Below are positions 1-64,000 of a DNA stretch of 64,000 nt, piece after piece (the first letter of the stretch is position 1; every line of letters begins with the position of its first letter). The stretch covers positions 84,644 through 148,643 of the forward strand of contig JBBADJ010000004.1 in assembly GCA_041656495.1 (NCBI GenBank). The letters are read 5' to 3'. Source of the DNA: Candidatus Ratteibacteria bacterium. Lineage in GTDB: Bacteria > Ratteibacteria > UBA8468 > B48-G9 > DTJG01. Position numbers and translations under genes: made by a program. The notes beneath the pieces are model-generated. The model was not told where the DNA came from, ran no database searches, and was given only the letters and a program-made list of their open reading frames with translations.

Positions 1-61
1 AGAAAAAGGCGGTCTTGCGGGAAAACTCTTTCTCGGACTCCCCGCCTCTGCGGTTGTTAAC

Positions 62-250
62 TTGCTTAAAGAAGAAAATGGTACTATTGTGCTTGATTTT
101 ACTGTATCGGGACCATTTGAAACAATACGAACAGAATTGAAAAAAGCGATTGCAGTCTCTCTTGAAAAAAGTTTCAAACAGAACTTCTCAAACCGCGTAT
201 CTGGTTTTTTTAGAAGGATCGGAGAAAAGATTAGAAAACCATTCCGATAG
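62..250 (+). CDS. small hypothetical ORF at window edge (TTG start); may be spurious
   Basis: 62-aa ORF in track. No recognisable motif. Lies upstream of a consensus promoter. Confidence 0.15.
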   Translation: MLKEENGTIVLDFTVSGPFETIRTELKKAIAVSLEKSFKQNFSNRVSGFFRRIGEKIRKPFR

Positions 251-272
251 TCAGCCATTTTTGAAAAAAAGT

Positions 273-302
273 TTGACACTCTTTTTCTCCCCGCATTATA
301 AT
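273..302 (+). promoter_or_regulatory. sigma70-like promoter TTGACA-N18-TATAAT upstream of PEPCK gene
   Basis: TTGACA at 273-278 and TATAAT at 297-302 read directly from the sequence. About 100-130 bp upstream of the pckG start. Confidence 0.4.
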
Positions 303-430
303 AGCAATTAATCTTCAAATAAGTGGTCCTCTTTAAACTATAGAGATTTCTTCCAAACCTTTTTTTTGAAGAAAAAGTATAGGCCCTAAAAAAAAAGAAT
401 AAAAGATTGTTTTTACGTCGGAGAATTCCT

Positions 431-2338
431 ATGAAAGATTGTAGTGGGTTTTTAAGAAATCATCTTGATAAAGATAATTTTTCTGCGCTTGCCGCCATTG
501 CCAATAAAGAGCTTCACGCATTCATCGCAGATGCGATAGAACTCTGTGAACCTGAATCTGTATGGATTTGTACGGATTCCTCGGAAGATTTAAAAAAAGC
601 CAGAACCATGGCTGTTGAACTTAAAGAAGAAACTCCTCTCGCCATAGAAGGACATACAATCCATTTTGATGGAATAGATGATCAGGGGCGTGATCGCGAA
701 GTAACAAAGTACCTTGTCCCGCACGGTCAATTACTTGAAAAAAATCTTAATCAGATTGAACGGGAAGAGGGACTTACCGAGGTTCGCGGCCTTTTGAAAG
801 GCTCCATGAAAAACCGAACCATGATTGTACGGTTTCTAACGCTCGGTCCCAACAACTCTGTCTTCAGCATTCCCTGCGTTGAATGTACAGATTCCGCGTA
901 TGTTTCTCACAGCCTTGATCTACTCTATCGGCCTGGATATGAAGAGATGAAAAATGCAGGCAACCGCACTTCTTTCTTTGCCATCCTTCATTCTGCTGGA
1001 AAACTTGATAGTAGAATGGTCAGCGCGGAACCTGACAAAAAACGGATCTATATTGACCATACCACAGAAAGAGTGTATAGCGTCAATACACAGTATGCGG
1101 GAAATACGGTCGGACTAAAAAAACTTGCTTTGCGGCTTGCTATCAGAAAAGCCGACCGAGAAGGATGGCTTGCGGAACATATGTTTCTTATGGGTGTAAA
1201 AGGACCAAAAGGAAGAAAAAGCTTTTTTGCGGGCGCATTTCCAAGCGCATGCGGCAAAACTTCAACCGCTATGCTTCCCGGAGAAGAAATTATTGGCGAT
1301 GATCTTGTCTATTTTCATGTAATAAACGGAAAGTGCAGAGCAGTCAATGCCGAAGCAGGAATCTTCGGTATAATCCAAAATGTTAATGCAAAAGACGATC
1401 CTGCCATCTGGGAAGTTCTTACAAAACCCGGAGAAGTTATTTTTTCCAATGTTCTTGTAAATAACGGGAAACCGTACTGGCTTGGAATGGGAGAGCCATT
1501 GCCAAAAACCGGAGAAAATTTTTCCGGGCAATGGAAGAAAGGAAAGAAAACCAGTTCCGGAGAAGAAATTCCTCCCGCACATAAAAATGCAAGATACACG
1601 GTTTCGCTTCACCGCCTTAATAATTGCGGAAAAGAACTCAATGATCCTCAGGGAGTAGAACTTGCGGGAATCGTCTATGGAGGACGCGACGCAAATGCGT
1701 ACATTCCTGTCCAACAGAGTTTTTCATGGAACCATGGTATTGTTGCCTATGGCGCTGCCCTTGAAACAGAAACAACCTTCGCCACCATCGGAAAAGAAGG
1801 AGTTGCAGAAATAAATCTTATGAGTATCCAGGATTTTGTCTCTATTCCTCTTGGAAAATATCTACATAACAACCTTGAGTTCGGAAAAAAACTTACACAA
1901 CCTCCCCATATCTTTGGAGTAAATTATTTTCTCAGGAACTCGGAAGGAAATTTTCTCAATGAAGTACGCGACAAACATATCTGGATAAAATGGATGGAAC
2001 TCCGAGTACATGGAGAAGCTGATGCAATTATGGGACCAACAGGATGGATTCCCCTCTATAAAGATCTTGCAAAAATCTTTAAGGACTTGACAGGTAAAGA
2101 GTACGCAAAAGATGCATACCTTCAACAATTTTCAATCAGGATTCCTGAAAATATTGCAAAAATGGAACGGGTGATGGAATTTCACAGAAACTTTATTTCA
2201 GATACTCCTGAAGAAATTATTCGTATCCTGCAAGCACAAAAAAAACGCCTTGAAGAAACAGGTGAAAAATGCGGAACAATCGCCTCTCCGGAACAAATCG
2301 CCGTGGAATCGTTTCAATGGCAGAGAGAAGAGATATAA
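431..2338 (+). CDS. pckG: phosphoenolpyruvate carboxykinase (GTP)
   Basis: Full-length similarity to GTP-dependent PEPCK. The kinase-1a P-loop FPSACGKTS is present. The track ORF begins at a TTG at 407; the first ATG (MKDCSGF) is at 431. Confidence 0.9.
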   Translation: MKDCSGFLRNHLDKDNFSALAAIANKELHAFIADAIELCEPESVWICTDSSEDLKKARTMAVELKEETPLAIEGHTIHFDGIDDQGRDREVTKYLVPHGQLLEKNLNQIEREEGLTEVRGLLKGSMKNRTMIVRFLTLGPNNSVFSIPCVECTDSAYVSHSLDLLYRPGYEEMKNAGNRTSFFAILHSAGKLDSRMVSAEPDKKRIYIDHTTERVYSVNTQYAGNTVGLKKLALRLAIRKADREGWLAEHMFLMGVKGPKGRKSFFAGAFPSACGKTSTAMLPGEEIIGDDLVYFHVINGKCRAVNAEAGIFGIIQNVNAKDDPAIWEVLTKPGEVIFSNVLVNNGKPYWLGMGEPLPKTGENFSGQWKKGKKTSSGEEIPPAHKNARYTVSLHRLNNCGKELNDPQGVELAGIVYGGRDANAYIPVQQSFSWNHGIVAYGAALETETTFATIGKEGVAEINLMSIQDFVSIPLGKYLHNNLEFGKKLTQPPHIFGVNYFLRNSEGNFLNEVRDKHIWIKWMELRVHGEADAIMGPTGWIPLYKDLAKIFKDLTGKEYAKDAYLQQFSIRIPENIAKMERVMEFHRNFISDTPEEIIRILQAQKKRLEETGEKCGTIASPEQIAVESFQWQREEI

Positions 2339-2509
2339 GATATAGAGAGAAAAAAAATATCAGTATCAGAATACATCATGCGAATATAGTGAAATCATCT
2401 CTCTCTTGCGAAAAATTCCCGATCTTCTAAAAATTCTCCGAAACGCCATGCTTTCGTATTTGAAGATCTCTCTATAATAAGAGTATGTACTAAAAAAAAA
2501 TAGCGATCT

Positions 2510-3394
2510 TCAATCATTGAACGTGGTAAATGGCTCCTCTGGTTTTTCAGGTGCAAATTTCGCACATTCCCGCAGAAAATGAAGAGACCTTTTTAATGTT
2601 GATTCAAGATCAGAAGAATCTTTGAAAAATTCTTCCAGCGAAAACCATCCGCGGTATCCCACCTTTTTTAATCCGAAAAAAACCTCTATCCAGTCCAAAA
2701 TTCCACATTCAAGGGCGCAGGATTTTGTATACCATTTTACCCGCGGAACCGGACCAGGATGAAAATCGCCCGAAGGAACAAAAAGAATGTTTTTCGCATG
2801 CACATACGAAAGATAGGGAAGAAGCATTTCTACGGCTCCCCGGGGACGGATCCCTCCTTCAACAACTCCATTGGCAGGGTCATAAATTATTCCCACATAC
2901 GCGGGATCAAGTCCATCCATTAAGTAACGAATAAGAGGAATAGAGGCAGAGATTCCGGAAGCATGGGTCTCCACCACATAGGTAATGCCATACTCTTTCC
3001 CTAATGGAAGGAGATTTTCCAGACCTTCTCTTGTTATCTTCACCATTTCAGGATACGATGCTCGTTGGTGAAGGGATTCATCAAAATTCCACGCAATCCA
3101 CGGAGGAGAAACCCGTAACATTTTTCCTCCATTAGGAGCAATCGCATCGCTCCATCGACGGATTACATCGCTCTTCCAAAGATGACCGGCATTTAGATAA
3201 CCAACGATGTCAAGGCCGTAATCATCACTTATTTTCCGCATCTCGCGAGAGGCTTCTGGTGCCTTGTCCAATGGCGGAAGTCCCCATTCAATTCCCTGGG
3301 CTCCAATTTTTTTTGCAAGAATCGCAATTTCTTCGTACGACATTCCCTTTAAGCTATTAGTATTAATAGCGTACTGAAAGCGATCTGCCGGCAT
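2510..3394 (-). CDS. sugar phosphate isomerase/epimerase (xylose-isomerase-like TIM barrel) family protein
   Basis: 294 aa with a TIM-barrel pattern typical of the AP-endonuclease-2/xylose-isomerase-like family. GGAGG ribosome-binding site before the ATG. Confidence 0.55.
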   Translation of the reverse strand: MPADRFQYAINTNSLKGMSYEEIAILAKKIGAQGIEWGLPPLDKAPEASREMRKISDDYGLDIVGYLNAGHLWKSDVIRRWSDAIAPNGGKMLRVSPPWIAWNFDESLHQRASYPEMVKITREGLENLLPLGKEYGITYVVETHASGISASIPLIRYLMDGLDPAYVGIIYDPANGVVEGGIRPRGAVEMLLPYLSYVHAKNILFVPSGDFHPGPVPRVKWYTKSCALECGILDWIEVFFGLKKVGYRGWFSLEEFFKDSSDLESTLKRSLHFLRECAKFAPEKPEEPFTTFND

Positions 3395-3568
3395 ATATCC
3401 TCCCTCCTATATAAAAAAAAAGAAAAAAGGTCTCTTCTTCCTTCCCAAAGGAAAGAAGTTCTGAAAATTTCTAAAAAAAAATAGAGAATTTGTCACTCTG
3501 CATAAGCCAGTATATAATAGATAAACAAAAAAATGAATTCTTGAAAAATATTCTCACTGGAGGATCTA

Positions 3569-4609
3569 ATGCACAAATGGAAAATCGGAACTATCATAGG
3601 AATATTCATTCTTTCCGCGTTCCTTCTTTCTTCTCCTTCCGCATACAGCCAAAGAAAGAGCACCGCAAAACCGATTGAATTGGCATACTCCATCTTCTTT
3701 CCTACAAACCATACGCTCTCTCTTTCTGCGGCGGCATGGGCGAAAGAAATAGAAAAAAGGAGTAATGGAAGAGTCAAAATCAACCTCTTTTATGGCGGAA
3801 CCTTGACCCCTGCCGACAAATGTTACGATGGCGTGGAAAAAGGTATTTCCGACCTTGGACAGTCCTGTATGGCATACTCTCGGGGACGCTTTCCCTTGAG
3901 CGAAGTTATAGATCTTCCCCTCGGCTACCAGAACGGGCTTCAGGCAACCAGAGTAATCAATGCCTTTTACCGTAAGTTTAAACCTGCGGAATATGCGGGT
4001 GTTCAGGTAATGTATTTTCATGCCCATGGACCAGGACTTCTTCATACCAAAAGTCCTGTCCGCTCTTTGGAACAGGTAAAAGGAAAAAAAATACGCTGTA
4101 CGGGTCTTGCCGCAAAAGTGGTAACTTCTCTCGGAGGAGTACCGGTGGCAATGCCTATGGGAGAAACCTATGATGCATTAAGCCGAGGTATTGTCAATGG
4201 TTCAATGGCGCCTGTGGAATCTCTTGAAAACTGGAAGTGGGGAGAAGTTGTCGGATGTACCACAGAAAATTATGGCTCTTCTTACACAACCGGAATGTTT
4301 GTTGTAATGAATAAAAATAAATGGAATAGCCTTCCTGCGGATATCAAACAGATCTTTCTCAGAGTCAATAATGAATGGATTGATAAGAGCGGAAGAGCAT
4401 GGGACGAAGCTGACGCAAAAGGAAGAATCTTTATCAAAAAACTCGGCAATACAGTTGTTCCCATTTCAAAAAAAGAAAATGCGCGATGGGCGAAAGCTGT
4501 AAAACCGATTATGGATGAATATGTAACCGCAATGCAAGCAAAAAGACTTCCGGGAAAAGAAGCGCTTGACTTCTGTCTTTCACAGGTAAGACGATTTGCG
4601 CCTAAATAA
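3569..4609 (+). CDS. TRAP transporter solute-binding protein, DctP family (paralogue 1)
   Basis: N-terminal signal peptide. DctP-family similarity over the full length. Near-identical stretches to the second copy at 6386-7411. Confidence 0.8.
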   Translation: MHKWKIGTIIGIFILSAFLLSSPSAYSQRKSTAKPIELAYSIFFPTNHTLSLSAAAWAKEIEKRSNGRVKINLFYGGTLTPADKCYDGVEKGISDLGQSCMAYSRGRFPLSEVIDLPLGYQNGLQATRVINAFYRKFKPAEYAGVQVMYFHAHGPGLLHTKSPVRSLEQVKGKKIRCTGLAAKVVTSLGGVPVAMPMGETYDALSRGIVNGSMAPVESLENWKWGEVVGCTTENYGSSYTTGMFVVMNKNKWNSLPADIKQIFLRVNNEWIDKSGRAWDEADAKGRIFIKKLGNTVVPISKKENARWAKAVKPIMDEYVTAMQAKRLPGKEALDFCLSQVRRFAPK

Positions 4610-4672
4610 GAAAAGATAGAATCAATAAAAGGTATACCCAACCCAGAAGGCAGAGAAAAAAATCTTCTCTAT

Positions 4673-6139
4673 TCAGGCGGAAGAATTCTTCCAGAATGTA
4701 GAAAGAATCTCTACGGTTCGTTCCGCAACCTTCCAGCCACCGTCGCTTCCTACAGGATTACTTGCAGGCACTGAACCATATCCGCCTCCTGCCACAGAAC
4801 GATTGCTCGGCACATACGTACCCGCGCCCGCAAGTTGTACCAGAAAGGTCTGCACCGCCTTGCTTTGAGCTTTAATGTAAATCCCGAAATCAAGGTAGTA
4901 TTCAAAACAGTTGGTTGCAATAGCAATATCGCCAAGACGGATGATATGAAGTTCAGTAGGAATTGTCGGCTTCTGTTGCTGATTGTTGAAACGATCAATA
5001 ACACGGCGGTACCACCTCATTCTCCGATAGAAAGAAGAAAGAGTACAGTACCACCGCGATTCCTTTCTATATGAATCGGGATCTTCCATAAAACGTTTTT
5101 TCTCTTCTTCATATTGAGAGTAAAACCTGTCCGCCTCCTTTCTCGCATATTCCATATCTTTACTTGTTAAGAAAGATTGCGGAAGATCCATTCTTTCCAC
5201 ATGATGAAGAAGGAAAGGAAGGTTTGGCGAAGCATGGTTCAAGGCATGCATAATATCCTCAACTGAAGAAAGAATACGATGGGCAATTTCTTCACGGTTG
5301 CTTCTTCCATGTAATGAAGCCATCCGCGCATCTGCCTCTTTTTCATATAACAAATGAGGAGATTGATCTCCTGCCGCAGAGCACTGTGCAAGAATAAAAA
5401 GCTTTTCTCCAAACCTTTTACGTAACGCGACGCGAACATCATGCCAGTAATCTGCGCTTATACGAAACTCTCCTTCCTCTTCCTGCGAAGGACAAGGAAT
5501 GTTTACCACCAATCCGGTTACAAGGCCTTCGCTATTCTTTGTGACCAAAAGGTTCACGCTATGATCTTCGTATCCTTCTATATGGCTGAAGAGTTCAGTA
5601 TCGGTCTTTCCATACATTGTAGAGATTCCCTCTCTATTTACCCATCTTCGGTTTCTTCCCACAACCGCATATCCTTTCCCATACAAGGTACTTCCCTCTT
5701 TACGAGAATTCCATGCCTCTTTAATCACATCTGCAATACGCTCAGTGGCAAAAGCGACATATTCCTCCACAGACATCACAGGAAGCGCAAGAAATTCTCC
5801 TTCATTATGAATATCCAATTTATTCTCTATTGAAACCTCGGGAGCAGTATGAGTATGGGTCGCATGAAGAATAATCTTCATCGGATCAATCTCTCTATTT
5901 CTCTGGGAAACCAAGGTACGAACCGCATCACGAAAAGAATTCGGAATAGAAACAAGATCACAACTTACCAGAAGAAGATGATCTTTGGAAGAGTCTATTG
6001 CCAATACTGTTATTGTAACAGGGTCCTTCACTCCTTCAGAAACCCTGGAATGAAATTGTCCCGCTAACAAAACCGGCTGATCCGGAGTAATATCGGCTTG
6101 CGCCCATCCAATCTTCAGGATTTCACTATTATCCTTCAT
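4673..6139 (-). CDS. neutral/alkaline ceramidase-like hydrolase family protein
   Basis: LHATHTHTAP motif resembles the ceramidase HTHSGP zinc site. Length and N-terminal-domain pattern fit. The likely start is the ATG after the AAGGGGG ribosome-binding site (MKDNSEIL), inside the 4673-6211 ORF. Confidence 0.45.
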   Translation of the reverse strand: MKDNSEILKIGWAQADITPDQPVLLAGQFHSRVSEGVKDPVTITVLAIDSSKDHLLLVSCDLVSIPNSFRDAVRTLVSQRNREIDPMKIILHATHTHTAPEVSIENKLDIHNEGEFLALPVMSVEEYVAFATERIADVIKEAWNSRKEGSTLYGKGYAVVGRNRRWVNREGISTMYGKTDTELFSHIEGYEDHSVNLLVTKNSEGLVTGLVVNIPCPSQEEEGEFRISADYWHDVRVALRKRFGEKLFILAQCSAAGDQSPHLLYEKEADARMASLHGRSNREEIAHRILSSVEDIMHALNHASPNLPFLLHHVERMDLPQSFLTSKDMEYARKEADRFYSQYEEEKKRFMEDPDSYRKESRWYCTLSSFYRRMRWYRRVIDRFNNQQQKPTIPTELHIIRLGDIAIATNCFEYYLDFGIYIKAQSKAVQTFLVQLAGAGTYVPSNRSVAGGGYGSVPASNPVGSDGGWKVAERTVEILSTFWKNSSA

Positions 6140-6385
6140 ATGCGCCCCCTTTATTCTCTGAACCATGCTATTGTATTTTTTTGATTCTATCCTTTTTCTC
6201 ATCTTACACAAAAAGGGAAAAAAAACAATACTTTGAGCAATTCTCTAAAATAACAGAGGTATAATCTTTTAAGAATAAAAAGTTTCAAACCTACACTATT
6301 ACAGATCAAAGCGATTTGTACTTCAAGAGAAAGAAGGTATAATAAAATTTTAATGTATACGGTTCAACCTAGGGGGGGCCGAGTT

Positions 6386-7411
6386 ATGAAAAAAAGAGTC
6401 AGTGTTTTTGTTGCAATTGCTATACTCTTTTCTGTTTCTGTCGCGTCCGCCCAGCGTGCGCCGCGAACAAAGCCCATTGAACTTGCCTACTCCATCTTCT
6501 TCCCCTCCAACCATCTTGTCGCAATAGCCTCGGCAGAATGGGCAAAAGAGGTAGAAAAACGGACCAATAGACGCGTAAGGATCAATATTTTTTATGGCGG
6601 GACCCTCACACCTGCAGATAAATGTTATGACGGAGTAGAAAAAGGAATTTCTGATCTAGGGCAGTCGTGTATGGCATATACGCGAGGAAGATTTCCATTA
6701 AGCGAGGTTATAGACCTTCCACTCGGATACCAAAACGGTCTACAAGCAACCAGGGTAATCAATGCCTTTTACCAAAGGTTCCAACCCGCAGAGTATGCGG
6801 GAGTGAAAGTAATGTATTTTCATGCCCATGGTCCAGGACTCCTCAGTTCCAAAAGTCCTGTCCGCACACTGGAAGATCTAAAAGGAAAAAAAATCCGCTG
6901 TACTGGTCTTGCCGCCAAAGTTATCAGCGCGCTTGGAGGAATCCCAGTCGCAATGCCTATGGGAGAAACTTATGATGCGTTAAGCAGAGGTATTGTTCAA
7001 GGTTCAGTATCTCCTATTGAATCCTTAAAAAGTTATAAATGGGGCGAAGTGGTAAACAGTACCACTGAAAATTATGGCTCTGCTTACACAACCGGAATGT
7101 TCGTAGTAATGAATAAAAATAAATGGAATAGCCTTCCTGCGGATATCAGGCAGATTATTGAAAAAATTAACCGAGAATGGATTGATAAAAGCGGAAGAGC
7201 ATGGGACCAGGCAGATAAAGAAGGAAGAGAATTTTTGACAAAACGCGGCAATTCTATCCTGTCTCTCTCTAAAAATGAAAATGACCGTTGGCGCAATGCG
7301 ATAAAACCGATTATGGACGAATATGTGGCGGATATGAAGGCAAAGGGTCTTCCGGGACAAAGGGCGCTTGATTTCTGTCTTTCTCAGATAAAAAAAGGGT
7401 CCGCGAAATAA
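6386..7411 (+). CDS. TRAP transporter solute-binding protein, DctP family (paralogue 2)
   Basis: Signal peptide MKKRVSVFVAIAILF. High identity to the 3569-4609 product. Directly followed by dctQ and dctM. Confidence 0.85.
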   Translation: MKKRVSVFVAIAILFSVSVASAQRAPRTKPIELAYSIFFPSNHLVAIASAEWAKEVEKRTNRRVRINIFYGGTLTPADKCYDGVEKGISDLGQSCMAYTRGRFPLSEVIDLPLGYQNGLQATRVINAFYQRFQPAEYAGVKVMYFHAHGPGLLSSKSPVRTLEDLKGKKIRCTGLAAKVISALGGIPVAMPMGETYDALSRGIVQGSVSPIESLKSYKWGEVVNSTTENYGSAYTTGMFVVMNKNKWNSLPADIRQIIEKINREWIDKSGRAWDQADKEGREFLTKRGNSILSLSKNENDRWRNAIKPIMDEYVADMKAKGLPGQRALDFCLSQIKKGSAK

Positions 7412-7476
7412 AGATCTTTTATCCTTCAAAGAAAAAAAACTTTGAATGTTGCCACAGTTATCTTTAGGAGAAAGCT

Positions 7477-7962
7477 ATGATAAAGGGAATTGAATCATTT
7501 GTATTTCAATCAAGTAAAGCATTGCGGCTCATCTCAGGAGTCGCCTTAACATTTTTAATGTTATTAACAATAGCGGATGTTATCCTTCGCGCATTTGGAA
7601 AACCCATAGTCGGCGCCTATGAGTTGGTCGCCTTCTCAGGCGCGATTGTCATTGGATTTGCGCTTCCGATTACTTCATGGCACCGCGGCCATATCTACGT
7701 TGAATTTATAACAGATATTCTTCCGAAAAAAATCAGAAATGCCTTTCATATCATTACCCGTCTGATGGGAATTATCTTCTTCTTGCTTGCAGGATGGAAC
7801 CTTTTTTTAGTAGGAATGGATCTTAAACGAAACCAGGAGGTCTCCCTTACTCTACGGCTTCCTTTTTATCCTATCGCCTATGGACTTGCGGTGAGCGCTT
7901 TTCTTCTCTGTTTAGTCTTATGTGTCGATATTTTCAAAATAGTAAGAGGTGAATATGAATGA
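7477..7962 (+). CDS. dctQ: TRAP transporter small permease subunit DctQ
   Basis: 161 aa with four predicted transmembrane helices. Position between dctP and dctM. Confidence 0.8.
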   Translation: MIKGIESFVFQSSKALRLISGVALTFLMLLTIADVILRAFGKPIVGAYELVAFSGAIVIGFALPITSWHRGHIYVEFITDILPKKIRNAFHIITRLMGIIFFLLAGWNLFLVGMDLKRNQEVSLTLRLPFYPIAYGLAVSAFLLCLVLCVDIFKIVRGEYE

Positions 7963-9256
7963 AGTACTTTTTGGTATCATCGGACTCTGCACCGCACTCC
8001 TGCTCTTTCTCACCGGCATAGAATTGGGTTTCGCCATGGCGATTGTTGGATTTCTTGGATTTTCTCTGCTACGATCCTTTGAAGCTGGTCTTAATATGGT
8101 CGCAAAAGATCTTTTTGATGTTTTTTCTTCCTATAGTTTTACTGTTATCCCTCTCTTTGTCTTAATGGGACAGATCGCTTTTAATGCGGGAATCGCACGC
8201 AGGCTCTATAAAGCCGCCTATAGATTCTTCGGCCATATTCCTGGCGGGCTCGCTGTCGCTACTGTGGCAGGCGCCACCATTTTCAAGGCAATTTGCGGAT
8301 CGTCTCCTGCCACCGCCGCTACATTCGCCAGTGTCGCTGTTCCTGAAATGGATAGATACGGATATGCAAAAAAGCTTTCTACCGGCATTGTTGCGACAGT
8401 AGGAACCCTTGGAATACTTATTCCTCCAAGCGTTACGCTGATTATCTTTGGAGTTATTACCTCCCAATCCATTGGAAAACTCTTTCTTGCAGGTTTTTTT
8501 CCAGGGCTTATCATTGCATTTCTCTTTATCGTAATTATCATCGGTTGGTGCAAAATAGACCCTTCCCTCGGACCTCACGGAGAACGGTCTACATGGCAAG
8601 AACGGTTCAAAACATTGCCTGAAGTCTTCTTTGTGGGAATTGTTTTTTTACTGGTAATCGGCGGTATGATGAAAGGATTTTTTTCTCCCACAGAAGCTGG
8701 AAGCGTAGGCTGCCTTGCAGTACTCCTTTTGGCGATTGGAGAACGTGCATTTTCTTTCAGAAAGTTCTTTACATCGTTGGATGAATCAATCAAGATCGCC
8801 TGCATGGTTCTTATGCTCATTGCCGGATCAACCATTCTTGGCCATTTTCTCGCAGTAACACGGATTCCGATGATTGCCGCAGAATGGGTCGCAAACCTTC
8901 CCCTCCATCGGTACCTGATTATGACAATTATCGCCTTTATCTATCTGATTGGAGGATCTTTTATTGATGATCTTGCCTTTATGGTTCTTGCGACTCCTAT
9001 CTTCTATCCTGTTGTATTAAAGCTGAACTTTGATCCTATCTGGTTCGGTATTCTTATCGGTATCACGGTTATGATCGGAGTGGTAATTCCGCCTGTAGCA
9101 ATGAATGTCTTCATTGTAAAGAAAATTACTAAAACACCGCTTAGTGTAATTTACAGCGGTGTGTATCCATTCCTCTTAAGCCTTATTCTCTGTGCGATTC
9201 TTCTCTTTATTTTTCCGCAGATCGCCACATTCCTGCCATCGGTGCTAATGAGGTAG
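7955..9256 (+). CDS. dctM: TRAP transporter large permease subunit DctM
   Basis: About 430-aa polytopic membrane protein with DctM-family similarity. The ATG lies after an AGAGGTGA ribosome-binding site and overlaps the dctQ stop. Confidence 0.85.
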   Translation: MNEVLFGIIGLCTALLLFLTGIELGFAMAIVGFLGFSLLRSFEAGLNMVAKDLFDVFSSYSFTVIPLFVLMGQIAFNAGIARRLYKAAYRFFGHIPGGLAVATVAGATIFKAICGSSPATAATFASVAVPEMDRYGYAKKLSTGIVATVGTLGILIPPSVTLIIFGVITSQSIGKLFLAGFFPGLIIAFLFIVIIIGWCKIDPSLGPHGERSTWQERFKTLPEVFFVGIVFLLVIGGMMKGFFSPTEAGSVGCLAVLLLAIGERAFSFRKFFTSLDESIKIACMVLMLIAGSTILGHFLAVTRIPMIAAEWVANLPLHRYLIMTIIAFIYLIGGSFIDDLAFMVLATPIFYPVVLKLNFDPIWFGILIGITVMIGVVIPPVAMNVFIVKKITKTPLSVIYSGVYPFLLSLILCAILLFIFPQIATFLPSVLMR

Positions 9257-9343
9257 TACTGATAAACCAAGAAACCGGGGAAAAGGGTGGAAGAACTTAA
9301 AGGAATGAAAAAGAGAGCCGCGGAATTACAATACGATTCTCAT

Positions 9344-9964
9344 TCACTCCCGCTGAAAAAGAGATTGAAACGCAAGAATCGTTCCATATACATCGGAAGA
9401 GGAGACTACCGCGGAAATAGCGCATATTGAATCAGCTCCCGCGGAAATAACTTTTCCGGCATTTTCTAATGTAATGCCTCCGATTGCCACAAGAGGCAGG
9501 GAAAATTTAGTTTTAATGTCGCGAAGCAACCCAATACCCGCGGGTATCCCTGCATCTTCCTTGGTAGAGGTAGAAAAGATCGGAGAAACCCCGAGATAGT
9601 CGGCGCCATCGTTCACTGCCTGTTCTGCCTCTTCCACGGTATGCACGGTAACACCAATAATTTTTTCTGATCCAAGAAGTTGTCGCGCTCTTTTACAGGG
9701 CATGTCATCCTGGCCTAAATGCACACCATCCGCATGTACCGAAGAGGCAATATCAACCCTATCATTCACTAAAAAAAGTACAGGAGGAGAGATCATCTTC
9801 CGAAGAAGAAGTGCCTCGTTCAATAAATCAAGGGTTGAACCGATTTTCTGGCGGTACTGAATAACCGAAACTCCCGCCTTGCAAGCCTGTTCTACATCAT
9901 AAAGAGTTCCTTTTCTGCTTAGCGTTGAATCAGTAATAAAATAATATCCTGCCACATTCTTCAC
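9344..9964 (-). CDS. thiE: thiamine-phosphate synthase
   Basis: 206 aa with ThiE family similarity (YYFITD and VAIGGI motifs). GTG start after an AGGAGG ribosome-binding site. Confidence 0.8.
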   Translation of the reverse strand: MKNVAGYYFITDSTLSRKGTLYDVEQACKAGVSVIQYRQKIGSTLDLLNEALLLRKMISPPVLFLVNDRVDIASSVHADGVHLGQDDMPCKRARQLLGSEKIIGVTVHTVEEAEQAVNDGADYLGVSPIFSTSTKEDAGIPAGIGLLRDIKTKFSLPLVAIGGITLENAGKVISAGADSICAISAVVSSSDVYGTILAFQSLFQRE

Positions 9965-10006
9965 ATTACCTCCTGAATAATATGCTTTTTTTTCTTCTGT
10001 CCTCTT

Positions 10007-11512
10007 CTATTTCTTCTTGGGAGGATCCCCGGAAATACTTCCGAGAATGCCCCGAAACACTTTTCCTTTTACCTGTTTTCCAATCTCCCTGCCCACATGA
10101 CTTCCTATGGTTCGCATTGTCTGTTTTGCCAGAGTTTCTACCATACCCTGGCGCCGTTTTGTCCCCCACATAAATTCATTCAACGTATCTTTAACGCTCC
10201 TGGCATCTTCTCCCGGCCTTCTTTCAGAAGAGGAAGAAGAAGGAGACTTTGAAAGAAGTTCATGGGCAGATTCTCGGTTAATACGGGTGTCGTATTTTCC
10301 CGCGATCGGACTTCTGTTCAGAACCATCTTTCTTTCTTCTTCCTGAATCGTGCCAATCCGTGAACGAGGCGGTGCAACCAAAATCTCTTCTACGGGAGAA
10401 GGCACTCCTTTTTCTTGCAGAGTAGAAACAAGCGCTTCTCCTACCCCCAGTTGTGAAATCCGTGAAACAATATCAATTTTCGGGTTTGCGGCAAAAGTTT
10501 CAGCGGCTGTTTTTACTGCTTTCTGATCGCGCGGAGTATAAGCACGAAGCGCGTGTTGAACACGATTTCCAAGTTGCCCCAAAATTTCACCGGGGATATC
10601 ATCGGGAAATTGAGAACAAAAATAAATTCCTACTCCTTTAGAACGAATAAGCCGAACCACCTGTTCCACTTTTTTTCGTAATGCCGGAGATACATCGGAA
10701 AATAAAAGATGCGCTTCATCAAAGAAAAAGGCAAGACGCGGCTTTTCTAAATCACCGGATTCCGGAAGTTTTTCAAAAAGCTCGGAAAGAAGCCACAAGA
10801 GAAAGGTAGAATAAAGACGTGGATGAAGAATCAACCGGTCAGCGGAAAGAATATTCACAACTCCACGGCCATTAAGATCTCTTCGCATAAGGTCGTTTAG
10901 TTCAAGGGCGGGTTCTCCGAGCATTGTGGTTCCCCCTTCTCGTTCAAAGGTTAAAAGAGCCCGCTGTATCACGGAAATTGTCTGTGTACTTACCAAGCCA
11001 TACCGAGACGATATTTCTTGACGGTTCTCTGCCGCAAAAACAAGAAGAGTTCTAAGATCGTCAAGATCAAGAAGGAGGAGGTTCTGCTCATCGGCAAACG
11101 TAAAGAGAATTTCAAGGGTTCCTGCCTGTGTATCGTTCAACGCAAGCATTCTTCCAAGAAGAACTGGTCCTATCTGGCTTATTGTTGCCCGGATCGGATG
11201 GCCAGCCGCACCATAAAGGTCCCAGAAAATAACAGGGTTCGCCTCAAAAAGATAGTCAGAAATAGCAAGTTGAGAAAGGCGTTGCTGAATTTTTGCATTA
11301 TCAGTTCCAGGCATCGCCATTCCCGCCACATCTCCTTTAACATCCGCCATAAATACCGGAATTCCATGGCGTGAAAATCCTTCTGCTAAAAGCATCAAAG
11401 AAACAGTCTTTCCTGTTCCGGTAGCTCCTGTTACCAAGCCATGACGGTTTGCATATTTTACAAGGAGAGAAACAGAAGATCCGTCTCCTTTACCAAGAAG
11501 AATCTGATCCAT
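10007..11512 (-). CDS. DUF853 / HerA-like P-loop NTPase (YjgR-like)
   Basis: Walker A GATGTGKT. Length and layout of the DUF853 helicase-like ATPase family. ATG after a GAGGAG ribosome-binding site. The track ORF extends to 11590. Confidence 0.6.
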   Translation of the reverse strand: MDQILLGKGDGSSVSLLVKYANRHGLVTGATGTGKTVSLMLLAEGFSRHGIPVFMADVKGDVAGMAMPGTDNAKIQQRLSQLAISDYLFEANPVIFWDLYGAAGHPIRATISQIGPVLLGRMLALNDTQAGTLEILFTFADEQNLLLLDLDDLRTLLVFAAENRQEISSRYGLVSTQTISVIQRALLTFEREGGTTMLGEPALELNDLMRRDLNGRGVVNILSADRLILHPRLYSTFLLWLLSELFEKLPESGDLEKPRLAFFFDEAHLLFSDVSPALRKKVEQVVRLIRSKGVGIYFCSQFPDDIPGEILGQLGNRVQHALRAYTPRDQKAVKTAAETFAANPKIDIVSRISQLGVGEALVSTLQEKGVPSPVEEILVAPPRSRIGTIQEEERKMVLNRSPIAGKYDTRINRESAHELLSKSPSSSSSERRPGEDARSVKDTLNEFMWGTKRRQGMVETLAKQTMRTIGSHVGREIGKQVKGKVFRGILGSISGDPPKKK

Positions 11513-11537
11513 CGCGATATCTCCTCTCTTCTTTTCT

Positions 11538-13043
11538 TTAGGGGTTTTTACAACCCCAGGATGCCTGCCCCGCAAAGACAACACCTGCAAAATAAGCCTC
11601 TACAGGCATTGGGTACCAGTTCGTGGAAATAAGCCCCATAGAACCTGATTCTCCCGCTCGTTCTCCAAACGTAAAAAGATTCTCCGCAAAACGGGGATAG
11701 TCAGAAAGTCCGCGCCACTGTGTATGGTTTGCCGAAGAAGCACCTGCGCAAATAACCCTAAAGCCATGATCCATATAATATTCAAGGTAAGGAAAGGCCT
11801 TTATCCGTTTAGGAAATTCAGAACCAAGATAAGGAGCAAACTTCCTCAAAAAATGCTGAGAGAGTTCTGTCTCAAAATCAAGGTAATGACCAAACGTATC
11901 CAACATACTTCGTTCCACAGGGTCAAGCTCTCCACGCCAGAGATCACGCCACCTTTTGTCCGCCGCCTGTCCCTTCCCCGCAGGTCTCGCAACAAACATC
12001 GCGCTCGGGTTGGCAACAGTCCAGTAATCCCAATACATTAAAACAGCGTCGCGAGAAAGATCGTTAAATGTCTCGCTATGCCTGCAAAGCATATCATCCC
12101 ATAAAATCGGAGTCATCCCTAAAGAACGAACATAGGATATTACCATATTCATATAGTCTGTATAGAGTTTTCCCGCTCCTTCTTTCCGAACTTTTTCCGC
12201 ACATTTTTCGCATTGTCCTAAACGCCGGGTTTCATCTCCACCAATATGGAGATAGGGCAATGAACCGTGAAGATCAAGAATTTGATCAAGCAACTCCTTA
12301 AAAAGAGAAAAGGAATCAGGATTAAGAGGACACCATTGATCCATTGCAACCTCTTCTTCCCGAAGAGAAGCATATGCCGAATGACGAAGGATATGGTTCA
12401 CATGGCCGAGAGATTGATGTAATGGTATTACCTGAAGTCCCAACCCAGCCGCATGAGAAAGAAGTTTCTGAATCTCCTTTACAGAAAAAGCGCCCGGAGC
12501 CTTGATAACTCGGTGTTTACGAAAAGGAAAACGGTTCTCATATTCAAAAATTACTGTATTCATATTCCATTTTGCCATTGCATCAAGAAGATTCAACAAA
12601 TCCTTAAAAGAAAGGTGGCGCATCGCGGGAAGATAAAAATGCATGCCTCGCATCGGAAGAAGAGGAGCATCGGAAATATCTTGAAACTGAAGACGACCAG
12701 AACCTGTAATAGGACCTGTCCCATTCCATTCCTTGGCAAAAGAGGATTTCGCCTCAAGAAGAAGGATCTTAAGTCGATTCGCCGCATAACGAAATCCCTC
12801 AGGATCTCCCGCAAAAACAGAAATTCCTTTTTCATCAATCTGTAATTGGTATGCGCCCGTGCAAGAAAACTTTTTTTGCATAGCCCGAAGTTGTGCAGGA
12901 CCTTTTCCATTAAAGAGAGAGAAGAAGTTTACCGCATCTTCAGGGACCAAGAGATCGCAAGAGGTTTTTTGCACTTCTGAGACAGGAAGAAATCCTTCAG
13001 AAAATAGAGGCTCGGAATTTCCGGGAACCATAAGATAGTTCAT
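11538..13043 (-). CDS. beta-N-acetylhexosaminidase, glycoside hydrolase family 20
   Basis: GH20 catalytic signature HIGGDE (in HIGGDETRR). Size is consistent with a GH20 catalytic domain. Confidence 0.75.
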   Translation of the reverse strand: MNYLMVPGNSEPLFSEGFLPVSEVQKTSCDLLVPEDAVNFFSLFNGKGPAQLRAMQKKFSCTGAYQLQIDEKGISVFAGDPEGFRYAANRLKILLLEAKSSFAKEWNGTGPITGSGRLQFQDISDAPLLPMRGMHFYLPAMRHLSFKDLLNLLDAMAKWNMNTVIFEYENRFPFRKHRVIKAPGAFSVKEIQKLLSHAAGLGLQVIPLHQSLGHVNHILRHSAYASLREEEVAMDQWCPLNPDSFSLFKELLDQILDLHGSLPYLHIGGDETRRLGQCEKCAEKVRKEGAGKLYTDYMNMVISYVRSLGMTPILWDDMLCRHSETFNDLSRDAVLMYWDYWTVANPSAMFVARPAGKGQAADKRWRDLWRGELDPVERSMLDTFGHYLDFETELSQHFLRKFAPYLGSEFPKRIKAFPYLEYYMDHGFRVICAGASSANHTQWRGLSDYPRFAENLFTFGERAGESGSMGLISTNWYPMPVEAYFAGVVFAGQASWGCKNP

Positions 13044-13468
13044 CTTCTCCTCCTCGTTTCAAAAAAATAGATTGGAAGCAGAGTTCACTTCATCCTTAAT
13101 TCTTGTAGATCTAAAAATATCAGCGTTACTATTCTATTATGCAGTTTTTTCAGGATTGCGTAAAGTTTTTAGGAATTGGAAGCACATATTACTGGAAGAG
13201 AGTATCTCCAGAAAGAAACCCTTTACTATACGATGAGGAAGAAAGGCGAGCGACCCCAAAATATCTTAAGGAAAAAAGATTGCAAAACCACCTCCTTCCT
13301 ACATAAAACGAGCTCTCAACGGATCTCTGCCAAAAACTATAAGAATCACGGAAAGAAAGAATAATATTCAAACCTTCTCTGTATAAAAAAATCAATACTG
13401 CCAAAAATTGTTGTCTCTAAAAGAATCCTGAAATAAAAGGAGAAAATAGATAGGAGCGAACTCTTCTC

Positions 13469-14086
13469 TTATAGATTATTGTTATCTTTTTTTGAAAGAT
13501 CTGTCTTCATGCCATACAAGAGGTATTCGGGAAGAACACGGCCTTTAGAATCAAAGGTAATTCCCTCTTTCTGAAGTAAAAGACGTTTCAGAACAATTCC
13601 TCCGCCAAAGCCAGTCAAAGAACCATCTGATCCAACAACTCGGTGACAGGGAATAATAAGAGGAAAAGGGTTTGCAGATAAAGAAGCTCCCACGCCTCTT
13701 GATAGGTGTTTTCCGCCCAATTCCATTGCAATCGCGGCATAACTTGTTACTTTTCCGCGGGGAATGTGCCGAGTAACATACAACACCTTTTTCTGAAAAA
13801 GCGATTGCGAAGATCTATCTAATCTCACGGAAAAATCAATAGATTTCCCCTCGCAATAGGCTGAGATCTTCTTAAGAAGAGGATAAATAACGCGAGAAGA
13901 AGAAAAACTTGCCCGAGGAAAGGTGTGAAGTACAGAGCGCATTGCTACTACTCCGTCTTCAGGCAGAAAAAGATGTATCAATACCACGGTTGTTCCGCGC
14001 AAACCCCAGACCACAACAATCGGACCGCATACAGTATCCACTAAAGAAAAAAAAGAAGAGTCCCGCTCTTTCAATGTCATCGACAT
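13469..14086 (-). CDS. ogt: methylated-DNA--protein-cysteine methyltransferase (Ogt/MGMT family)
   Basis: Active-site motif PCHRVV and surrounding C-terminal DNA-binding domain pattern. The N-terminus is longer than typical Ogt. Confidence 0.75.
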   Translation of the reverse strand: MSMTLKERDSSFFSLVDTVCGPIVVVWGLRGTTVVLIHLFLPEDGVVAMRSVLHTFPRASFSSSRVIYPLLKKISAYCEGKSIDFSVRLDRSSQSLFQKKVLYVTRHIPRGKVTSYAAIAMELGGKHLSRGVGASLSANPFPLIIPCHRVVGSDGSLTGFGGGIVLKRLLLQKEGITFDSKGRVLPEYLLYGMKTDLSKKDNNNL

Positions 14087-14648
14087 AAACCACCTGAAAA
14101 TTTGTCCAGAAAAAATTTCCCCTTAATACCTACTTTTCTCTAAAAAGGGATATAGCGCTTTAATGGTATCTTCCGAAGCATACAAAAAATCATCTCTCAT
14201 CTCTTTGCTTTTCACCTGCCTTAAGAAATCTCTTTTTCAAGATCAGAGTTTCGCAATCTATGACAGACTTAATCTAATAAAATTGTAGAAGAACTTATAG
14301 AAGGTGTCAAGAAAAAAATATAGGCATTTCACCTTTTTTTTCGCGCTACTGCGACATTTTTCTGATAGGCTGTGTTAGTACACTTTTAATTTTTCAATGA
14401 CACATTTTTCCGATATACTTTGTTTGACAAAAAAACTCACTCCTGTATACTAAATTGTAAGACTTTTTTTCTTATGATAAATAGAACAATGACTTGAAAC
14501 ACATTATAGATATAGAATCTCCCAAGAAATAAAAAAAACCTTGTTGCTTCTCAATTACTCAATCCCCTGTAAAAAATCATTACACAATCTATTTTTCTAT
14601 CGTATCAATAGAACTAAAGAAAATCTCCCTCACCATAGGAGAAAATCT

Positions 14649-15794
14649 ATGAACCCAAAAATCAACAAAATTCTGGAGAAAACCATTCAAACAACCTACT
14701 CAAAAGATTCTCCCCTGTCATTTTGTGTGGTAGGCGCTGGAAACGGAGGGCTTGCCATGGCGGGATATCTTGGACTCCTTGGCTTTCCCACCACACTCTA
14801 TAATAGAAGCAGAGAAAAACTTCATGCGGTCCAATGGCATAAAGGAATTGAGCTATCCGGTGTTATGGAAGGATTTGGGAAAATTACTCTTGCAACAACC
14901 TCAATGGAAGAAGCAATTAAAGATGCAGATATTATTATGGTTACAGTTCCCGCTACCGGACATTACGAAGTAGCAAAAAGCATGGCTCAGTATCTCCGTA
15001 CAGGACAAATTGTAACACTTAATCCAGGAAGAACCGGCGGAGCTCTCGCATTCAACCATGCTCTTAGTAAAAATGGTTGCTGCACACATCCGCTTATAGC
15101 AGAAACCTCTACATTTATTTTTGCTTCAAGATCAATCGGCGGAGGAAAAGCAAAAATTTTCAGAATTAAGAACTCTGTCCGATTTGCCACACTACCTGCA
15201 CATTTTATCCCACAAACCCTTCCTCTTCTCAATAAAGCCTTTCCTCAATTCATTCCAGGAGATAATGTCCTTTCCACAGGAATGGAAAATATCGGCGCTA
15301 TCTTTCATCCTGCCCTCACCCTATTGAACGCAGGTTGGATTGAAAGAACAAAAGGCAATTTTGATTACTATAGCGATGGTATTACTCCATCTATTGCAAA
15401 CGTATTAGAAGTAATTGATGCAGAACGAGTTAAGGTCGCCTCTGGATTTGGCATGCATACAGTTTCTGCCCGCGAATGGCTCTACCTTACCTATGACGCG
15501 CCAGGACGAAACCTTTACGAAGCAATAAAAAATACCTCTGCGTACAGAGGCATAAGCGCTCCTCCCACAATTCTCCATCGTTATGTCTTTGAAGATATTC
15601 CTATGAGCCTTATTCCCTTAGCATCTTTAGGAAGCATGATCAATATCAAAACTCCCTGGATAGAAAAAATCATTGATCTTGCAAACTTAATGCACAAGAA
15701 AGATTACCGAAAAGAGGGACGTACCATTACACACATGGGTCTGCAAAAACTCTCAATGCAACAACTCCATAAAATAGTTTTAGGAATAGATTAA
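14649..15794 (+). CDS. NAD(P)-dependent opine dehydrogenase family protein
   Basis: Rossmann motif VVGAGNGG at the N-terminus. Length and pattern of octopine/nopaline (opine) dehydrogenase family. AGGAGA ribosome-binding site before the ATG at 14649. Confidence 0.6.
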   Translation: MNPKINKILEKTIQTTYSKDSPLSFCVVGAGNGGLAMAGYLGLLGFPTTLYNRSREKLHAVQWHKGIELSGVMEGFGKITLATTSMEEAIKDADIIMVTVPATGHYEVAKSMAQYLRTGQIVTLNPGRTGGALAFNHALSKNGCCTHPLIAETSTFIFASRSIGGGKAKIFRIKNSVRFATLPAHFIPQTLPLLNKAFPQFIPGDNVLSTGMENIGAIFHPALTLLNAGWIERTKGNFDYYSDGITPSIANVLEVIDAERVKVASGFGMHTVSAREWLYLTYDAPGRNLYEAIKNTSAYRGISAPPTILHRYVFEDIPMSLIPLASLGSMINIKTPWIEKIIDLANLMHKKDYRKEGRTITHMGLQKLSMQQLHKIVLGID

Positions 15795-15946
15795 TCTACT
15801 TTCACAAAACGAAAAATAGGGGATAAAACTCTTAATGAATAAGCTTTTTTTAGATTCATTAACAAAAGAGACGCAAAACACCTACAAGAAAAGTAATGGT
15901 TAACTGTTTCGTAAGAATGCAATTGATTACTACAAGGAGAAGCATT

Positions 15947-16621
15947 ATGAATCCTATCTATCCGTTTATAATAAAAAGTCCTATCGGATTAGTCGCTCTA
16001 TTAGTAATTGTCACAGGATGGATTCTGGCGTGGATCACTCGTATTCTGTTGACTTCTCTTTTGGAATTATTCCAATTTAATAAACTTTCCGTACGGCTTG
16101 GTATCCATGAGTTTCTCAAAAAAGGTGAAGTTTCTCGTTCTGCATCAGAACTTACCGGAAGATTTGTATACTGGCTTATTCTGATGGTAACTTTTTTGAA
16201 AGCAGCCAACCTTCTTGACAATGAAGTATCTACAGAACTTCATCGTCAAACTATCGCGGCAATACCTGCTTTTATAAGCGCACTATTAATCCTTGCAGTT
16301 GGATTGATCGCTATTTTTTTTCTTGCGGGCTTTGTTCGGACACTTGTCCGTAACGCGGGCAATCCTTATGCAAATCTCTGGTTTCAGATAACACGCGGAA
16401 TCGGAGTAACTTTAGTTTTGATTTTTGCCATTGAACAAACTAGAGTACAAAGTATGGTTATTACTGGAATTTTTTTCATTCTCTTTGCTGCGGCTGCCTT
16501 TGGAACAGCGCTTGCCTTTGGATTAGGTTCTCGGGAAATAGCAGGAACCGCTATGCAACAGTGGCTTGAGGAGCTGAAAGAGCGTCATCGCGATCTCTCT
16601 CAACCAGATATGGATGAATAA
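15947..16621 (+). CDS. multi-pass membrane protein (mechanosensitive-channel-N-terminal-like 'conserved TM helix' type)
   Basis: About 225 aa with several hydrophobic helices. AGGAGA ribosome-binding site. Lies 14 bp upstream of the next gene. Confidence 0.4.
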   Translation: MNPIYPFIIKSPIGLVALLVIVTGWILAWITRILLTSLLELFQFNKLSVRLGIHEFLKKGEVSRSASELTGRFVYWLILMVTFLKAANLLDNEVSTELHRQTIAAIPAFISALLILAVGLIAIFFLAGFVRTLVRNAGNPYANLWFQITRGIGVTLVLIFAIEQTRVQSMVITGIFFILFAAAAFGTALAFGLGSREIAGTAMQQWLEELKERHRDLSQPDMDE

Positions 16622-16635
16622 AGCAAGGAGGAAGA

Positions 16636-18492
16636 ATGAGTATCTATCTTACCAAAGATGATTGTGTTGGACTTATTCGATCGGGAATTGACGCCCATAC
16701 ACTTGGATTAATTTCTCTCACAGAACTACTCCATGAATGCGGGTACCGTTCCATTTATGCACACGAAGATCTCTGTACACTCTTGAATAATCCTGACCAA
16801 CCTAAAAGTATTCGCGAACTCTCAAACTGGATCCTTGCATACAAGATTACTGTACTTGGATATAGCTGGCGTCTTGATCCAGAAAAAGGAGTTTACCTTA
16901 TGGCAAGCCTTATCCATGGATTAAAACAAGGACAACTTTTTAGAGAGCAAGGCGGTCCGATTAGAGCTATCTGTTTTGGAGGACTCCCCAGAACATGTCT
17001 ACTTATAGAAAAAAAAATACGAGAAGCTGATGCGGTCTTCAATGGCGACGAAAGCGCAAATGAGACCCTTGAACGGTTTGGTATTTCCAAGTTTTCACTT
17101 CCCCATGAATTCAGCAAAGAACTTAACTACGATAATGATAGATTTTCTTTTGGAAAAGAAATCGTAAAAAAAGAGGCGTGGAGAAACGTACAACCTGTTG
17201 AGTATAAAGAATACCCTATATTAGGAAAAAGAGAAGAAACAGTCCTTACACGATTGGAACATAGGAAAAAATATCGTCTTCCACCTCTTATACGCTGTCA
17301 TGCGGGTCCTTTTCTCCCTCATAGAGAAGAAGCGGTCCGTCTCTTTTTGGAGTGGACAAAAAACCTTGCGGAAAGAAGATTGCTCGACATACTTTCCATA
17401 GGTATTTCACAACGGGCACAATCCAATTTTGGCGAAAATTGGGAAGATAAACCTGATGGTGGAGGAGTACCGATTAATTCGCCAGAAGAGTTTCATGAAG
17501 TCTGGAAAACCGCAAGACCAATGCTCGTCCGTTCTTATGCAGGTACAAAAAATATTCGCGCTATGGCAAAAATGTATGAGCGCACCATTCATATCGCATG
17601 GCACGCGCTTTCTCTATGGTGGTTCAGCCATATAGATGGAAGAGGTCCCTATTCTGTTCAGGAAAACCTTCATCATCATCTTGATACATTTCGCTATATT
17701 GCAAAAACACAAAAACCATACGAACCTAACATTTCCCATCACTTCGCTTTTCGTGGATCAGATGATGCAACCTCCATCGCAGCCACTGTTCTTGCTGCCC
17801 GCACCGCAAAAGCAATGGGAATCCAATCCCTTATTCTACAGGTTATGCTAAATACGCCTCGCTCTATCTGGGGAATACAAGATCTCGCCAAAGCGCGTGC
17901 CACTCTTCAACTCATACAACCATTGGAAGATTCCTTATTTCACACTATTCTTCAACCACGAGCTGGATTAAACTCTCTCTCTCCTTCTCCTGAAAAAGCT
18001 ATGGCACAACTTGCCGCAGCCACTGCTCTTATGGATGATATAGAACCGTACAATCCTCTGAGCCCCCCTATAATCCATGTTGTTAGTTACTCCGAAGGAT
18101 CTGAACTTGCAAATCCAGATATTATCCATGAAAGCATTCAAATTACCCGTCATGCCCTTGAGAAATATAGAACCTTAAGAAAAAAAGGTGAAATAAACGA
18201 TATGTCTTCTGACCCAGAGCTGCATAACCGAACAGAAGAACTTCTCGCAGAGACCAAAACCATACTTTCTGCTATTGACTCTGCAATTCCAAACCCTTAT
18301 TCCGCAGAAGGATTGTATGAAACCCTCCATCGCGGATTTTTTGCAGTTCCTCATCTTCTTTCTCAACGCGATGAATTTAAAAAGGCAGTCCAATGGAGAA
18401 CCAGAACTATCCGAGGATCTGTTAAAACAATCGACATCAATAATAATCCGATCTCATTATCACGAAGAAAAGAGATGCTAGCGCAACTATAA
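16636..18492 (+). CDS. cobalamin(B12)-binding-domain protein fused to a large uncharacterised C-terminal domain
   Basis: The N-terminal ~130 aa fit a B12-binding Rossmann-like domain (DAHTLG = DxHxxG). No CxxxCxxC motif, so not a radical SAM enzyme. The C-terminal ~480 aa were not recognised. AGGAGG ribosome-binding site. Confidence 0.45.
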   Translation: MSIYLTKDDCVGLIRSGIDAHTLGLISLTELLHECGYRSIYAHEDLCTLLNNPDQPKSIRELSNWILAYKITVLGYSWRLDPEKGVYLMASLIHGLKQGQLFREQGGPIRAICFGGLPRTCLLIEKKIREADAVFNGDESANETLERFGISKFSLPHEFSKELNYDNDRFSFGKEIVKKEAWRNVQPVEYKEYPILGKREETVLTRLEHRKKYRLPPLIRCHAGPFLPHREEAVRLFLEWTKNLAERRLLDILSIGISQRAQSNFGENWEDKPDGGGVPINSPEEFHEVWKTARPMLVRSYAGTKNIRAMAKMYERTIHIAWHALSLWWFSHIDGRGPYSVQENLHHHLDTFRYIAKTQKPYEPNISHHFAFRGSDDATSIAATVLAARTAKAMGIQSLILQVMLNTPRSIWGIQDLAKARATLQLIQPLEDSLFHTILQPRAGLNSLSPSPEKAMAQLAAATALMDDIEPYNPLSPPIIHVVSYSEGSELANPDIIHESIQITRHALEKYRTLRKKGEINDMSSDPELHNRTEELLAETKTILSAIDSAIPNPYSAEGLYETLHRGFFAVPHLLSQRDEFKKAVQWRTRTIRGSVKTIDINNNPISLSRRKEMLAQL

Positions 18493-18525
18493 GAAAGATA
18501 TTTCATATAACTATGGAGAAAAGCT

Positions 18526-20034
18526 ATGGGAGGTATAGTAGTTGTTACTGGAAAAGATAAGAAGAACCTTTTACATACAATAGCACCAAAATTATCACAT
18601 CGGGGGGATCTAAAACAAACCACGCACACTTCGCACAACGCTCTTCTTTCTTATCTTTCTTCCTCTTCTTGTGATGTGAACAACCGATTCCAAATCCTCT
18701 CCTCGGAAAAAGAGAATTATACAGTTATCTTTGATGGAAAAATGTATAACCATAATTATCTTAAAAAAAATCTCAAGGTCCACCATTCTTTCTCTACAAC
18801 AGGAGATGCAGAACTTCTTCTCCGTCTCTATCAGGAATCTGGCACAGATATGTTGAGAAAGCTCGATGGTCCCTTTGCATTAGTAATTGCAACTCCACAC
18901 ACTCTTCTTTTGGCGCGAGACCAATTCGGAATAAAACCTCTTTATTATACATGGAACTCAAATCAATTCATTGCAGCAAGTGAAATCAAGGCATTTCCTC
19001 CCTTTTCAAATGTAATGGAATTACCACCAGGACATGTTATATCTACTAATACTAAAAAACCATGGATGTTTGCATCCTCTTTTTCTTCTAAAAAAAGTTC
19101 TTTTCTTTCTTGCTCGTTACAAAAAATAGAAGATGCAATCCATACACTCCTTACAAAAGCAGTAAAGAAACGGATAGATACTACTCAAGAAATCGGACTA
19201 TTTCTCTCAGGAGGATTAGATAGCAGTTTAATTGCAGCTATTCTAAAACCGCATATCTCCACTCTCCACACTTTTACTGCAGGAATTAAAGGAGCACCAG
19301 ACCTTGAATCAGCTAGAAAAGTCGCAACATTTCTCGGTACAATACATCATGAGTATACCTACACAAAAGAAAAAATAGAGAATGCATTGCCAACAATTAT
19401 CCAACACCTTGAATCCTTTGACGCGCCACTTGTTCGGTCTGCCATACCAATGTTTTTTATTTCTACTCTTATGTCAAACTATGTTCAAAACGCTCTTTCC
19501 GGAGAAGGAGCTGATGAACTCTTTGCAGGGTATGATTATCTTCACCATTTCTCTACAACAAAGAAAATGAGAGAAGAGCAGATAAAAATAATACACTCAC
19601 TCCACAAGACAGGTCTTCAACGCGTTGACAGAATAAGCATGGCTCATGGGGTCGATGTAAAAATTCCTTTCCTTGATAGGAACCTTGTAAGATTCGTTCA
19701 AAAAATCCCTGTCCGTTTTTTAACAACAAACAATCACAAAGAAGCAAAATGGATCTTACGGGATGCGTTTCAAGGAATTCTTCCTCATTCCATTCTCTAT
19801 AGGAAAAAGATGAAGTTCTCCGAAGGTGCAGGTTCTGCAGAGATTGTCGCAAAAATAGTTTCAGAGAAAATCAACCCTCGTGAATTTCAAAGAGAACAAG
19901 AGCTCATGCCACATCTCTGGCTCTCTTCTCCTGAAGAACTCTTTTATTATCGGATATGGAAAAAGGTCATGCCAAAAGGTCTTTCTCCCTTGATAGTTGG
20001 AAGAACTCTCGACAAAAAAGCTGTCGCATACTAA
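18526..20034 (+). CDS. asparagine synthetase (AsnB) family protein lacking the N-terminal Cys nucleophile
   Basis: Clear AsnB similarity (SGGLDSS PP-loop, SGEGADELFAGY). Residue 2 is Gly (MGGIVVV) instead of the Cys of MCGI. Glutamine hydrolysis is therefore unlikely; beta-lactam-synthetase and lasso-cyclase homologues share this substitution. Confidence 0.75.
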   Translation: MGGIVVVTGKDKKNLLHTIAPKLSHRGDLKQTTHTSHNALLSYLSSSSCDVNNRFQILSSEKENYTVIFDGKMYNHNYLKKNLKVHHSFSTTGDAELLLRLYQESGTDMLRKLDGPFALVIATPHTLLLARDQFGIKPLYYTWNSNQFIAASEIKAFPPFSNVMELPPGHVISTNTKKPWMFASSFSSKKSSFLSCSLQKIEDAIHTLLTKAVKKRIDTTQEIGLFLSGGLDSSLIAAILKPHISTLHTFTAGIKGAPDLESARKVATFLGTIHHEYTYTKEKIENALPTIIQHLESFDAPLVRSAIPMFFISTLMSNYVQNALSGEGADELFAGYDYLHHFSTTKKMREEQIKIIHSLHKTGLQRVDRISMAHGVDVKIPFLDRNLVRFVQKIPVRFLTTNNHKEAKWILRDAFQGILPHSILYRKKMKFSEGAGSAEIVAKIVSEKINPREFQREQELMPHLWLSSPEELFYYRIWKKVMPKGLSPLIVGRTLDKKAVAY

Positions 20035-20098
20035 GGAATATTGCTACCGTTAATAGATTCTCTCTTTGATACCTTCTAAAAGGGAAGCAGGGAAATTA

Positions 20099-21850
20099 TT
20101 AGCGGAAAACCCGTAAAAACCCCTGTACTTCCGGCACATCTTCCCGTGAAACAACAGGTCCGTCTGGTCCATCGTTCCATACTGTTAAGGGCGATGGTCC
20201 GTCGGCAACACCGGTAATCTCGCAGGTAAGACGAGAGTTTTCCAAATTCGCAAATGAAAGTTGGGTATCAAAAAGACGCTTGCAGATCATACTGATAAAT
20301 TCCCGGGAAGTAGGTATCGTTTCATACTCAGTGATTCCTTCTACAATACCTGAGACCACTTTTTCCCATTCCTGAAGCGCAATAACGTCAATCCGCTCTT
20401 CATGGGTCATAATCATTCCGAACGCAAGACTGTCAAATCCAATGCTTGCGGCAGTAATTCCTCGTTTCACTGCCTTTTCCATTTGTAATGAAGGCGCTTC
20501 TCCAAGGAAAGGAACATGATCCCTAAGGATTTCTGATTTAATGGACACTCTATCGCCCAGTTGATCACCAGAAGCGGAAATCATTGTAAAAGCAGGATGA
20601 TGCGGTATTCTGTCTAAAGCAAAACCATGGCGGCCAAGGGTACTTCTTTGCTGATAAGGCAAGGGACGCCATACTTTTTGATTTCCATATAACTGGCCGG
20701 GAAGACTATTATTACATAAAAAGGTTACATTGCGTTCTAAAAAATAAGGAAGAGAAGAAAGTCCTATTTCGCCATAGTGAGCATTGATAATACGGCTATG
20801 CCTAATTTTTGCGCGTGAAAAGGCTTCGTCTATCCGTTTAAAGTTATTCTGAACTGTCTTGTCATCAAGATCCCGACCAGTCTCATGGTCAAGGCCAATA
20901 CCTTCAAAACAGGTAACCTTGCCTCCCTCGGAAAGATCGGGTTTGTCAGCAAGCGTTCCAAATGGTTTCCAATCAGAATATGCTTTGTAAAAATCATCGC
21001 GAAACGCATGCGCAGAGAAATCCGCGCCGGCCTTCTGAAAAAGCCGCGAAGCTCCTTGCCAATCAGTAGGACCCAACTCATCTATAAAAAGTCCTAAATT
21101 AGGGGAAATCCCATGCTTGTTAAATATATCCACATATTGAAATGCGGTATGGGTGCCGTGGCAATCATCTATACGAGCGGAAAGATAGGGAGGAATAGAT
21201 CGTAAAGGAAAGGGTTTACGCGCAACTTGAACCAACCCACGCCAAAAAAGTCCGTCAAGCCCGCGAAGATGGCCAAAAACCTCTTCCTGATAGAGTGCGT
21301 TTCCTATACCGAAAAAAAGAGTCCGCATCTTCTCTTCTTCCCGCAAAAGAATAATCGGAACTTCTTCTGTATCTGTCGCAATAACAGAAGAATGGGCATC
21401 CTTCTTAAAACGGAGAGAAACGGTTTCTTCAAGGAATAGTATCTCTTCTCCTGATCTATGACCCACAGCAAGAGAATGACAGGGATCTGGAAACGAAAGC
21501 CCGCATATACTTCCTCTATCTTCTATGGTAGGAGCGAGATCTTTTAGGGGTTCGGGCCAAGCAAAAATTTCACGGTCAAATGAGATCAAGCCAACTCCTG
21601 CTGTAACCGCCTCTTTTATCTCTGTTGCCCTTTCTTTTGAAAGAGCCGCTCCAGCGCCGTCATGACCTATAATAATAAGAGCGCGATCAAAATATCCTTC
21701 AGGAACTTCCCACCTATTCGCAGAATCAAATACCTCCCAAGCTGCGCCAAAATGGTCAAGTGCGGCACATACTGTTACATCAACAGTTTTACGAGATGCA
21801 ACTCTGGCGCTATCAATTACTACAAGAACGCTCCGATTCCCTGCAGACAT
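20099..21850 (-). CDS. hypothetical protein (583 aa)
   Basis: Long ORF with a good ATG context. No family recognised by eye. Confidence 0.4.
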   Translation of the reverse strand: MSAGNRSVLVVIDSARVASRKTVDVTVCAALDHFGAAWEVFDSANRWEVPEGYFDRALIIIGHDGAGAALSKERATEIKEAVTAGVGLISFDREIFAWPEPLKDLAPTIEDRGSICGLSFPDPCHSLAVGHRSGEEILFLEETVSLRFKKDAHSSVIATDTEEVPIILLREEEKMRTLFFGIGNALYQEEVFGHLRGLDGLFWRGLVQVARKPFPLRSIPPYLSARIDDCHGTHTAFQYVDIFNKHGISPNLGLFIDELGPTDWQGASRLFQKAGADFSAHAFRDDFYKAYSDWKPFGTLADKPDLSEGGKVTCFEGIGLDHETGRDLDDKTVQNNFKRIDEAFSRAKIRHSRIINAHYGEIGLSSLPYFLERNVTFLCNNSLPGQLYGNQKVWRPLPYQQRSTLGRHGFALDRIPHHPAFTMISASGDQLGDRVSIKSEILRDHVPFLGEAPSLQMEKAVKRGITAASIGFDSLAFGMIMTHEERIDVIALQEWEKVVSGIVEGITEYETIPTSREFISMICKRLFDTQLSFANLENSRLTCEITGVADGPSPLTVWNDGPDGPVVSREDVPEVQGFLRVFR

Positions 21851-22039
21851 AAGCCGCTCCTTTCAATGAGAAAATTATCTGCGTTGCCTTATATTTTGTC
21901 TCATTCCCCCTTCTCACATAAAAAATAGGTTACCACGCGTATCAGGGATTAACGAAAGGCGGTATCTAAAAAGGTTTTATTCAATAATAATAAAAGTATA
22001 ATGGATCCTCACAAAAAACAAGATTGGCCTTATACTTTT

Positions 22040-22900
22040 TCAGCGACCATCCCATCCAGCAAGGCGTGCCAACATCCACCAGAACGCCCGTCCCTTCAAT
22101 GCGCCATTCAATGGTCTGGTATGAGCCGCGGAAGGAGGAAGAGCAATACGATGATTAGGGTTTCTTCTCATCCATTCATCTGCCCAATTTTTTACAACTC
22201 CCGCTTCCTTGTAATCACAGGTATCCCGCGCATAGAGTTCCATATAATTTATTCTGGCGTCAGGATCGTAACTTTCAATATCTGCAAAATCAAAAAGAAC
22301 CTTGCTGTTATTTTTGCAAAAGATACGGATCTGTTCGTTACGCCGGTTAAGGTTTCCTTCTTTTCCTGAACCATCAAGGTGTCCTGTCATATACACAAAG
22401 GTTACTTTAGGAAATTCCCGTTCAAGCTGGTGCATTAGTTCAAGATAGGTTCTGATATTCTCTTCAGAAGCATTGCTTACCTGGCCGCACCACGACCAAA
22501 TCATAAGAGTTCTGTCTCTTCCCGGTCCATTAAGAAAATCTCGTGTCTTACGAGCCCACTCGGTTCTATTAGGATTACCGAGATCTCCGCTCGGCGTAGT
22601 ATCAAAAAGGGATAAGCTTCCCTCTTTCTTCTGATTAAAGCCAAAACAGGCTGGATCTTCCTTCATAAGAGCGCGCATCCCCGCCACAATCTGACTTCCA
22701 TGCGAAGTATGTCCATACGCAACCCGAAAGAGCTCTTTTGCTTTTGAAAAATATTCTACTGGAATTTTTTCAATATCTGTACAAGTATGATCAATAATAA
22801 GCGCCTTCCCCACAGCCGCAACCGATACCGGTACACTCCACCACAACAGGGAAATTCCTCCCATTACCAACAAAGAGCGCTTCACCCAGCCTTTTTTCAT
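22040..22900 (-). CDS. secreted hypothetical protein (286 aa)
   Basis: N-terminal signal peptide. AGGAGA ribosome-binding site. No family recognised. Confidence 0.4.
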   Translation of the reverse strand: MKKGWVKRSLLVMGGISLLWWSVPVSVAAVGKALIIDHTCTDIEKIPVEYFSKAKELFRVAYGHTSHGSQIVAGMRALMKEDPACFGFNQKKEGSLSLFDTTPSGDLGNPNRTEWARKTRDFLNGPGRDRTLMIWSWCGQVSNASEENIRTYLELMHQLEREFPKVTFVYMTGHLDGSGKEGNLNRRNEQIRIFCKNNSKVLFDFADIESYDPDARINYMELYARDTCDYKEAGVVKNWADEWMRRNPNHRIALPPSAAHTRPLNGALKGRAFWWMLARLAGWDGR

Positions 22901-23080
22901 AATCTTCTCCTATGATAAAGAGAGGTTCAATCATTGCGCCTGTCAGAATTTCATCATAAAAAGTATGCACTTCACAGGCTGTTATGTCAATATGATTCTC
23001 TCTTGTATAGTAAGTAAAAGATAGTCTGGTATTTTTTTTAGAAGTTCTGTACAATAATAAAAAACAAAGGAGTGAAAAAA

Positions 23081-23863
23081 ATGGAATTTAAAGGATTTTT
23101 AAAAGCTCTAAAAGAAAAGGCGCAGTTGGGGTTCTGTTCAATGTATCCTGCGCCAGGCATTATTGAACGTATCGGACAAGACTGGGACTGGTGCTGGATA
23201 GACAGTCAGCATGGACAATGGAAGATAGTAGAAGTTATGGATGCGGTGCGTGTATGCGACCTTATAGGAATATTTTCAATGGTTAGGGTTCCAGGATATG
23301 AATCAGGAACCATTGGCAAGATTCTTGATACAGGATGTCATGCAATCATGGTTCCAATGATTGATACGCAAAAACTTGCGAAGGAAGCAGTAAAAGCAAC
23401 AAAATTTCCGCCTCTCGGGAAACGTTCGTATGGAGGCCGACGACCTATAGATCTGTATGGACGGGCATATTCACACCTTGATAGACCGCAACCTCTGCTT
23501 GTCTGCCAAATTGAAAGCGAAGAAGCCCTTCAAAACATTGAACAGATTGCGCAAGTAGAGGGAGTAGATGCACTTTTTTTCGGACCTGACGACCTAGCAC
23601 AACATAGAAAAATTCCCATGGATTCAGAAAGACCCGCTAGGCTTTTTTATCCTGAAATAGATAAAGTGGCGGAAACTGCAAAGAAAACCGGAAAAATCGC
23701 CGCAGGAGTCTTTACCACTTCCGATGATCTACTCTATGCGCTCAATAGAGGATTTCGGCTTATTGCCTGTTCCGGAGATGTGCCACTGCTTGCCGCAGGA
23801 TCACGAACCGCCGCGCGTAACGCTAGAGAAATTTTTGCCACGCACCTCAAAGAAAGAACCTAA
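23081..23863 (+). CDS. HpcH/HpaI aldolase family protein (2-keto-3-deoxy sugar-acid aldolase-like)
   Basis: About 260 aa with the pattern of the HpcH/HpaI/citrate-lyase beta family. The ATG at 23081 lies within a track ORF that starts from a GTG at 23072. Confidence 0.6.
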   Translation: MEFKGFLKALKEKAQLGFCSMYPAPGIIERIGQDWDWCWIDSQHGQWKIVEVMDAVRVCDLIGIFSMVRVPGYESGTIGKILDTGCHAIMVPMIDTQKLAKEAVKATKFPPLGKRSYGGRRPIDLYGRAYSHLDRPQPLLVCQIESEEALQNIEQIAQVEGVDALFFGPDDLAQHRKIPMDSERPARLFYPEIDKVAETAKKTGKIAAGVFTTSDDLLYALNRGFRLIACSGDVPLLAAGSRTAARNAREIFATHLKERT

Positions 23864-23925
23864 AAAAAGAGCGCTTTTACAGATAATAGATCACAATATG
23901 CCGGCTCTCTTTCTCTATCAACTAA

Positions 23926-26082
23926 TTATTTCGGCAGTTCTATTGGACGGCCCTGTTCGTCTGCATCCATTACCGTAGGAACCTTGACGTTCGGATCCAA
24001 GGAAGTTGATTTTTCTCCAGCAGAAGGAGACTTATCAAGGCCCAAAGATTTCCTCATCTCTTCAAAACTATTCTCACGGCCTGTAAGGCTATACTGTTGG
24101 GCTTGTTCTACTCTCTCTTTCGCGGGACGATATCCTCTTCCGCGAATTGCCGTCCATCCGGCATAATCCCCACTGCCCCACATTAGATAAGGACCGTGAA
24201 CAACGCCATTGTGATGTAAAGCAATATCTCGCAAGACAATATAGTTCAATTCCAAAAGTTGTTGACTGAGATCCTTATCAAAAGCAGGATCTTTGGCAAG
24301 AGCCTGCTGTACCATACGGTCAATGGCATACTGAAGATCAGTAAAATTTAAGCCCAGCCGAAGAAATGCAATACGGGCTAAAATTTTTGTATCGGATCCA
24401 ACTGCTTTCTCTGCCTCGTTTAAAGATTTTCTAAGGGAAGTAAAAAGGTCCGGAGTAAAAAGATTCTTGGGGTCAGAAGTTGCCTTCTGCAATAGAAGAA
24501 AATATTGTTTAACCTGTTCCGCGCCTTTTCCAAATCCAGGAGAACAATATTCATCAAGAATCTGCGATTCTGTAAGAGAAGGATTCCAGTTAAGACGAGC
24601 CGCCGCATAATAGTTCAATCCGTGAACAGCCCAGTTATCAAGAATAGAATCAAAATCCGTGGCGAGTATTCCCTTCTCCGCCATATAACTCATAATATCT
24701 GTAAGTCGCCCCAAAAGAACATTCGCCTTGCCATCTCGTCTTCCGGCAAGAAGAATATTAGGTCTCCAGTAAATATATTTACATCCTGCTTTTTGCCATC
24801 CCTCTAATCCTTCCTTTTCTTCGGGAACGTACCGTATCACTAAATTGGGATGGAGCTTTTCACGAACAGGCGGGTTTCCCCAAGCACTATACGCTTCTCC
24901 AAGTAAGAGAAGGTCGGGATGTACCTTTACAACACGCTGGGCAATCTGATTCCAATACCATACCATACGATCAGTAAGAGAAACATACTCCATTTGATGA
25001 CGCTGAGGTTGTCCAACCTTCTCAAAGATGGTAAGTTGTATCTTCGGACCATCCGCTGGATCAAGTTTTTTACAATTATCGCACAAACAAAAATTGGAAT
25101 ATCCGCCATCGTTGGGACAGAGCGAAATAGATTTTAGGTTTGGGTTGGCATTCATCCTTTCAATAATAGTCTTAGCAACATAATCAATGAGTTCAAGATT
25201 TGATTTGCAAAGCCGCCATCGTTCTCCTGCTTTGCTTTGGTCCCGCGTACCATCGGGCTGAAGCGCAAACCATTCCGGATGTTGCGCACCATGTTCTTTC
25301 CAGCCTCCGGGAAGCCCTCCGCCAGCATGCCCTCCGGCAATACCAAGCCTTCCGCCTAACCGATGCCACACGCTCCAACCAATCCCCATATCCGTGGCAT
25401 AACTCTTTTGCTGTGCGTTCGTCCATTCCTCTTCTGTAATCTGAAGGCGGGAAAGTCCCGTTTGCGAACGGTCTGTGATCCGAGTAGACCAACGAACAGT
25501 TCTCTGGCCAATCTGCGGCGTAAATGAATAATCAAGGGAAGCAACAGAAACTGTTGGTAGAACAGGAATTACTCTTCCTATCTCTCCGGGCCAAAGGTAT
25601 CGTACACCAAGCGAAGAAAGAAATTCAATGACCGCATACCGCGTACCGGCATTGTCTGTTGCGGCAGTTGACCCTAAAAGTACAAGACTGTTTTCACCGC
25701 TCTTTAAGCGAATCCCTCCAGGACCAAGACCTTCCACACTAACTCCGAGCGCCTTTGTAACCGCGCTCTCTCCCACCAATATAAAGCTACTGATTCCCTC
25801 AGGAACTTTTGCGGAATCAAAGGAAAGAACTCCTTTTTCAATCGTAAAGGCGCCAAGATCGTTTTCTCTCTTTATATCAAGACGACCGCCTGAAATTAAA
25901 AAAAGATGGTCGGAAAGCGTTTTTGCCGCTTGAGCTTCCAAAGAACGGAGCCCAGCCTTTTCTGAAAGAACAATCAAAGATTTAGCACGCCCCTTTTCAA
26001 TGAGCGTTACTCCCTCGGTCGCAAAAGATATAAAAAAAGAAAGTAATACCGCCACCACTGCTATCATAGAACCTTTTCTCAT
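23926..26082 (-). CDS. DUF4838-like secreted protein (putative glycoside-hydrolase-associated)
   Basis: Signal peptide after the internal ATG that follows a GAGGAGG ribosome-binding site. Size and sequence character of DUF4838 proteins. The family call is tentative. Confidence 0.35.
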   Translation of the reverse strand: MRKGSMIAVVAVLLSFFISFATEGVTLIEKGRAKSLIVLSEKAGLRSLEAQAAKTLSDHLFLISGGRLDIKRENDLGAFTIEKGVLSFDSAKVPEGISSFILVGESAVTKALGVSVEGLGPGGIRLKSGENSLVLLGSTAATDNAGTRYAVIEFLSSLGVRYLWPGEIGRVIPVLPTVSVASLDYSFTPQIGQRTVRWSTRITDRSQTGLSRLQITEEEWTNAQQKSYATDMGIGWSVWHRLGGRLGIAGGHAGGGLPGGWKEHGAQHPEWFALQPDGTRDQSKAGERWRLCKSNLELIDYVAKTIIERMNANPNLKSISLCPNDGGYSNFCLCDNCKKLDPADGPKIQLTIFEKVGQPQRHQMEYVSLTDRMVWYWNQIAQRVVKVHPDLLLLGEAYSAWGNPPVREKLHPNLVIRYVPEEKEGLEGWQKAGCKYIYWRPNILLAGRRDGKANVLLGRLTDIMSYMAEKGILATDFDSILDNWAVHGLNYYAAARLNWNPSLTESQILDEYCSPGFGKGAEQVKQYFLLLQKATSDPKNLFTPDLFTSLRKSLNEAEKAVGSDTKILARIAFLRLGLNFTDLQYAIDRMVQQALAKDPAFDKDLSQQLLELNYIVLRDIALHHNGVVHGPYLMWGSGDYAGWTAIRGRGYRPAKERVEQAQQYSLTGRENSFEEMRKSLGLDKSPSAGEKSTSLDPNVKVPTVMDADEQGRPIELPK

Positions 26083-26186
26083 ACTATACCTCCTCGTAGC
26101 TGTAATAAAAATATCTTTACCGCTTGCTTCCCAAAAGGTCATACGAAAAAAGATATCTTAAAAGATCACAGTAGCGCAAAGTTAAT

Positions 26187-27290
26187 TTATGAATACAGTT
26201 CTTTTTCAGCAAAACGAAAAAGAAAATTCCATCCTTCTTCAAGAGAATCTATTTCAAGGTATTCATCCTCGCGATGTGTATTTCCTCCGCGAGTAATCCC
26301 AGAACAGATCGCGGGCCATCCTTTTGCCAAAGGTATATTAATGTTCGTACTCCTGCAGGCAGAAAGAGGAGAAATGCCATCTATTGTCCAGAGATCCACT
26401 ATGCTCTTCTCATACCAAGAGGTTTTTTTATCCGAAAAAGCAGCTGGACGTTCTCCCAAAAGTTTTAAAGTAATAGTACATTCACTACTCTTTTTTTGTA
26501 TGGAAAGCTCTTTCAAAAGGGTTTTTGCCGCGGAAAGCATCTCTGGATCTGGAGAACGAAACTCAAAGACCGATTCAGCGTGTCTCGCAATACAATTAAC
26601 TCCTTCACCTCCAGAGATAGTCCCTATATTAAAAGAAAACTTTTCTTTGGATTGTTGCGAGAGCACACAATACCTCTCTTTGAGACGGAAAAGATAGTCT
26701 ACCAAAGATTCTATCGCATTTGGCTTTCCAAAACCGCCCCAGGAATGTCCGCCTTCTCCGGAAAAGACGACCTGATACCGAATTGAACCAAGCCCTGAAA
26801 CAGAGTAAAAGTTCGGAGAAAGGTCCAGAGCTAAAAAAAGATGCGGAGGCGTTGAGTGAGAATCCACAATAGCACGTACTCCCTTCAAATTTCCAAGCCC
26901 TTCCTCTCCTACAGAAAAAAGGAAAAGAGCCGGTCTTACAGGAGGATTCTTTGATAGATAAACCGCAAACATAGCCAACAACGCAACCGTACCAAGGTTA
27001 TCGTAAACTCCAGCGCCCACCAATCTTCCATCGATTCTTTCCACTTTATCCGCTACTCCCTTTCCCACTACATCCACATGAGCGTCCAATACAATGGTAT
27101 CTTCCCAGGAACCTTCGCCAATCAAAACAAGAAGATTTCCGGCAGAATCAACCTGAAAAGGAATAGAACGAGAAGAAAAAAATTCCGCAAGAAAGGATAT
27201 ACGAGGCTCTTCCTTTAATGACGGACCCGGAACAGTAGCGAGGTCTTTAATAAGGTCCAATGCCGCAGAAAGATCTAATTTCTGTTTCAC
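26187..27290 (-). CDS. M20-family metallopeptidase (ArgE/DapE/peptidase T-like)
   Basis: Metal-binding patterns LDAHVDVV and GAGVYDNLG. About 367 aa. Confidence 0.6.
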   Translation of the reverse strand: MKQKLDLSAALDLIKDLATVPGPSLKEEPRISFLAEFFSSRSIPFQVDSAGNLLVLIGEGSWEDTIVLDAHVDVVGKGVADKVERIDGRLVGAGVYDNLGTVALLAMFAVYLSKNPPVRPALFLFSVGEEGLGNLKGVRAIVDSHSTPPHLFLALDLSPNFYSVSGLGSIRYQVVFSGEGGHSWGGFGKPNAIESLVDYLFRLKERYCVLSQQSKEKFSFNIGTISGGEGVNCIARHAESVFEFRSPDPEMLSAAKTLLKELSIQKKSSECTITLKLLGERPAAFSDKKTSWYEKSIVDLWTIDGISPLSACRSTNINIPLAKGWPAICSGITRGGNTHREDEYLEIDSLEEGWNFLFRFAEKELYS

Positions 27291-28396
27291 AACTCCTCCT
27301 GATACACAGTATATTCTGCTAAACGGGTTCTATCAACATCTATCCCAAGTCCAGGACTCCAAGGAACACGCAATTCACATCTGTTGCGCATTACAAACGG
27401 CGTAGTAAGAAGATCATCTTCTACATAGGCCATTTCCGCGCCCGCATCAGTTGGAAAAAGAACATTCGGTAAAGAGGCTGCCGCAAGCCGAGCCGCGGTC
27501 GCCACGCCTGTGCCGAGCCTACTTCCAATCCAGACCGGAACCTTATTTTTTGCGCAAAGATTATGAATGCGCTGACTCTCCGCAAGGCCTCCCACGCGGC
27601 ACACCTTAATATTCACAATATCTGCGGCTTTCATACGCATCGCGCACAACGCAAGATGTCTTGTTTCAATACTCTCATCCAAACAGATCGGAGTATCCAT
27701 GATTTCACAAAGACGAGAGTGAAAATAAAGGTCGTGTTCATCAAAAGGTTGTTCAATCATCAACAAATTGTATTGATCCCACTCCGAAATATAATTCAAG
27801 TCATCGGGAAAATAAGCGCTGTTCGCATCCACCATCAAAGAAATGGAAGGGAATTCCTTTCTTACGGCCTCTATGTAAAGATTATCTTTGCCCGGAGCAA
27901 CCTTAATCTTAATCCGCTTAAAACCCTGATCAAGTTCACTCTTAACTTTCTCTACCAACTCTTCCGGCGATAGAGAAATTCCGATACTTGGACCAAACTC
28001 CACCCAATCCCGTGTACCGCCGAGCATTCTTGCCACGCTCTTTCCTTCCTGTTTTCCCACAATATCCCAACATACAGATTCAAGAGCGGCCATTGCAAAA
28101 CGATGTCCCCGATACTTCATAAATGCCTCTATTACTTCAGAAACATTATTCCAACTACGGCTTTGAAGCAAGGGAGATAATACATTTTTCACAACATCCA
28201 ATACACTTCCCACTGTTTCAGTAGCGTAAAAAGGAATTCCATCTACAGCGGCTTCTCCCCAACCCACAATATCTCCAGCTCTTCCTTCAAAAATAATACC
28301 GTCTTTTATCCGTATTTCTCCCACGCTGATCTTAAAACTTTTCTTCAGAGGAATTTTAATCACATGCGCGGTAAGGGAATCTATTTTGAATGCCAT
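27287..28396 (-). CDS. enolase-superfamily enzyme, mandelate racemase/muconate lactonizing family (dipeptide-epimerase-like)
   Basis: Pattern of the MR/MLE N-terminal capping domain plus a TIM barrel. Overlaps the M20 peptidase start by 4 nt. Confidence 0.65.
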   Translation of the reverse strand: MAFKIDSLTAHVIKIPLKKSFKISVGEIRIKDGIIFEGRAGDIVGWGEAAVDGIPFYATETVGSVLDVVKNVLSPLLQSRSWNNVSEVIEAFMKYRGHRFAMAALESVCWDIVGKQEGKSVARMLGGTRDWVEFGPSIGISLSPEELVEKVKSELDQGFKRIKIKVAPGKDNLYIEAVRKEFPSISLMVDANSAYFPDDLNYISEWDQYNLLMIEQPFDEHDLYFHSRLCEIMDTPICLDESIETRHLALCAMRMKAADIVNIKVCRVGGLAESQRIHNLCAKNKVPVWIGSRLGTGVATAARLAAASLPNVLFPTDAGAEMAYVEDDLLTTPFVMRNRCELRVPWSPGLGIDVDRTRLAEYTVYQEEL

Positions 28397-28585
28397 AGAT
28401 TATTTCTCCTTCTCGTATAAAAACATTTCTCCACAAACCATTACTATTATAAAGCTCTCTAAAGTTCTCAAAAACGAACCTTTCAATCCTTTCTGATTGT
28501 ACCATACTTCCGCACCAAAGATTCCAAAAAACCTTTTCTCCTCTCAAAAAAGGAATCCTTCTATAGAAACAGCCCTGAAGTCGTA

Positions 28586-29803
28586 TTAATCAATAGAAAG
28601 ATCTGGTTCCCGACGAATCCATTTTCCATTGGTAAAATCAGGAAAAGCCACAGGTGCGCTTCCAAGAGCAATAGATTGTTCGGAGAGGATGGTTACCGCC
28701 ATCCATGCCGCAATATCATAGACATCAATGGGAGGCTCTTCCTTCTTCTCCGCGGCATTCAGGAAAGCACGCAACACAAGGGTATCACTGCCTCCATGAC
28801 CACCAACAGGATTATTGCGAAAATCTCTCCAGGTCGGATGTTCATATTCTTCATAAAAATCGTCAATAGAACTCCATTTATGGACAAAATAGGGATTCCC
28901 CGCAATGTCAATGTTCTGAAAATGAGGACTGATCCCTTCAATATACATGCTCTTCGCCTCTTCAATCCAAATGCCCCGAGTTCCTTGTACCCTGCGAGAG
29001 AGAGAATGAGGCCGTGGAAGTGAAATACTATGTGTTACCACAATGGTTTCTCCATTGGCACATTTAATAACAGTGGTAATAATATCTCCTTCGTTGAATA
29101 TACGGGAATCTCCCCGTTTTTGCGCCGCCTCCGCAAACCCACGCGCCTTAGAAGCAGTGGAGGTAAGTGTTAAAAATCTGTTCCCGCGATTAATCTGCAA
29201 GATCTTTGCGATCGGACCCAATCCATGGGTAGGATAGAGATCTCCATTTCTGCAAACATTATGAAAAACTCTCTCAATTCCACGATCAAATTCTCCCACA
29301 AGCCGATCCGCTATATAATGTTCATATCCGCACTGACAATGAATCAGCTCTCCAAAAAGACCTAAACGCACCATGCGCGTTACCATCATTATATTTCGAC
29401 CAAAACAACTGTTTTCCAGCATCATACAGGGAGTTTTTGTTGATTCCCATGCATATACCAATCGCCATAATTCTTCAAGAGAAGGAGCGCCGCCTACTTC
29501 AATGCCAACAAATTTTCCCGCGCACATCGCATCGTACGCAATGGGAAGATGGGTATTCCAGGAGGTAGTCACAATAACCACATCAACCTCTTTTGAAGAT
29601 AAAAGTTTGCGATAATCCTGATATACCGCAGGTTTTGGCTTGTTTTTGGAGTCAAGTAAAGAAAGAATCTTATCGCACTTTTCTGTAGAAAGATCGCAAA
29701 TGGCGGTTACCTCGGACTGCATCAAAAAAAGCGTTGCAAGCAATGTCTCTGCGCGAGGACCAAGTCCAATCATACCAATTCTTACTATTCCAGAATTATT
29801 CAT
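28586..29803 (-). CDS. Gfo/Idh/MocA family NAD-dependent oxidoreductase (GH109-like size)
   Basis: N-terminal Rossmann motif IGMIGLGPRA. 405 aa. AGGAGG ribosome-binding site. Confidence 0.65.
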   Translation of the reverse strand: MNNSGIVRIGMIGLGPRAETLLATLFLMQSEVTAICDLSTEKCDKILSLLDSKNKPKPAVYQDYRKLLSSKEVDVVIVTTSWNTHLPIAYDAMCAGKFVGIEVGGAPSLEELWRLVYAWESTKTPCMMLENSCFGRNIMMVTRMVRLGLFGELIHCQCGYEHYIADRLVGEFDRGIERVFHNVCRNGDLYPTHGLGPIAKILQINRGNRFLTLTSTASKARGFAEAAQKRGDSRIFNEGDIITTVIKCANGETIVVTHSISLPRPHSLSRRVQGTRGIWIEEAKSMYIEGISPHFQNIDIAGNPYFVHKWSSIDDFYEEYEHPTWRDFRNNPVGGHGGSDTLVLRAFLNAAEKKEEPPIDVYDIAAWMAVTILSEQSIALGSAPVAFPDFTNGKWIRREPDLSID

Positions 29804-29980
29804 TCCCCTGCCTCCTTTTTTTTGTAAAGAATATTATTCTATTATCTTTCATCTAAAAAAAATAACAAGTGGAAAAGAAAAAAGTGAAAATCTGCCACAG
29901 AACCTTTTCTATATGCGAAAGGCTCGTACCTTTTCAAGAAGATTACAGATATATCTTATTACTTAAGAAGTGAGGAAAGA

Positions 29981-32431
29981 ATGACATCCAAAAGATATCA
30001 TATTATTGGGATGAGTTGCACTGCTTGTGCATCCCATATTCAAAAAGCGGTTGAGAAACTTGAAGGGGTGCATACATGCGAAGTAAATTTCGCGACAGAA
30101 TCTCTCTATATACAGTATGATGAAGAAAAACTTTCTTTTCAAACATTACAGGATACTGTAAAAAAAGCCGGGTACCGTCTTATATCTCACGAATCTTCCC
30201 AAACCACAGAACTTTCTATCAAAGGAATGACCTGCGCCTCTTGCGCCGCCGCGATAGAACGGGCAGTGAAAAAAGTGGAGGGAGTTTCCGAGATGCGGGT
30301 TAATTTAGCAACAAATCAAGGGACTGTTTCATATAACCCGTCTATCGCCTCTGTTGACCAAATACAATTAGCAATTCACAATGCAGGATATGACTCCTCT
30401 ATCAGAGAAGAAAGCAGTACAGAAAAGGAGGATACCCGCGAAATACAATCGCTGAAAAAGCGAGTTGTAATCGCAACGTTTTTTTCCATCCCTTTGCTCT
30501 ATCTTGCAATGCCCCACATGATTCCAAAACTTTCTTTTCCTCTGCCCTTCTTCTTTTCTATGGAGAACTCTCCTTTCCTTTTTGCATTCCTGCAGTTTTC
30601 TCTTACGATTCCTGTACTTATAGCTGGAAGCAATTTTTATACAAGAGGATTTTCCGCTCTTTTCAAAGCCTCTCCCACCATGGATTCCCTAGTAGCAATC
30701 GGCACTGGAAGCGCCTTTCTTTACAGTACATTCGCAATGATCGCATTAATGGCGGGAAAATCTTCCTATATCCATTCCCTTTACTTTGAATCAGCGGCAG
30801 TGGTCATCACATTGGTAATGACGGGAAAATATCTTGAAGCAAAAAGTAAAGGAAAAACCTCTGAAGCGATCCAAGCGCTCATACGGCTTATGCCTGCAAC
30901 CGCCACTATCCAAAAACAAGGGAAAGAATATGAAGTTCCTCTCCATCAGGTCAATGTAGGTGATCTCCTTGTGGTTCGACCGGGCGCAACATTTTCCGTG
31001 GATGGAATTATTACAAAAGGAAGTAGTACGGCAAATGAATCTATGATTACCGGAGAAAGCCTTCCTGTAGAAAAATCTCCGGGAAGTGAAGTAATCGGAG
31101 GAAGCATCAATAATGAAGGCTTTATTTTCTTCACAGCAACCCATACTGGTCAAAATACAGCCCTTGCAAAAATTATCCGTCTGATTGAAGAGGCGCAGGG
31201 AAAGAAAGCACCTATTGCAAAAATCGCCGATATTGTTTCTGGATACTTTGTGCCCTTTGTTATCATTATTGCGTTTTTGTCGTCAATCGCATGGGCGTTA
31301 GCAGGAAAAGATTTCAATTTTATCCTCACTATATTTGTCTCAGTCCTTATTATTGCATGTCCCTGCGCTCTTGGGTTAGCTACTCCAACAGCCATTTTAG
31401 TAGGTACCGGAAAAGGAGCGGAATCTGGAATTCTTATCAAAGGCGGTGAAACCCTTGAAACTGCTCATACTCTTACCACTGTTGTATTTGATAAAACAGG
31501 AACCATTACCGAGGGCTCCCTCAAAATGACAGAACTTATCCTCTTCTCTAATGCCACTGAAAAAGAAGCCCTTTTTTTTGCGGCTTCTGCGGAGCAAGGA
31601 TCAGAACATCCCGTTGCAAAAGCTATTGTGGAAGCAGCTGAAAAACAGGAAATAAAACCAGTATCTCCCATACAGTTTCAGGCAATACCCGGAAAAGGAG
31701 TAACCGCTTCAATAGAAGGAAAAAAAGTCTTAGCAGGCACTGCCGGACTAATGAAAGAGAATGGAATTATTCTACAGAACTCCGCAAAAGATGCAAAACA
31801 ACTTTCTTCTTCTGGAAACACCCTTGTCTACCTTGCGGTGAATGGAATCCTTATTGCATTGATCGGTGTGGCAGATGCCCTTAAACCATCAAGCGAAAAA
31901 GCTATACAGAAAGTGCAAGATCTCGGGCTTGAGGTTTTAATGATTACTGGAGACAATACCGCCACCGCACAATCTATCGCAGAACAGGTCGGAATAAAAA
32001 CTGTTCTTGCGGAACTTCTTCCTCAGGAAAAAGCAAAAGCAATAGAGAACCTTCAAAAAAATGGAAAAAAGGTTGCCATGGTAGGAGATGGTATCAATGA
32101 TGCGCCCGCTCTCATACAGGCTAATATAGGAATCGCACTTGCCAGCGGAACCGAGGTTGCGATTGAATCAGCAGATATTATTCTTATTCAAGGCGATCTT
32201 CACAAGGTTGCGGAAGCAATCGCATTAAGTCGCGCCACCATCAGAAATATCCGCCAAAATCTCTTCTGGGCATTTTCATACAACACATTAGGAATACCCA
32301 TTGCAGCCGGAATACTTTATATCTTTGGAGGACCACTACTAAACCCGATCTTTGCCGGAGCCGCCATGGCATTTAGTTCGGTCTCTGTGGTAACCAATGC
32401 CCTACGTCTTAAAAAGTTTACAATGAAATAA
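29981..32431 (+). CDS. copA: copper-translocating P-type ATPase
   Basis: Two N-terminal HMA domains (GMSCTACA and GMTCASCA). CPC motif, DKTGT phosphorylation site, GDGINDAP. Confidence 0.9.
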   Translation: MTSKRYHIIGMSCTACASHIQKAVEKLEGVHTCEVNFATESLYIQYDEEKLSFQTLQDTVKKAGYRLISHESSQTTELSIKGMTCASCAAAIERAVKKVEGVSEMRVNLATNQGTVSYNPSIASVDQIQLAIHNAGYDSSIREESSTEKEDTREIQSLKKRVVIATFFSIPLLYLAMPHMIPKLSFPLPFFFSMENSPFLFAFLQFSLTIPVLIAGSNFYTRGFSALFKASPTMDSLVAIGTGSAFLYSTFAMIALMAGKSSYIHSLYFESAAVVITLVMTGKYLEAKSKGKTSEAIQALIRLMPATATIQKQGKEYEVPLHQVNVGDLLVVRPGATFSVDGIITKGSSTANESMITGESLPVEKSPGSEVIGGSINNEGFIFFTATHTGQNTALAKIIRLIEEAQGKKAPIAKIADIVSGYFVPFVIIIAFLSSIAWALAGKDFNFILTIFVSVLIIACPCALGLATPTAILVGTGKGAESGILIKGGETLETAHTLTTVVFDKTGTITEGSLKMTELILFSNATEKEALFFAASAEQGSEHPVAKAIVEAAEKQEIKPVSPIQFQAIPGKGVTASIEGKKVLAGTAGLMKENGIILQNSAKDAKQLSSSGNTLVYLAVNGILIALIGVADALKPSSEKAIQKVQDLGLEVLMITGDNTATAQSIAEQVGIKTVLAELLPQEKAKAIENLQKNGKKVAMVGDGINDAPALIQANIGIALASGTEVAIESADIILIQGDLHKVAEAIALSRATIRNIRQNLFWAFSYNTLGIPIAAGILYIFGGPLLNPIFAGAAMAFSSVSVVTNALRLKKFTMK

Positions 32432-32584
32432 CAGGTCATTCTTATCCTCTGCCGGTTCTTCATTGAAGACCATAATAAAACCCTGTAAAAATTTTTATCT
32501 CTTTTCCTTTAGATAACTCTGATACCATGCTATACTTATTGGAATACATAACCTCATCTACATTCAGTCACAAAGGATTTGCCC

Positions 32585-33904
32585 ATGCGTGTTCATTTGA
32601 TTTCTCCCCGCTCTCCGGTTACTGTCATTACAAAAAGAGAGAAAGCGATCCAATTTTCTCGATTAAGTTTAACAACAGTTGCCGCCCAATTCCCCATAGA
32701 TACCGATATCCATATTATTAACGACAGCCTTGATGAAATTAATTTTAACGATACGCCCGATATGGTTGGCATAACCTGCATCACCTCCACTGCACCCCGC
32801 GCATACGAAATTGCCGATAGGTACAGAGAAAAAGGCGTGCCGGTAATTCTCGGAGGTATCCATCCCACCGCAATGCCGCAAGAAGCCGCAAAACATGCCG
32901 ATGCGGTAGTTATGGGTGAAGCCGAGGCTACAATGCCGCAATTACTGCAAGATTTTCATGCGGGGAAATTGCAACAATTCTACCGTGCCACTGAAAGGCC
33001 AAACCTGATACATCTTCCCCTTCCCAGAAAAGAGCTTCTCTTTGGAAACAGGTATTACCGGGAAATGGATATGGTTCAAACCACAAGAGGATGCCCTTTT
33101 GCCTGTGATTTTTGCAGTGTCTCTGATTTTTTCGGCCGTACCTACCGAACAAGACCTATTGAAGAGGTGGTAAGAGAGGTCAAATTACTAAAAAACCGCA
33201 CCATACTCTTTTTCGTAGATGATAATATCGCAGCCCACCCTACCTATGCTAAACAACTCTTCACCGCACTGCTTCCACTGAAAATACGATGGTTCGGACA
33301 GGCATCCATTGCTATCGCACAAAATAAAGAATTGCTTAAACTCGCCGCTAAAAGCGGATGTAAAGGACTTTTTATCGGGTTTGAAACCCTCTCTGATTTT
33401 AATTTACAACAGGTCCATAAAAAAGTGAACCTTGCCTTTGATTTCCAGGAAGGAATAAAAAAAATTCATGATAGCGGCATTGGTATCATCGGTGCATTTA
33501 TCTTCGGATTTGATGGAGATAATGAAGGCGTCTTTGAAAACACCGTGCAGTTTATAGAACAAAACAGGATAGAATTGGCGAGTTTTTCAATCCTTACTCC
33601 TCTTCCCGGAACCCGACTATACGAACAATTTAATTCTCAGGGAAGAATTTTTGATCGCAACTGGGAAAAATATACATGCGGCGAAGTGGTATTTAAACCA
33701 GCGTTGCTAACTGTTGATCAGTTACAAGAAGGATATTACTGGGCAAGAAAACATATATCAACCTATGGATCTATTGCAAAAAGAACCATGTATCTCAACA
33801 AGATCGCCCTTCTTTCAATTCCTGTAAATTTAGTGATGCGTAAAGCCAGCAGAGCATCCCTGAAAAATATAAAAGCCAGAAAAGACCACGAAAAAAAAAG
33901 GTAG
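32585..33904 (+). CDS. B12-binding domain-containing radical SAM protein
   Basis: N-terminal cobalamin-binding-like domain. CxxxCxxC (CPFACDFC) radical SAM cluster motif. The track ORF starts at a TTG at 32579. Confidence 0.75.
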   Translation: MRVHLISPRSPVTVITKREKAIQFSRLSLTTVAAQFPIDTDIHIINDSLDEINFNDTPDMVGITCITSTAPRAYEIADRYREKGVPVILGGIHPTAMPQEAAKHADAVVMGEAEATMPQLLQDFHAGKLQQFYRATERPNLIHLPLPRKELLFGNRYYREMDMVQTTRGCPFACDFCSVSDFFGRTYRTRPIEEVVREVKLLKNRTILFFVDDNIAAHPTYAKQLFTALLPLKIRWFGQASIAIAQNKELLKLAAKSGCKGLFIGFETLSDFNLQQVHKKVNLAFDFQEGIKKIHDSGIGIIGAFIFGFDGDNEGVFENTVQFIEQNRIELASFSILTPLPGTRLYEQFNSQGRIFDRNWEKYTCGEVVFKPALLTVDQLQEGYYWARKHISTYGSIAKRTMYLNKIALLSIPVNLVMRKASRASLKNIKARKDHEKKR

Positions 33905-34008
33905 AAGCAATAAATAAAGATTCTTAAAGTAACGTGGCAATCCCACTTTTTACGCTATAATAATATAGCCATGATTCCTCGTTAGAAAATGAAATTCTCT
34001 CTTCCATA

Positions 34009-35232
34009 TCACCGCGTATACGCCTTCGCCACTTTATGAAATGCTTCAATATATTGTTCCATATGAAGTAGTTCATATACAGGATGAGTAAAAAACGAAA
34101 TGGTTCTTTCGGAAAGCCACTTTGCAGTTTTACATTCTATATCGGGATTATAAAGACCGCGTGCATCCATATACGAAACAAATGCCTTTTCTTTATAAAG
34201 TTCTGGCCATAACGCCCCATAAACAGGAACTCCTTCTGCTTCCATCGCCTTCCGAAACTCTTGAATGGAAACTGTCAGGTTCTCTGTATCTAAAACAAAA
34301 GGAGCCCACCAGAATGAATTCTGCCGTTCGTCAGAATCAAAGGGAACATGAAGCACAAGGGGATTCTCTTTAAGAGTAGCGCTTAAAAAACGTCCATTTT
34401 TTATTCTTGCGGGAAGGTTCCAAGAATCCATCCGTTCCAATTCGCTTAACCCTATCGCCGACTGAATTTCTGTCATCCGATAATTAAAACCCAGTGTATC
34501 GTGAATATAGACCAACTCCTGCTCCTGGCCTATCATATCTAAATTTTTCTTACTATTAAATCCATAATCCCGCAAAGAAAAAGAGTTTAGATATAATTCT
34601 CGGTTATCAGTAATAATCGCGCCGCCCTCGCCTCCTGTTACTAAATGTTTTGTATGACAAAGGTTGAAACAGCCCGCATCTCCCACAGTTCCTGTTTTTT
34701 TCCCTTTATAGATACCTCCAAAACATTCAGTACAATCTTCCATTACAAAGAGATTATGCGCCGCGGCAATATCCATAATAGGCGACATATCAGCCACGAC
34801 CCCATACATATGGGCAACAATGATTGCTTTAGTTTTATCGGTAATCTTTTCTGTAATGGCTTGAGGATCAATCGTATGGGAAAAATCTGTATCCACAAAT
34901 ACTGGAATCGCTCCGATATTTAAAACCGCAAATAACGGAGGAAAATAGAGATAGGAGGGAATAATAACCTCTTCTCCGGGTTTTATGCCGGCTGCGGCAA
35001 GAGCCAAATGAAACGCTCCATACTCATTCACTGTTGTCACACAATATTCTGAACGATGCCACTGCGCAAGAGCATTTTCAAATTCTCTTCCATACTCGCC
35101 AGACCAGTAATTTAGTTTCCGTGTTTTTAATGGTTCAAGAACCCTCTGAAAGGTCTTTTCCGAAAAAGAAGGCCATCCTGGAAACGGTTCGGTATTTACT
35201 GGTTTTCCGCCATGAATCGCCAAGGTTTTCAT
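34009..35232 (-). CDS. DegT/DnrJ/EryC1/StrS family PLP-dependent aminotransferase
   Basis: About 400 aa with family pattern including the GEGG region. AGGAGA ribosome-binding site. Confidence 0.7.
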   Translation of the reverse strand: MKTLAIHGGKPVNTEPFPGWPSFSEKTFQRVLEPLKTRKLNYWSGEYGREFENALAQWHRSEYCVTTVNEYGAFHLALAAAGIKPGEEVIIPSYLYFPPLFAVLNIGAIPVFVDTDFSHTIDPQAITEKITDKTKAIIVAHMYGVVADMSPIMDIAAAHNLFVMEDCTECFGGIYKGKKTGTVGDAGCFNLCHTKHLVTGGEGGAIITDNRELYLNSFSLRDYGFNSKKNLDMIGQEQELVYIHDTLGFNYRMTEIQSAIGLSELERMDSWNLPARIKNGRFLSATLKENPLVLHVPFDSDERQNSFWWAPFVLDTENLTVSIQEFRKAMEAEGVPVYGALWPELYKEKAFVSYMDARGLYNPDIECKTAKWLSERTISFFTHPVYELLHMEQYIEAFHKVAKAYTR

Positions 35233-35264
35233 AGATTATCTTTCTCCTGTTAGAATAGATCTTC

Positions 35265-36614
35265 TTACAGATCCTTCATAATCATCTTTATTCCTTCTTC
35301 AACCAAAGTCAGAATTTCATCCGCCTCTTCTTTTGTAATAATAATGGATGGCGCAATAACAAGAATATCCGCATTATTTCTTAATATCATTCCGCGGTCC
35401 CAACAAAAATCTCGGATTCTATTGCCAACTTTCAATGCAGGATCAAAGGAGGTCTTGTTTTTTCTATCCTTCATCAATTCCATTGCCCACAAAGTACCCA
35501 TACCTCTAAAATTACCTACAATGGGATATTTTTCATATAAACCCTCAAGTCTGCGTTGGATATAGTCTCCCATGGTACTGGCATATTCAATGAGGTTTTC
35601 CCTTTCAATAATCTCCAGTGTCTTTAATGCGGCCACACAAGAAGCAGGATGACCGCCAAATGTTGAACCCGAACGAAACTCGCTTCCAGATTTTCTGAAT
35701 GGCTCGTAGATTTCAGGCCTTGTCATGGTAATTCCAAGAGGAAGATAGGCAGAAGTAATAGCTTTTCCGATAGTAAGGATATCTGGAACCACATTCCAAT
35801 GCTCACAAGCAAACCATTTTCCTGTCTTTGCAATTCCTGTTTGGATCTCATCAAAAATCAGAAGAATATCGTTCTTCGTACAGAACTCCCTTATGCGTTG
35901 CAAATAGCCATCTGGCGGCACAGGGTAACCAGTATTGGAACCCGGAATAGGATCCATAATAATAGCGGCAACGGTTTCAGGACCTTCCCATTCAATTAAT
36001 TGTTCCAATCTTTTTGCGCACATAAGATTGCAATTTGACGGATCAAGACCAAACTCGCAGCGAAAACAGTTTGCGGAAGGAGCAAAAAGGTATCCAGGCA
36101 TTAAAGGTTCAAAAGGAGTTCGGAAATAAGGAAGCCCGGTAGCAGAAACCGCACCAAGGGTAGTTCCATGATAGGAGTAACGCCTGGCGATAATTTTATA
36201 TTTTTCACGCTCTCCTTTCTCCCAAAAATATTGTCTCGCTAACTTAAAAGCTGTTTCATTAGCTTCAGAACCACTATTTACAAAGAAAGAAACATCCAAA
36301 TCTCCCGGAGTAATCTCGGTAAGTTTATTGGCAAGTTTTACCAAAGGAAGGGTAAAGGTATCTCCAATATTTGGGAAAAATTCCAGTTCCTGTATTTGAG
36401 AAAAAATAGCGTCCGCTATCTCTTTATTTCCATGGCCGAGAATAGAGGTAACCAAAGATGAAAAGGTATCAAAATATCGCTTTCCTTCTATATCATAGAT
36501 ATAAACACCCTCTCCCCTTGAAAAAATCTTGGGCTCTTTTATAAGAGACTCATAGGTTGCCCAATGAGGAATGATATTTTTAATCGCATCTTTTTTAATC
36601 TGTTTCGTTTCCAT
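35265..36614 (-). CDS. class-III (omega/aspartate-aminotransferase-fold) aminotransferase
   Basis: Signature DEIQTG...GK (LIFDEIQTGIAKTGKW...TIGKA). About 450 aa. The ATG follows an AGGAGTG ribosome-binding site. Confidence 0.75.
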   Translation of the reverse strand: METKQIKKDAIKNIIPHWATYESLIKEPKIFSRGEGVYIYDIEGKRYFDTFSSLVTSILGHGNKEIADAIFSQIQELEFFPNIGDTFTLPLVKLANKLTEITPGDLDVSFFVNSGSEANETAFKLARQYFWEKGEREKYKIIARRYSYHGTTLGAVSATGLPYFRTPFEPLMPGYLFAPSANCFRCEFGLDPSNCNLMCAKRLEQLIEWEGPETVAAIIMDPIPGSNTGYPVPPDGYLQRIREFCTKNDILLIFDEIQTGIAKTGKWFACEHWNVVPDILTIGKAITSAYLPLGITMTRPEIYEPFRKSGSEFRSGSTFGGHPASCVAALKTLEIIERENLIEYASTMGDYIQRRLEGLYEKYPIVGNFRGMGTLWAMELMKDRKNKTSFDPALKVGNRIRDFCWDRGMILRNNADILVIAPSIIITKEEADEILTLVEEGIKMIMKDL

Positions 36615-37213
36615 CTCCACTCCTGTGTAAAATAGGTTAGCTAGTCAATTAATTTACTTAGTGAACTATTTAATTGTAAAAAAAGGGATCTCTTTTCTGC
36701 CTTGTTTTTTTCACCTTACCATAAAACTTTTTTTTGTCAAATTCCAATGGAGGTGAAAAAGGCATCGCTTTCCCTATAATGAAATAGACTCATTCCTTCT
36801 GCACAACATCTCACCAAATAGATATCAAAGAAAAACTAAAGCTCTGCACACCATAGAAAGTATCTTGCCGAATACGCCTGTGTAACATTCACAACAAAGA
36901 ACAGGTGATAAAAAAATCGCTACCCCTTTTCTTTTGATATTGTTAGAAAACAAAAAAAATTCATAGAAATACCTTCAAAAAAACTATCTGCGTACATTTA
37001 CACGCAAGCATTCCACAAAAACAAGATCTCCATAGCGAAAAAAGATTGCAAAGCCCTGTATTATTGACATTTCAGATGAGATAATGTTTACTGTTACTAT
37101 TACCATAATATAGTAATTCAAGCATTTTATGTATTAAAAAAACAATCAATCTATATCTGGCTATAAAACAGAAGAACATGTAACTTTTCCACCAACACAT
37201 GGAGGATAAGATC

Positions 37214-38836
37214 ATGGTTAAAAAAAGAACGGTTCCTAATCTCTCATTTGACCATTTTCTGAAGTATGATGACATAACCTCATTCCTTTCACAGTTACAT
37301 GGATCTTCGCCAACCCTTAGCAAAATTGGCTCTATCGGAAAATCCCGTGAGGGCCGAGACATTCCTCTTATTACCATTACTGACTTTACAACTGGAGATC
37401 CAGAAAATAAACCCGCTTATCTAATCCATGCCAATATCCATGCGAGCGAAGTCTCAGGAACTCATGCGGCTCTCTATACCGCGCGCCAGCTGATTGCGGA
37501 AAAAAATGATCTCCTTCAACGGATAGCATTTTATATCGTACCAAGATTAAACCCGGATGGCGCTGAATTTGTTCTTACCACCCGCGGTATGATCCGCAGC
37601 AGAAGCGACGAAAGCAAAAAACTTCCCAATACTCTTTACCAACAAGATATTGACGGCAATGGAATAATACTAACCATGCGTCAGGAACATCCTAATGGAG
37701 CTTTCATTAAGGATCCGAAAGACCCCCGGTTAATGATACCAAGAAAATTTGATTCCACAGGACCTTTTTATAGGGTCTTTCCAGAGGGATTGCTTCATCA
37801 ATGGGATGGGAGCGATAAAATTGAAATAGGCGGCCGAAGTTTTGATTGGAACCGCAACTGGCCATATAACTGGCGACCAGAACCTGACCAGCCAGGTGCC
37901 GGAGATTTCCCTTTCAGTGAACAGGAAACACGGCATTTGGGAGAATTTATGCACCGCCATTCTAATATTTTCGGAGTTCTTGCATATCACACAGGCGCGG
38001 CGGCAGTATTACGGGCTCCTACTTCAGGACCAGACGAGGATATTGATGAAAATGACCTTATTTTAATGCAAGAATTTACAGCCATTGGTTCACGCGAAAC
38101 AAAATTTCCCATTGTTCCAGTACTCAAATACCGTAAAATCAACCGCCGGGACGTTAACTATACTGGAACATTTCTTGATTTCGTCTATCAGCATTTAGGA
38201 CTCTTTTGCTTTGAATTTGAACTCGGCACCATTCGTAACAGTGCGGGTATTTCTTCTGAAGAATGGTTCCAAACTATTGGAGAGGAAGAAAACGAAGCCT
38301 TGATGAGAAGAGTAATGCAATGGTGGGACCGCAAAAAAAAGAATGTTCCTCTTTTTATAGATTGGAAATGGTTTTCTCATCCCCAGTTAAAAAAGGTAGA
38401 AATCGGGGGATTCTTAAACCCGCATCTTAATAATCCAACTCTGCAGGATCTTAAAAAAACTTCTGCGGGAACCTATCGTTTTACCATTGCGCATGCGAAA
38501 AAACATCCTTATATCGTCATTGAAGAAGTTACCACCGAGGCTATCGGAAACTCTATATACAAAATACGGGCAAAAGTTGCCAATAAAGGCGCATTGCCCA
38601 CCAATATTACCAATAAAGCCCTCTCGCTTGCAAGGTTCAAAGGCGTAAAGGTACAATTTTTCCCTGCGGAAAAAAGTGAACTCATCTCTCTTCATTCCCA
38701 TTTTGATATAGGACATATACAGGGAATCTCTTTCCACACAGTAGAATGGTTTGTAAAAAGCAAAGGGAAAGAGTTAGGCGAAATTTCTGTCCACGGAGAA
38801 ACCGGCGGAAACCTCTGCTATCCTGTATCTCTATAA
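37214..38836 (+). CDS. M14-family zinc carboxypeptidase
   Basis: Zinc-ligand motif HANIHASE (HxxE). An M14-like domain followed by a C-terminal extension. The ATG follows a GGAGGA ribosome-binding site; the track ORF starts at 37199. Confidence 0.6.
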   Translation: MVKKRTVPNLSFDHFLKYDDITSFLSQLHGSSPTLSKIGSIGKSREGRDIPLITITDFTTGDPENKPAYLIHANIHASEVSGTHAALYTARQLIAEKNDLLQRIAFYIVPRLNPDGAEFVLTTRGMIRSRSDESKKLPNTLYQQDIDGNGIILTMRQEHPNGAFIKDPKDPRLMIPRKFDSTGPFYRVFPEGLLHQWDGSDKIEIGGRSFDWNRNWPYNWRPEPDQPGAGDFPFSEQETRHLGEFMHRHSNIFGVLAYHTGAAAVLRAPTSGPDEDIDENDLILMQEFTAIGSRETKFPIVPVLKYRKINRRDVNYTGTFLDFVYQHLGLFCFEFELGTIRNSAGISSEEWFQTIGEEENEALMRRVMQWWDRKKKNVPLFIDWKWFSHPQLKKVEIGGFLNPHLNNPTLQDLKKTSAGTYRFTIAHAKKHPYIVIEEVTTEAIGNSIYKIRAKVANKGALPTNITNKALSLARFKGVKVQFFPAEKSELISLHSHFDIGHIQGISFHTVEWFVKSKGKELGEISVHGETGGNLCYPVSL

Positions 38837-38897
38837 AAAAATAGGAGAAAAGCTTCCCCTCTGCTCTAAAAGATCTAAAAGATAAAAATAGTGAAAA

Positions 38898-40115
38898 ATG
38901 AAAAAGAATATAAAAACCGCCAATCGTAAATTCATGAGGGAATGGAACCGAAAATTGGTCTTACAACAAATTCGGTCCAGTGGCGAGACTTCGCAAATCA
39001 AACTTGTCAAAAAAACCAAATTAAGCGCTGGTACAATTGTCAATATTACAAAAGAACTCTATAAAGAAAACTTTATCAGATATACAAAGAAAGGAGCCTC
39101 TCTTCGAGGAAGAAAACCGGAAAACTTTACCCTCAATCCTAATGCACGATATGTCATAAGCGTAGCGCTTTTTGCGCTTGAAACACGGATCGCTATTATT
39201 AACTTAAACGAAGAGATACTCCATAAAATCGCATATCCCACAAAATCTCGGCAAGGAGCCAAAGCAGTATTGAAAATTCTTGCGGCAAGAGTAGAAAAAC
39301 TGCTTCAGCAACATTCTATACCCAAAAACAAAGTTCATTCTATTGCAATCGCCATGGAAGGAAGCGTGGATGCGGAAGAAGGCACTTTGAAAATTTCTTC
39401 CCATTTTGGATGGAACAATGTTCCGGTCAAAGATATTCTCGCCACACTTCTTGGTCTTAAAACCTTTGTGGAATCAGAAAACCGAGCAATGGCTATTGGA
39501 GAATATTGGTTTGGAGCAGGAAAAAATACAAATAGTATGCTTTGCGTAGATATAGATTCCGGGATTGGCGCCGCCTTTATAAAAAATGGAGAAGTACATC
39601 ATGGAGCCCACAATTTAGAAGCAGAATTAGGCCATAGTTTGGTATTCACCAATGGCGAGATATGCCGCTGTGGAAGAAAAGGATGTCTTGAGGTGGTAAG
39701 TTCTGGATCAGCAATGATCAAAAAAGTCGCATCCTCTATGACATCGGAACGTGCTAAAAAGTATGGGATTACAAAAAAACTCTCTTCTTTCTCGGAAAGA
39801 GAGGCAATGCGCATCATCTTTCAAATGGCGCAACAGGATGATACTGTCGCAAAAATGGTCCTTAAAGAAGCTGGCTATTATTTAGGATTGAGTATTGCCA
39901 ATATGATTACTTATATTGACCCTGAAATCATTGTACTTGCCGGCTATGTTGCCGAGGAAGATCCAGGGATTCTGCTGAACTTTATACAGGAAACTTATAA
40001 TCAAAAGGTCTTTTTGCCAGATCTGAGAAAGACCCAGATAGTAAAAAGTATTCTCGGCGAAAACAGTGTTCTGATAGGTGGCGCAGAAATTTCTTACAGA
40101 GACATTTTTGAATAG
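38898..40115 (+). CDS. ROK family transcriptional regulator/sugar kinase-like protein
   Basis: N-terminal winged-helix domain. ROK zinc motif CxCGxxGC (CRCGRKGCLE). Confidence 0.75.
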   Translation: MKKNIKTANRKFMREWNRKLVLQQIRSSGETSQIKLVKKTKLSAGTIVNITKELYKENFIRYTKKGASLRGRKPENFTLNPNARYVISVALFALETRIAIINLNEEILHKIAYPTKSRQGAKAVLKILAARVEKLLQQHSIPKNKVHSIAIAMEGSVDAEEGTLKISSHFGWNNVPVKDILATLLGLKTFVESENRAMAIGEYWFGAGKNTNSMLCVDIDSGIGAAFIKNGEVHHGAHNLEAELGHSLVFTNGEICRCGRKGCLEVVSSGSAMIKKVASSMTSERAKKYGITKKLSSFSEREAMRIIFQMAQQDDTVAKMVLKEAGYYLGLSIANMITYIDPEIIVLAGYVAEEDPGILLNFIQETYNQKVFLPDLRKTQIVKSILGENSVLIGGAEISYRDIFE

Positions 40116-40558
40116 AAAAAGCATTGTATTGTTACGATCTGTGATGTTGTAATATTCCACTGTAAATCAGATATTGTTCTTCCCCTTTTTCAATACTCTT
40201 TTTGCACTCTTTTTATCTTGCAATCTTTTCTCTAACTGTAGGATTAAGACAGAAAGAACCAGTGATGGGCTTGCTAAAAAAACACGGGTTTAATCGCAAA
40301 AATCTTTCCTCTTACGTTTATTAAGAATATAAATCTCGCCTGCAAATGTAAAATTCGCTGCATTCTCTATATACAAAACAGGTATATCGGAAGGTAGTGG
40401 AACCAACCAGCATTGAGAATATGACTAAAGCCGAAATTGGTTCGATAGATAATACGGACATGAAATCTTTTTGTTATACGTTTAAAATAAAAAAAAAGTA
40501 TATCGAAAAAGCTTTAAGAAACTTAATAAACGTCCTTTTATTACAGAAAAAACTCATC

Positions 40559-43453
40559 TTAATCTACTACGATTTCATAAACATGTGTTCCGTACCCTTC
40601 AAAGTTATCAGTGAAAAATTTCCCTGAAGCGTGAAGATTTCTGTCCTCAAATAAAATCTTTATTGCCTTGATATTATTAATCAAAGTAAACTTTACTTTT
40701 ATTGGGTTAGTATCTCCATTTACAGCGATAAGGTATTTTTTTCCTTGATATTTTTTCAACATTGTATAAATTTGGTTGTTCTCTGGCAAGATAGAAATAT
40801 TTCCGCACATACTCCCGTTACTAAGCATTGGAGTAAGCTCATTAATTTCACCAATCGGCAAAACTTGTTTATATCTTTCAAGCTGTCCTCTCCAAAGATA
40901 AGGTTGAAATCCTTTTGCACCATTAACTAAGGCTAAATAGTACATAGCCCTTGATTCTATTTTGTTAGGGTATCTTTTTTCTCCATTTGGTCGTGGATGA
41001 GGGCCAAACTCTTCAGGCATAAACCAAACAGGTTTTTTATCTCCAGAAGCTTTCACGGCATGATTAACCATATCTGCCACTAAAGTAATCGGATGCTTTT
41101 CATGTTTATTTTCAGGATCTCTCTGCCTAAGAAAATCAGGATAGTTGTAAAACGGATACGCATCTGGAAAAAGAAAATCTGAACATCTGGCAAAAACAGG
41201 ATAGGCAAGAGGCCACCAATTAGTAACACCAATAGGTCTATAAGGATCTATCTTTTTAAGAAATTGATAAGCCTTATTGTAAATAACTATGTCACTACCT
41301 ATTTCCGGCTCATCAAAAACCCAACACAAAAGGGCTGGATGCGCCATCATGGCAACTACCCACTTGCCAATTATCTCATAATTGCACTCATACATTGCCG
41401 AACGAGGTATCTCCATGGAAACAAAAAGCCCGTTATCTCTTGCTTCATCCAAATATTTAATGGCATTTTCTAAATTCTGTTCATAACTGAGTTTCTTATC
41501 TTGGAAACCCCAGTGATGAATAAAATTTATTCCTAGTGTTTTAGCCCTAGCAACTTGAGTAGGATAAACTCCATAAAATCCGTTAGGAAAAAAAGGCTTA
41601 TTATTTACTAGAAGTATATTATCCTTTCTTACGTTAACCTTGGTTGAGATATCCTCGGTAAGAGTAAAGTACCATTCTTCTTTAACAAGGTTACCCACAT
41701 TATCTTTAATCTCTAAAATTACTTTATGCAAGCCTCTCTGTAATGGTTCTTTCGGAATGTACTTTATTCCCGTCGTAGTGATTTTCAAATCTTCACTAAT
41801 ATTTTTTCCATTAAGTGACAACTTAATGCTCTCTGTATCAATACCACTACCCTTTTGGTTATCTTGAAAATTGGCCGAAATGATTGGTCTGCTATTACTG
41901 GTAGTCCATGGAAATACATTCAAAATGTACGGAGGAGTTGTATCCTTTGCTTCATTCTTTAAGGTAAAGGAAAAAACAGGTGAATTTAACTCTTTTACCT
42001 CAAAAGAAGAACAAAGCGAAATTCGCCAATAATAAGTACCGTCAGATAATTCTTTCAATGGTCTATAACTATCAGAGAGTAAATCGTTTACTCGAAAAAC
42101 TTCTTCTTTGAAATTCTTATCCTTGGAATAGCACAATTGATAAGAAGGATAAATATCTATACCTGCCCATCTTTTATAGTCAGCCCAATTAATAACTCGG
42201 TTAGTCGGAATTGTCCTTTCCCATGAAAAAAGAGGAAAAGAGGTTTGAATTATACTCTTATTAGAAGGAGAAAGCAGACTTATAAAAAATTGAGACGCAA
42301 CTGCTGGTTCTATTCTAAAAAAACTATACCTTGCTGTAGTAGGTCCATTTGCAGCGTAAAGTCCCACTTCCTTAACTGAAAAAGAAGAAGCAAGCCCCAT
42401 GATAGTATAGTTTTCCCCATCTTCACTATACTTAAAAACAATCTTTTCCTTGTGTTTTTCTATCTGAAAATAGATCTCTGATTGAGTATAGACTACTGGC
42501 GGTAAAGTAGTGAACTTCCCTTCTTGAGGACCTCCACAATTTAGTTCATGCGCTGTCCCGTTATAAGTTCTACTAAACTTAAGCCAATTATTCTCATCAC
42601 TCCAGAAATATATACCGGTTTCTTCCCATGCTTTCTGAGGGAAATAGTCCTTTAGTGCCGTAGTTATAACAAATATATCTTCTTTAATTTCATAGGAAAG
42701 TTTAGGGGCGGTAATATTGTCTTTCCACATCCCTGCTTTTGGGGGTGCTTTTATGGTTAAAAACCCCTCTTTCTCTGTCAAACTATAACTACTCCCCTCA
42801 ATAAAGGAATGCTTCCACTTCCATTCGGACGCAAGAGAAAATTTTCTAAAAGTATCTTCAAAAATAAGACCTTTATCCAAACTTGCTGTTTCAGTATCAG
42901 TAAATTCCACATCATCAAACCAGACTGTGCCAGAAGAATCATAGATTTGTATTAAAATAGAAACTCCGGTTGTCCCAGCTGGAGGGCTTATTTCAGTGGT
43001 ACGAAAGGTCCAATTTTTACTTCCCTGCATATCCAGGTTAAATATTCTTCTGCCCTTTGGGGCATAATGAAAAAAAACGGTTGCTAATCCTCCGCTATAG
43101 CCTTTAAGATTATCACTCTTACACCAAAGGCTGAATTTGTATTTCTTCCCTTCTTCTATTAGAACATTATCGTAGATTAATGCCCCTCTCCCTTGTGTAG
43201 GAGATTCAATGCGCATAGATTGTTTCCCACCGTGATAAACTTCTTTGTCAATTGTAAAACATAAACCTGAAGTTCCGCGCCAATTATGAGTTCTCCAATT
43301 TTCAAGACGGCTTTCACTGTCACTTTTTTCAAATCCAGGATTTTTAATAAGGTTTTCTCCCGCATAAACAAAAGAAAAAAGAGTCTGAAAAAAAACCCCT
43401 GTTAACAACATTATTCTTGTTGTTCCAATAAATCTCTTTCCCTTTTTTTCCAT
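40559..43453 (-). CDS. secreted multidomain glycoside hydrolase (clan GH-A-like catalytic domain) with N-terminal CBM4/9-like module
   Basis: Signal peptide. The N-terminal ~170 aa resemble a CBM_4_9 beta-sandwich. The C-terminal ~350 aa look like a (beta/alpha)8 hydrolase with an EP acid/base motif. The GH family is not assigned. Confidence 0.45.
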   Translation of the reverse strand: MEKKGKRFIGTTRIMLLTGVFFQTLFSFVYAGENLIKNPGFEKSDSESRLENWRTHNWRGTSGLCFTIDKEVYHGGKQSMRIESPTQGRGALIYDNVLIEEGKKYKFSLWCKSDNLKGYSGGLATVFFHYAPKGRRIFNLDMQGSKNWTFRTTEISPPAGTTGVSILIQIYDSSGTVWFDDVEFTDTETASLDKGLIFEDTFRKFSLASEWKWKHSFIEGSSYSLTEKEGFLTIKAPPKAGMWKDNITAPKLSYEIKEDIFVITTALKDYFPQKAWEETGIYFWSDENNWLKFSRTYNGTAHELNCGGPQEGKFTTLPPVVYTQSEIYFQIEKHKEKIVFKYSEDGENYTIMGLASSFSVKEVGLYAANGPTTARYSFFRIEPAVASQFFISLLSPSNKSIIQTSFPLFSWERTIPTNRVINWADYKRWAGIDIYPSYQLCYSKDKNFKEEVFRVNDLLSDSYRPLKELSDGTYYWRISLCSSFEVKELNSPVFSFTLKNEAKDTTPPYILNVFPWTTSNSRPIISANFQDNQKGSGIDTESIKLSLNGKNISEDLKITTTGIKYIPKEPLQRGLHKVILEIKDNVGNLVKEEWYFTLTEDISTKVNVRKDNILLVNNKPFFPNGFYGVYPTQVARAKTLGINFIHHWGFQDKKLSYEQNLENAIKYLDEARDNGLFVSMEIPRSAMYECNYEIIGKWVVAMMAHPALLCWVFDEPEIGSDIVIYNKAYQFLKKIDPYRPIGVTNWWPLAYPVFARCSDFLFPDAYPFYNYPDFLRQRDPENKHEKHPITLVADMVNHAVKASGDKKPVWFMPEEFGPHPRPNGEKRYPNKIESRAMYYLALVNGAKGFQPYLWRGQLERYKQVLPIGEINELTPMLSNGSMCGNISILPENNQIYTMLKKYQGKKYLIAVNGDTNPIKVKFTLINNIKAIKILFEDRNLHASGKFFTDNFEGYGTHVYEIVVD

Positions 43454-43513
43454 TTGCACTGCTCCTTCCTTGATTTTTATTCTGAAAAAGATTTGAATAC
43501 ATAATAAAATGGC

Positions 43514-44143
43514 TTATCTCCAGATAATATCGCTTCCAAACATTTTACCGTCAATATTATAGTGGGTATATTTTTTCCAATCTGAATGTCCATCTATAAA
43601 AAGAATATTGTTCCCTCCGTTATGTGGTCCCTGTGCAACATTAACATATTCTGGATATGCAACATTGAAAAAATCAGTACAGCGCCAAGGATAGTTTCTG
43701 TTAGCAGGATCAATATCTGTCAAAAGCAACCATCTATGTGAATTGTTTACACGATCTATCTTTTTCCGAGATAACCAACGATTCATTGTATAGCCTACCT
43801 GATTTGAATATGAATGTTTTAATACAGACGGACATCGGAAAACAGTGTTTCTTTTTCCAGAAGAATCATGAGAGCCTACATATTTTCCAATATAGTTTCC
43901 CCAGTGATCAGCACCTTCTGTAGCAAGTGGTAAATACCCATTGTTTTCTTGAGTATACATAAAAAAAGCTAAATATAGTTGTTTTAAATTATTCACACAT
44001 ACAACGGTTCTTGCTCTTTCTCTTGCTCGTGAGAGCGCGGGCAGAAGCATTGCCGCTAAAATAGCAATGATCGAAATCACTACAAGGAATTCTATCAAGG
44101 TGAATCCATGTGATTTGCGAGAAATCACTTTTCCATTAAACAT
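43514..44143 (-). CDS. prepilin-type N-terminal cleavage/methylation domain protein with H-X9-DG motif
   Basis: [26 protein letters not shown]-terminus. C-terminal [13 protein letters not shown]. Confidence 0.85.
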
Positions 44144-44165
44144 TTTTCACCTCTAAACAGAATGG

Positions 44166-45260
44166 TTACTTATATAATTCGGTTTTTAATCTTAAATACG
44201 GAGAGAGCACTATTTGTGTACTCTTAACTTCCTTTTTTACTATTTTCTCCAATTCTTCAGCAGCAATTTTCCCCAATTCAACGAGAGGCTGTAGTACTTC
44301 GTGTATATATTGTTTTTCTTCATACTTTTGCTCAATTTCATCAAACGTGGCAATCTCTAATTTTGCTGGAAATAAACTTGGGTTCTGTTTTAACCATGGC
44401 AAGATCGCTTCTAAAAACTTCATTCCAGCAACAAGTATGGCTGAGGGTTGATAATCGTCATACATCTTTTCAAATTTCTTATTAAAACCTTCTTTGCTTG
44501 ATAAAAAATCCCAAGCCGCATAACTCTTACTTTCAATTTTTACCACTCCCTCACAGGGAAAATTTTCTTCTATGTTTCCACAGGCTTTCAAAAAACCTTT
44601 AAACCTCTGACGGTAACAAGAAATCTCTTCAATCAATCCAACAAAACCTATTTTTTCATGCCCCTTATTAATAAGGAAATGAGTTATTTCTTCCGCACCC
44701 TTTTCATGGTCGGTGCTAACATAATTAAATTGTTGATTTTTTTCTATTCGATTAATTATAACAATAGGATATCCGATATTCTGTAATTCTTTTATCACTT
44801 CAAAATACTCGGGAAGAGGAAAAATCCACACAATTGCTTCAATCTTAAAGTCTCTGCATTTGCTAAGAAGTTCAGATTTTTGATACGTATATGGAAAAAC
44901 ATGAATACTAATATTGTTCTTTCTAGCATGAATAAGACATCCAGAAATAATAGGGTGAATAAAGGAAACTTCTACATATTCCTGCGGTGGCTGAATAACA
45001 AGCATGTGTAACATTTCAGAGTTCTTGCTTTTATAATTTTTTCTTATAAAGGTACCTTTACCTTGCAATCTAATAACAGCAAATTCTTTTTCAAGTTCTA
45101 CAAGAGCCTTACGAACAGTAATATGGCTAACCGAAAAAAGAGAAGCCAACTGTCTTTCTGTTGGTAATTGTTCTCCTTCCATACCCTTTTCGATCAGTTC
45201 TAAAAGGTAATTCTTAATTTTTTCATAAAGAAAAATCTTACGAGTTGAAAGCTTTTCCAT
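44166..45260 (-). CDS. GntR-family transcriptional regulator with C-terminal periplasmic-binding-protein-like (LacI-type) sensor domain
   Basis: N-terminal GntR HTH (QLPTERQLASLFSVSHITVRKAL). About 360 aa. Confidence 0.65.
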   Translation of the reverse strand: MEKLSTRKIFLYEKIKNYLLELIEKGMEGEQLPTERQLASLFSVSHITVRKALVELEKEFAVIRLQGKGTFIRKNYKSKNSEMLHMLVIQPPQEYVEVSFIHPIISGCLIHARKNNISIHVFPYTYQKSELLSKCRDFKIEAIVWIFPLPEYFEVIKELQNIGYPIVIINRIEKNQQFNYVSTDHEKGAEEITHFLINKGHEKIGFVGLIEEISCYRQRFKGFLKACGNIEENFPCEGVVKIESKSYAAWDFLSSKEGFNKKFEKMYDDYQPSAILVAGMKFLEAILPWLKQNPSLFPAKLEIATFDEIEQKYEEKQYIHEVLQPLVELGKIAAEELEKIVKKEVKSTQIVLSPYLRLKTELYK

Positions 45261-45530
45261 ACTTATATTATATATTATAAATAAAAATAGTCAAGTGTTA
45301 AAATAGAAAGAACAAATGGATTTCGGTTCTGTCAAGATTTTTCTGTAACTTGCCTTCTGTTATGGTGTTATTGTGATAAATTCATGATCTCTGATCTTCT
45401 GTAGCTATGCCTTCTGGCGATACTTCTTTTTCAAGTAGTCTATAGTACCCCTTGTTGTAAGCCTATCCTACAAACATCCCTCTTCTCTATCCTTGATCTA
45501 TTCCCGTAATAGTGAAAACTTCCTCTCTTG

Positions 45531-46280
45531 TTACGGATAGACTGCAGGAGGATCTCTAGGAACTGTTTTATCAGGCCGTGGATCAATCCGTACTGTTCTG
45601 TCAATTACATAGCCGGTCTGGTAGGTGCCTGTCATCATATCATTCATTTCGCAGGGCCTCCACTCTACATGGCCGTCGCAGAAGAGAATATTGGTTCCTC
45701 CATTATGGTTTGCCGCGCTTACATCACTGCGAAGACGGGAAGGTTCCCGTATATAAAATGTCCAAGAGTAGCCGCTGAGAGAGACACAGGCAACAAGAAG
45801 CGTATTTCCCGGTTCTTTCAGATTGCCTGCTTTTATCCATGGATAGGTGTACCAATTAGTTGATACCTGGGGAAGCTGTACATTATATCCATAACTACCG
45901 AAAGATTGAGTAACAGATTGGTGAATTTTATCAGATCCGCACCAGAAGGGAAGATTGCTCCGTTTTGCTACAGGAACTTGATAAGCATAGGTGTAAGCTC
46001 CAAGATATTTTCCATTCCTTTTCACGCCCATTGCTTCGGCGATAAGGTCAAACCAGTAGAAAGCTTGATAATATCTTGAAGGAGGATAAAAATCATCATA
46101 ATCATTATTATAGACCGCGAATCCTATTGCCATCTGTTTCAGATTGCTCATACAGACTGCCTGACGCGCCTTTTCTCTTGCTCGTGAGAGCGCGGGCAGA
46201 AGCATTGCCGCTAAAATAGCAATAATCGCAATAACAACCAAGAGTTCTATTAAGGTAAAACCACTGCATTTTTTTTTCAT
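45531..46280 (-). CDS. prepilin-type N-terminal cleavage/methylation domain protein with H-X9-DG motif (paralogue)
   Basis: [26 protein letters not shown]-terminus. [13 protein letters not shown] near the C-terminus. Shares a 51-bp identical DNA stretch with 43514-44143. Confidence 0.85.
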
Positions 46281-47155
46281 TCATCCCTCCATAGATAGAA
46301 AGAAATTCTTTCTATACATTTATTTTAACTATTGTTTTGGCATCCCTCCTTGTCGCTCAAAAAATGGAAACAAATTATCTTCATCTTTATTTCCTAATAG
46401 AATCGCCTCGCACAATGCAATAGCTCAACTCCTTTCCTGCAGTTACAATCCCTGTTCTACAAGATCTTTTACATTTGCCGGACTTCGGCTCCAAAAGCAC
46501 AATCAAAAGCAATTCAGGAACAATGCTACTTTTCAGCAGAATGGTTATTATGCGAAAGAAAGGAACTCTTTCTATTCCGAAGATTTAGAAGATAATCTCT
46601 TTTTGCGACAACTCTTTTCATTTCTATAACCATTGAATCACCCGTAAAACAGGTCATATTATGGGAAAAAATGTTTTTCAAAGAGAATCTCTCTGACGAC
46701 ATACCATACTTCAAAGTAGTGGCAGTGATACCATGAGAAAAGAGAAGTTTTGTTTGTGGAAAAGTGTAAAAGGGTAGAAGAATAGAAGTGCGAAAAATCT
46801 GGAAACTATGAAAAAAGATAAAGGAAGTAGAGAAAGAGCGAAGCTGAATAACGGAAAAAGAGAATAATGCCTTAATAAAAGAAATACTTTGACTCTCTAT
46901 CTGTCTATGCATTGGCCTCATCCTTTCTGCTTTTATCAGAGGCTACTCGCAATGGCTTCCTTGATAAATTCACTGTACCATGCCAAGAGATTTTGTCAAA
47001 CACCACTGCCCTCATTAGAAATCTATAGGAAAATGTTCGCCTGTAAAAAGAAGCGAATATAAATAAGAGGAAATATCCATACGGATTCCTATTTTTTTAT
47101 CCGATCTGCAGGATGTCTTGTTTCTTATGAAATTCTTAAGAAAAACAGAGAAAAC

Positions 47156-47184
47156 TTGACAATACAATTTTTTGTTAGTATAAA
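47156..47184 (+). promoter_or_regulatory. sigma70-like promoter TTGACA-N17-TATAAA upstream of hicB
   Basis: Read directly from the sequence: TTGACA at 47156-47161 and TATAAA at 47179-47184. Confidence 0.35.
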
Positions 47185-47196
47185 ATAAGAAAAAAG

Positions 47197-47514
47197 GTGC
47201 GATGGGGAGATATGAAAAATAAATATACTTATTATTTTGCTATAATAATAGAGAAGGGAGAAGATGGATATATGTCTTATGCTCCTGGCGTGGGTGGCGT
47301 GTATGAAGAAGGGGCAACAAAAAAAGAAGCTATAGAAAACGCATACAAAGCAGCATGCGCTATTTTAGAAACTCGGATACAACGTAACGACCCACTTACT
47401 GAAAATAATAAATACCTTAGAGTTATAACTTCCGTACCAAACTATAAAGAAATTAATGAGTTTAGTAATATCATTCCTGATGGTTATATTTATACATCTT
47501 TTTGTACCCCCTAA
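47197..47514 (+). CDS. hicB: HicB-family antitoxin (UPF0150)
   Basis: Small protein with HicB-like pattern (YAPGVGGVYEEGATKKEAIENAYKA). Overlaps the downstream hicA-like gene. The start is either GTG 47197 or ATG 47212. Confidence 0.6.
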   Translation: MRWGDMKNKYTYYFAIIIEKGEDGYMSYAPGVGGVYEEGATKKEAIENAYKAACAILETRIQRNDPLTENNKYLRVITSVPNYKEINEFSNIIPDGYIYTSFCTP

Positions 47515-47804
47515 CTATGTTTCCTTTCATAAAAAAAGAATGGAGTAAATCTGAGTGGGGGCAATTAAAAAATCTTACCCCGAAAGATTTAATTACTCTT
47601 CTCAAGAAAGATACTCGTTGGGAATTGGTAAAAACAAAAGGTTCACGTTATATATTTTATAATGTAAAATTGGAAACACCTTACCAATATTTAGAAATTC
47701 ACCACCATAAAAAAGGGTATAGAAACAAAGGTTTACTGAAAAGTATTTTAGATCAATGGTGTTGCACGAAAAATGATTTTAAAAAATGGAATGTAATTAA
47801 ATAG
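47502..47804 (+). CDS. hicA: HicA-like (YcfA family) mRNA-interferase toxin
   Basis: YcfA/HicA pattern LLKKDTRWELVKTKGSRYIF...HHHK...LLKSIL. The canonical GSHH is replaced by GSRY. Confidence 0.5.
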   Translation: MYPLTMFPFIKKEWSKSEWGQLKNLTPKDLITLLKKDTRWELVKTKGSRYIFYNVKLETPYQYLEIHHHKKGYRNKGLLKSILDQWCCTKNDFKKWNVIK

Positions 47805-48002
47805 ATGTTTTACTTATAAAGATTTTGAACCTATTATGCTTGACAAGAGTTTCACAAACCTCATCAGATGAAAATACCTTGATTTTCCTTTCTCCTCTTA
47901 GTTGTTCTTTGGACAACCACTGCTGTAATAACTGCAATTATAGTCCTTTGGATTTTTATAAAATCTTTCTATTGGGATTCTCTACTTAATTAAACCAGTT
48001 TT

Positions 48003-48306
48003 GGGTGGGTGAGGAGATGTTGGCGCCCCTCACTTTCGGAACGTTCGGGGTCGGACACACGTTGGCAATCCTGCCTCTTCGTCGGGTTTCCTGACTTCGC
48101 TCCTTTCAAATCCCCTGAAGGAAATCTTTTTTGGGTCAATGGGAAGAAATAGTTCAAACCTCTAAGATAACCTGTCCGGAGTTTTTGAAGAAGATAAATA
48201 CATTTTGTACATCTATCACTTAAAAGAATAAAATCAGCTCGTGTAACCTCCTCCTCTTTGTAAACTATCCAATCTTCATACACTTACTTCCAATTTCTGT
48301 ATGAGA
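48003..48306 (+). repeat. att-like repeat copy A: tRNA-His 3'-end core (GGGTGGGTGAGGAGA) plus ~290 bp extension
   Basis: Direct repeat of copy B (49935-50183) with a ~65-bp insertion. Contains the hairpin GTGAGGAG / CCCCTCAC. Confidence 0.7.
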
Positions 48307-48522
48307 CTATCTCCTATGCTTAGAGAAAAAGTAGTAGTCTTATAGGTAAAAAAAACTAAAACCACCGAGCTATAAATGTTTCGCTATCTCTTCTTCTCAT
48401 TTTGCCCCCTTTAATACTTTTAAATTATTATACATCTAAAAGCCCTGTCCAGTTTTGAAGACAACTTCATTTTTTCGTCTAAATTTATTATGAGGTAATT
48501 CGTTTTCTTGACAAAAAGAATA

Positions 48523-49140
48523 ATGTCAGTTAAAATATTTAGCAATATGGCTAAATTACTGAATTGGATAAATGCTGAAAAAAAAATAAGAGATTGCGGA
48601 ATTACAATATTCTCTCCTGTTGATCTGAAACGAATATTTGGAGTTTCAGAAGTATCTGTCCGTTTTTTTCTAACGAGATATGTCAAAAAAGGAGCAATTG
48701 TTAAGTTGCGTAACAGCCTTTATACGTTAAATAACAATATCCCTTCAGAGGTTGAGATTGCGAACGCTCTTTATCGTCCGTCATATATTTCTCTTACTTA
48801 TGCACTTGCATATTACCATATTATTCCGGAAATGGTTTACTCTATTACATCAGTAACTACTCTTCCGACAGCAAGATTTAACGCTATAAACAAGGAATTT
48901 CGTTACCATAAAATAAAGGCATCTGTTTTTACTGGATATTCGCCTGTGAAAATTGAAGGCAAAACAATACTTTTTGCATGTAAAGAAAAAGCTTTTGTGG
49001 ATTATCTTTATTTTGTTCTAAGAAAATCCTATAAATTAAATGAAAGAATTGATATTTCTGGACTTGATAAAAAAGAATTAACTAAATATGTTAAATTGTT
49101 TAACAATAAAGGAATAAATGAATTAATTGAGAGGATATAA
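48523..49140 (+). CDS. AbiEi-family antitoxin/transcriptional regulator (type IV TA)
   Basis: About 200 aa with AbiEi-like architecture. Its stop overlaps the start of the AbiEii gene (ATAATG). The track ORF starts at a TTG at 48508. Confidence 0.5.
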   Translation: MSVKIFSNMAKLLNWINAEKKIRDCGITIFSPVDLKRIFGVSEVSVRFFLTRYVKKGAIVKLRNSLYTLNNNIPSEVEIANALYRPSYISLTYALAYYHIIPEMVYSITSVTTLPTARFNAINKEFRYHKIKASVFTGYSPVKIEGKTILFACKEKAFVDYLYFVLRKSYKLNERIDISGLDKKELTKYVKLFNNKGINELIERI

Positions 49141-49865
49141 TGTTAGGTAGAGAGATTATAAAGCAGATGGCTATTCAAAAAAAAACAACTGAGATAAATA
49201 TTGCTCGAGAATATATTCAACATCTATTTTTGTCTTTTTTTTATCAAGAAAGAAAGTCAGAACAGGTGCTTTTTAAGGGCGGAACTGCTTTGCGGATTGC
49301 TTACCTTAGCCCTCGTTTTTCTGAAGACCTTGATTTTTCAGGGTTTAATATAAAAATAGAAGAGTTAGAAACAATATTGATAAATATAATGAGCAAACTA
49401 GATAAAATGGGCGTTATTGTGGATTTATCAGAGAGTAAAAAAACTTCAGGAGGATATATTGGAGCTATCAATGCAGAATTTTCTGGGTATAAGACTCGGA
49501 TACTTCTTGAGGTTTCATTTCGTAAAAGAAAGACAAAAATTGCTGGAGAGCCAATGCTAATAGCGAGTGATTTTCTGCCTCCTTATACAATTTCTATACT
49601 TCCATCTAAAGACTTAATTGATGAAAAACTCTCAGCTGTGTTAACACGGGCAAAGGCGAGGGATTATTACGACCTTTATTTTCTTCTTCGTAAAGGTCTT
49701 ATTACAGTTGAACAGAGAAAGTGTCTTAATAGTATCAAAGAAAAAATAAAAAATGACAAAGTATATATAGAAAAAGAGCTAAAAGATTTTCTCCCTGCTG
49801 ACCAACAAAAACTTATTAGAAATTTTAATGAAATCTTGCTAAGAGAAGTTTCTCAATACGTGTAG
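49140..49865 (+). CDS. AbiEii/AbiGii-family nucleotidyltransferase toxin (DUF1814)
   Basis: Motifs GGTALRIAYLSPRFSEDLDF and RDYYDLYFLL. 241 aa. Confidence 0.7.
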   Translation: MLGREIIKQMAIQKKTTEINIAREYIQHLFLSFFYQERKSEQVLFKGGTALRIAYLSPRFSEDLDFSGFNIKIEELETILINIMSKLDKMGVIVDLSESKKTSGGYIGAINAEFSGYKTRILLEVSFRKRKTKIAGEPMLIASDFLPPYTISILPSKDLIDEKLSAVLTRAKARDYYDLYFLLRKGLITVEQRKCLNSIKEKIKNDKVYIEKELKDFLPADQQKLIRNFNEILLREVSQYV

Positions 49866-49934
49866 TATATGATATCAGTAAACTATATTTTATTTTGCCT
49901 TCCGCTCAAAGACTTGTCTTGTAAAAAAACAAAA

Positions 49935-50183
49935 GGGTGGGTGAGGGGATGTTGGCGCCCCTCACTTTCGAAGCGTTCGGGGTCGGACATCCGCTAGCAA
50001 TCCAGTGGATCAATGGGAGGAGGTAGTTCAAACCTCTAAGATAACCTGTTCGGAGTTTTTGAAGAAGATAAATACATTTTGTGCATCTATCACTTAAAAC
50101 TATAAAATCAGCTCGTGTAGCCTCCTCCTCTTTGTAAACTATCTAATCTCCAACCATTTATTTCCAATTTCTAAAGTATGAGT
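49935..50183 (+). repeat. att-like repeat copy B (tRNA-His 3'-end core plus extension)
   Basis: About 90% identical to copy A. Has the perfect 8-bp hairpin GTGAGGGG-N9-CCCCTCAC. Confidence 0.7.
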
Positions 50184-50208
50184 TTCTCTATTGCCCAATA
50201 TCTATCTT

Positions 50209-51663
50209 TTATTTTTCTGAAAGCCCCAGAACTTTTGCTATACCTTTACCATATGCAGGATCGGCTTTCATACAATTGGATATATGTCTCTCTTTTATCT
50301 CTGTTGGTATATCTCCCATATGTCGAGCGGTATTTTCAAATAAAGTTTGCTGTTGTTCTGGAGACATTAATCTAAAAAGTTTACCTGGTTGAGTGTAATA
50401 ATCATCATCGTCTTCTCTATAATTCCATCTATCAGCTTCTCCATAAATCTTTAGAGGTGGTTCTTTAAACTCAGGCTGCTCTTTCCATTTACCATAACTA
50501 TTTGGTTCATAGTGGAGTTTACTTCCAGCATTTCCATCTACTCGCATCAGCCCGTCTCTATGATAACTGTTGGTAGGAAATTTGGGTGCATTTACAGGAA
50601 TCAAATGATGGTTGACACCCAATCTGTATCTCTGTGCGTCACCATAAGAAAATAATCTTCCTTGAAGCATTCTATCAGGAGAAAAACCTATCCCGGGCAC
50701 AACATTTGCTGGATTAAAAGCTGATTGTTCAACTTCTGCAAAATAGTTTTCTGGATTTCTGTTAAGTTCAAAATAACCAACCTCTATAAGAGGAAAATCT
50801 TTCTTATACCATATTTTTGTAAGGTCAAACGGGTTGTAAGGCATATTTTGTGCCTCTTCTTCTGTCATAACCTGTATATACATTTTCCATTTAGGAAATT
50901 TGCAGTTACGTATATTTTCAAAAAGGTCTCTCTGGTTGCTCTCTCTATCTTTTGCAATTACTGCTTCAGCTTCGGCATCAGTCAGGTTTTTAATACCCTG
51001 TTGGCAGACAAGGTGAAACTTTACCCATACCCTACAATTATTTTCGTTTATCATACTGAATGTATGACTTCCAAATCCATGCATATGCCTGTAAGAATAA
51101 GGAATACCTCTATCGCTCATCGTTATGGTAATCTGGTGGAGAGCTTCAGGAAGCAGAGTCCAAAAATCCCAATTGTTCTTAGCGCTCCTCATATTAGTGT
51201 GCGGGTCTCGCTTTACAGCGTGGTTTAGGTCTATAAATTTTAAAGGGTCCCGGAAGAAGAATACAGGCGTATTATTCCCTACAAGATCCCAATTGCCTTC
51301 TTCGGTATAAAACTTCATTGCAAAACCTCTTATATCCCTTTCAGCGTCCGCTGCTCCTCGTTCTCCTGCTACGGTTGAAAAACGCACAAACATTTCTGTC
51401 TTTTTCCCAATTTGAGAGAAGATTTTCGCTTTTGTATATTTTGTTATATCATGAGTAACAGTGAAAGTGCCGTAAGCTCCAGAACCTTTAGCGTGCATAC
51501 GCCTTTCAGGAATTACTTCTCTATCAAAGTGCGCCATCTTTTCAAGAAACCAGACATCTTGCAGAAGCATCGGTCCACGTGGACCTGCTGTCATAGAGTC
51601 CTGGTTATTTGAAACAGGAGCACCTGCTGCAGTAGTCATTTTATTCATATCTTTTTTTTCCAT
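50209..51663 (-). CDS. katA: monofunctional heme catalase
   Basis: Full-length catalase similarity (RERIPERVVHAKG-like region, [18 protein letters not shown], distal His/Asn, proximal Tyr region). GGAGGA ribosome-binding site. Confidence 0.9.
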
Positions 51664-51777
51664 AAATTTCCTCCAATTTATTCTTTGAATTGAAATTCTC
51701 TATTTTATTTGTTATAGGATTCAATCTTATATCATATAAGAAATATTATATAATTCCAATTTTTACACGTAACCTTT

Positions 51778-52158
51778 TTATTTTTTATACTTATAAGTTT
51801 TTATTATAACAATATGAACTGTAACCGCAATTACAATAAAAATTAGAATAGATTTTAGCCATAAAGGTTTTATGATAAAAAAAACAGTAAACATTATGGT
51901 TGCCCATAACAGAATAATTGTATACAATTTCTGTTTTAATGGTATTCCTTTACCTTGTAAATAGTTTCTTATGTATTGCCCACAAAACTTATTACCTATC
52001 AACCAGTTATAAAAGTTTTCAGAACTGCGAGAGTAACAAAAAGCTGCAAGTAAAAGAAAGGGGGTGGTGGGAAGAATTGGAACAAAAATACCTATGATGC
52101 CTAAGATAACAGAGAGGGTTCCTGCTATTATTAGTAGTTTTTGCTTGACTTGTTTCAT
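51778..52158 (-). CDS. DUF454 (YbaN-like) inner-membrane protein
   Basis: Hallmark ILPTTPFLLLAAFCYSRSS. 126 aa with four transmembrane helices. Directly upstream of the catalase on the same strand. Confidence 0.65.
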   Translation of the reverse strand: MKQVKQKLLIIAGTLSVILGIIGIFVPILPTTPFLLLAAFCYSRSSENFYNWLIGNKFCGQYIRNYLQGKGIPLKQKLYTIILLWATIMFTVFFIIKPLWLKSILIFIVIAVTVHIVIIKTYKYKK

Positions 52159-52431
52159 CCAATAAAATTAACATTTCAAAGAAAGAAAAACAAATTTTAA
52201 AATGAGAAATTTCTTATAAAGGCAAGTATTATATCCCCCTACACCAATGAACTACTTAGAATCTTTATTCCGTAAAAATAATTCTGTTTTGCGGCGCTTC
52301 TCAGAAGAAAAAAGCCGTTATTGCCTTCACGTTCCAACTCAAAAATTGAACAACTTTTAAGATACGCAGGAAGAAGATGGTAACCTGGCTTTCAATTTAA
52401 CAAGTGATAGCATTAACACTAAAAACTGCCA

Positions 52432-52446
52432 GGGTGGGTGAGGGGA
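52432..52446 (+). repeat. att-like core copy C (GGGTGGGTGAGGGGA)
   Basis: Exact copy of the last 15 nt of the tRNA-His gene (as read on the + strand). Sits between the DUF454/catalase cassette and the next TA-like pair. Confidence 0.6.
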
Positions 52447-52755
52447 TTGTGCGGCTGAAATACGCTACGAACGGTCTCCGCTTATAAGAGAAGTGTCTTT
52501 AGTCGGATAGAACCATTGTTCGCCCCCCTACCCCTTCAAGAAGATTACAAAACTGGGTCATTGGAGGGATAAAACTCAGAAGATACTTCTTACTGAATCT
52601 AACTTTAAAAAAAACCTAAACAGATTACCTTTTCTAACACCTTAAACTGGTTTACAACCCATAACCTGCCTGCCCTTTCTACGCATCTATTTTTGTCTAA
52701 AAAAACGTTGATAAAGTGTTACCTATATACCCATATACCCAACTGATACATATAC

Positions 52756-52784
52756 TTGGCTTATACAACAATGTTTGGTATAAT
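52756..52784 (+). promoter_or_regulatory. promoter TTGGCT-N17-TGgTATAAT (extended -10)
   Basis: Read directly from the sequence. Followed by an AGGAGG Shine-Dalgarno at 52796-52801. Confidence 0.35.
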
Positions 52785-52788
52785 ACTT

Positions 52789-53196
52789 ATGAAACAGGAG
52801 GTTATCTTGAGCATAGTAATCAAAACAATAGGGAAACAACAATATGCATATCAGGCTTATCGTAATGGGAACAGGATAGTGCAGAAATATCTGGGAAATA
52901 TTGCCGACAATAAGGTGAAAAAAATGCTGGAAGAATTAAAAAGAACGAATCAAGTGCAACAACGATTCTATCCCTTATTCTGGGACGTAGAACCTAACAA
53001 GATTAACATTCGCAAAAATGCCAGATATATTATTGAGCGTGTCCTGGAAGTGGGAGACACAGCCGCATTTCAATGGATACAAAATATGTATCCAACGCGT
53101 TTGATTCTGGATACATGCAACACAAGCCGAAAAATATCCGAAAAATCAAGAATATTCTGGAAAATCTGGCTGGGGGAAATGTCCAATGCACAATGA
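52789..53196 (+). CDS. small protein, putative antitoxin/regulator partner of the downstream nucleotidyltransferase
   Basis: Overlaps the downstream AbiEii-like gene by 11 nt. No HTH recognised. The start is uncertain: ATG 52789, or TTG 52807 after the SD. Confidence 0.35.
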   Translation: MKQEVILSIVIKTIGKQQYAYQAYRNGNRIVQKYLGNIADNKVKKMLEELKRTNQVQQRFYPLFWDVEPNKINIRKNARYIIERVLEVGDTAAFQWIQNMYPTRLILDTCNTSRKISEKSRIFWKIWLGEMSNAQ

Positions 53197-53839
53197 ATGT
53201 TTTCCAAAAAAAGGTATAGACGTTTTAAAACGATTGAAACCTATTATCAAGACACGCCGTTTCATTTTAGCCGGTGAAACCGCCGCCGCAATACAGATTG
53301 GACATAGGATATCTGAAGATCTTGATTTCTTTGCCGCTCAGTCGTTTTCAACCGATGAAATTCTCAATGAAATTAAACAACAGAAACTTAATTTTTCACT
53401 TCTACAGGAAGAACAGAATACATTGACAAGCATTATAGAAAATACCAAGGTATCTCTATTTTGCTACCCCTACCCTTTCATTGAGAAATACGTCAGTTGG
53501 CAAGGCATTTCAGTTGCCAGTCTTACGGATATCGCCTCCATGAAGGTTATTGCCATAAGCCAACGAGGGGCGAAAAGAGATTTTGTTGATATGTATTTTA
53601 TTCTACGTTCAATACCATTTTGGAGAATTGCCGATAATATGATTCAACGCTTTGGAACTGCCAGAATCAACCCCGTGCATATTGGTAAATCGTTGGTATA
53701 CTTTCATGATGCTGAAGTTGACCCAGACCCTCATTACTGTTTGGGATACGAAACAAATTGGCAAGCTATCAAAGTATTTTTCATAAACCATGTTCAGCAA
53801 TTGGTAATAGATTTGCAGAGAGCAAAAGAAACAGGATAA
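53186..53839 (+). CDS. AbiEii-like nucleotidyltransferase (short form)
   Basis: Shares GxTAxxxxxxxRxSEDLDFF and (K/A)RDF(V/Y)DMYF(I/L)L motifs with the 49140-49865 product. Confidence 0.55.
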   Translation: MHNECFPKKGIDVLKRLKPIIKTRRFILAGETAAAIQIGHRISEDLDFFAAQSFSTDEILNEIKQQKLNFSLLQEEQNTLTSIIENTKVSLFCYPYPFIEKYVSWQGISVASLTDIASMKVIAISQRGAKRDFVDMYFILRSIPFWRIADNMIQRFGTARINPVHIGKSLVYFHDAEVDPDPHYCLGYETNWQAIKVFFINHVQQLVIDLQRAKETG

Positions 53840-53909
53840 CTGTTTATATCAAAACGTAATGTTCCAACTAAATCCTCCAGAAATAAGTGCACCGCAACGA
53901 TTTCAGGCT

Positions 53910-54296
53910 GGGTGGGTGAGGGGATGTTGGCGCCCTCGCTTCCCACTACAGCTCGGGTCGGCCACTCGCTGGCAATCCTGCCTCTTCGTCGGATTGCCTG
54001 ACTTCGCTCAATTCAAATCCCCTGAAGGAAAACTTTTTGGGTGGGTGAGGGGATGTTGGCGCCTTCGCCTTTCGATACGGCTCAGGTCGGCCACTCGCTG
54101 GCAATCCTGCCTCTTCGTCGGATTGCCTGACTTCGCTCAATTCAAATCCCCTGAAGGAAAACTTTTTGGGTGGGTGAGGGGATGTTGGCGCCCCTCACTT
54201 TCGGAACGTTCGGGGTCGGCCATCCGCGAAGATTGCTGCGCTCACTCGCAATCTTTCCACTTCGCTCCTTTCAAATCCCCTGAAGGAAAACTTTTT
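53910..54296 (+). repeat. three tandem 129-bp repeat units, each beginning with the tRNA-His 3'-terminal 15-16 nt
   Basis: Unit starts at 53910, 54039 and 54168. Each ends with TTCAAATCCCCTGAAGGAAAACTTTTTG. The first third of each unit is variable. Confidence 0.8.
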
Positions 54297-54370
54297 GGGT
54301 GGGTGAGGGGATTTGAACCCCCGACATCCAGAGCCACAGTCTGGCGCTCTGCCCCTGAGCTACACCCACC
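54297..54370 (-). tRNA. tRNA-His (anticodon GUG) with encoded G-1
   Basis: Manual fold of the reverse complement: acceptor GUGGGUG/CACCCAC with G-1:C73, D-stem GCUC/GAGC, anticodon stem CCAGA/UCUGG, loop CUGUGGC (GUG), T-arm GGGGG-UUCAAAU-CCCCU. Confidence 0.85.
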
Positions 54371-54477
54371 ATATAACTGTAAACTACTATATCTTACCTT
54401 GTTTCAGTGATTTGTAAAGATACTACTGTGTTCTAAGAAAAAACTCTTCTCTGCAAGAAAAAAATGAAGTTATGATA

Positions 54478-55434
54478 TTATTTTTGCGGAACGCAGAACA
54501 ATGCGAAGTTTTCTTCTGAAACATTTCCGCCGCTTACGATACATACCACCTTCTTTCCCGCGCAAGGAATTTTTCCCAACATCACCGCGGCAAGAGATGC
54601 CGCACCTGCAAATTCCGCCACAATTTTCATCTCCTTAAATAAGGTCTTTGCGGCAAAAGCAATCTCCTCGTCGCTTACTAAAACAATATCATCCACCAAT
54701 CTATTCACGATAGAAAAGGTAAGGTCCCCTGGACGTTTTACAGCGATACCTTCTGCGATAGTGGAAATATCTGAAAGTGTTTGAACAACTCCCGACTCTC
54801 TTGAACGATACATAGATGGAGATCCCTCTGCCTGTACTCCGATTACTGTAATATCAGGTCTTTGCTCCTTTAATGCGAGAAGAACGCCAGAAATAAGCCC
54901 TCCTCCTCCCACAGGAGAAAGCACGATATCAGCATCCGGAAGGTCTTCTGCTATCTCAAGCCCTATTGTTCCCTGGCCTTCAATAATACGGGGATCGTCA
55001 AAAGAATGGATAAAGGTTCTTTTCTCCTCCAGCGACCGTTTCAATGCATAGGTATGACTTTCAAAATAGGTAGCGCCCTCCACATGAACAGGTGCAAATC
55101 TGGCAAGCGCTTCTTGTTTATTGGATGGAGTATGTTCTGGAATCACAACCAGCGCATCTATCCCTTCTTTATATGATACATAAGCAACTCCGAGCCCATG
55201 ATTCCCCGAAGTAGCACAGATTACGCCCTGTTTTCTCTCTTCAGATGAAAGAGACGCAATCTTCCATGTTACACCGCGTACCTTGAAAGCACCTGTCCTT
55301 TGAAGATTTTCAAGTTTGAAAAAAACTTCTGCTCCAAATTGTTCGCCAAGGTATTCAGAAGAGAAAAGCGGAGTACGGATAATTTTCCCCTTCAAATATT
55401 CTTGAGCTTTTTTTATTTCAGAAAATTGAACCAC
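54478..55434 (-). CDS. PLP-dependent serine/threonine dehydratase family protein
   Basis: PALP-fold motifs FKVRG and SGNHG. GTG start immediately after the upstream gene's TGA. Confidence 0.7.
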   Translation of the reverse strand: MVQFSEIKKAQEYLKGKIIRTPLFSSEYLGEQFGAEVFFKLENLQRTGAFKVRGVTWKIASLSSEERKQGVICATSGNHGLGVAYVSYKEGIDALVVIPEHTPSNKQEALARFAPVHVEGATYFESHTYALKRSLEEKRTFIHSFDDPRIIEGQGTIGLEIAEDLPDADIVLSPVGGGGLISGVLLALKEQRPDITVIGVQAEGSPSMYRSRESGVVQTLSDISTIAEGIAVKRPGDLTFSIVNRLVDDIVLVSDEEIAFAAKTLFKEMKIVAEFAGAASLAAVMLGKIPCAGKKVVCIVSGGNVSEENFALFCVPQK

Positions 55435-57015
55435 TCATCCCTCCCTTGAAAGAATTTTTCCTGGGGTTACTCCAGTATGAGTTCCTTCTTCAACCACAAC
55501 AGTTCCTCCCACAAGCACCCATTCAATACCCGCAGGAGGCAAATGAGTATCTTGAAAAGTTGCACGATCCCGTACTGTGTCAGGATTAAAAATAACAATA
55601 TCAGCGATATAATCTTTGGAAATTGCCCCCCGTTTCTTCAATCCAAGCCGTTGTGCGGGTCCTGTGCTTAATTTCCAGATTGCTTCTGTCCAAGAAAGGA
55701 CAGCCTCTTCGCGAACATACATACCAAGTATCCGAGGGAAACTTCCACATAATCTTGGATGCACTCCCGGCACTGGAAGACCATCGCTTCCTCCGAAAAC
55801 AAAAGGAAGTTTCATAATAGTACGAAGAGATTCCTCACTTACAAGATCCATTGCCATCGTTGCCCTACCCTTCTCTGCAAGAAGAAAATCACAAAGAAAT
55901 GTAAATGGACTTTTTTTCATACTATCAGCTGACTGGGCAATACTGGCGCCCACAAAAGGAAGATTTTCAGGAAAAGAGGCATTCCTGAGAAAAATGCGAT
56001 CCCATCCACACAATGCAACAGAATCTTCCCATATAGGGTTTCTCCTTCCAACCTCTGCCTCGGCTCTTTTTCGAGAAGAAGGGTCTTCAAGTCTTCCAAG
56101 GAATGCACTCATCCCTCCTTCATGCATCCATCCGGGAAAGAGCGAAGTAAGAGTGGTTGCCGCAAAAGTATAGGGATATTGATCGCAAAAGAGCTCTATT
56201 CCTTTTTGACGCGCGGATTCAAGAAGATCTATCGCGCTTTCAAGGGTTTTTCCAGCATTGTGACCTGCTGACTTGAAATGGGAAATCTGAAGAGAAACTC
56301 CGCTATCAACCGCAACTGACACTGCTTCTGCAAGGGCTTCTGTTAAGGCATTCCCTTCGTTTCTTATATGGGTCGCATAGATTCCATTCCAACGCGCGAC
56401 CACACGGCAAAGAGAGTTTAATTCTTCAAAAGAAGCAAAAATTCCTGGAGGATAGGTCAATCCAGAAGAGAGCCCGCCACAACCTCTCTTCATAATTTTT
56501 TCAAGTAAAGATTCCATAGAACTGAGTTCTTCCTGAGAAAGTGGCCCAGAGTTACAGCCACGGACCATGGTTCTAAGGTTTCCATGTCCGACAAGAGGAA
56601 GAATATTGGTGCAAAGTGGCGCCGAGGAAATAATCTCAAGAAATTCGTTCCAGGAACATTCCTTTCTCATCTGAGAAAGTTCTCCGAGAACCGCCCTATT
56701 CTGCATAAGAAAAAAACTATTCTTCTCATTGAAAGGAGCGGCGGAAATACCGCAGTTTCCTGTTACAACAGTAGTAATTCCCTGAAGAATTTTTGGTAAG
56801 TACGGTTCATCTTCCATCAGCATAAGATCATCATGGCTATGGATATCAATAAAACCCGGAGAAACATACATACCCGAAGCATCAATTTCTCTTCTCGCCC
56901 GAACAGAAGAAAGCTCTCCAATTGCAACGATACGGCCATGAGATATGCCGATATCTGCCTGAAATAGGGAGGAATCCGAAAGAACCGTTCCATTTCTTAT
57001 AAGAAGATCAACCAT
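55435..57015 (-). CDS. N-acyl-D-amino-acid deacylase (D-aminoacylase), amidohydrolase superfamily
   Basis: Motifs GFIDIHSHDD, QGITTVVTGNCG. 526 aa. Confidence 0.75.
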   Translation of the reverse strand: MVDLLIRNGTVLSDSSLFQADIGISHGRIVAIGELSSVRARREIDASGMYVSPGFIDIHSHDDLMLMEDEPYLPKILQGITTVVTGNCGISAAPFNEKNSFFLMQNRAVLGELSQMRKECSWNEFLEIISSAPLCTNILPLVGHGNLRTMVRGCNSGPLSQEELSSMESLLEKIMKRGCGGLSSGLTYPPGIFASFEELNSLCRVVARWNGIYATHIRNEGNALTEALAEAVSVAVDSGVSLQISHFKSAGHNAGKTLESAIDLLESARQKGIELFCDQYPYTFAATTLTSLFPGWMHEGGMSAFLGRLEDPSSRKRAEAEVGRRNPIWEDSVALCGWDRIFLRNASFPENLPFVGASIAQSADSMKKSPFTFLCDFLLAEKGRATMAMDLVSEESLRTIMKLPFVFGGSDGLPVPGVHPRLCGSFPRILGMYVREEAVLSWTEAIWKLSTGPAQRLGLKKRGAISKDYIADIVIFNPDTVRDRATFQDTHLPPAGIEWVLVGGTVVVEEGTHTGVTPGKILSREG

Positions 57016-57026
57016 AAGAGTATCTG

Positions 57027-57100
57027 TGCGCCTGGCGCGACTCGAACGCGCGGCCGCTGGATTCGAAGTCCAGCGCTCTATCCATCTGAGCTACAGGCGC
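57027..57100 (-). tRNA. tRNA-Arg (anticodon UCG)
   Basis: Manual fold: acceptor GCGCCUG/CAGGCGC, D-stem GCUC/GAGC, anticodon stem CUGGA/UCCAG with loop CUUCGAA, T-stem GCGCG/CGCGC. No encoded CCA. Confidence 0.85.
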
Positions 57101-57508
57101 AACTCTCCCAAAACTCTGTTCTGCGCTTATCAAGGCGCAAGAATCAACTAAGAAAGTAATCAAATATGACTTTTTCCCACTACTCTTCCGCACTATCACG
57201 CACATTATCAACCTTCAGAAAAATAGTACGGAGGTTACAAGTGAAGAGTTACCACACTCTATTTCACTCCACATAAAGGGAAAAGAATATTATACCATAT
57301 TGCTATAGGGCTTCTTATTAGAAAAAACCGCTCCTATCATAATCTATGCTATGAAATCATCTGCAAAAAGAAGGTAAGTGACTGTTGCTATGGAAATAAG
57401 AGAGAAAAAAAGTTCAAAGTTTCTTTATTCACGCGGTATGGTATGATATGATTCACTATGATGGAAAAGTCCATACCATACCTTGACCACAAATAACCTT
57501 CGGATACC

Positions 57509-59407
57509 ATGCTTCAGATTACTCATCTTACAAAACGGTTCGGCGCCACAACTCTTTTCAACAAAACCTCCTTTTTTTTGAATGTAGGAGACAGGGTTGC
57601 TCTTCTTGGACCGAATGGATCTGGAAAAACAACCTTCTTTCGTATAATCCTTGGAAAAGAGAGGCCAGATTCAGGAGAAATCTCCTTGCGTAAGGGTGTA
57701 CGAATTGGGTTTCTTGCGCAGGAAGATGTTACCACAATCCATCGCACGGTGATCTCTGAAACCTTGGCATTTTCTCCGGAAATTGTTTTACTTCAAAAAA
57801 AAATAATGAAAACTGCGGAAACAATGGCAACATCCTCCGGAAAAAAGAATGAAGAGCTTCTTAAAGAGTATGGAGCGCTCCACACTGCCTTTGAAAATCT
57901 TGGCGGATATTCCATTGAACATCGCGCAAAAATTGCGCTTGCTGGTCTTGGCTTTAAGGAGAAGGATTTTTTTCGGCCCATTGAAGAATTCAGTGGCGGC
58001 TGGAAAATGCGGATTGCTCTTGCCAAACTTCTTGTACATCCTCCAGACTTGCTTATTCTTGATGAACCCACAAACCATCTTGATCTTCATGCGGTTCTCT
58101 GGCTTGAATCATATCTTGTGGGAGCAAAAAAAACTCTTCTATTTACCTCCCATGATCGCGAATTTATAGACCATGTAGCTACACGAATTATTGATATTGA
58201 TCAAAAAAAACTTGTGGGATATAAGCCGCCGTGGGAACTGTTTCAGCAAGAAAAGAATAAAATGCGGCAAACAATAGAAGCTGCCAAAAAAAATCAGGAG
58301 AAAAAAATTGCAGAAGCGCAAAGATTTATTGAACGGTTCCGGGCAACCGCCACAAAAGCGCGGTCAGTACAGAGCCGTATCAAAATGGTAAAGAAGATGG
58401 AAACCATTGAGCTTCCTCAAAAGCTCCATACAATGACATTGAAACTTCCTCAACCTATACGAAGCGGACTACAGGTAATCACTCTTTCGGATTTATATAA
58501 AAGTTATGGCGAAACCTCTGTATATCAAGGAATAGATTTTTCTGTAACCAGAGGAGAAAAAATCGCATTTTTAGGAGCCAACGGCGCTGGAAAATCTACT
58601 TTGTTGAAAATTCTTGCAGGCGTTGTTCCTGTAGATTCCGGAAGAAGAATCGTGGGACATAATGTACATATTGGATATTATCCTCAAAATCGTATTGAGC
58701 TTCTTCATCCGAAAAAAAGTTCTTTTGAAGAGATCGCCGAAGTATATCCCGATGGTAAAGAATCAAAGATACGAGGACTTCTTGGAAGGTTTCTCTTTTC
58801 AGGAGACGATGCGGATAAACCAGTACATGTTCTCAGCGGCGGTGAAAAAAGCCGATTGGTTATGGCAAAAATCCTTGCAAACCCGCCAAACTGTATTCTT
58901 CTTGACGAACCAGTGAACCATCTTGATATTCCCTCTCGAGACATTCTTATCAACGCACTGAAGGAATTTGAAGGAACCCTCTGTTTCATTAGCCATGATC
59001 TTCATTTTATTAAAAAGGTAGCAACCAAAATTGTAGAAATTAATAACGGCATTCTTACACAGTACCCTGGAAATTATGATTACTATATTCAGAAGAAAAA
59101 GAATCAAGAAGTATTGAAAGAAGAGAAGAAAAAAGAGCAAAAACCTTCAACTATTCTAAAAAAGAAAAAAAACCTTAAAAAAGAATCTACTTCCTCCCAA
59201 ATCACTCTCATAGAAGAAGAATTTCGTTCTTTATTAGAAAAAATCGATTCTATCAACCAATCTCTCGCAGATCCTAAAACCTATCAGAAACCTGGCTTTG
59301 AAGACCTTGCGCGCGAAGAAAAACATCTTCGTCGAAAAAGCGATCTTCTTTTTGAAAAATGGGAGTGCCTTATAGAAGAATCTGAAAAAAAAGAAAAAGA
59401 AGAATAA
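57509..59407 (+). CDS. ABC-F family ATPase (tandem ABC domains; translation-factor-type)
   Basis: Two Walker A sites (GPNGSGKTT, GANGAGKST), two signature motifs (LSGGWKMR, LSGGEKSR), a linker and a C-terminal charged extension. No transmembrane domain. Confidence 0.85.
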   Translation: MLQITHLTKRFGATTLFNKTSFFLNVGDRVALLGPNGSGKTTFFRIILGKERPDSGEISLRKGVRIGFLAQEDVTTIHRTVISETLAFSPEIVLLQKKIMKTAETMATSSGKKNEELLKEYGALHTAFENLGGYSIEHRAKIALAGLGFKEKDFFRPIEEFSGGWKMRIALAKLLVHPPDLLILDEPTNHLDLHAVLWLESYLVGAKKTLLFTSHDREFIDHVATRIIDIDQKKLVGYKPPWELFQQEKNKMRQTIEAAKKNQEKKIAEAQRFIERFRATATKARSVQSRIKMVKKMETIELPQKLHTMTLKLPQPIRSGLQVITLSDLYKSYGETSVYQGIDFSVTRGEKIAFLGANGAGKSTLLKILAGVVPVDSGRRIVGHNVHIGYYPQNRIELLHPKKSSFEEIAEVYPDGKESKIRGLLGRFLFSGDDADKPVHVLSGGEKSRLVMAKILANPPNCILLDEPVNHLDIPSRDILINALKEFEGTLCFISHDLHFIKKVATKIVEINNGILTQYPGNYDYYIQKKKNQEVLKEEKKKEQKPSTILKKKKNLKKESTSSQITLIEEEFRSLLEKIDSINQSLADPKTYQKPGFEDLAREEKHLRRKSDLLFEKWECLIEESEKKEKEE

Positions 59408-59459
59408 AAAGCCGTCAATCAGTCTGGACAGAAAGAGTATCCTCTCATACAATAGTTTA

Positions 59460-61328
59460 ATGAAATATAGAGAAACAACACTTGTGGTAAACTCGCTGAT
59501 TACATTTTCAAAGACCTCTGCGCTTGTAGCAATAGTCGTGGGATGTGCGGCACTCGCGGGAAAGATGTGGAATACCTCTGCGATAATCACCATTCTTCAG
59601 CATCTTAACCTTACCCATCCTATTACTGCCTTTATTCTTCTTCTTACAGGCATCAATATACGGCTCTTTTATTGTAACTGCAGATACTCCATATTCTTTT
59701 CAAGCGTTGCATTTCTTCTTCTTTTTGTGGGAATAATCCTTTTCTTTCATCGGTTTACTCTTCCAATACACTTTTCTGCTGCCACTGATCTGAGAATCGC
59801 TATTATTACAATACTTTTTGCTCTTTCAATGCTCTTTTCTCGCTTTCCTAAGGCAGGACTTTTTTCGCAATTGCTTGCATTATCCGCAATTCTTGTGCTT
59901 CTGGTTCTTCTTCTTCAAACATCAACTCCTGTTCTTAGTGGAATAACAACACCATTGCCATCACATGATATTCTGTCAGTGGCAATCTTTCTTTTGCTCG
60001 GGTTCAGTATTCTTTTTTTGAATACAAGCACGGGAATTATAAAGATTATTACTGATTCTGGCACAGGAAGCACTATCGCCCGAAGGCTTTTACCCACACT
60101 TATTGCCGTGCCCTTTCTTCTTCGTTGGCTTATACTTTTAGGACAGCGAGCAAATCTGTACAACGTTGAAACTGGTGCCACTATTTTAACCCTTACAAGT
60201 ATTCTTATTTTTTCTACTATCATACTTCGGGATGCTTATTTTCTTAATAAATCTGATTTTTATCGTAAGGAAGCAGAAGAAAAAGGATTGGAAACAAACC
60301 TTCGTCTTGAAGCCCTCGTGGAAAAAATGAAAGAACAAAGTAGAAAAAATATGCTTCTTGCAGAAATGAAAAATCTTCTGCAAGCATGTGAAACCATTGA
60401 AGAATCTCCGCCTATCATTAGTTCTTATATGAATCAGATCTTTTCCAATGAACATGGCGCACTCTATCTTTTTAACCCTTCTCGCAACAACCTTGAGTTA
60501 ATAAGCAAATGGGGAGCTTTTCCCGAGGAACCAGAAGCTCAGGCTATTATTCCAGACGAATGCTGGGCTTTGAAAAAAGGCGCACCTCATACAAGCGAAC
60601 ATTGGGAAGGACTTCGGTGTCCGCATATTCCTAAATCTTTTTTGCGTGGGAACCGCTGTATACCACTCTCAGCAAAGGGATCAACACTAGGACTTCTCTG
60701 TTTTTTAACCTCTCTTGAAATGAGTAATACAGATACTGCTACAGAAAACAAAAATTTTGCAATAGATCTGGCAAGCCAGATTTCCCTCTCTCTTGCCAAC
60801 CTTCAATTACGTGAAGATCTCAAACAACAATCAATCCGTGACAGTCTAACAGGACTATTTAACAGGAGATACCTTGAAGAAACCCTTGAAAGAGAGTTGT
60901 TGAGAGCGCAAAGGAAAGAATATCCCATAGGAGTTATGATGATTGATATAGATCATTTTAAGGATTTTAATGACACCCACGGCCATAGTGCAGGAGATAC
61001 CGTCCTTGCACAGGTAGGAAAGTTTTTGAAACAGAGCCTGCGAAGCAGTGATATTGCCTGCAGATATGGAGGTGAAGAATTTACTCTTATTCTTCCTGAA
61101 GCAAATTTAGAACAGACCGCGGCCCGTGCCGAGAAAATTCGGATTGCGGTAAAATCTCTTGCATACCCTCAGGGAACAAAACCACTGCCGGGTATTACCT
61201 TTTCCATTGGAGTCGCTCTCTTTCCCGACCATGGAGAAAACTCTAGCGCAATTCTTGCTTCTGCCGACAGAGCGCTATATCGCGCAAAAAAAGAAGGAAG
61301 AGATAGGGTTAAAATCTATACTTTGTAA
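59460..61328 (+). CDS. membrane-anchored sensor diguanylate cyclase (GGDEF)
   Basis: N-terminal multi-transmembrane region. Central GAF-like region. C-terminal GGDEF domain with RYGGEEF. Confidence 0.8.
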   Translation: MKYRETTLVVNSLITFSKTSALVAIVVGCAALAGKMWNTSAIITILQHLNLTHPITAFILLLTGINIRLFYCNCRYSIFFSSVAFLLLFVGIILFFHRFTLPIHFSAATDLRIAIITILFALSMLFSRFPKAGLFSQLLALSAILVLLVLLLQTSTPVLSGITTPLPSHDILSVAIFLLLGFSILFLNTSTGIIKIITDSGTGSTIARRLLPTLIAVPFLLRWLILLGQRANLYNVETGATILTLTSILIFSTIILRDAYFLNKSDFYRKEAEEKGLETNLRLEALVEKMKEQSRKNMLLAEMKNLLQACETIEESPPIISSYMNQIFSNEHGALYLFNPSRNNLELISKWGAFPEEPEAQAIIPDECWALKKGAPHTSEHWEGLRCPHIPKSFLRGNRCIPLSAKGSTLGLLCFLTSLEMSNTDTATENKNFAIDLASQISLSLANLQLREDLKQQSIRDSLTGLFNRRYLEETLERELLRAQRKEYPIGVMMIDIDHFKDFNDTHGHSAGDTVLAQVGKFLKQSLRSSDIACRYGGEEFTLILPEANLEQTAARAEKIRIAVKSLAYPQGTKPLPGITFSIGVALFPDHGENSSAILASADRALYRAKKEGRDRVKIYTL

Positions 61329-61357
61329 AAAATATCTCTCATTACGCTATCAGAGAA

Positions 61358-62452
61358 TCATTCTCCAATCCGTACAGGAGCACCCTTCTCTGCCGAGGCA
61401 TATATAGCATCAACTATCTTCATCAGAATAACTGCCTCTGCAGGTGTTGAAAGAGGTTCTTCCTTACCCAACACCGTATTAACAAAATTTACCACAGCAG
61501 ATTCTCGTCCCATCTTCTCATCAGAGCCCGCCAGAATATCTTTGTTTACAGGCTTTCCATGTTCCATTGTATAAAGTTGACATGTATCAATCGCGGTCTC
61601 ATCTATACCGTCAATATCAAAAAACCTACGTATCATTCCACCAGCTTTCGTTCCCTGGAAAGTAACAGAAACCTCTTCACGTTTATTCATTTCAGCCCAA
61701 CTATTACGCGTAAAGAGAACCTGACCTGTTTTGAATCTAATGAACGCGTGAGCAGCGGTCTCAACATCCATCACTCCATCCTTTACATCAGGAATGCCCC
61801 ATGGTCCTTTGAAGGAAGAATCAGAGGCAAACTCGCGAAAAGTCTGAGCAATCACCCATTCTGGTTCAGGAAATCCCATAAAATAAAGGGCAAGATCAAG
61901 CATGTGGAGCAGGTCTATCACCGGACCACCTCCAGAAAGATCTTTCTGAGTAAACCAACCACCAAAACCCGGTATTCCGCATCTGCGAATCCAAAGAGCC
62001 TGACAAGAATTGATAGGACCGGTTTCTCCAGCAACAATATAGCGCATGATAGCCTGCGCTTCAGGACGGGCTCTATTATTGAAATCAAACATCAAGACCC
62101 TTCCTGCTTTCTCAGCAGCAGCTTTCATCTTTAAAACTCCCATAGCATCAAGAGCTGGAGGTTTTTCACAAAAAACATGCATCCCTGCTTCAAGACAGGT
62201 TATTGAAGCAAGAGAATGAAAACTATTCGGAGTGCACACACTCACAAGGGAAATATCTCTACTTTTTTTACAGAACTCTTCAACAGAAGAGAAGACCCTT
62301 TTTATTCCATACTTGCGTGCCTGTGCCTCGGCTCTAGAGGTATCTGGATCAACAATTGCCTCAACCTCTATCCCTGCAACACGATATCCTCCAATATGAT
62401 AGTTGGAAATACCTCCTGCGCCTATGATTCCCGCTAAAACATTTTTCATCAT
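61358..62452 (-). CDS. Gfo/Idh/MocA family oxidoreductase
   Basis: N-terminal GIIGAGGIS Rossmann motif. 364 aa. Confidence 0.7.
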   Translation of the reverse strand: MMKNVLAGIIGAGGISNYHIGGYRVAGIEVEAIVDPDTSRAEAQARKYGIKRVFSSVEEFCKKSRDISLVSVCTPNSFHSLASITCLEAGMHVFCEKPPALDAMGVLKMKAAAEKAGRVLMFDFNNRARPEAQAIMRYIVAGETGPINSCQALWIRRCGIPGFGGWFTQKDLSGGGPVIDLLHMLDLALYFMGFPEPEWVIAQTFREFASDSSFKGPWGIPDVKDGVMDVETAAHAFIRFKTGQVLFTRNSWAEMNKREEVSVTFQGTKAGGMIRRFFDIDGIDETAIDTCQLYTMEHGKPVNKDILAGSDEKMGRESAVVNFVNTVLGKEEPLSTPAEAVILMKIVDAIYASAEKGAPVRIGE

Positions 62453-62636
62453 TGCCTCCGGTATCTATGATATTGAATTCTAAACTAAAAGCTTTCGAAA
62501 ATAAGAAGATTTGTAAAGGCAAGCATAATGAACTTTTTTACATTTCAGATATTCTCTCAATCATCTACGGAAATAAGAGTTGAAAGAATGACACACTTCA
62601 ATCGTCTTACTCTTATCAAGCGTTTTATTTTCCGCC

Positions 62637-63896
62637 TTACAATCTCTTCAACTCAAGTTTTACAACCGTATCTATAGGATCAGGAAGAGCGTGTCCCGAA
62701 AGGGTTAAAAATGCGTCGTGGGAATCAAGAGTGTTCCAAGGCAAGGTAATCGAAACCTCTGATCCATCGGAGAGCAACCGAGCTCGAGAAACCTTACCCG
62801 CAAGGTTCCGAAGGCGCACAGAACCAATCGACTTATCAAGAATGTGCGCATAAAGAGTGCTTCCTTTTCGTGTATAAAACCCCCAATCAGGTTTTGGAAG
62901 ACCCGCGGCGCCACATCCAAAAATACTCTCTCCATTATGATCCATCCAGGTTCCGACCTCTCTTAGAATATCTATGGATTTCTGCGGTATTCTTCCAAGG
63001 GGATCTGGTCCTACATTAAGCAGAAGGTTGCCATCCTTACTTACACATTCCACAAGCATTCGTATTACTGAACTTGAACTTTTGTAACCATCAGCATGGT
63101 TTACATAGCCCCATGTTTCATTAAGAGTAATACAGGCTTCCCAGGGAAGAGGTTTCCCTGCGGAATTTACTGGAGTTTCTGCGGGAAGAATCTGTTCCGG
63201 AGAAATAAAATCGCCAAAGATAAGATCCTTTTTTAATGAATATATTCCTGCAACAAGCCTATCGTCTATTAAAATATCGGGCTGAAGAGAACGGACTGTC
63301 TTTACCAGTTCTTCAGCATTCCACTTATCTCCAGACATCTCGTCATACGAAAAATCAAACCAGATCACATCAATTTTTCCATAGTTGGAAAGAAGTTCCT
63401 TTACCTGTGCATGCATATACTCAAGATAACGGGAAAAATCTCGGGGCTTCTTTGCATATTCCGCATTGCCACGCATAGGATGTAAACGGTCAACAGGATA
63501 GTCGGGATGATGCCAATCAATCAGCGAATAGTAAAGACCTGTCTTCAATCCTTCTGCCCGAAAAGCATCTAAATATTCTCTCACAAAATCTTTTCCCGAA
63601 GGAGTACGGGTAGATTTAAAATCAGTATATGCGCTGTCAAACATACAAAAACCATCGTGATGCTTTGCAGTCATCACTGCATATTTTTGGCCGGCCTTGT
63701 TTGCAATCCTCGCCCACAAAGATGGATCAAAACGGGTAGGATTAAACTCCTGAAAAAAAGGAAGATACTCTTCTTCGGGAATCTTTTCATTGCTTCTTAC
63801 CCACTCGCCCCGAGCGGGAATTGCATAAATTCCCCAATGGATAAACATCCCAAATCTATCGTGAAGAAACCAATCTAATCTATTTTTATTCTCCAT
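62637..63896 (-). CDS. alpha-L-fucosidase, glycoside hydrolase family 29
   Basis: GH29 N-terminal pattern (FGMFIHWGIYAIPARGEW...TAKHHDGFCMFDS). 419 aa. GGGAGGG ribosome-binding site. Confidence 0.8.
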   Translation of the reverse strand: MENKNRLDWFLHDRFGMFIHWGIYAIPARGEWVRSNEKIPEEEYLPFFQEFNPTRFDPSLWARIANKAGQKYAVMTAKHHDGFCMFDSAYTDFKSTRTPSGKDFVREYLDAFRAEGLKTGLYYSLIDWHHPDYPVDRLHPMRGNAEYAKKPRDFSRYLEYMHAQVKELLSNYGKIDVIWFDFSYDEMSGDKWNAEELVKTVRSLQPDILIDDRLVAGIYSLKKDLIFGDFISPEQILPAETPVNSAGKPLPWEACITLNETWGYVNHADGYKSSSSVIRMLVECVSKDGNLLLNVGPDPLGRIPQKSIDILREVGTWMDHNGESIFGCGAAGLPKPDWGFYTRKGSTLYAHILDKSIGSVRLRNLAGKVSRARLLSDGSEVSITLPWNTLDSHDAFLTLSGHALPDPIDTVVKLELKRL

Positions 63897-64000
63897 TATC
63901 CCTCCCTTTATTTTGAGATGTTTTTTTTCTTCTCTTCTTACGCCACATCTTACCTTGCGAAACCTATTCCTTCAAATCTTCCAACGTGATTTTTCAATCC

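Follow-up and report, generated by a model that had tools for sequence, protein, structure and literature searches.

Within the 64,000-nt stretch of DNA that we analysed (hereafter, the window), a tRNA-His(GUG) gene on the minus strand (54297..54369; detected by ARAGORN and scoring 66.8 bits with the Rfam tRNA model) directly adjoins a tandem array that Tandem Repeats Finder places at 53909-54312, with a period of 129, 3.1 copies, and 86% matches. The three 129-bp units abutting the tRNA gene that the initial annotation had described, starting at 53910, 54039, and 54168, are confirmed by Tandem Repeats Finder, ARAGORN, and Rfam. Each unit lies on the minus strand and re-creates at its end the final 16 nt of tRNA-His, ATCCCCTCACCCACCC. 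Unit F (54168..54296; 129 nt), which scores 135 bits with our covariance model R1, comprises 5 pieces in tRNA sense: a trailer (54282-54296), an inverted T-loop/T-stem segment, AGGGGATTTGAA (54270-54281), an 8-bp hairpin P2 (54229-54255), a hairpin P3 with tandem G-A (54191-54215), and a copy of the tRNA 3' end (54168-54183). Units E (54039..54167) and D (53910..54038), the latter being the last of the tandem array, have an F-like layout; both carry a P2 of the D/E type, with a P3 of the E and D types, respectively. The common head and tail that had been claimed for the units hold as well: the 25-mer head is exact at 53910, 54039, 54168, and 49935 and has 1 mismatch at 48003, and the 28-mer tail is exact 3 times and has 2 mismatches at 48105, with no match to either in a shuffled-sequence control. 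Over the whole unit, 32% and 29.5% of bases differ between F and D and between F and E, respectively. Since roughly one base in three thus distinguishes F from the other two units, and independent assemblies hold the same units, the array is not an assembly loop.

A promoter-like site (TTTACA-16-TAAGAT; 54391..54418, minus strand) lies approximately 22 nt upstream of the tRNA-His gene. It is a consensus match only, and the same hexamers are present upstream of the tRNA-His gene of an approximately 90%-identical relative (L040). We infer that a transcript containing the tRNA plus the units would start at this site. A sequence scan found no terminator-like site in the array, and an intrinsic terminator role for the units was therefore rejected. 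Because the array is on the tRNA strand, adjoins the gene, follows a promoter-like site, and contains nothing resembling a terminator, we assume that transcription proceeds through it, and the RtT-like units are probably co-transcribed with the tRNA. On the plus strand, a spurious 183-aa ORF (53859..54410) runs antisense through the 3 units and the tRNA gene, and stays open because 129 equals 3 x 43.

Four further copies of the tRNA-His end are found 2 to 6 kb from the array, among toxin-antitoxin and catalase genes. In all, the tRNA-His 3' end occurs in 7 direct copies, of a single orientation, that flank inserted DNA across 6.3 kb (48003-54312). The seventh, copy C (52432..52472, minus strand), had been overlooked in the initial annotation; its flank is different, in that 17 nt of the tRNA-His 3' end are joined to another 25-nt segment (CGTATTTCAGCCGCACA...), which at the tRNA-Gln locus also stands ahead of a copy of the tRNA-Gln 3' end. 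Copy B (49935..50005, minus strand) is only a partial unit, consisting of the 3' ~71 nt (F-type P3 plus the tRNA end) fused to a 167-nt repeat, D3, that also precedes copy A. Copy A itself (48003..48132, minus strand) is a full unit, of which the length and hairpin had to be corrected: it is 130 nt long, its middle hairpin P2 is of the D/E type and degenerate, its P3 is of the F type, and there is one C>T change within its tRNA-end copy. The proposed mosaicism of copies A and B holds for the middle hairpin region of A, which is D/E-like, but not for its extreme tail, which is F-like rather than D/E-like. The GTGAGGGG-N9-CCCCTCAC hairpin pairs fully in unit F and in copy B but has one mismatch in copy A.

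The first D3 copy (48132..48298; 167 nt, 91% identical to 50006-50172) is directly upstream, in tRNA sense, of unit A; the second (50006..50172) is directly upstream of partial unit B and contains an in-frame stop. D3 may be a gene fragment. Neither Pfam nor PHROG yielded a match that would identify it as an integrase or excisionase remnant, and the gene found after catalase in a related contig does not begin with a similar sequence. The segments bounded by the tRNA-end copies encode, in the stretch from copy C to unit D and oriented convergently to the array, a DUF6922 plus AbiEii-like nucleotidyltransferase pair (type IV toxin-antitoxin; 52756..53839, plus strand; Pfam); between copies B and C, a catalase and a DUF454 membrane protein (50209..52158, minus strand; Pfam), a 75%-identical pair of which occurs elsewhere in an ordinary chromosomal context; and, between copies A and B, an AbiEi-like/AbiEii toxin-antitoxin pair (48508..49865, plus strand; Pfam). 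A HicB-like/HicA-like pair (47197..47804, plus strand), for which both Pfam matches are under the cut-off, lies beyond copy A. The island with these gene segments is absent from the relative L040.

Homologous units follow tRNA-Gln (L045 and L053), tRNA-Ser (L051), and a Leu-like tRNA (L046), and a single unit follows the tRNA-His gene of L040. The units are thus not local duplicates, and the further copies support the suggestions that the array is not ordinary intergenic DNA and that it represents a tRNA-derived repeat family. The proteins of the contigs with the tRNA-Gln, tRNA-Ser, and Leu-like loci are all named Candidatus Ratteibacteria and come from the same two NCBI accession series, and these loci appear to belong to the same Candidatus Ratteibacteria genome as the tRNA-His array. 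The covariance model R1 recovers the tRNA-Ser unit, which was outside its training set, at 106 bits. The L040 unit diverges about as fast as its flanks (87-90% versus 90% identity).

Across loci, the units consist of 4 parts in tRNA sense: a local trailer of 12-30 nt, an inverted segment of 11-12 nt, a body of approximately 83 nt with P2 and P3, and a tRNA-end copy that runs from the end of the T-loop to the tRNA 3' end. The body is common to the loci, and bodies of the same type differ at only 1-6 of 80 nt between loci. By contrast, both ends are tRNA-specific, the left being the exact reverse complement of the T-loop plus the 3' T-stem, and the right a copy of the tRNA 3' end. The inverted match starts at the first T-loop base and extends over 12, 11, 11, and 11 nt at His, Gln, Leu-like, and Ser, respectively, where the left-end sequences are AGGGGATTTGAA, GAGGATTCGAA, AGGGAGTTGAA, and AGGGATTTGAA, each of them the reverse complement of the local tRNA. 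At the tRNA-Gln locus, the copies have CGCGGAGCAGC in place of the CGCCGGGCAGC of the resident tRNA. Unit lengths elsewhere are 125, 126, 128, 130, and 139 nt, and the periods of 125, 126, and 139 are not multiples of 3.

No units away from tRNA 3' ends or the tRNA-His island were found with nhmmer and R1 in the approximately 170 kb searched, which include the 64-kb window, and no Rfam family matches the units. An exact-pattern search with a 19-mer of the head in 185,579 species genomes gave chance matches in coding DNA only. A 19-mer of the tail gave only chance matches in JGI metagenome contigs, a weak negative because the scan did not return a JGI contig known to contain the tail. The head, the tail, and two P2-type body motifs yielded nothing relevant in IMG/VR viral contigs. 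In a synteny walk that traced homologues of the nearby PALP gene, only the 93%-identical homologue keeps an adjacent tRNA-His, and the 53-57% homologues have no nearby tRNA. Three candidate identities were rejected: degenerate tRNA pseudogenes, since the same body is found behind 4 different tRNAs; type III antitoxin-like repeats, since at most loci the units are neither upstream of nor co-stranded with a toxin gene; and a CRISPR-like array, since identical "spacers" occur in identical order at different loci.

The two tRNA-specific ends of a unit can pair with each other: in the predicted structure, the inverted segment and the tRNA-end copy form a helix, P1, at the base of a three-way junction, from which the acceptor 3' strand protrudes unpaired. 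The two body hairpins stay paired through compensatory changes. In P3, both sides are changed in 3 of 7 pairs, with no one-sided changes, and two unrelated P2 sequences occupy the same position, each as a perfect 8-bp hairpin. For P1 and P3 together, 85.7% of cells are paired, compared to at most 55% with slid partners, and the covariation score was reached in none of 500 shuffles, although this signal rests on a handful of events because the available units fall into few independent types. The tandem G-A, as well as the G-U pairs that result from C>T changes in copy A and L040, would be tolerated on the tRNA-sense strand only. The folding proposed as a check on the units bore out, in minimum-energy folds, P2 (9 of 10 units), P3 (most units), and P1 (4 units: HisD, HisE, L040u, and SerU1); the segments that would pair in P1 occur in every unit. 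Single units are not markedly more stable than shuffled sequences (z of -0.1 to -1.8), and in F-type units a rival hairpin, GUGAGGGG-N9-CCCCUCAC, is possible that excludes P1 and P3.

The arrays vary in copy number. Unit E is missing from a 99.7%-identical strain (L017), and the number of full units behind tRNA-Gln is 1, 2, or at least 3, depending on the assembly. All tested combinations of P2 and P3 types exist. Same-type bodies at different loci resemble each other more than do adjacent bodies of one array, while each locus has its own linkers, a pattern that simple unequal crossing-over does not yield.

Our favoured explanation, in which we place about even confidence, is that this array and the homologous ones form a lineage-specific family of tRNA-trailer repeats, with an architecture like that of the RtT repeats of E. 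coli tyrT. The tRNA promoter would also drive the units, as a long 3' trailer of the tRNA, and cuts at each repeated tRNA end and trailer would release structured RNAs of approximately 125-139 nt, by analogy with E. coli RttR, an RNA derived from one repeat unit of the tyrT operon according to PMC3318445 (which cites Bosl and Kersten 1991) and bioRxiv 10.1101/2024.07.17.603846. Arrays would gain and lose units through unequal homologous recombination at the repeated linkers, and gene conversion would exchange bodies among tRNA loci; the match of the ends to the local tRNA would be maintained by conversion from the tRNA gene or because pairing is selected for. The outlying tRNA-His-end copies may have arisen when gene segments (the AbiE and HicAB pairs and catalase) were inserted into or beside the array, via recombination at the repeated units or via an integrase using the repeated tRNA ends. 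As to the role of the unit RNA, our best guess is that it acts in cis in pre-tRNA 3' maturation or is a stable by-product RNA.

The most serious competitor, which we regard as possible but only about half as probable, is that the array consists of stacked attachment (att) sites of small integrative elements, with a recombinase that recognises the tRNA T-arm and 3' end; the hairpins would then be protein-binding or folded-DNA features, and the segments between A, B, C, and D captured cassettes. The initial annotation had already raised stacked att sites, and part of that proposal stands, in that the 7 tRNA-end copies bound gene segments, and these are typical island cargo (two AbiE pairs, HicAB, and catalase), while L040 lacks the island. 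The switch from shared body to tRNA-specific sequence falls in the T-loop at all 4 tRNAs, the unrelated copy-C module joins the His end and the Gln end at an identical point, and the copies at tRNA-Gln do not match the end of the resident tRNA, as would be expected of imported att copies. The F-type units also offer a perfect 8-bp inverted repeat with a 9-bp spacer that overlaps the tRNA end, but D- and E-type units are without perfect arms, and the spacer CGCCAACAT has only 2-3 bases in common with the T-loop TTCAAAT, so that a crossover there would lack the identity that tyrosine recombinases need. A recombinase gene was looked for and not seen: among the window ORFs of at least 150 aa, bar 4 without a Pfam match, there is no integrase, serine recombinase, or transposase domain, and the same is true of the called genes within 10 kb of the other arrays, save for a weak IS110-like fragment that lies 5 kb away from the Leu-like array. 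The head, tail, and P2-type body motifs were not found in the IMG/VR viral contigs. The structure-preserving, compensatory stem changes and the tandem G-A fit a folded single strand and not a protein-binding sequence. Finally, to our knowledge a cargo-less unit of 129 bp is too short for circle excision by known integrases, which also counts against att sites.

We consider it rather unlikely that the units lack a function of their own and perpetuate themselves as a by-product when tRNA genes recombine, through unequal crossing-over, interlocus gene conversion, and template switching at the inverted repeat, being tolerated because the transcribed trailers that hold them are harmless. Variable copy number among near-identical strains, the occurrence of P2 and P3 types in all combinations, the persistence of the degenerate copies A and B far from the tRNA, and the near-flank divergence rate of the L040 unit would all be expected. 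Against this stand the double substitutions that preserve pairing in both hairpins, the perfect match of the inverted segment to 4 different tRNAs, and the fact that E. coli, an independent lineage, shares the design and accumulates RtT-derived RNA according to PMC3318445. Miniature inverted-repeat elements (MITEs) inserting beside tRNA genes are very improbable. The units are small, have imperfect inverted ends, and occur in several genomic copies, but the terminal inverted repeats, which do exist as initially described, are not a property of the element: they copy the tRNA and change with it. MITE-like dispersal did not hold up in the window and the other loci searched (approximately 170 kb), where there was no copy off a tRNA end; there is no short target-site duplication, and no transposase was seen. 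Least credible of all, and in our view almost certainly wrong, is that the array encodes a protein with 43-residue repeats or is an assembly artefact. The 183-aa plus-strand frame is open across 3 units and called as a gene in public assemblies; it is nevertheless antisense to a tRNA gene, its called product has no Pfam match on record, and substitutions among D, E, and F scramble the peptide yet keep the base pairs. The 130-nt length of unit A and the periods of 125 and 139 nt at other tRNAs rule out a coding repeat, and an artefact would not explain 3 mutually different units in an array that recurs across independent assemblies.

A more speculative extension, to which we assign a low probability, somewhat below that of a functionless by-product, is that the units constitute an active, re-targetable system, either as a mobile module with ends rewritten to match the tRNA (T-arm-guided recombination) or as RNAs that mimic tRNA ends. 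If such mimics exist, the T-stem helix with a free acceptor strand would make them natural external guide or decoy RNAs, which would contact the cognate tRNA, processing enzymes, or toxins that modify tRNA 3' ends; candidate toxin partners would be the AbiEii nucleotidyltransferases encoded next to two arrays. The loci also provide natural "swap" experiments, with the same body between the ends of other tRNAs, that could reveal the purpose of the T-arm pairing and of the tRNA-end mimic. For practical purposes, metagenome assemblies break at tRNA genes with these arrays, and the arrays create spurious ORFs in public protein databases.

Several known systems resemble the array in part. The attL/attR sites of genomic islands, including those of integrase-less elements accreted in tandem (CIME-type), are likewise direct repeats of a tRNA end in one orientation that flank toxin-antitoxin and stress genes, with a related genome lacking the island. 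Unlike at such islands, no integrase is seen here, the repeat is a 129-nt structured unit instead of a bare 15-50-bp identity block, 3 units are in tandem without cargo, and one body is found at 4 tRNAs. Integron attC sites and CALINs are also structured imperfect palindromes, of approximately 60-140 nt, with conserved ends and a variable middle that conserves pairing, and they alternate with segments of one or two genes, often toxin-antitoxin. However, the ends here copy a tRNA, the arrays start at tRNA genes and not at attI/intI, no integron integrase is seen, and the attC end motifs RYYYAAC/GTTRRRY are absent from the unit alignments; the nearest sequences, CGCCAAC and GTTGAAG, break the motif and are missing in the Gln units. 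The 3'ETS-leuZ of E. coli, a functional tRNA 3' external transcribed spacer that acts as an sRNA sponge, is a stable RNA freed from a tRNA trailer by the tRNA-processing machinery, a fate that the present units may share. It is, however, a single short spacer, without repeats, a tRNA-end copy, or an inverted T-arm segment.

The closest parallel, which the initial annotation had not noted, is RtT. As far as we know, RtT repeats have stood alone as a curiosity of E. coli tyrT since the late 1970s, without consensus on what they do or how they arose, and RtT is confined to tRNA-Tyr genome-wide. Our literature searches found no reports of tRNA-matched repeat families other than RtT. In both systems, a tRNA gene is immediately followed by tandem units in its own orientation (178 bp x 3.1 abutting E. 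coli tyrV, with a fourth RtT between tyrT and tyrV, versus 129 bp x 3.1 here), each of which closes with the final 16-19 nt of the tRNA. Moreover, the 5' part of the unit inversely complements the T-stem/T-loop (10 nt for tyrV/RtT) to give a closing helix, which is predicted here, and in the Rfam consensus of RtT the 5' part of the unit and its tRNA-Tyr-like 3' part form the closing helix, which encloses two inner hairpins and leaves CACCACCA as a free tail. The Rfam RtT model (RF00391; gathering score 45 bits) gave 4 matches of 133-138 bits on the E. coli control, but none at E≤1 over 46000-58000 of the window or at E≤10 over the array alone, and R1 reached only E=0.94 on the E. coli locus. 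Homology to RtT was thus searched for in both directions and not detected; since neither covariance model detects the other family, the likeness is one of architecture only. The systems also differ in that the host here belongs to a distant uncultured phylum, the tRNA ends are without encoded CCA, copies also flank gene segments, and the family occurs behind at least 4 tRNAs with tRNA-specific ends, while RtT, at the tyrT-tyrV locus of E. coli K-12, goes with tRNA-Tyr. What is new relative to RtT, as far as we know, is a single structured body behind 4 tRNAs, with both ends matched to the tRNA. Since an RtT-like design recurs in an unrelated, uncultured phylum, and with a body shared among 4 tRNAs, it looks like a recurrent solution or mechanism and not the accident of one operon.

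A single tandem array is present in the window (Tandem Repeats Finder: 53909-54312, period 129, 3.1 copies, 86% matches). Since tRNA-His(GUG) occupies 54297-54369 on the minus strand (ARAGORN and Rfam), the array starts one base past the tRNA 3' end, and we describe all units in the tRNA sense, i.e., on the minus strand. Counting from tRNA-His, the units are F (54296-54168), E (54167-54039) and D (54038-53910). Each consists of a 15-nt trailer, AAAAAGTTTTCCTTC, a segment AGGGGATTTGAA, a body of approximately 83 nt, and a string AACATCCCCTCACCCACCC, whose final 16 nt are those of the tRNA-His end. Unit F has only 68-70% identity to D and E, which share 94% with each other. The head and tail strings described in the initial annotation are found exactly where it placed them and 0 times in shuffled sequence. 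The tRNA-end 16-mer occurs 7 times in the window over 48003-54312, in one orientation throughout: in tRNA-His, D, E, F and 3 further minus-strand copies, A (48003-48132; a full, decaying unit), B (49935-50005; the final approximately 71 nt of a unit) and C (52432-52448; with a flank that differs from the other copies). Searches with an nhmmer profile built on the body and with a covariance model of the unit (R1) found no further unit copies in the window or in the other loci searched.

Those other loci were found with a spurious 183-aa ORF (53859-54410, plus strand) as protein query; in public gene calls, spurious ORFs without Pfam domain (proteins P0121-P0127) run antisense through arrays and tRNA genes. 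Scanning public genomes, metagenomes and viral contigs for exact patterns gave chance hits only, the metagenome negative being weak because a contig known to hold the pattern went unreturned. This contig, JGI Ga0172382_10000065, demonstrably contains the exact pattern, and absence from that metagenome collection therefore does not mean absence from JGI data. The initial annotation had raised the matter of copies beyond the window, and these are present after 3 further tRNAs. tRNA-Gln(UUG) (L045 and L053) is followed by 1 or 2 full units and then a longer terminal module, a class-II Leu-like tRNA (L046, truncated by the contig end) by 3 units with period 125-126, and tRNA-Ser(UGA) (L051) by a single full unit and then the beginning of the terminal module known from tRNA-Gln. 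R1 scores the tRNA-Ser unit, which is outside its training set, at 106 bits. Because the proteins of these contigs fall exactly within the window's two NCBI accession series and bear an identical organism name, we infer that the His, Gln, Leu-like and Ser loci belong to one genome. No unit follows tRNA-Arg(UCG) (57026-57100), which lies 2.7 kb from tRNA-His, and a gene begins 11 nt downstream; arrays are not present at every tRNA gene of the genome.

The terminal module (L045 6140-6330, minus strand; L053 1210-1440; L051 1-102) is an E-type unit with its 3' part replaced by ACCGAGGCTTGTTTGT..., the same at tRNA-Gln and tRNA-Ser. At tRNA-Gln, approximately 170 nt of other sequence comes next, closing with CGTATTTCAGCCGCACA and a copy of the tRNA 3' end; the tRNA-Ser contig stops ahead of this closing part. 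Copy C (52432-52472) has only the closing segment in common with the module.

The units share their bodies across tRNAs, and their ends are specific to each tRNA. There are 2 types of the first body hairpin (P2) and 3 of the second (P3), with all tested combinations present. Same-type bodies at different tRNAs differ at 1-6 of 80 nt, and neighbouring units within one array at 36-41 of 80 nt. At each locus, the longest inverted tRNA match within 70 nt downstream is 11-12 nt (TTCAAATCCCCT, TTCGAATCCTC, TTCAACTCCCT, TTCAAATCCCT), and in every case it reverse-complements the T-loop and 3' T-stem strand, from the first T-loop base. Every unit closes with the local tRNA's own 3' end, followed by that tRNA's own trailer. 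Since the ends track the tRNA, what was initially annotated as terminal inverted repeats are in fact copies of the neighbouring tRNA and not of a transposon. Of the readings put forward there, a tRNA-derived repeat family stands. A MITE is rejected, and so is a local duplication artefact, units of the latter kind of array being present at other tRNA loci as well. Three unexplained features make this more than a routine repeat: bodies are homogenised between loci but linkers within loci, the match of the inverted segment to the tRNA T-loop is better than that to its own unit end, and the order F-type to E-type is identical at His, Gln and Ser. At tRNA-Gln, distal copies have CGCGGAGCAGC versus CGCCGGGCAGC in the tRNA; the proximal unit of L053 agrees with its tRNA.

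The array recurs with its contig (approximately 165 kb) in ENA, JGI and NCBI assemblies, and the window proteins carry the NCBI name Candidatus Ratteibacteria bacterium. A JGI contig with 99.7% flank identity contains D and F, with E absent, and other assemblies break inside the array. In a relative with approximately 90% DNA identity (L040), tRNA-His is followed by one unit with a slightly decayed tRNA-end copy and then by unrelated DNA, without island.

A coding repeat is ruled out by unit lengths of 125, 126, 128, 130 and 139 nt. P3 is CCC-GA-GCU...AGC-GA-GGG in D, CCU-GA-GCC...GGC-GA-AGG in E and CCCC-GA-AC...GU-GA-GGGG in F. In a nine-unit alignment, which holds few independent unit types, 3 of 7 P3 pairs are altered on both sides and 0 on one side; 85.7% of cells in P3 and P1 (inverted segment with tRNA-end copy) are paired, compared to at most 55% with partners slid, and the covariation score was reached by 0 of 500 shuffles. 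Both P2 types, which are unrelated in sequence, form a perfect 8-bp hairpin. Only the tRNA-sense strand can accommodate the tandem G-A mismatches and the G-U pairs that C>T changes produced in A and L040. P2/P3 pairing and the strand-specific mismatches are evidence for a folded single strand. P1 could form 6-9 bp as read from the sequence, and closes a predicted three-way junction in minimum-energy folds of several units. The stability of single-unit folds is not far above that of shuffled sequence (z -0.1 to -1.8), and F-type units have a competing hairpin.

Between the tRNA-end copies lie an AbiEi/AbiEii pair (48508-49865), catalase and DUF454 (50209-52158) and a DUF6922/AbiEii pair (52756-53839), with a weak HicB/HicA pair beyond copy A. 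In front of both A and B lies a 167-nt repeat (48132-48298 and 50006-50172; 91% identical), which has no match in Pfam or PHROGs. Its minus-strand frame has synonymous and conservative differences, resembling a gene start; the second copy contains a stop codon. No recombinase or transposase domains were found in window ORFs of at least 150 aa (64 kb) or in precomputed annotations of 20 kb around the array. The spread of A-C is best explained by insertion of gene segments into a unit array or next to it, and either recombination at the units or a tRNA-specific integrase acting on the repeated tRNA ends may have been the route. One such segment, DUF454-catalase, occurs elsewhere as an ordinary chromosomal pair: the island pair has 75% DNA identity to its counterpart in another digester bacterium (L048 7431-9453, in an ordinary chromosomal neighbourhood), with homology stopping at the gene borders. 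A weak IS110-family (DEDD) transposase fragment (L046 3321-3845), 5 kb from the Leu-like array, has no established link to the units. AbiEi/AbiEii-type toxin-antitoxin pairs adjoin arrays at 2 tRNA loci (window 48508-49865 and 52756-53839; L046 7122-8433). AbiEii relatives (MenT) modify tRNA 3' ends, which are also what the units mimic; the adjacency may be coincidence, because such pairs are frequent island cargo. Prepilin-type (N_methyl/DUF1559-like) paralogues (43514-44143 and 45531-46280) share a 5' stretch of approximately 92 bp (89% identity), which is ordinary for such a genome.

The tRNA-His array is real and non-coding, and by analogy we read it as a tRNA-trailer repeat like RtT (Rfam RF00391) of E. 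coli. It is probably transcribed together with tRNA-His, judging from a promoter-like site 22 nt upstream of the tRNA that is also conserved in L040; no terminator-like sites were found in the array. The transcript would be cut at every repeated tRNA end/trailer, homologous recombination would change the arrays, and gene conversion would transfer bodies between loci; we infer both route of spread and function. The E. coli tyrT-tyrV locus, run through the same tools, gave 178 bp x 3.1 copies adjoining tyrV and 4 Rfam RtT elements, with rttR and tpr annotated. RttR is reported as an RNA from one tyrT-operon repeat unit, whose contribution to transcript processing or to the stringent response is unclear (PMC3318445; bioRxiv 10.1101/2024.07.17.603846). 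Homology cannot be detected: Rfam RtT does not match the units even at E<=10, and R1 reaches only E=0.94 at tyrT-tyrV. The two share one design, down to the inverted T-stem copy. The RtT consensus has a closing helix (GGGGAAGGAU/AUCCUUCCCC) made with the tRNA-Tyr-like 3' end, 2 inner hairpins and a CACCACCA tail that is left free. What is new relative to RtT, as known so far, is the presence of units at multiple tRNAs.
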